Origin: Octopus vulgaris
Lineage: Eukaryota
Assembly: GCA_951406725.2 (NCBI GenBank)
Contig: OX597821.1
Span: forward strand, 868,001 to 932,000
Length of the DNA: 64,000 nucleotides
Direction: 5' to 3'
The notes under the pieces were generated by a model. The model searched no databases. It saw only the letters and a list, made by a program, of their open reading frames with translations, and was not told the origin of the DNA. Both the position numbers and the translations under genes were made by a program. Positions 1 to 64,000 of the stretch are shown piece after piece (within the stretch, counting starts at the first letter, position 1; the number at the start of each line of letters is the position of its first letter).

Positions 1-180
1 TGCCAAGCTGTATCGACCTTTGTCTTTCCCTTGGATAACACTGGTGGCGTAGAGAGGGAGGCTGGTATGCATGGGCGACTGCTGGTCTTCCATAAACAAC
101 CTTGCCCGGACTTGTGTCTAGGAGGGTAACTTTCTAGGTGCAATCCCATGGTCATTCATGACCGAAGGGGTCTTTACCCT
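1..180 (+). mobile_element. 3' part of a tRNA/CORE-type SINE (tail ...GAAGGGGGTCTTTACCCT)
   Basis: The same sequence recurs reverse-complemented at 3036-3180, continuing into a tRNA-like head at 3715-3905, and partially at ~39586-39650 and ~45647-45710. Confidence 0.7.
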
Positions 181-1910
<1,730 letters not shown>

Positions 1911-2139
1911 GGGAAGAAATAGGAGGGATCAACAATTTTCGGCTGATTTCACTGGCAATAGTCTGAGAAAATGGACAGAATATATGGATCGGTCAGTTCA
2001 AATTTATATTTGGACAGAAAAAGACATTTCCATTTTCGTCCCTGTTATTGATTGAAAGGAGAGAATGGGTGAAATGTTCTTTTTACATATACCACATGTG
2101 GGACAAACAAACATTATATCTGTGAAGGTGGTTGGGGTG

Positions 2140-2174
<35 letters not shown>

Positions 2175-2283
2175 ATGGAGAGGGAAGCTGTCTGTATGCA
2201 TATATATATAGTCTTATAAATATATGAGCATATAAATGCAAAAATACACACACAAATACAATCTATCTATCTATCTATCTATG

Positions 2284-2318
<35 letters not shown>

Positions 2319-3035
2319 ATGCATACACACATCTGTATGTATAAGTATATATATATAAACATATTGTATATAATACACACACAAATGCACCCATATATTG
2401 AGTTCTATTTCAATTTGTTTTGCCAAACACTCATACATTAGAAAGCCTAATATAAACTTGATGTAGTTAGGTTATAGTTTTTACCACCTACACTATGGAA
2501 AGTAAACAAATGTGAACACACTTTATTATTCTTTCAGTATCAGAAAATAAATGAGATTATCCTAACAGGTTTCATGGCTGGTTGACCACTCTTTGGACAC
2601 CAAGCAGAAATCACCCTATGGCCTACGAAGAGAACTTTATAGTAGCAGCTATTTAAATTAATCACAAACTAGTAATTCAGCTGAAAATGGCTAGATCAAT
2701 TTATATATTGTACATTTACTGGTGAAGTGATAAAACACTTGATTGTATGTGCAAGGAGAATATGTAAGATAAATATATGATTGTACACACACATGCAAAT
2801 GCAAAGATATGTACACAAGTGCATACATACACATGCAGATATATGCATACAGAAAAATACATACACACAATTGCTGTGATGCATATATATACTCCTCAAT
2901 CAGTTGACAACTGTTTTCCATGCTGGCATGGGTTGGACGGTTTGACAGGAGCTGGGAAGACAGAGGTCTGTATCAGGCTCCAGTGTCTGCTTTGGCATGG
3001 TTTCTATGTTTGGATGCCTTTCGTAACATATAATA

Positions 3036-3905
3036 GGGTGAAGACCCCCTTCAGTCATGAATGACCATAAGATTGCACCTAGAAAGTTCCCCTCTGAGGC
3101 ACAAATCTAGGCAAGGTTGCTTATGGAAGACCAGCAGTTGCTCATGCATACCACTCTCCCCTCTCCACACCACTGATGTCTTAAGCTATCAGATGTGGCG
3201 TACTGGCAGTTTTTTTTCTTTTCCAATGTGCCAGGGACCAGTAATATCCCTTAGTAATATTAATTTATACTAGAAACAATATATATATATATAATGAATG
3301 TAATGAAAAGTTGACAATTTTTTATCTTATATTTATTTTGTAAACATATAATTTTTTTTTTTTTTTACTCTAGTTACAAAACCCGAAACTTTTGGGGAAG
3401 GGGCCAGTTGATTATATTGACTCCAGTATGCAACTGGTGCTTAATCTATTGATCCCGAAAGGATGAAAGGCGAAGTCGACCTCAGTGGAATTTGAGCTCA
3501 GAAAGTAAAGACAGACGAAATACAGCTAAGCATTTTATAAACAAATAATACAATATTACATAAGCTGATAAGTTGTTTACTGCAGTGCATAAGGCAATAT
3601 TACTGAAATTATGCTATTGTCTTTTTCTTTTCTGGAAACTCACCACATACCAACAGCTGATGGCTCACGGGCCAGCACTGGTCTGCAGACCACTACTTTG
3701 AGTAGCACTGGTCTAAGGGAAAGGCAAAGGCCAATACAGCTTAGCACCAGTGATGTCGCAAGTCATTTCTACAGATGAGTGAACTGGTGCAATGTGAAAT
3801 AAAATGTCTTGCTCAAAAACACAACACATAACCCAGTCTGGGAATCAAACTCACTACCTCATGATTGTAAGCCCAACACTCTAACCACTGAGCCATTTAC
3901 CTTCA
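3036..3905 (-). mobile_element. tRNA/CORE-type SINE split by a ~530 bp nested insertion (hAT-like end plus a second SINE fragment)
   Basis: Head and core at 3715-3905 and tail at 3036-3180 join to match 1-180. The intervening DNA has a CTTTGAGTAGCACTG hAT-like end and a SINE-A fragment at ~3385-3535. Confidence 0.55.
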
Positions 3906-6642
3906 TCTAACATAAATAAGCATAAAAATGATTAGACAACAGAGAGGAATCTTTATAATAGCAGTGGTGCCATATACATTTGGTAAAGTGTGGGCAAATG
4001 AATGGAAATGTAGGGTAAGAAGGATTCTTTATTCTTGCCGAGGACAAAACAGCATCTTTGCCTAAAATGTTCTGCAACATGTGTGGTGTTAAGAAGGCCC
4101 ACTTAACAGCTGAAACTAGGCCAAAATGGAATGCACAAGTGAGGAGAGGTCATCAAAGGGTTAGGGTTAGGGTTAGGGTGAAGGAGAGCATTTACTCTAA
4201 GAGCCAACTTGGACTGAGAAGACCAACCTAACACCCTGCCAGCATAGAAGACATATAAAATGGTGAGGATGAAGATGATATATACACTTGTACATAAAAC
4301 TCACACTCATGCTTATATATACATCTATCAAATTGCATATATAGACACATACATACATGTCAAATTCTATGGAGCTAGTAATAATACAAATGAATAACTA
4401 CATAACTGCAGTAGTCACCTTATTTTTGCCCCATTCATCCAATCTCTGAAGAGCATGTGATAGGACAGCCATGCTGGTTTTAATACCCAGTGTGAAACCA
4501 ATTACTAAGATCAGCTGCAAAGGATCTATAATACTGTATATATTGATGAAAACGCATAAGTTGCAATGACTATAACACATGGATCCAATCCATCAATCTG
4601 AATGTATTTATACACGCATGTATGTATATTAGTGTTTATACATATATGCTTTTATAACACACACACACACACAAATATTTTACATACAACTTGCACTGCA
4701 AGACACTCCCTGGAGATAACGATGATTTCAGAACTTTCCAACAATATCGTTTCCTCCTGTTGTACCAAACAACATCGACGCTACCAGAAATGTCTTGGTT
4801 CTTTCGCCTTACACTCTTCAACACGTTTTCCTTATCCAAGCCGTCCCCACACCTAACTAGGTACAGCTGTAACCACTCCAATGTTACAAGTATTTCGTTT
4901 TACTTTTCGCTATGAATTTGTTCATTGCTCTCTGCTTTGGTCCTTTTCTCACATGCCTCTGTTACATCTACGACGAGGCATTTTTCTGCTTTTTTCTCTA
5001 TACGTACTATACACTATAAATATTTGCTGCTGTGTTTATTTACATATACGGAGGAAAGAGAAAGGAAGAAAAGAACCTCTCCCTTGTGAGTGCTTATGTG
5101 TGTAGATGAAGAAAAGTATGTGTGCGCGTATTTGCAGGTAAATGTATGTGTGTGTAAATGTAGATAAGGGACGTGTACTAGTGTGTGTGTATGAGTAAAC
5201 ACGTGCAGAGGAATGTAAAGAAAAGGGGAAAATGAAAGCAAGATGAAAATCTGCGAAAGAGAAAGATTAAGAGGAAGAAAACTAAACAATGAAAGCAAAT
5301 CAAAGAAAAGAAAAACAAAAACGGAAGAATGAAAACGAAAGTAGAAAAACAATGAATGACACAATAAAGAGTTCAAAGGGAAGGGGAGGTAATCCAATAA
5401 CATTTATTTTGAAGTACATGAAATGGTGGTCCAGTTGTCTCTTTGAATCTTCTTTCTCTTTTTGTTCTGACGGAATGAAAATTCTTTAGTTGTAAAGAAG
5501 CACCAACATAACAATGGCTTCAGTTCTTTTAATGGTTATGTTGTTAGGTTTCTACGCAGGAACTTTGCTTTTGGTTGAGAATTTATTTTGTAAATAGTCC
5601 TGCTTAGTTTCTCTTCTATTCTCTTACCTTTATTAAGCTGTTGTCACTTCGTCTCTCTCTTTCTTCTTCTTCTCTCTCTCTCTCCCATTGAGCTTGTCTT
5701 TCTACCTTTTTACTATAGTTTCACAGGCCATCATTCCTTGCCCCACCCCTCTCTCTCTCTGTCAGTGTGTGTATAAATTTGCTCTGGTGTGAATGTGCGT
5801 ATATATGCGGTGCAGCATGCCTATAGACATATATGTTGCAAGTACGCCTATTTGTGTGCACGCGTGCATGTATATATGCATGTATGGGTGTTTTAGATAT
5901 CTTCAACCTTTAACGTCCGTTTTCCATGCTGGCATGAGTAGATTATATATATATATATATATATATAAACAAACACACACACGACTTTATAATCATTAAT
6001 ATATACATTTTTTTAATATCTACACATACACAAAAGACGAGAGCATAAGTTAATATTGTGTGATATTAAGAACGATTGTCTCAGTTTTAACAATGGACCA
6101 GCATCACAATCTGTGTTAACAATCTCAGCTTCATCTCCATATCTATATTATCATCATATTTTCTTTATCGTCGTTAGTATTACTAAGCCAGTTTAATCAA
6201 ATCCAGATGTACAATATAAACAACTAAATGAACATCTATCTCAGCACTTCTTACTCCATGTATGTCTACATATACTATACATACATACACACACACATAT
6301 ATACGTACATATACACATCACATACATACACACACACACATATATACACATACATAAAATGGCAGAACCGTTACTGCTGTAGTAGAGTAGAAGTATATAT
6401 ATTTTGTATCTCTTACTTGTTTCAGTCTTTAGACTGTGGCCATGCTGGGGCACTGCCTTGAAGAATTTTTAGTCAAATGAATTGATCCAAGGACATACCA
6501 TTTTTTTTTTTCGATAAAGCCTGGTACTTCTTTTGCTGATCTACTTAGTTACAAGGATGTAAATATACCAGCACCGGTTATCAAGCAGTGGTGGAGGACA
6601 ACCACATGATAGGCTTCTTTCAGTTTCCCTCTATCAAATCCA

Positions 6643-6689
<47 letters not shown>

Positions 6690-8884
6690 AAAAATGTGTG
6701 TTCAAGAGAACATGTGTAACTGAAAAAAAAATTTGAAAGACGAAGAAAAATTTGTATACACGTGTGTGTGTGTGTGTGTGTAAGAGGGGGAAGAGTTTTG
6801 GTTGTTGATGCTGATGATGTTGACTGTGCCATTGCCAGCAAATATCTTTTAAAAGTGTTTAATGGAAATGATACACTCACTATCACCACTGTTATCATCA
6901 TCATCATCACTACTGCAGTCCCATCATTACCACACCACCATCATCACCATCATCACCATCATCAACTGTATGAATGTTTAGGTATGTGTTTCCTTACTTC
7001 CTGTTAAGTTAATTTTGCTTGGAGAACATTCGGTGATTGTTGCTATCATTCTATACCTAACTCCCTGCCCCCACACCCATTGCACAAACACTCCCTCACC
7101 CAAACATCATCATCAGAGAATTGCTAAATGCCACCAACAACGCTCTCATCACTGTCGCTACTTTCTCAACAAATATGAAAACAAAATATACAAATAGTAA
7201 TTTATTAAGCGAACTGGTGGCAGAGTTGTTAGAATCATTGACTGAAATGCCCTGTGGGTATTTGTTCCACCTTTTTGCATTCTGAGTTCAGTTTTTGCCT
7301 TTTATCTTTCTGGGAATCAATAAATATATTAACCCTCCAAGGGAGTGGTCTGGGAAAATAATTGAGCGACTGGAAGTAATATCAGTGGTTTTGTTCCTGC
7401 ACTTTGTGTTCTGAGTTCAAATCCTGCTGTGACTTACTTGGCAGGGAGTGTGTGTGTGGCGGGGCAGTGTACTTAATCTGTAACCTTGTTTAACATCATT
7501 ACCTGGTACTTGGGTGTCATTAGTGGATGGAGTTCTTCACACCTGCAAGAATTATTTCAATCAGGTCTCTTGTTTAAAGATATCTCTTTCCCTCCTCCTT
7601 TTGCAACAGTCTTGAAAGCCCCGTAACCAGTAATAGATATTGTCTGTCCTCTCTCTCTCTCTCTCTCTCACACACACTCATACACACACAGAATTTTTCA
7701 AAAGGGCAATGGTAGCAGAGAAATTGCCAGGATTAAATGGTAAAATCCTGGGAAAAGCTGGGAAGAAGGTTTACTCAGAATTGTGTAGTCTTGGAAGACC
7801 TTTAAAGGGTTTTGTATATCATTTTCCTATGATGAGATGGTAACAAAAAGAAAAAAATATTTGCCACAAGGGCAATGGTTGATGAGACCTAACCAGAATA
7901 AATGACAAAAATGCTGACAGGATCGGTTTACATAGGATAAAATAGGAAAACAACAACAACAAAGAATGATAAAAAATATAAAGAAGGAAATGAAACATTC
8001 CAATACTGGGAGAGAGAGAAACCCAGCAAAGGGCAAACTAGGAAAACACCTATAATACGAGCTGTTGACAGAGCCTGTGTGATTGTTGTCATTGTTAGAG
8101 CTTAGTAGTTTAGCCTCATGACAATCCTAGTTGCACAGATCTAATGATCAGAAGCAATCTAGCCATGACTGTTTCATTTATTTTTCTAATCTGCAGAAAA
8201 TTCAGTTTTGAACAAATATCAGAAATGATTTCATATTCAAAGAGCTCTGGTTTTTCAGCTTTCTTTTCATTGAAACTCACATCCTTTGTCAAAACACATT
8301 AGTGAAGGATTTACCCCTTGTTTATCACAATTTTCTGTCGTATTAACCCCAATGAAATCCTCCTCCACCAGAGCCAGTTCTTGTGTGCCTCAATCATCCT
8401 GAAAGCTAAGCCAACCGATAGATCAAAGGATAGAGACCACGTCTTCCTTGGGGTGAAAACGGGTTTGTGTAGGGCCAATACCCCTCACCATCATTTAATA
8501 CCCATTTTCCATACTGGCATGGGTTGAATGGTTTCACAGGAGCTGCACCAGGCTCCATTTGTTTTTATAGCTTGGTTTCTATGGCTGGATACCCTTCCTG
8601 ATGCCAGCCACTTTACAGAGCATAATGGGTGCATTTTACATGACTCCTCTATGGGTGCTTTTTTTATGTGATGCCAGCAACAGAAGAATCGATGGCAGTC
8701 CAAAACCAAGAAGAACTGTGAGAGGAAAGACAGCTTAGAGTTAAGAATAGTGGAGAAAAGTTGTTGAAGTGCTTAAGTAACCCCCTACCAAATACCTGGG
8801 GTTTCTATAAAGAATACAAGGTCATCAACTGAAGCCTCTAGATTAGTCAAACTTAATGAAAATTCATTTCCCTCTTCTCTAAAA

Positions 8885-9214
8885 CAGTGGTTTTCAACTG
8901 TGATCCATATAATCCTAAGGGGGTCCACCATGCAAGCAAATTAGTAAACTGGGGATGCACAGTAGCATATTAAGGGTCTATAAAAAAGTTTTGAGTTAGA
9001 TGTATTTGTTGGAAGAGGGAGCTAAATTTCTTTATCAAATGTTTTACATAGCTCCACCTACAGAAGTGAATGTGATAAAACAAAATAGGAATTTTGAAAG
9101 AAATATCTATAAAACTAGTTTTTAAACATTGAATGGTTATGAGAGGTCGACCAGAATAAAACAGTAATCAAGAGGGTCCATAAACAAAACAGAAACAAAG
9201 GTTGAGAATCACTA
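8885..9214. mobile_element. hAT (Charlie-like) MITE
   Basis: Termini CAGTGGTTTTCAAC / GTTGAGAATCACTA; 8-bp flanks CTCTAAAA / CTCTAAAT. Related copies at ~18465-18721 and 62425-63097. Confidence 0.75.
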
Positions 9215-9408
9215 CTCTAAATAATGGACCAGTTTCTAGAGATAATAATAATAATAATAATAATAAAACTGATGTGATGAGGATGGAGCTTCTAGAGATC
9301 CTGAAAAATATTTGGAGCTTAAGTTCTATATTTAAGAGATGAGGAATTATGTACATTATTTACATTATTTACATTTGATGGATTTTTGTCCTCATCTTGT
9401 TTGTTGTT

Positions 9409-9454
9409 AACACAACGTTTCGGCTGATATACCCTCCAGCCTTCATCAGGTGTC
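9409..9454 (-). ncRNA. minimal type I hammerhead ribozyme-like motif
   Basis: Minus strand reads GACAC-CUGAUGA-A-GGCUG(GAGGGUAUAU)CAGCC-GAAAC-GUU-GUGUU. Stems I and II pair; stem III is a loopless ACGU palindrome. Confidence 0.65.
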
Positions 9455-9602
9455 TTGGGGAAATTTCGGATCTGGGTTCTCATTCCTAAGGTATTTTTCA
9501 ATGTTATCATTATTATTATTATTATTCAGGTCACAGCTTAGAATCAAATAATAACATTGAAAAATACCTTAGGAATGAGAACCCAGGTTCAAAATTTCCC
9601 AA

Positions 9603-9648
9603 GACACCTGATGAAGGCTTGAGGGTATATCAGCCGAAACGTTGTGTT
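9603..9648 (+). ncRNA. minimal type I hammerhead ribozyme-like motif
   Basis: GACAC-CTGATGA-A-GGCT...AGCC-GAAAC-GTT-GTGTT; inverted partner of 9409-9454. Confidence 0.6.
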
Positions 9649-9702
9649 AACAACAAACAAGATGAGGACAAATATCCGTTGAATGTAAATAATGTAAATT
9701 AA

Positions 9703-10368
9703 GTTATTTACTCGAGAACATTTCAATGACCTTGTTAGCAACCTACTGTTGTTGGAGGTTGAGCTTATCATCTCTACACTGAACAAAACTAATTTACTTG
9801 ATCAAAATGCAAAAGTGACTTACTATTGAAAGCAACACTTTAATTGGTAACATCATCATCATCATCATGTATTACATTAGATGGTCCATTCTGCAATAGC
9901 AGTGACATCAATGAATTCTTCACAAACTTGTCTCAGACTTCTAGAGTACCTGACTGGCACCTTTTCATTGATTCGTTACAAAGAAGCTTGAAAGTAGTTC
10001 TACGTAACAAGAATGTAAAGCTATGCATTCCTTATTGTCCAAGCTGTCCACATAATAGAAACATATGTCAAACATGGAATACTGCTTGACACTATTCAAT
10101 ACCACGTTCGTAAATGGAATACTATGTAGATCTCAGTTATTTGAAAGCTAATGGGCACACGAACAGGATTTACAAAGCACCGCTGCTTCTTATATTTATA
10201 GAATGGTTGTGTTACTGGCGATCACTATATCAAACCTTTCTAACGTGAGCAGTGTCTAATCTGTCTCTTTACCTGGCTTCTATGACATTCTCTAAACTAA
10301 ACTTGATTTAATGAAAAATTTTGCCAAAGAAATAGTTAATCCAAGAGAACTTCAATACCTTTGTGGAC

Positions 10369-10370
<2 letters not shown>
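9703..10370 (+). pseudogene. degenerate Chapaev3-like (CMC) transposase fragment
   Basis: Frameshifted translation gives FNDLV..., DWHLFIDSLQRSLKVVL, GFTKHRCFLYL and LKLDLMKNFAK. These resemble the recalled Chapaev3 motifs WRLFIDSSKxSLKAVLLH, GYTKYPCFLCLW and IKLGLMKNFVK. Confidence 0.7.
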
Positions 10371-10409
<39 letters not shown>

Positions 10410-10412
<3 letters not shown>

Positions 10413-10614
10413 CTGTCCCAAAAGTTGCACACCATTCTGGTTTTCATTAAAAATTATTAAAGCGATTTATTTTATTATATTTTTTCGGCATGTTTTATTG
10501 TAGAGGGTGCTCAATTTGAGCATTTGTTAGAATTAATTTCAATAAAGTGCTTTTGAAATCAGTAAGGGTGTATTCTTTTAAAAAACCAGCGTGTGCAACT
10601 TCTGGGACACCCAG
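10410..10614. mobile_element. Tc1/mariner-type MITE
   Basis: TIRs CAGCTGTCCCAAAAGTTGCACAC / GTGTGCAACTTCTGGGACACCCAG, flanked by TA on both sides. Confidence 0.75.
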
Positions 10615-10636
10615 TATGTATATGTGTATATATATA

Positions 10637-11295
10637 GGTGCAGGTGTGGCTGAATGGTAAGAAGCTTGCTTACCAACCACATGGTTCCAGGTTCAGTCCC
10701 TCTGCGTGGCACCTTGAGCAAGTGTGTTCTACTATAGCCTCGGACCGACCAAAGCTTTGTGATTGGATTTGGCAGACATAAACTGAAGGAGCCCTGTCAT
10801 ATATACATGTATATATATCTGTGTGTGTGGGTGGGTGTGTGTCTTTATGTCTGTGTTTGTCCCCACATGCTTGACAACTGGTATTGGTGTATTAGGCGAG
10901 CTGGCAGAAACGTTAGCGTGCCGGACGAAATGCTGAGCGGTATTTCGTCTGCCGCTACGTTCTGAGTTCAAATTCCACCAAGGTTGACTTTGCCTTTCAT
11001 CCTTTCGGGGTCGATAAATTAAGTACCAGTTACGCACTGGGGTCGATGTAATCGACTTAATACCTATGGCTGTCCTTGTTTGTCCCCTCTATGTTTAGCC
11101 CCTTGTGGGTAATAAAGAAATAGAAATAGGTATTGGTGTATTAGCATCCCCATAGCTTTGTGGTTCAGCAAAAGAGACCAATAGAATAAGTACCAAGTTT
11201 AAAAATTAAGCATTGGGGTTGATTCATTCCACTAAAAATTGAAGGCAGTGCCCCAGCATGGCCTCAGTCTAATGACTGAAATAAGTAAAGAAAGA
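10637..11295 (+). mobile_element. SINE family B (tRNA head, CORE-like CCTTGRGCAAGTG, internal (TG)n), interrupted by a SINE-A copy
   Basis: A/B-box-like TGGCTGAATGG and GGTTCAGTCCC; homologous to 37580-38005, 49947-50275 and others. Confidence 0.8.
10896..11128 (+). mobile_element. SINE family A (GGCGAGCTGGCAGAAACG head; GCCTTTCATCCTTTCGGGGTCGATAAA central domain) with 16-bp TSD
   Basis: Flanked by GGTATTGGTGTATTAG at 10880-10895 and 11129-11144; near-identical to 62142-62372 and 22453-22660. Confidence 0.85.
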
Positions 11296-11318
11296 TATAT
11301 ATATATATTTATATATGT

Positions 11319-11680
11319 GAAGGTGCAGTGGACTTGAGGTCGTTGGATCGCAGTTTCGATTCCTAGACTGGGTGTTGTGAGTGTTTATTGAGTGAAAACA
11401 CCTAAAGCTCCACGAGGCTCTGGCAGGGGGTGGTGGCGAACCCTGCTGTACTCTTTCCCCACAACTTTCTCTCACTCTTTCTTCCTATTTCTGTTGTACC
11501 TTTATTTCAATGGGTCAGCCTTGTCACACACTGTAGCATGCTGAATCTCCCCGAGAACTATGTGAAGGGTACACGTGTCTGTAGAGTGCTCAGCCACTTA
11601 CACATTAATTTCATGAGCAGACTATTCTGTTGATCGGATCAACTGGAACCTTTGTCGTTGTAACCGACAGAGTGCCACAA
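11319..11680 (+). mobile_element. SINE family C (tRNA head), tail type a
   Basis: Shares GTTGTGAGTGTTTATTGAG...CAACTTTCTCTCACTCTTT with five other copies in the window; its 3' part is distinct. Confidence 0.7.
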
Positions 11681-11683
11681 TGA

Positions 11684-11714
<31 letters not shown>

Positions 11715-11935
11715 CTTTATTTAAAAGCAGCTGAAATATCGTTTATGCTAGTTTTGATCAATTTTGTCATCTCACTTCTATTTTAACAAAACTGTCCGAC
11801 GAACGGGAACACGAAACTCCGAGTAACAGCTTTCGTTAAATTTCTGCTGCTTTTAAAAAAAGCATATTATTCTACCTCTGGTATTTGAGTACTCTTTTTT
11901 CCACCTTGTTTCACATTTATGTGTTTACTCCGGTA
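11715..11935 (+). mobile_element. Penelope-like remnant with a variant hammerhead-like motif (11792-11829)
   Basis: CTGT-CCGACGA...GAAAC-TCCGA-GTA-ACAG. The short inverted repeat CTTTATTTAAAAGCAGC / GCTGCTTTTAAAAAAAG brackets it. Confidence 0.5.
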
Positions 11936-12300
11936 TATATATATATATATATATATATTATTACAGCAGTTGGATTTAGTTCTATGTGACAAAGTTTCAC
12001 TGGCCTCTAACAGAAGCCTTGTTGCTTTCAAGCTTTAGATTACCGAATATATATATAATTATCACTTAATGTTCATTTTTCCATGCTTTTCCAAGTCAGT
12101 TCTTATTCCTAGATGGAGTTAGGGAATCAAATCTTGCAAATTACATTTCAATTTTCACTTGTCTTCTATGGTTGGATGTCCTTCCTAACACCAACTATAA
12201 TCTACATAAGGGTAAGAATGAAATTTGTTCAAGAGGTGCAAATCCTGTTTTTTAGGAGGATGTTGAAAGCATTTTTATTGTTCCACCAAAATGTTATGCG

Positions 12301-12724
12301 CAGGGCTGGAATATGACCCATCAAGGTCCTAAGCACTTAAAAGATTTTGGTACCCCCGTAGAAGATTATGTAATTCAAAATATAAACAATAACAAACCAT
12401 AAAATAAATTTTTATTTTTCAAAACGAAATGAAACAGTAAGAGGGAAAAATTTTTATTTTTGTATACTTCCACTTAATTTGTATCTGAAAAGTTTCTTCC
12501 TATTTTTTGGAATTGCAAAGTCTTTGATTAGATCCTCAAAATTAATCTTAGGTAACACATCTGCATCTATACTAAGTAGTGATAAAGGCAACCTGAATGT
12601 TATTTAAGAAAGTTTAAAGTGATTTCTTTTGTGCCGTAAACCAGTTACCATTTATGTGGTGCCCCTTCCTTTTCTTGATGCCCTAAGCACGTGATTTTTT
12701 TACTTTATGGTTAATCCAACGCTG
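12301..12724 (-). mobile_element. non-autonomous hAT element retaining the transposase C-terminus
   Basis: TIRs CAGGGCTGGAATA / TAATCCAACGCTG; imperfect 8-bp flanks GTTATGCG / GTTAAGGG. Minus strand ~12490-12585 encodes LSLLSIDADVLPKINFEDLIKDFAIPKNRKK, like the end of the hAT dimerization domain. Confidence 0.7.
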
Positions 12725-13434
12725 GTTAAGGGTTATGCTTGCACCCTTCTACCCTTGTTCCAGACCCTGAGATAATATATTACAAGAATACTCGACCACA
12801 ACTGCTGTTGTTGATGTTAGCTCCAGATCAATAACTCTAAAAATACAATTCCTGTTTATTGATTTCACTCACAAGATATTAGTTAACTCAAGAAGACACT
12901 TGCCCAATGTTCCGTGGAGTGGGAGAGAGCTTTAAAAGGCCACATGGTAACAGAAGAAACTTCTTATCTATACCACCTTGCTGGTACCACATGTGGAATA
13001 TGCAAGACATCAAAACGAAGAATGGAGAATCTTCAAAGTTTATTTATTATTCAAGCATTTTCCTCAGATTACATTCCAACTCGTGTTTCTGTTAAGTGTC
13101 TTAATATCCTTTCATATAATAGTTCCATGCATTTAGTTGATTTATATTAAATAAATTGCCTCTTATTGAATCTTAAACGATTCTAAACATTTCCTTTCTT
13201 TTGATGTGGTTAGCTAAACCAAGATTTCATCAGAGCTAATAAGGTATCTGCCCAAATTTCAAATCCTCCTTCCTTTATGTTATGTATATATAGCTATCCT
13301 CTAGGAAATAGTTTTAATAAATGAAGCATACATATTGAATAGTATTTACTATACCTGTATTTGTCTATGTTGTTCAAATACGTGCCTCTGATTTATTTAT
13401 CTTAATTCATTTTTGTTCCTATGCATATAGAAAA

Positions 13435-13593
13435 CAGGCGCGGTCCCAGGAATTTTTTCGAAAGGAGGGCACAAAGTCACAATTCCAGAAGAAACGGGTA
13501 TAATAACATTATTTAGAAGGGGGTACTTCTTTTCTTGAGGTGGTGGGGGACCCGTACTCCTCATGCCACCCCTCGCCCTTGGTTCCACCCCTG
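13435..13593. mobile_element. 159-bp MITE with 5-bp TSD (hAT5-like)
   Basis: Termini CAGGCGCGGTCCCA / TGGTTCCACCCCTG; GAAAA on both sides. Confidence 0.6.
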
Positions 13594-13860
13594 GAAAACA
13601 CATAGTAAATGGTCCACTAGCACTCGAGAAAACTGAGTCCTCATCTCGTCCCTTTTGCTAAAAAGGTTTGCAAGGCATCAACAAGCCTCAAGAAACACAT
13701 TCGCGTTCATAGATCACGATTACTGCTTTATTTTGCTGAGCCCACATTTGTCGTTCATGTCGAGAGAATCCCTCATATATGTATCGTTTGTAGAAAAACA
13801 TAGATCCGGATAAGAAGCACACTCTACGGTGCAGAGCAGTTAATATTATAATGAGAAGAG

Positions 13861-13989
13861 GTTTATGAGGTTACCCTGAGTTTCCCGTCCATATTTTGAA
13901 GAGGTCTTAGGCCAACAGGTATGGGGCTTGACGATACGCCGTAAGGCCAAACCCGTTATGGACGAGAAGCCCAGGGTAACACCATGAAC
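13861..13989. repeat. short inverted-repeat element (~33 bp imperfect arms)
   Basis: GTTTATGAGGTTACCCTGAGTTTCCCGTCCATA (13861-13893) versus the reverse complement of 13957-13989. Confidence 0.65.
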
Positions 13990-14007
13990 CGGTCTCTCTC
14001 TCTCTCT

Positions 14008-14063
<56 letters not shown>

Positions 14064-14198
14064 TTTTTGATTTGAAAACCCCACTAGAATGGGAGAAAGC
14101 GCTAATGATCTGAATGATATGATATATATGTAAAAAATGTAATATATAAATAAAGATCTGTAAATATAAACCATCCGATCTTCTGATTACCTCATTTC

Positions 14199-14262
<64 letters not shown>

Positions 14263-55277: not shown

Positions 55278-55338
55278 CCACCGTCATCAGCTGTCGCTAG
55301 TTAGCTCAGGCGTGTTTCGAAGGCAAGACAGGACACTC
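55278..55338 (-). ncRNA. pseudoknotted (strand-permuted) hammerhead ribozyme candidate, diverged relative
   Basis: Minus strand: GAGUGU-C|CUGUC-uug-CCUUC-GAA-ACACGC-(14 nt)-GACAG-CUGAUGA-C-GGUGG; cleavage triplet GUC. Confidence 0.6.
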
Positions 55339-55807
55339 GTTACTAGGCCTTCCTGCGAGAGAATTAAAATAAAATTCCAAGCAGCGGGGTAAAACGGGTA
55401 AGAACACAAACAGGACGTAACAAAAAAAAAAAAATACAAGACGAGAAATAAAACGAGAATACAATACGGGAAATCAAACAAACATGCATACTTGTAAAAG
55501 TATGCATGTATGTTTGTATGTATGCCTGCACAAATACGCACAGAAGCATACATAAATGGTAGATAGATGAATGCATGCGTGTGTGTATATTTCTGTCCTG
55601 CTTACTTGTTATTGTTTTTCAGAGTTCGTAGTAAAACCCACGCCTCAGAGCGACGTGCGATGCTACAGGGACAAAAAAGGAACCCGACGAGTGTTAAATG
55701 AATCAAGAACAGTCATCGCTGTTCTTTCTTTTAGTTAAGCCAACCAGATGTTATCAAGAAGCCTCTGGGACGAGATGTCACGCGGGAGAAGGGGAGGGGC
55801 AGTGGAA

Positions 55808-55839
<32 letters not shown>

Positions 55840-56283
55840 GAGAGAGGAGGGAGTGTGAAGGAGAAAAAAATGAGATAAACTGTTACGTGTTCGTATGTAT
55901 GTGTGTATGTATGTATGTATGTGCGATTTCACTTCTCTCTTTCTTTCTTGCGCTCTCTCTTTCTCTCTCTGTGTATGTATGTGTGTATATATATTTATAA
56001 ACACATACACATTCATATAAGCTTATACATATACACAACACATACACGCTTATACATATACTTGCACACGACTGCACACACACACACACACACGTATAAT
56101 TAAATGTACGTTATACAAAATCAGACACATACTCTCGCATACAAATAATAGATATATACACACACATACAAAACGCTGCGCACACGTTATACATACACAC
56201 ACATACGAGATACAGACGAATAAATATAAAGTCGTCGAGAATGTGATAGATAGATAGGAAGATAGATAGATAGATAGACTGAC

Positions 56284-56351
<68 letters not shown>

Positions 56352-56373
56352 CTATACAGATAGATAGGTACAT

Positions 56374-56433
<60 letters not shown>

Positions 56434-56962
56434 GTAAATAGGAAGATAGGAAGATAGATAGATAGAAATCTTCCTAGGAAGATAGATAAATAGGAAGATA
56501 GATAGATAAATAAATAAATAGAGGGATAGAGAGGGAGGGGTGGATTGGTGAAATGAGCGCAAATGAGAAGAATAAAGTGTGTGAACGTTGCTGCGCCGAG
56601 ATGTTCGTCAGGGCGGGTTGTAATAACAATGTTTTGGCACGCGACATTTTCTATTCAAATGAACGGTTTGTTAACATAACCTATGTTTCTTGTAAATGTT
56701 ACTCTTTTAATTATGTCATGTTGTTTGCTGTTTATTTTTCTTTCTTTCTCTCGATATTTTCTGTTTTGTTTATGTCTCGCCAGGATTGTTGTTGTTGTTG
56801 TTGTTGTTGTTCTCGTTATTCGTCGGATTCTTTTGTCTTGTGTTGTTACATTCATAAACTTCCGCCAGTTTCTATTGTACGATCGTTGACAGCTTGGTGT
56901 GTGTGTGTGTGTGTGTGGTATATTTGTATGTGTGTATGTATGTGTGTATGTATGTATATGTA

Positions 56963-57020
<58 letters not shown>

Positions 57021-57084
57021 GAATACATATATGTCAGTGTGTATGTGTGTTGTATAAATATATATATGTGAGCGCGTGTGTGTG

Positions 57085-57115
<31 letters not shown>

Positions 57116-57656
57116 GTATATGTGTGTGTGAGAGTGCATGTGTCTGTGTGTAGAAGTTTGTGTCTGTGTGGTAAGAAGTTTGCTGTGTGTCTTTGTCCCG
57201 TCACAGCTTGGCAACCGCTGCTGGTTTGTTTACGTTCCCGCAACTTAGACGTTACCATGGTATAAATAGAAGACGTTAAAAAAAGATGAAAATAAATACA
57301 AGGGTCGATTTGTTTCGCTAAATCCTTCAAGGTGGTGCCCCAGCATGGTTACAGTCCAGTGACTAATACAAGCTAAACATAAAAGATATTTTTGTCATGT
57401 CAGCACGACTAATGAAAAATGAAACTGACTGGCTATGAGGAAGAAATAGCCAAGAAGCTCCATCCTCTGTCCGTGTGTGTGACGTTCAGGGTGGCCTGAA
57501 TTCTTACATTCTCGCGATTCTCTGTAATTCAGAGTTCCAGAGAACACAATGGAAAAAGGAGTTACCCCCGGAGTATGGCGAGCAGTGGCGGCCCGTAGAT
57601 AAAATTAGTTGGGGTGCAGCTTCAGAAAATGTTGTTTTAATTTTGTGTAAAAGGAA

Positions 57657-57876
57657 GGCGGCGAGCTGGCAGAGTGGTTAGCACGCCGGGCGAAATGCTT
57701 AGCAGTATTTCGCTTGTCTTTACGTCCTTAGTTCAAATTCCGCTGAGGATCGACTTTGCCTTTCATCCTTTCAGGGTCGATAAATTAAGTACCAGTTGCA
57801 TACTGGAGTCGATCTAATCGACTGGATCCCTTTCCCCCCAAAATTTCGGGTCTTGTGCCAAGAGTAGATAAGAATA
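57657..57876 (+). mobile_element. SINE family A with alternative tail and 14-bp TSD
   Basis: TTGTGTAAAAGGAA at 57643-57656 and 57877-57890. Confidence 0.85.
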
Positions 57877-58289
57877 TTGTGTAAAAGGAAACAAACATAT
57901 AAAAAGAAAATTTATACATAAACTTAATTGCTTCGCGTTTTAGCCACTGCTAAGTCGTGTGTTTAATTTGTTCACTGAACACCGCCGCGAATTCCCCCTT
58001 GTTTTTCAAAAATACCTCCTAAATCACAAAATAAGGGAGGAAAATTTGCCCTATTTTTTCAAATCCTAGCAGCAATACTGTAGCTGGAAGCAGGATAATA
58101 ATCTAATTATAGACTTTATCACATTCAAGAATATAAACACGTTTTTAAGCACAACACACGCAGAGTCAAAAAGAAACAAGTTCCTTTCACCAGCACACCA
58201 GGGTCGGCACCGCGTGAACTACAGTGCTCGTATGTACAAGTATGAAGAAAGAATTAAAGAAAAATGGATTCATTATATTGAATGTTATC

Positions 58290-58700
58290 GATAATACTGA
58301 GTGGAAATATGGGGTGCTGCAGTTCTGCAGTGCCTGCAGACGAGCCGCCACTGCTCACGAGGCTAGCACTTGCAGACAGCCATTTCCAACCCAATAGAAG
58401 TGAGCAGGGATTTGACCCAGGAGTCGAGAACACCGGAAGTCTCAACTGTCATAGGCACCGCCATAAACCTGTCAGAGAGCGCCCGATACTTTTTCAGACT
58501 GTCGAGCAGCGGAGTCTGGGCTGGCAGCTGAACACACCCAAGTTGTCGCTGGAGCAGGTGTCACATCATGTGGGATCCCAGATGAGGGGCCTATCGCCAC
58601 GAAACGGGAAAGCTGTCATACTGTCAGGTCTTTTACCGTCCTCTCGGTTTAGCCCTATCACCGCGGAACGGAAAAATTTGTCTTACTGTCTCCTCGGTCG
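58290..58700 (-). pseudogene. CRE-like non-LTR retrotransposon restriction-like endonuclease (RLE) domain remnant
   Basis: Minus strand gives [32 protein letters not shown], a frameshift, then KYRALSDRFMAVPMTVETSGVL...PRE. This resembles the recalled CRE motif DGKRPDG.T..PW..G..L.WD.T..DT...KY..L...P..ET.G. Confidence 0.75.
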
Positions 58701-59562
58701 AGCCTCACTGGCTTCTGCTGGCAAGATAAACCTGCGGCAACAAGACTAAATAATTTTACATCACTTTTTGTCTCTACAACAGAATCCAAACTTTCACAAA
58801 CTTTTTCATTTACGATCTCACAAACTTTCACTCTATCAAAAACACAACCAAAAACGATTATTAAATACACCGAGCCGAACAATGTTGATACAATTTCTTG
58901 AAGTGACAAATGATATATTCTTAAAAGAGGTGATGGGATATAAATATATTTATGATAGATATTACAAGGGTGGCCAAGGTCGCATAGCAAAAGGGTTTTT
59001 GTAGGCACTCAGCGTGCAGAGTCGCTTCGCTGTGTAATAACGCAGCTTGATAACAGCCCAAGAAAATGTTGCATCTGGAATAAGTGACGAAACGCTTTGT
59101 ATCATTTAATTCTTCGTCTAATTGGTAGATTTCTTTTACAGGAAAACAACAGCAACAACAAACAAACACAAAACAAAATTATAGAAGATATACACGGATA
59201 CAATCGTACGTACATACATGTGTACATAAATATATAAATAATTGTATGTAAGTAGGCGTGTATATATATACATGCACACAAATATTGTGTGTACACACAA
59301 ACACACACACACACATGCACACACGTATATACATACATACGTACATACATACAGGGGTTGGACAAAATAATGGAAACACCTAGCATCATAGCATCGTAAT
59401 TTTGAAGTATCTGTCAAAAGCTTGTTTAGTTTTGTTTCTTGATTTATTATTAGCGTTGCTTAATATGTTTTGCTAAAACTGTTGTTTTTTTCCAGATATC
59501 ACCAGAAAAGCGTAATTAAAATTCACTAAAATGACAGATCTTTAGGACTTTCAAAGAGGTCA

Positions 59563-60740
<1,178 letters not shown>

Positions 60741-60753
60741 CATATATATACAT

Positions 60754-60807
<54 letters not shown>

Positions 60808-60811
60808 GTTT

Positions 60812-60868
<57 letters not shown>

Positions 60869-61689
60869 TATATATACGCTCACATATAAGTCTAAGTATC
60901 GAGGTCAACTTCCATTTTATAAGATGTTAGAAATGAAAGGCGCCTCAGATTTCTGACCTGATTTTTCAAAACGTTTTTGCTGTTGTTGTTGTTGTTCCGT
61001 ACAGAAACTCCTTTGATTTTCGTTCTGCTTCTTGATCAGGTCTGACCTGCGGTTAAACAACAACAACAACAACAACGACGACGACGACGACAACAACAAT
61101 AACAACAATAACAACAAGAGAAATCTTTGCCAAGCTTTGTAACTCGTCAGAAGGTCATCGAAGTAAAAAAAAAACCTCTGCCATTTAATAATTCTTAGAT
61201 GGGCATGTTGAACAAATAAGGGGCACAAGTCAATAGAAAATACCTCTACGTGGGTGTTCGTCGTATTAGAAATAGTAGCTAACCCTCGCTCAAATTGTAC
61301 ACTGTCATCATAAAATACGATATAGATACAAACTGGAACATCTTTCATTAAAAGTTTACTTAAATGGTGGAGACTAAGTACCAATGACAACCAGGAGAAG
61401 AATAAAGGGCATCGGATAATGTATTCTTAGATATACTATGCCTAAACATGACGGAATGGTCACAGCTGAAAATTCTTTGATTGTAGGTCTACTTAAATTA
61501 TAGAGATTGAAACAAGAATGGTAACAATAAGAATGAAGGATATTTTGGATAATGCATTCCTTGATTGACTATGTTTAAGACATGACGGAACGGTCACGGC
61601 TGGAAAACCTTCGATTATAGGTCTACATCGAGGACGGTAGGATCTCCGTCGATTAAAGGTTAGCTATTCATTTTCACGTGTTTATGCAG

Positions 61690-61735
61690 TCTTGAAGATT
61701 TTGTTGAGGAAAACAAGCAGTTGCCTCCCCTTCAT
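61690..61735 (+). other. possible 46-nt internal coding exon of an unidentified host gene
   Basis: tttatgcAG | T CTT GAA...CTT CAT | GTAAGT; open frame LEDFVEENKQLPPLH. No partner exons identified. Confidence 0.25.
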
Positions 61736-62141
61736 GTAAGTCTCTCCCCCTCATTCTCTCCTCTTTGCCACCGATGTTTATCCAAGACCGATGAGGTGGG
61801 CCGAAGTCGCTGAAAAGCAAAGCAGCAAAAACGTGGATTATTGGTGCATGGTAAAGCGGAAGCCCGTCTTCTTCCTCCTGCTTTAGTGCCGCCTTAAACC
61901 ACAAGGCACACTGGGCAGTCTCACGGGTCTAAAGGGCCCAATTCTAAATTACGTATGCTGTGATTTGCTGGTAATAGATAGACATTATAGGGGACTCGGT
62001 GCACTGGTATGCCTGGAGGACGATGGTGCTATAATGCTGCTAAAACAACATTGCTGTAAGGTCTACAGGTTAGGGGCATGTAATATTTGCTTTACTGGCA
62101 ACCCTCATACTACGCGACTGCGTGCGCAGAAGCGGTTTGAA

Positions 62142-62372
62142 GGCGGCGAGCTGGCAGAAACGTTAGCGCGCCGGACGAAATGCTTAGCGGTATTTCGTCT
62201 ACCATAACGTTCGGAGTTCAAATTCCGCCGAGGTCAACTTTGCCTTTCATCCTTTTGCGGTCGATAACTTAAGTACCAGTTACGCACTGGGGTCGATCTA
62301 ACCGACTTAATCCCTTTGTCTGTCCTTGTTTGTCCCCTCTATGTTTAGCCCCCTGTGGGCAATAAAGAAATA
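62142..62372 (+). mobile_element. SINE family A, full length, with 14-bp TSD
   Basis: AGAAGCGGTTTGAA at 62128-62141 and 62373-62386. Confidence 0.9.
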
Positions 62373-62633
62373 AGAAGCGGTTTGAATGCTAGAACTGAAT
62401 AAAAATCTGCTTATGTCTGTAGGCCAGGGCTTCTCAATCATTTTTCACGTATGGACCCTTTTAATAACTAGTTTATTGCAGTGGACCCTTATAGTCATTC
62501 GATGTTTAAAAACTATAAAACTAGTTTTATGAAAGTTTTATAAAATCCTATTTTGTTTTCCACGCATTAACTTGTGTAGGTTGAACTATGTATGATGCTA
62601 GAGAAAGAAACCCAGCTGTTTCTTGCAATACAT

Positions 62634-62938
62634 TTATTTTATTTATTTATGCACTTTTCAAGCCTAGCCAGGCTCATGGGCCCGGTTTCCCGGTTTCTGT
62701 GGCGCATGTGTCCCGCCCACCTAGCTGGACGGGAGGCCAGGCCATCGCAGTGTTACTTAAAAAACAGGAAGAAGAGTAAGAGAAAGTTGGGGCGAAAGTG
62801 TACAATAGGGGTCGCCACCACCTACTGCCGGAGCCTCGTGGAGCTTTAGGTGTTTTCGATCAATAAACACACACAACGCCCGGTCTGGGAATTGAAACCG
62901 CGATCCTCCGACCACGAGTCCGCTGCCATTGCGCCTCC
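62634..62938 (-). mobile_element. SINE family C (tail c) with 13-bp TSD, nested in a hAT MITE (62425-63097)
   Basis: TCTTGC(A/G)ATACAT at 62621-62633 and 62939-62951. Confidence 0.8.
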
Positions 62939-63788
62939 TCTTGCGATACATACCAATGCATTAATCTAAAGCAAACTTTTTTCAAGGGTCCTGAAAATAC
63001 TATATTGGGCCCCCAATTTACTATTTTGTAGCAAGGATCCCACCAAAATCTTATATGGATCTTTAGGGGCTATATGGACCCCGGTTAAGAACCACGGTCG
63101 TGGACCAATGAAACGGGGAAATGTCAATAGAACAAAAAACTATATAGAAACAGGAATAGATAGACAGATACACAGAGAAAGACAGATCACATGTATGGAC
63201 AGACTAACAGACAGATGTGCTGAAAGACCGATAGACAGACAGACAGACAGACAGGCAGAGAAATAGAATTTAGTCCGAGCCTCACTCGTTAAACTAAATT
63301 CTACCACAGGAATAATAGTTTACAGATTTCGCTTCCTAATTATAACATCTTTAGGTTGGTGAAGTATTTTGTATAAGATTTCATTTCAAAACAGATAGCT
63401 GACATATCTACCAGCACGCACACACACGCACGCACGTACACACACGCACGCACACACGCACGCACATACCCACCCTTCCATGTACCCAAACACATACACA
63501 CACACACGTTCTACAAGGAACATCGAATTTCAAGACACATGCCTGTGTACGTAGCGTGCGCTTACACAAACCAGTTTGCTTGTTTGCAAATCATTATCAT
63601 GTATGTATGTATGTATGTATGTATGTATGTATGTATGTATGTATGTATGTATGTATGTATGTATGTATGTATGTATGTGAATTGTTTGTCTTTATGCATT
63701 GTTATACATAAGTAAATCGGTCAAATATTAATTGAACAGTTGTTAAATATTTTTAAATACACTTTATTTTGTTTCTTTAAGAAAAACA

Positions 63789-63878
63789 TCGACTATAAGT
63801 TCGAAGATTCGACATAGTTGTCTTCATCAGTCGGTCTGACAAAGGTAATTGAACCGAAATGTCGAACTCACAGTAGAC
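63789..63878. mobile_element. divergently oriented pair of degenerate hammerhead-bearing Penelope-type fragments
   Basis: Minus strand CUGAUGA-A-GACA(ACUA)UGUC-GAA-UCUUC-GAACUUAUAGU; plus strand CUGACAA-A-GGU(AAUUGA)ACC-GAAAU-GUC-GAACUCACAGU. Confidence 0.45.
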
Positions 63879-64000
63879 AACTTCCTTGAGCGATATAAAA
63901 TGCTGGCCGTGACATATATGAAACCTCGCAGCCAGCACTATATTAAACATAGGTTCTCGCGCGCTTAAAAAATAATAGATTAAATGTTTTTAACGTTTTC

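Follow-up and report, generated by a model that had tools for sequence, protein, structure and literature searches.

What is encoded on the minus strand at positions 55338-55278 of the 64,000-nt stretch of the Octopus vulgaris genome analysed here (the window; G000:C8:868001-932000 of a 2.8-Gb assembly in 227 contigs), and does its transcript cut itself? Read 5' to 3', this segment runs GAGUGUC, CUGUC, UUG, CCUUC-GAA-ACACGC, a 14-nt linker and then GACAG-CUGAUGA-C-GGUGG, letter for letter as given in an earlier note on this DNA, which took it for a permuted hammerhead ribozyme, the second and more diverged of two in the window. On the basis of sequence comparison, it is quite probable that the segment belongs to a hammerhead-type fold with an opened core, lying in the 3' region of a repeat that is likely of the Naiad type and inserted into (TA)n, and that the RNA is likely to cut itself after C 55332.

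The motif in the window

The predicted cut lies between 55332 and 55331, where it had been placed before; C17 is 55332 and closes a GUC triplet at the end of the stem III 3' strand (GUGU with C17, 55332-55336). Beyond it, all on the minus strand, come the stem I strand CUGUC (55327-55331), a block at 55312-55324 made up of the stem II 3' strand GCCUUC, the GAAA box (55318-55315) and the stem III 5' strand ACAC, and finally the other stem I strand, GACAG, with the CUGAUGA box (55284-55295). These assignments come from the sequence and the family consensuses described below, joined in the case of the cut by a pile-up of truncated copies.

A descriptor made of the core boxes, the NUH triplet, and stems I and III of at least 4 bp each finds three sites in the window (55290, 42617 and 36571), against 0.01 per dinucleotide shuffle; with an upstream stem II of at least 5 bp added, the same three sites are found, and none in 300 shuffles. 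The motif around 36571 (minus strand, 36552-36690, core 36571-36565; from sequence and consensuses) has the same layout, with lesions in P5 and P4. That around 42617 (minus strand, 42598-42736, core 42617-42611; from sequence and descriptor) is not an independent copy, since it lies within a local 5.5-kb duplication of the 36.5-kb region that is 97.5% identical to it. This direct duplication covers 35965-41428 and 42034-47479, with a short N run near 41430-41530, and is either a recent tandem duplication or an assembly artefact. The differences reported earlier from 36560-36622 are all present: stem III is CUUAU/AUAAG there and GUGU/ACAC here, the first stem I pair U-A there and C-G here, and the triplet AUA there and GUC here. 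The two motifs are not one locus diverged, but belong to two different transposon families, that at 36.5 kb to family B and that at 55 kb to the separate family A.

That short words came together by accident, in a genome so rich in repeats, would be in keeping with an Rfam scan of 55200-55450 that yields no hammerhead model at E up to 10 (SscA alone matches, at E 6.8), and with a folded segment no more stable than its shuffles (z 0.36, by nested folding, with pseudoknots outside the model). Chance is nevertheless hardly credible in view of the 0 in 300 shuffles, of covariation in four helices, and of the genome-wide abundance of the core pattern TCGAAA-N16-28-CTGANGANGG, which has 11,311 matches against 104 for a reversed control (109-fold). 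In the Rfam scan of the whole window, all of the best 150 of 181 matches are miRNA families on simple or inverted repeats.

The window holds several other features. At 9358-9699 there is an inverted repeat with a minimal type I hammerhead in each arm (cores at 9608 on the plus and 9449 on the minus strand); both are conventional, have a palindromic stem III and are of the kind described for the pseudo-LTRs of canonical Penelope-like elements. At 63830 on the minus strand, a 3-bp hairpin and GAA come after a CUGAUGA box; this may be a hammerhead of the conventional kind that has decayed. A broken Helitron-like RepHel remnant lies at 32463-34459 on the plus strand, with 33077-33928 matching the PIF1 helicase family at E 5e-51.

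Stem II and the opening of the core

The earlier reading formed stem II from CCUUC and GGUGG, the bases that follow CUGAUGA almost directly. A perfect 6-bp stem II is available further out, beyond the coordinates then considered: GAAGGC at 55352-55347 (G10.1 = 55352) pairs with GCCUUC at 55324-55319, with a helix energy of -12.1 kcal/mol against -1.0 for the uninterrupted downstream run of 2 bp. The strand before GAAA probably pairs with this upstream strand, and the stem II drawn first is probably wrong. The segment 55278-55338 thus lies wholly inside the motif but does not mark its start, which is some 50 nt further upstream because the partner strands of stem II and P5 lie there.

Pairing and covariation show the strand order, 5' to 3', to be P5a, the P6 hairpin, IIa, P4a, IIIb-NUH, the cut, Ib, IIb-GAAA-IIIa, P4b, Ia-CUGANGA and P5b. 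On the minus strand of the window, the P5 5' strand CCCCG is at 55385-55389 and pairs with the bases directly 3' of CUGAUGA (consensuses, fold and copies). The P6 hairpin, at 55353-55384, is closed by CUGC/GCAG and has no spacer to either P5 or stem II (consensuses, MFE and centroid folds), and it is followed by the stem II 5' strand at 55347-55352 (consensuses, fold and 17-copy alignment). P4, the helix joining stems I and II, has its 5' strand at 55342-55346 and its 3' strand at 55297-55301, one base 5' of stem I (both from the family consensuses). The P5 3' strand, CGG(U)GG at 55278-55283 (consensuses, fold and alignments), is the very strand that had been assigned to stem II. P5, P6 and the upstream stem II are all present in the nested MFE and centroid folds.

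Clustering of 334 segments from sampled loci gave eight families, of 53, 41, 24, 19, 19, 11, 6 and 3 members, and the consensuses of all eight keep every stem by compensatory change. The upstream stem II is paired in 40/40 cells, stem I in 40/40, stem III in 32/32 and P4 in 37/40, counts reached by 0 of 20,000 column shuffles, though five of the eight families are mutually related, which inflates these tests and overstates independence. In 8/8 families the catalytic boxes (whose pattern was part of the sampling) persist together with the NUH and A15.1-U16.1 while the stems turn over, and G10.1-C11.1 is invariant. The NUH triplets seen are GUC, GUU, GUA, AUA and AUC. P6 abuts stem II without a spacer in 8/8 families, and P5 abuts both P6 and A9 in 6/8. 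In family A, P5 is short (3 bp + 2), and in families C and F4 it ends in mismatches; the first P5 pair, between the base after A9 and the base just before P6, is U-A in 35 of 47 copies, G-C in 7 and unpaired in 5. P4 has 9 bp in family A and 5 bp in the window copy. The small cluster F16 did not parse to this layout, and the small cluster F10 has, by eye, no clean 10.1-11.1 pair.

In an alignment of 17 natural copies of related families, 90.9% of the cells are paired, against 37-48% for slid controls, and 13/19 pairs change on both sides. Families C and F4, which MAFFT misaligned, were left out of it, and three family B rows are shifted at block S, which lowers the counts for stems I and III. 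P4 covaries in 4/6 pairs, and A15.1-U16.1 is U-A in 17/17 copies. Selection on the structure, argued before from two copies, is borne out far beyond these by the eight consensuses and the 17 copies.

The 17 copies also bear on which stem II is the real one. If the first drawing were right, this would be a plain type-SGC hammerhead, and the upstream strands would form an alternative, inhibitory fold, an off-switch for cleavage. The downstream stem II can certainly be drawn: its first two pairs, a G-C and a G-U, hold in 17/17 of the A-like copies, 77.6% of its cells are paired, and its covariation score of 0.19 is reached by 0/500 shuffles; only 1/5 of its pairs covary, however, and sliding its register by 3 columns gives better pairing (88.2%), as against 97.6% of cells paired and 3/5 pairs covarying for the upstream stem II. 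In family C its uninterrupted run amounts to 1 bp, in F1 and F4 to 2 bp, weak contiguous pairing being possible in the A-like families only. In the published Naiad sequences from Acropora, a cubozoan, an acanthocephalan and a crustacean (by eye, in the part of PMC8557442 used), it cannot form, while the upstream strand makes a perfect 5-6 bp from G10.1. The existence in HRIMA-1, the known type-SGC ribozyme, of one extra base before a contiguous stem II (PMC10085705, in part) lends some colour to the first drawing, as does the switch-like way in which both strands of the downstream stem II are sequestered by upstream partners; P4a, on the other hand, directly follows the upstream strand, just as in HRIMA-1 stem II leads into the contact helix. 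A plain type-SGC hammerhead with an off-switch thus seems decidedly unlikely, and the description below is that of the fold with the upstream stem II.

Relationship to known hammerheads

With the upstream strand in stem II, the motif has the CUGANGA and GAAA boxes, an NUH triplet with A15.1-U16.1 as the closing pair of stem III, and stems I-III with G10.1-C11.1. It departs from types I-III, with their circular order and nested three-way junction, in having its blocks in the order S-G-C; as a non-circularly permuted hammerhead-type fold, with its boxes, stems I and III and GUC, the first description stands. Eckert et al. 2023 (PMC10085705, in part) described two such types, SGC (HRIMA-1) and CSG, from metatranscriptomes and metagenomes; both cleave in vitro, and just two CSG examples are given in the part used. 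They enumerated six permutations, assuming that CUGAnGA is contiguous with a stem II strand. In HRIMA-1 the strands follow one another cyclically as IIIb-Ib-IIb-IIIa-P4b-Ia-core-IIa-P4a, and CUGAUGA is followed by a single extra U. The window motif shares with these types the core boxes, the S-G-C block order and the cyclic strand order, as well as the short linker between the strands of stems I and II, the insertion point after A9, and a P4 that joins the distal sides of stems I and II, a tertiary contact at the same position as the contact helix of HRIMA-1. It is unlike them in one respect: where CUGAnGA and the stem II strand are contiguous in types SGC and CSG, with at most 1-2 inserted bases, CUGAUGA and the stem II strand here lie at either end of the motif, separated by about 60 nt and joined through P5 and P6. 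The layout is that of a type-SGC/CSG ring in which the three outer linkers have been closed and the chain opened through P5, between A9 and G10.1.

The geometry of the hammerhead requires that A9-G12 stack on G10.1-C11.1. Because of this, P5 and P6 would be expected to stack on each other and to join A9/G10.1 as the second arm of a four-way junction, which would sit at a step that in HRIMA-1 and other Penelope hammerheads holds a single extra base. Canonical Penelope hammerheads keep one base between positions 9 and 10.1 (PMC4209133, in part), and the core insertions listed in the part of Perreault 2011 used here (PMC3088659), some of them harmful, include none of the two-helix type.

Cervera and de la Pena (2014, PMC4209133, in part) described type I or minimal hammerheads in canonical Penelope-like elements, within the pseudo-LTRs, and such hammerheads are likewise known from non-LTR retrozymes (Li, Clavereau and Pollet 2026 preprint, in part); in either setting, as here, their proposed task is to cut precursor RNA. 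They resemble the window motif in their terminal-repeat position, in the head-to-tail non-coding units, in a conserved G10.1-C11.1 and in having an extra element between 9 and 10.1, but are circularly ordered, have a short palindromic stem III and work as dimers, whereas the window motif has a stem III of 4-6 bp, is multiply pseudoknotted and would act as a monomer. The repeats are also unlike non-LTR retrozymes, which are tandem units each with a type I hammerhead: tandems exist, but single copies prevail, and the ribozyme does not belong to type I. No description of this layout, nor of permuted hammerheads in Naiads, was found in the open-licence PMC and bioRxiv literature, and the excerpts of PMC13725137 and PMC10162972 contain nothing on a core-opened layout.

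The repeat families

The window motif lies in a 5'-truncated copy of the non-autonomous repeat family A, 395 nt long, at 55090-55484 on the minus strand, delimited by blastn to the unit of tandem locus L012 (86% over 435 columns) and by the tandem spacing. A (TA)n run at 55057-55092 (no strand) stands at the 3' end of the element and is its insertion target, as judged from the sequence and from the TA repeats after other family A copies; such repeats stand at the end of 46/65 copies, an insertion bias for (TA)n. Elsewhere the 772-nt unit occurs in tandem copies; it is non-coding, with no ORF over 64 aa from an ATG. The 3' ends of the 65 copies fall mostly into two groups, 35/65 at +200-209 and 17/65 at +291-295, and the 5' ends are variable; with tandems at L012 and L020 and inverted pieces at L014, L018, L026 and L029, family A has the copy structure of Naiads, the short 3' tail included. 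Contigs from four sequencing runs, presumed to be RNA, cover much of the unit, though their ends are not readable.

At one locus, L011 (G000:C11:55900743-55904000), a copy of another family, F5, stands head-to-tail before a family A unit, a chimera which suggests a shared transposition machinery. In both family A and family B the word GUCCUGU, which resembles the family A cleavage site, is repeated some 80 nt upstream of the cut and at two places downstream of it (in the window, minus strand, at 55417-55410, 55259-55250 and 55197-55189, with matching places in family B). These words were considered as extra cleavage sites and set aside, the stem III match being 3-4 bp by eye.

Link to Naiad Penelope-like elements

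Craig et al. 2021 (PMC8557442, in part) reported that Naiads target (TA)n and found no canonical hammerhead in them, eight records, including Naiad_Ovul, being flagged as 'HHR_half_core'. The families described here share with those Naiads their (TA)n targets, 5' truncation, and tandem and inverted copies. One of them, F4, agrees with Naiad_Obim and Naiad_Ovul at their 3' ends (by eye, in the same source) and has the same layout as the window motif; it constitutes the 3' terminus of a Penelope-like retroelement of the Naiad clade. By eye, and with part of the 54 published Naiad consensuses covered, the full layout is found in 8 of the 54, from four phyla: Naiad_Obim, Naiad_Ovul, three from Acropora, Naiad_Plae, the entry preceding it (Naiad-2_Movir by file order) and one crustacean. 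The Beroe record fits in part, and no motif was seen by eye in the three oyster Naiads or in the incomplete Naiad_Omin and Naiad_Dcar (PMC8557442, in the part used).

The same collection holds other arrangements. The three oyster Naiads, which have no hammerhead boxes, share another conserved structured motif at the same place. Five nematode records (File S5 of PMC8557442, in part; by eye) carry complete, plain type-CSG hammerheads with a stem I-II contact helix, while spider and horseshoe-crab tails in that file have the S-G-C order with other stem II arrangements, in one of which some 11 bases separate stem II from the core box.

In the octopus, reverse transcriptase (RT) remnants have an F4-type motif downstream on the same strand at 9/30 close and 6/20 distant loci. 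A 292-aa RT stretch at L352 matches RVT_1 at E 2e-4 (21.5 bits, below the Pfam cut-off of 29.6) and RT-bearing Atlas clusters; a 173-aa RT fragment at L114 matched no Pfam family and no longer homolog, with a weak maturase match at E 0.7. The A-type motif is absent from these 30 close and 20 distant RT loci within flanks of 1.5 to 3.8 kb, which makes this a weak miss, and unit A has no similarity to the one Naiad tail compared, that of L114. Family A thus differs from the published Naiads in being a 772-nt non-coding unit with no match to that tail. Because neither an A-type autonomous partner nor a match between unit A and L114 was found, family A is tied to Naiads by its ribozyme layout, its target and its copy structure, not by sequence. 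The window element is likely a non-autonomous Naiad-type Penelope-like retroelement with (TA)n insertion.

Truncated copies at the predicted cut

The 5' ends of copies were mapped in three samples, drawn with anchors lying 3' of the cut. Family A is represented by its 65 exact sites in full, family C by 94 of the first 100 listed out of 1,999 sites, and a mixed set by 78/93 sites; the other 15/93 of this set were dropped as having no close reference, and it cannot show ends beyond +12. From -1 to +11 around the cut, 5' ends number 9/702 in family A, against 6/2690 from -60 to -2 (5.7-fold, binomial p 1e-3), 23/839 against 12/2715 in the family C sample (6.2-fold, p 1.5e-7), and 21/842 against 10/2954 in the mixed set (7.4-fold, p 8e-8); the -1..+11 window was picked after the data were seen, and the copies may share parents and need not be independent. 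The best 13-nt window starts at -1 in family A, at 0 in family C and at -1 in the mixed set. Against the rate further downstream, the excess is 2.7-fold in family A (p 0.04) and 6.7-fold in family C (23/839 against 18/4367). Four of the family C copies in the sample start exactly at the cut, and many ends fall between +5 and +12 instead of at 0. The boundaries seen in family C near -130 to -160 arise because subfamilies differ from the reference, and they were excluded as evidence. Microhomology to TA/AT was considered as a cause of the pile-up and rejected, since family A has no TA/AT there and yet has nine events. Taken from genomic copies, the pile-up of truncated ends at the predicted cut is a hint of cleavage in vivo; as more than half of every sample continues beyond the cut, cleavage would be at most partial.

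The fold might also be real and no longer catalytic, serving for binding of the Naiad protein, for recognition of the 3' end, or as a reverse-transcription stop at which truncations cluster. The many ends 5-12 nt past the cut and the extent of read-through would suit such a role; we found no tested precedent for a two-helix core insert, other core insertions lower activity (PMC3088659, in part), and canonical Penelope hammerheads themselves cleave poorly in vitro (PMC4209133, in part). A structural stop, however, would be expected further 3', because a polymerase at Ib has already copied the partners of stem I, stem III and P4, and the 5'-end rate further 3' is lower, with a sharp drop upstream of the cut. 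The keeping of the boxes, the NUH and A15.1-U16.1 in all eight families, with the stems turning over around them, also speaks against a fold that has lost catalysis. Such a fold has, in our judgement, a small though not negligible probability, and the preferred reading is that of a ribozyme which cuts.

Proposed mechanism

On this reading of a cutting ribozyme, the folded RNA would most likely cleave after H17, and once read-through or tandem transcripts were cut, their new 5' end would lie 250-330 nt ahead of the 3' end. The 3' product, which keeps the priming region, might then be reverse-transcribed at (TA)n by the Naiad protein, the presumed mobilising partner; such priming at (TA)n would yield copies whose 5' ends fall on the cut or slightly past it, which is where the pile-up is seen, while uncut or ligated RNAs may give rise to the longer and tandem copies. 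The same model of transposition has been proposed for the canonical Penelope hammerheads (PMC4209133, in part) and for the retrozymes (2026 preprint, in part). The window copy is a truncated insertion that has kept its core but has a P4 of 5 instead of 9 bp, and it is probably passive.

Significance

As far as sequences can tell, we incline, with some reserve, to the broader view that this is a seventh natural hammerhead layout, a type-SGC/CSG ring opened by a four-way junction in its core; that it is the missing ribozyme of many Naiads in molluscs, cnidarians, acanthocephalans and crustaceans; and that it may be active in vivo, setting the 5' edge of short copies and of pseudo-LTRs, its copies in one genome exceeding 10,000 and falling into at least eight families. 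The layout breaks the assumption, on which the six permutations of 2023 were enumerated, that CUGAnGA and stem II are inseparable, and with these two split it has therefore been missed by descriptor and Rfam searches. If the core does tolerate a helical junction at A9/G10.1, ribozyme engineering would gain a new site for sensors. For the Penelope-like elements, it would answer a stated puzzle -- that Naiads seem to be without the hammerheads of their relatives -- and the pile-up of truncated copies would serve as a genomic test of a ribozyme's role in transposition. Non-circular hammerheads would thereby move from anonymous environmental RNA into animal chromosomes, and there in high copy number.

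What the first reader, a model, noticed from the sequence alone, without database searches (positions are those of the whole stretch)
62320..62372. Abundant SINE-A shares its 3' tail with the Tx1-like LINE (candidate SINE-LINE partnership)
Seen: the SINE tail CCTTGT---TTGTCCCCTCTATGTTTAGCCCCCTGTGGGCAATAAAGAAA (also ~11074-11120 and ~22610-22656) aligns with the LINE 3' end CCTTGTAATTTGTCCCATCTGTGTGCAGCCCTGTGTAGCCAATAAAGAAA (54467-54516; also ~35913-35962), colinear to the terminus. Two of these SINE copies have clean 14- and 16-bp TSDs. Established: many SINEs borrow the 3' end of the LINE that mobilises them, and Tx1-derived tails are much less commonly reported than L2, CR1 or RTE tails. Inference: a Tx1 lineage drives this SINE subfamily.
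Basis: partly seen in the sequence, partly recalled or inferred. Interest (0 to 1): 0.7.

Follow-up and report, generated by a model that had tools for sequence, protein, structure and literature searches.

The report
Octopus SINE carrying a Tx1-LINE tail
In what is likely an octopus genome, one subfamily of a short non-coding jumping repeat ends in nearly the same 42 bases as a longer L1/Tx1-type retrotransposon, so it likely borrows that lineage's copying enzyme, although the two sit at different kinds of insertion site.

Summary
The shared tail is real. Three SINE copies match two LINE 3' ends without gaps over the last 42 nt (32-34/42). No shuffle of 10,000 reached this in any of 6 pairs, and an end-anchored test without the terminal AATAAAGAAA gave the same result. 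TSDs of 14 and 16 bp are exact. The LINE belongs to the L1/Tx1 superclade; Tx1 itself is inferred, not shown by phylogeny.

Corrections: only 3 of 16 family hits carry this tail, and the 54467 'LINE' is a 67-nt stub. Both LINE ends abut (TATC)n, and a near-identical second copy of the locus holds the same microsatellite empty, whereas 0 of 3 SINEs lie in TATC. SINE-LINE tail divergence (19-24%) exceeds that within either family. A small hairpin is possible but shows no covariation.

Best reading: tail capture from a Tx1 lineage, with mobilisation by an ancestor or sister of this TATC-targeting family. SINE-LINE tail sharing is well known, but ten literature searches found no animal SINE with an L1/Tx1-derived tail. 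Repbase, Dfam and SINEBase sequences were unchecked.

The parts
62142..62372 (+). Full-length SINE copy with the LINE-like tail: tRNA-like head, body, tail
   Evidence: A-box-like motif at 62152 and B-box-like motif at 62214 (patterns recalled)
62329..62370 (+). 42-nt tail homologous to the LINE 3' end
   Evidence: 32/42 and 34/42 to the two LINE ends, 0 of 10,000 shuffles
62128..62141 (+). Left 14-bp target-site duplication (right copy 62373-62386)
   Evidence: exact
10896..11128 (+). Second SINE copy with the LINE-like tail (tail 11079-11120), nested in a copy of another SINE family
   Evidence: 16-bp exact TSD 10880-10895 / 11129-11144
22453..22658 (+). Third SINE copy with the LINE-like tail (tail 22615-22656); 25-nt body deletion, no TSD, followed directly by a truncated sister copy
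35166..35963 (+). 5'-truncated L1/Tx1-type LINE insertion inside a (TATC)n array
   Evidence: absent from the duplicate locus
35166..35214 (.). Perfect 22-nt fold-back inversion at the LINE 5' junction (arms 35166-35187 and 35193-35214)
   Evidence: pair I25, 100% complementary
35183..35563 (+). ORF2 C-terminal remnant (about 126 codons) with its stop
   Evidence: 67-75% identical to six proteins bearing zf-RVT, three of them also RT; tblastn to P0005 residues 788-912
35564..35963 (+). Putative LINE 3' UTR with an A24 run, pyrimidine tracts and terminal AATAAAGAAA
   Evidence: link to ORF2 seen in this one copy only
35921..35962 (+). LINE terminal 42 nt shared with the SINE
54451..54517 (+). 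67-nt stub of the same LINE 3' end, followed by (TATC)24
   Evidence: 63/67 identical to 35897-35963
42002..42069 (+). Empty site: the (TATC)17 stretch of the duplicate locus where the other copy holds the LINE
   Evidence: run-length comparison of both compound microsatellites; array coordinates
57657..57872 (+). Sister SINE with the same head and body but another tail; 17-bp TSD with one mismatch (comparison copy)
   Evidence: tail 16-17/42 to the LINE

Best explanation
One subfamily of a modular tRNA-like SINE ends in the last 42 nt of an L1/Tx1-type LINE's 3' end, likely captured by template switching, and is likely copied by the ORF2 protein of an ancestor or sister of the (TATC)n-associated LINE family seen here rather than by that exact family.

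Shown: the homology, its sharp upstream edge, other tails on the same SINE head and body, exact 14- and 16-bp TSDs, and the LINE's superclade and TATC placement.

Inferred from established non-LTR biology: Pol III transcribes the SINE from its A/B boxes; ORF2p binds the shared 3' segment (a predicted 4-bp hairpin with a UGU-containing loop, then AAUAAAGAAA); the APE endonuclease nicks the target; target-primed reverse transcription and a staggered second nick give the TSD. This would make the lineage a 'stringent' LINE that reads its 3' sequence instead of a poly(A) tail; neither element ends in poly(A).
For: 42-nt ungapped terminal match, 0 of 10,000 shuffles in 6 of 6 pairs. Length and identity fall within the 35-61 bp and 72-95% reported for bivalve SINE-LINE pairs (PMC11481361).

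The LINE is L1/Tx1 superclade. Its relatives carry EN + RT + zf-RVT. Among solved structures the best match is LINE-1 ORF2p (E 1e-72 for P0158, against 6e-29 for R2). Pointers to Tx1: 109 of 120 close relatives read DQ-x-KAFD in RT, where human L1 reads DAEKAFD; that this motif marks Tx1 is recalled. More distant relatives carry three CCHC knuckles. Microsatellite targeting is a Tx1 trait (Kibi, Koshi; PMC4494074). Gastropod L1-superfamily elements were classed as Tx1 (PMC11203168).

Tail swapping is visible: head and body are 83-90% alike across tail types, and the other tails match the LINE at only 12-18/42. A sister or ancestor is favoured because the SINE-LINE tail identity (32-34/42) is below the SINE-SINE (36-40/42) and LINE-LINE (38/42) values, and because the targets differ.
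Against: Only one LINE copy links the terminal segment to ORF2, and an A24 run 36 nt after the stop could be the true end. The tail hairpin is no better than shuffles (z -1.36 to +0.51 in 5 of 5) and has 0 of 11 pairs with two-sided change; one LINE copy breaks it. No sister Tx1 family with a closer tail was observed. No labelled Tx1 reference could be placed in a tree, and the PDB comparison held only L1 and R2 hits, so other clades were not tested there. Sample size is 3 SINEs and 2 LINE ends.
Confidence: 0.52

Rival explanations
1. The very (TATC)n-associated family mobilises the SINE. Its site choice would come from pairing of read-through (UAUC)n RNA with the nicked microsatellite, which the SINE RNA lacks, so the SINE inserts elsewhere.
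For: Both LINE ends run straight into (TATC)n with no poly(A). The LINE looks young (perfect 22-nt fold-back; filled and empty copies differ at 26 positions in 5,345). It is the only matching LINE end in the window.
Against: The tails differ by 19-24%, more than within either family. In crocodilians, SINEU shares the target preference of its inferred Tx1-Mar driver (PMC4494074). Tx1L endonuclease is reported as sequence-specific (title of a reference; paper not read).
Confidence: 0.17
2. The terminal 67 nt are not the ORF2 element's own 3' end. The LINE ends at the A24 run, and the rest is a 3'-transduced flank or a separate short element, so the tail donor's clade is unknown.
For: A24 run at 35599-35622; the second copy shares only the last 67 nt; none of 598 fetched proteins gave a meaningful match to the UTR (one hit at E 0.01).
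Against: No AATAAA precedes the A24 run, whereas the terminal segment ends with one. The whole 35166-35963 block is absent from the empty copy, so it arrived together. The second stub has the same end and the same TATC junction. The A and T tracts pair, and the UTR folds better than shuffles (z -3.3, 1 of 100), though homopolymers largely drive this.
Confidence: 0.13
3. The tail is a relic or moved the other way: the LINE took its end from the SINE, or the SINE gained the segment once but is copied by the same unknown LINE that serves its other tails through a shared small hairpin.
For: The LINE-like tail aligns in register with the tail of the 57.6k sister copy (22-23/42; 8-23 of 5,000 shuffles, post hoc, 1 of 7 tails). 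A 4-bp stem around a similar loop shows two-sided change at 3 of 4 pairs between the tail groups.
Against: The tail is far closer to the LINE (32-34/42) than to any sister tail (13-23/42). The LINE itself shows no significant match to those tails (155-3,422 of 5,000 shuffles). AATAAA suits a Pol II LINE end (established knowledge). The covariation rests on two groups and four pairs.
Confidence: 0.15
4. Chance or convergence of low-complexity pyrimidine-rich sequence ahead of a poly(A) signal.
For: Without the last 10 nt, the unanchored local test is only marginal for two pairs (294 and 331 of 10,000, test 2).
Against: Anchored test 0 of 10,000 in 6 of 6; the other AATAAA sites among 151 reach at most 15/32; the LINE-only profile gives E about 1e-5.
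Confidence: 0.03

Closest known systems
Stringent SINE/LINE pairs (UnaSINE/UnaL2, MIR/L2, turtle SINE/CR1, Bov-tA/Bov-B; bivalve SINEs with CR1, L2 and Nimb-type partners)
   Same: tRNA-like SINE ending in a short homologue of a LINE 3' UTR terminus; 42 nt at 76-81% lies within the 35-61 bp, 72-95% range of PMC11481361; tails are swapped on a common head and body.
   Different: The partner is L1/Tx1 superclade. No Tx1 partner appears in Table 1 of PMC3747384, the word Tx1 is absent from the main texts of PMC11481361, PMC5786205 and PMC3531059, and no covarying stem-loop is shown here.
ZmSINE2/ZmSINE3 with LINE1-1_ZM (maize) and SINEX-3_CR with L1-1_CR (Chlamydomonas)
   Same: SINEs with an L1-clade tail of about 50 nt (maize) or 80 nt (alga), read as stringent recognition (PMC3472496, PMC3747384).
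   Different: Those are plant and algal L1 lineages, and the maize pair shows compensatory stem changes. This one is animal, likely Tx1, and microsatellite-associated.
SINEU with Tx1-Mar (crocodilians; PMC4494074)
   Same: A SINE inferred to be mobilised by Tx1 LINEs.
   Different: SINEU has snRNA heads and poly(A) tails; SINEU-1 has no 3' similarity to any Repbase LINE; the link rests on shared targets. Here the tail is shared and the targets are not.
Microsatellite-targeting Tx1 families Kibi (TC)n, Koshi (TTC)n and crocodilian (TTCC)n/(TTTC)n families (as described in PMC4494074)
   Same: LINE inserted into a pre-existing short tandem repeat.
   Different: The target here is (TATC)n; I saw no Tx1 family with this target, but did not see Figure 3 or the supplement of PMC4494074, nor Kojima and Fujiwara 2004.
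Octopus SINEs OK, OR1, OR2 (Ohshima and Okada 1994; only OR2 and the citation appear, while OK and OR1 are recalled names)
   Same: tRNA-derived octopus SINEs; this family may be one of them.
   Different: Their sequences could not be seen, so identity is untested.

Membership tests
tRNA-derived SINE | Short (<700 bp), non-coding, interspersed in many copies | tested here: met
   About 230 nt; 16 non-LINE hits in 64 kb, two pairs of which are the duplicated segment
tRNA-derived SINE | [quoted passage not shown] | tested here: inconclusive
   Box-like motifs 51 nt apart in 3 of 4 copies tested (recalled patterns; the fourth missed the B pattern); ARAGORN 0 genes, Rfam 0 matches
tRNA-derived SINE | Target-site duplications | tested here: met
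   2 of 3 copies with this tail, exact 14 and 16 bp
tRNA-derived SINE | Transcription by RNA polymerase III | not testable with these tools
   no expression data
Stringent SINE/LINE pair | Shared 3'-terminal sequence beyond chance | tested here: met
Stringent SINE/LINE pair | Shared segment lies in the LINE's own 3' UTR | tested here: inconclusive
   Contiguous with ORF2 in one copy; internal A24 run; second copy lacks ORF2
Stringent SINE/LINE pair | Conserved 3' stem-loop with compensatory changes | tested here: inconclusive
   4-bp hairpin at this site in 4 of 5, shifted by one base between SINE and LINE; not better than shuffles; 0 of 11 pairs covary
Stringent SINE/LINE pair | Same target-site preference as the named partner | tested here: not met
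   LINE 2 of 2 at (TATC)n, SINE 0 of 3
Stringent SINE/LINE pair | Overlapping ages and tail-dependent trans-mobilisation | not testable with these tools
   needs the genome and a cell assay
L1/Tx1 superclade LINE | ORF2 with APE endonuclease, RT and C-terminal zf-RVT; closest to L1 ORF2p | tested here: met
   through relatives: P0005 (67% to the window remnant) and P0158 (44% to P0005)
Tx1 clade | RT phylogeny groups with named Tx1 families | not testable with these tools
   no named Tx1 reference among hits
Tx1 clade | ORF1 with CCHC zinc knuckles (recalled feature) | tested here: inconclusive
   three knuckles in 3 of 11 proteins inspected, all distant relatives reached through P0272 (30% to P0005); ORF1 of this family not seen
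Tx1 clade | Sequence-specific insertion into a repeated target | tested here: met
   2 of 2 ends abut (TATC)n, which covers 1.4% of the window (chance about 5e-5); empty site shows the array pre-existed for one copy. An element-borne (TATC)n tail is not excluded for the stub
Ceph-SINE | Ceph domain (CORE-like half plus RTE 5' UTR) | tested here: not met
   by eye, the consensus sequences printed in the supplement of PMC5786205 do not resemble the body; no alignment was run

The most novel reading that the evidence does not exclude
This is the first animal SINE with a captured L1/Tx1 tail, which makes this Tx1 lineage a stringent, 3'-structure-reading LINE. Its driver is a still-active (TATC)n-targeting family whose SINE passenger escapes the microsatellite target. 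That would show that site choice comes from RNA-target pairing and not from the endonuclease alone, and that one SINE body has hopped between LINE clades within the octopus genome.
Probability: 0.15. Interest if true: 0.78.

Novelty: new variant of a known kind. Interest (0 to 1): 0.52.

Why it matters
L1-clade LINEs are regarded as mostly 'relaxed' poly(A) readers: more than 800 families yielded three SINEs with L1 tails, all plant or algal (PMC3472496). A Tx1-tailed animal SINE would point to stringent 3' recognition on the animal side of the clade and give a defined 42-nt element for testing it. The mismatch between the LINE's (TATC)n sites and the SINE's unique sites offers a natural test of whether RNA pairing or the endonuclease sets target specificity. 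It also names a candidate driver for part of the large octopus SINE complement (11.6% of the O. vulgaris genome, with L1-Tx1 families among the recently active; PMC13282606).

Tried and rejected
Gapped extension of the homology upstream of -42: no gain in score. Significant or covarying tail stem-loop: not found. tRNA or Rfam identity of the head: none. Pfam on the 131-aa window fragment itself: 0 families, so clade evidence comes from relatives.

Naming the clade through annotated hits, cluster members and the ESM Atlas gave no Tx1 label. ZCCHC3 was not mentioned in PMC9004415. More tail copies in prokaryotic genome contigs: 0 matches; no related LINE loci. No further L1/Tx1 coding pieces in the window. 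UTR read-through among 598 fetched proteins: nothing meaningful.

My idea that the SINE body is the RTE-derived Ceph domain was rejected by eye. Motif searches for the body and tail in supplements gave no matching element. Supplements of PMC4494074 and PMC3531059 and the 2015 octopus genome paper were not available. The zero of search is uninformative, because the term '3 UTR' probably cannot match the printed prime sign.

Full report
Setting. The window is repeat-rich animal DNA. The host is inferred to be an octopus: the LINE fragment is 97% identical over 28% of its length to a UniRef protein of Octopus bimaculoides, and a close relative (P0005) is 68% identical to an Argonauta hians protein.

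The observation. They align without gaps over the last 42 nt at 32-34/42 in 6 of 6 pairs, and identity falls to background upstream. No dinucleotide shuffle of 10,000 reached the local score of the last 60 nt in any pair. With the terminal AATAAAGAAA removed, the anchored identity is 22-24/32, again 0 of 10,000 in 6 of 6. The unanchored version is weaker (1-331 of 10,000). Among 151 AATAAA sites, the best outside these elements reaches 13-15/32. A profile built from the two LINE ends alone finds the three SINE tails at E about 1e-5, with the next hit at 0.16. The proposed 3-nt gap and extra CCTTGT add no score. TSDs of 14 and 16 bp are exact, against 0 of 494 random flank pairs; the third copy has none.

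The SINE. It is about 230 nt, with A-box-like and B-box-like motifs 51 nt apart (recalled patterns) that enclose an 11-bp hairpin. ARAGORN and Rfam found nothing. BLAST gives 16 non-LINE hits in the window; 3 carry the LINE-like tail. Other copies share head and body (83-90%) but end differently, and seven such tails match the LINE at 12-18/42, no better than shuffles. An eighth, degenerate end (22870-22960) was aligned but left out of that count. The LINE-like tail therefore marks a subfamily made by tail exchange. The three copies differ by 10-12% in head and body. At the rate of 0.0036 per site per million years quoted in PMC13282606, that suggests very roughly 15 million years (inference).

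The LINE. 35166-35963 is a 5'-truncated insertion: about 126 codons of ORF2 C-terminus, a stop at 35563 and a 400-nt putative UTR. Six proteins match at 67-75%, all with zf-RVT and three also with RT. The exhaustive search found 215 relatives at E up to 0.001. Full-length relatives have endonuclease, RT and zf-RVT and match LINE-1 ORF2p far better than R2 among solved structures (no other clade appeared). That shows the L1/Tx1 superclade. Tx1 is inferred from four things: a DQ-x-KAFD motif in 109 of 120 close and 115 of 117 distant relatives (diagnostic value recalled); CCHC knuckles in distant relatives; microsatellite targeting; and the report that gastropod L1-superfamily elements are Tx1. 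The 54451-54517 copy is only the last 67 nt (63/67).

34504-41428 is repeated at 41529-47479 across a 100-N gap (26 mismatches in 5,345 columns), likely two haplotypes. The second copy has the same compound microsatellite with no LINE: its (TATC)17 stretch is split by the LINE in the first. So the array pre-existed, and the insertion is likely polymorphic. Precise loss by recombination between the TATC flanks, or misassembly, is not excluded. The 5' junction has a perfect 22-nt fold-back, consistent with a young insertion. Both LINE ends run into (TATC)n, which covers 1.4% of the window. None of the 3 SINEs does.

Mechanism. Shown: terminal homology with a sharp edge, alternative tails, TSDs, superclade, TATC placement. 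Inferred: capture of the LINE end by template switching, Pol III transcription, binding of the shared segment by ORF2p, and target-primed reverse transcription. In L2 LINEs, recognition of a 3' stem-loop is experimentally established (PMC4176376). Here a 4-bp hairpin can form in 4 of 5 tails, shifted by one base between SINE and LINE, but it does not beat shuffles and shows no two-sided change. SINE-LINE tail identity (32-34/42) is below SINE-SINE (36-40) and LINE-LINE (38), and the targets differ. I therefore favour an ancestor or sister family as the driver (0.52), over this same family with RNA-guided site choice (0.17), a relic or reversed transfer (0.15), a mis-assigned 3' end (0.13) or chance (0.03). 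One result against a clean picture: the LINE-like tail also aligns weakly and in register with one sister tail (22-23/42; 8-23 of 5,000), with two-sided change at 3 of 4 stem pairs between tail groups. This is post hoc and rests on two groups.

Comparison with print. PMC3472496 found three SINEs with L1 tails among more than 800 L1-clade families, in maize and Chlamydomonas. Table 1 of PMC3747384 lists no Tx1 partner. SINEU is tied to Tx1-Mar by shared targets, and SINEU-1 has no LINE-like 3' end. Passages on bivalve pairs name CR1, L2, Nimb and CR1-Zenon, and Tx1 does not occur in that text. Ten searches listed no animal SINE with a Tx1-derived tail and no (TATC)n-targeting Tx1. The library lacks most subscription papers, one search is uninformative, and Repbase, Dfam and SINEBase sequences were unchecked, so the pair may already be recorded there.

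What I saw of each paper. PMC3472496: part 1 of 3. PMC3747384: passages and the tables section, part 1 of 2. PMC4494074: parts 2-4 of 5, supplement unavailable. PMC5786205: abstract, passages, parts 2-3 of 5, supplement passages. PMC4824008: part 2 of 6, supplement part 1 of 4 and a motif search. PMC13282606: parts 1-2 of 3, supplement listed but not read. PMC4758252 and PMC11481361: passages and supplement motif searches (one file of the former not searched). PMC8967140, PMC10294476, PMC9004415, PMC5804259, PMC4176376, PMC11203168, PMC3531059: passages only. Not seen: Albertin 2015, Ohshima and Okada 1994, Kojima and Fujiwara 2004. The unseen supplements of PMC4494074 (Tx1 targets) and PMC3531059 (SINE sequences) bear directly on the novelty claims.

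Verdict. Observation confirmed; interpretation partly supported. A new variant of a known kind, interest 0.52.

Noticed in passing
window 34504-41428 and 41529-47479: Near-identical tandem copies across a 100-N gap, likely two haplotypes assembled in series; one holds the LINE and the other the empty microsatellite.
   Followed up: yes
window 35166-35214: Perfect 22-nt fold-back inversion with a 5-nt loop at the LINE 5' truncation point, likely cDNA self-priming.
   Followed up: partly
window 32463-34650 (+), partial second copy from 41529: Broken Helitron Rep/PIF1 helicase remnant (Helitron_like_N, PIF1, Pif1_2B) directly upstream of the compound microsatellite.
   Followed up: partly
window 57657-57872, 3355-3535 (-), 26690-26857 (-), 28775-29103 (-), 22659-22806, 38770-38840: Same SINE body with other tail types whose partner LINE is unknown; the 26.7k copy ends in an (AAT)n run, and several share a small stem around a UGU-containing loop.
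   Followed up: partly
window 62174-62199: An 11-bp hairpin between the A- and B-box-like motifs of the SINE head; 2 of its pairs show two-sided change among 4 copies.
   Followed up: partly
window 10630-11300, 27435-27855 (-), 37573-38011, 49940-50280: A second abundant SINE-like family sharing a segment of about 45 nt with the body of this SINE; the 10.9k copy is nested in it.
   Followed up: partly
window 35599-35889: The A24 run and the long T tract of the LINE UTR are complementary, and an internal hairpin lies between them; the UTR folds at z -3.3.
   Followed up: partly
window 37002-37092 and 37248-37338 (duplicate 43048-43384): 91-bp inverted repeat pair at 94.5% identity, possibly a MITE.
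   Followed up: no
window 11325-11492, 29470-29770, 39900-40065, 62642-62941: A further dispersed repeat family of about 300 bp, unclassified.
   Followed up: no
window 62142, 22453, 57657, 17074: Four SINE 5' ends are directly preceded by AA, which in two cases is also the end of the TSD; this may reflect a second-nick preference or 5' microhomology.
   Followed up: no
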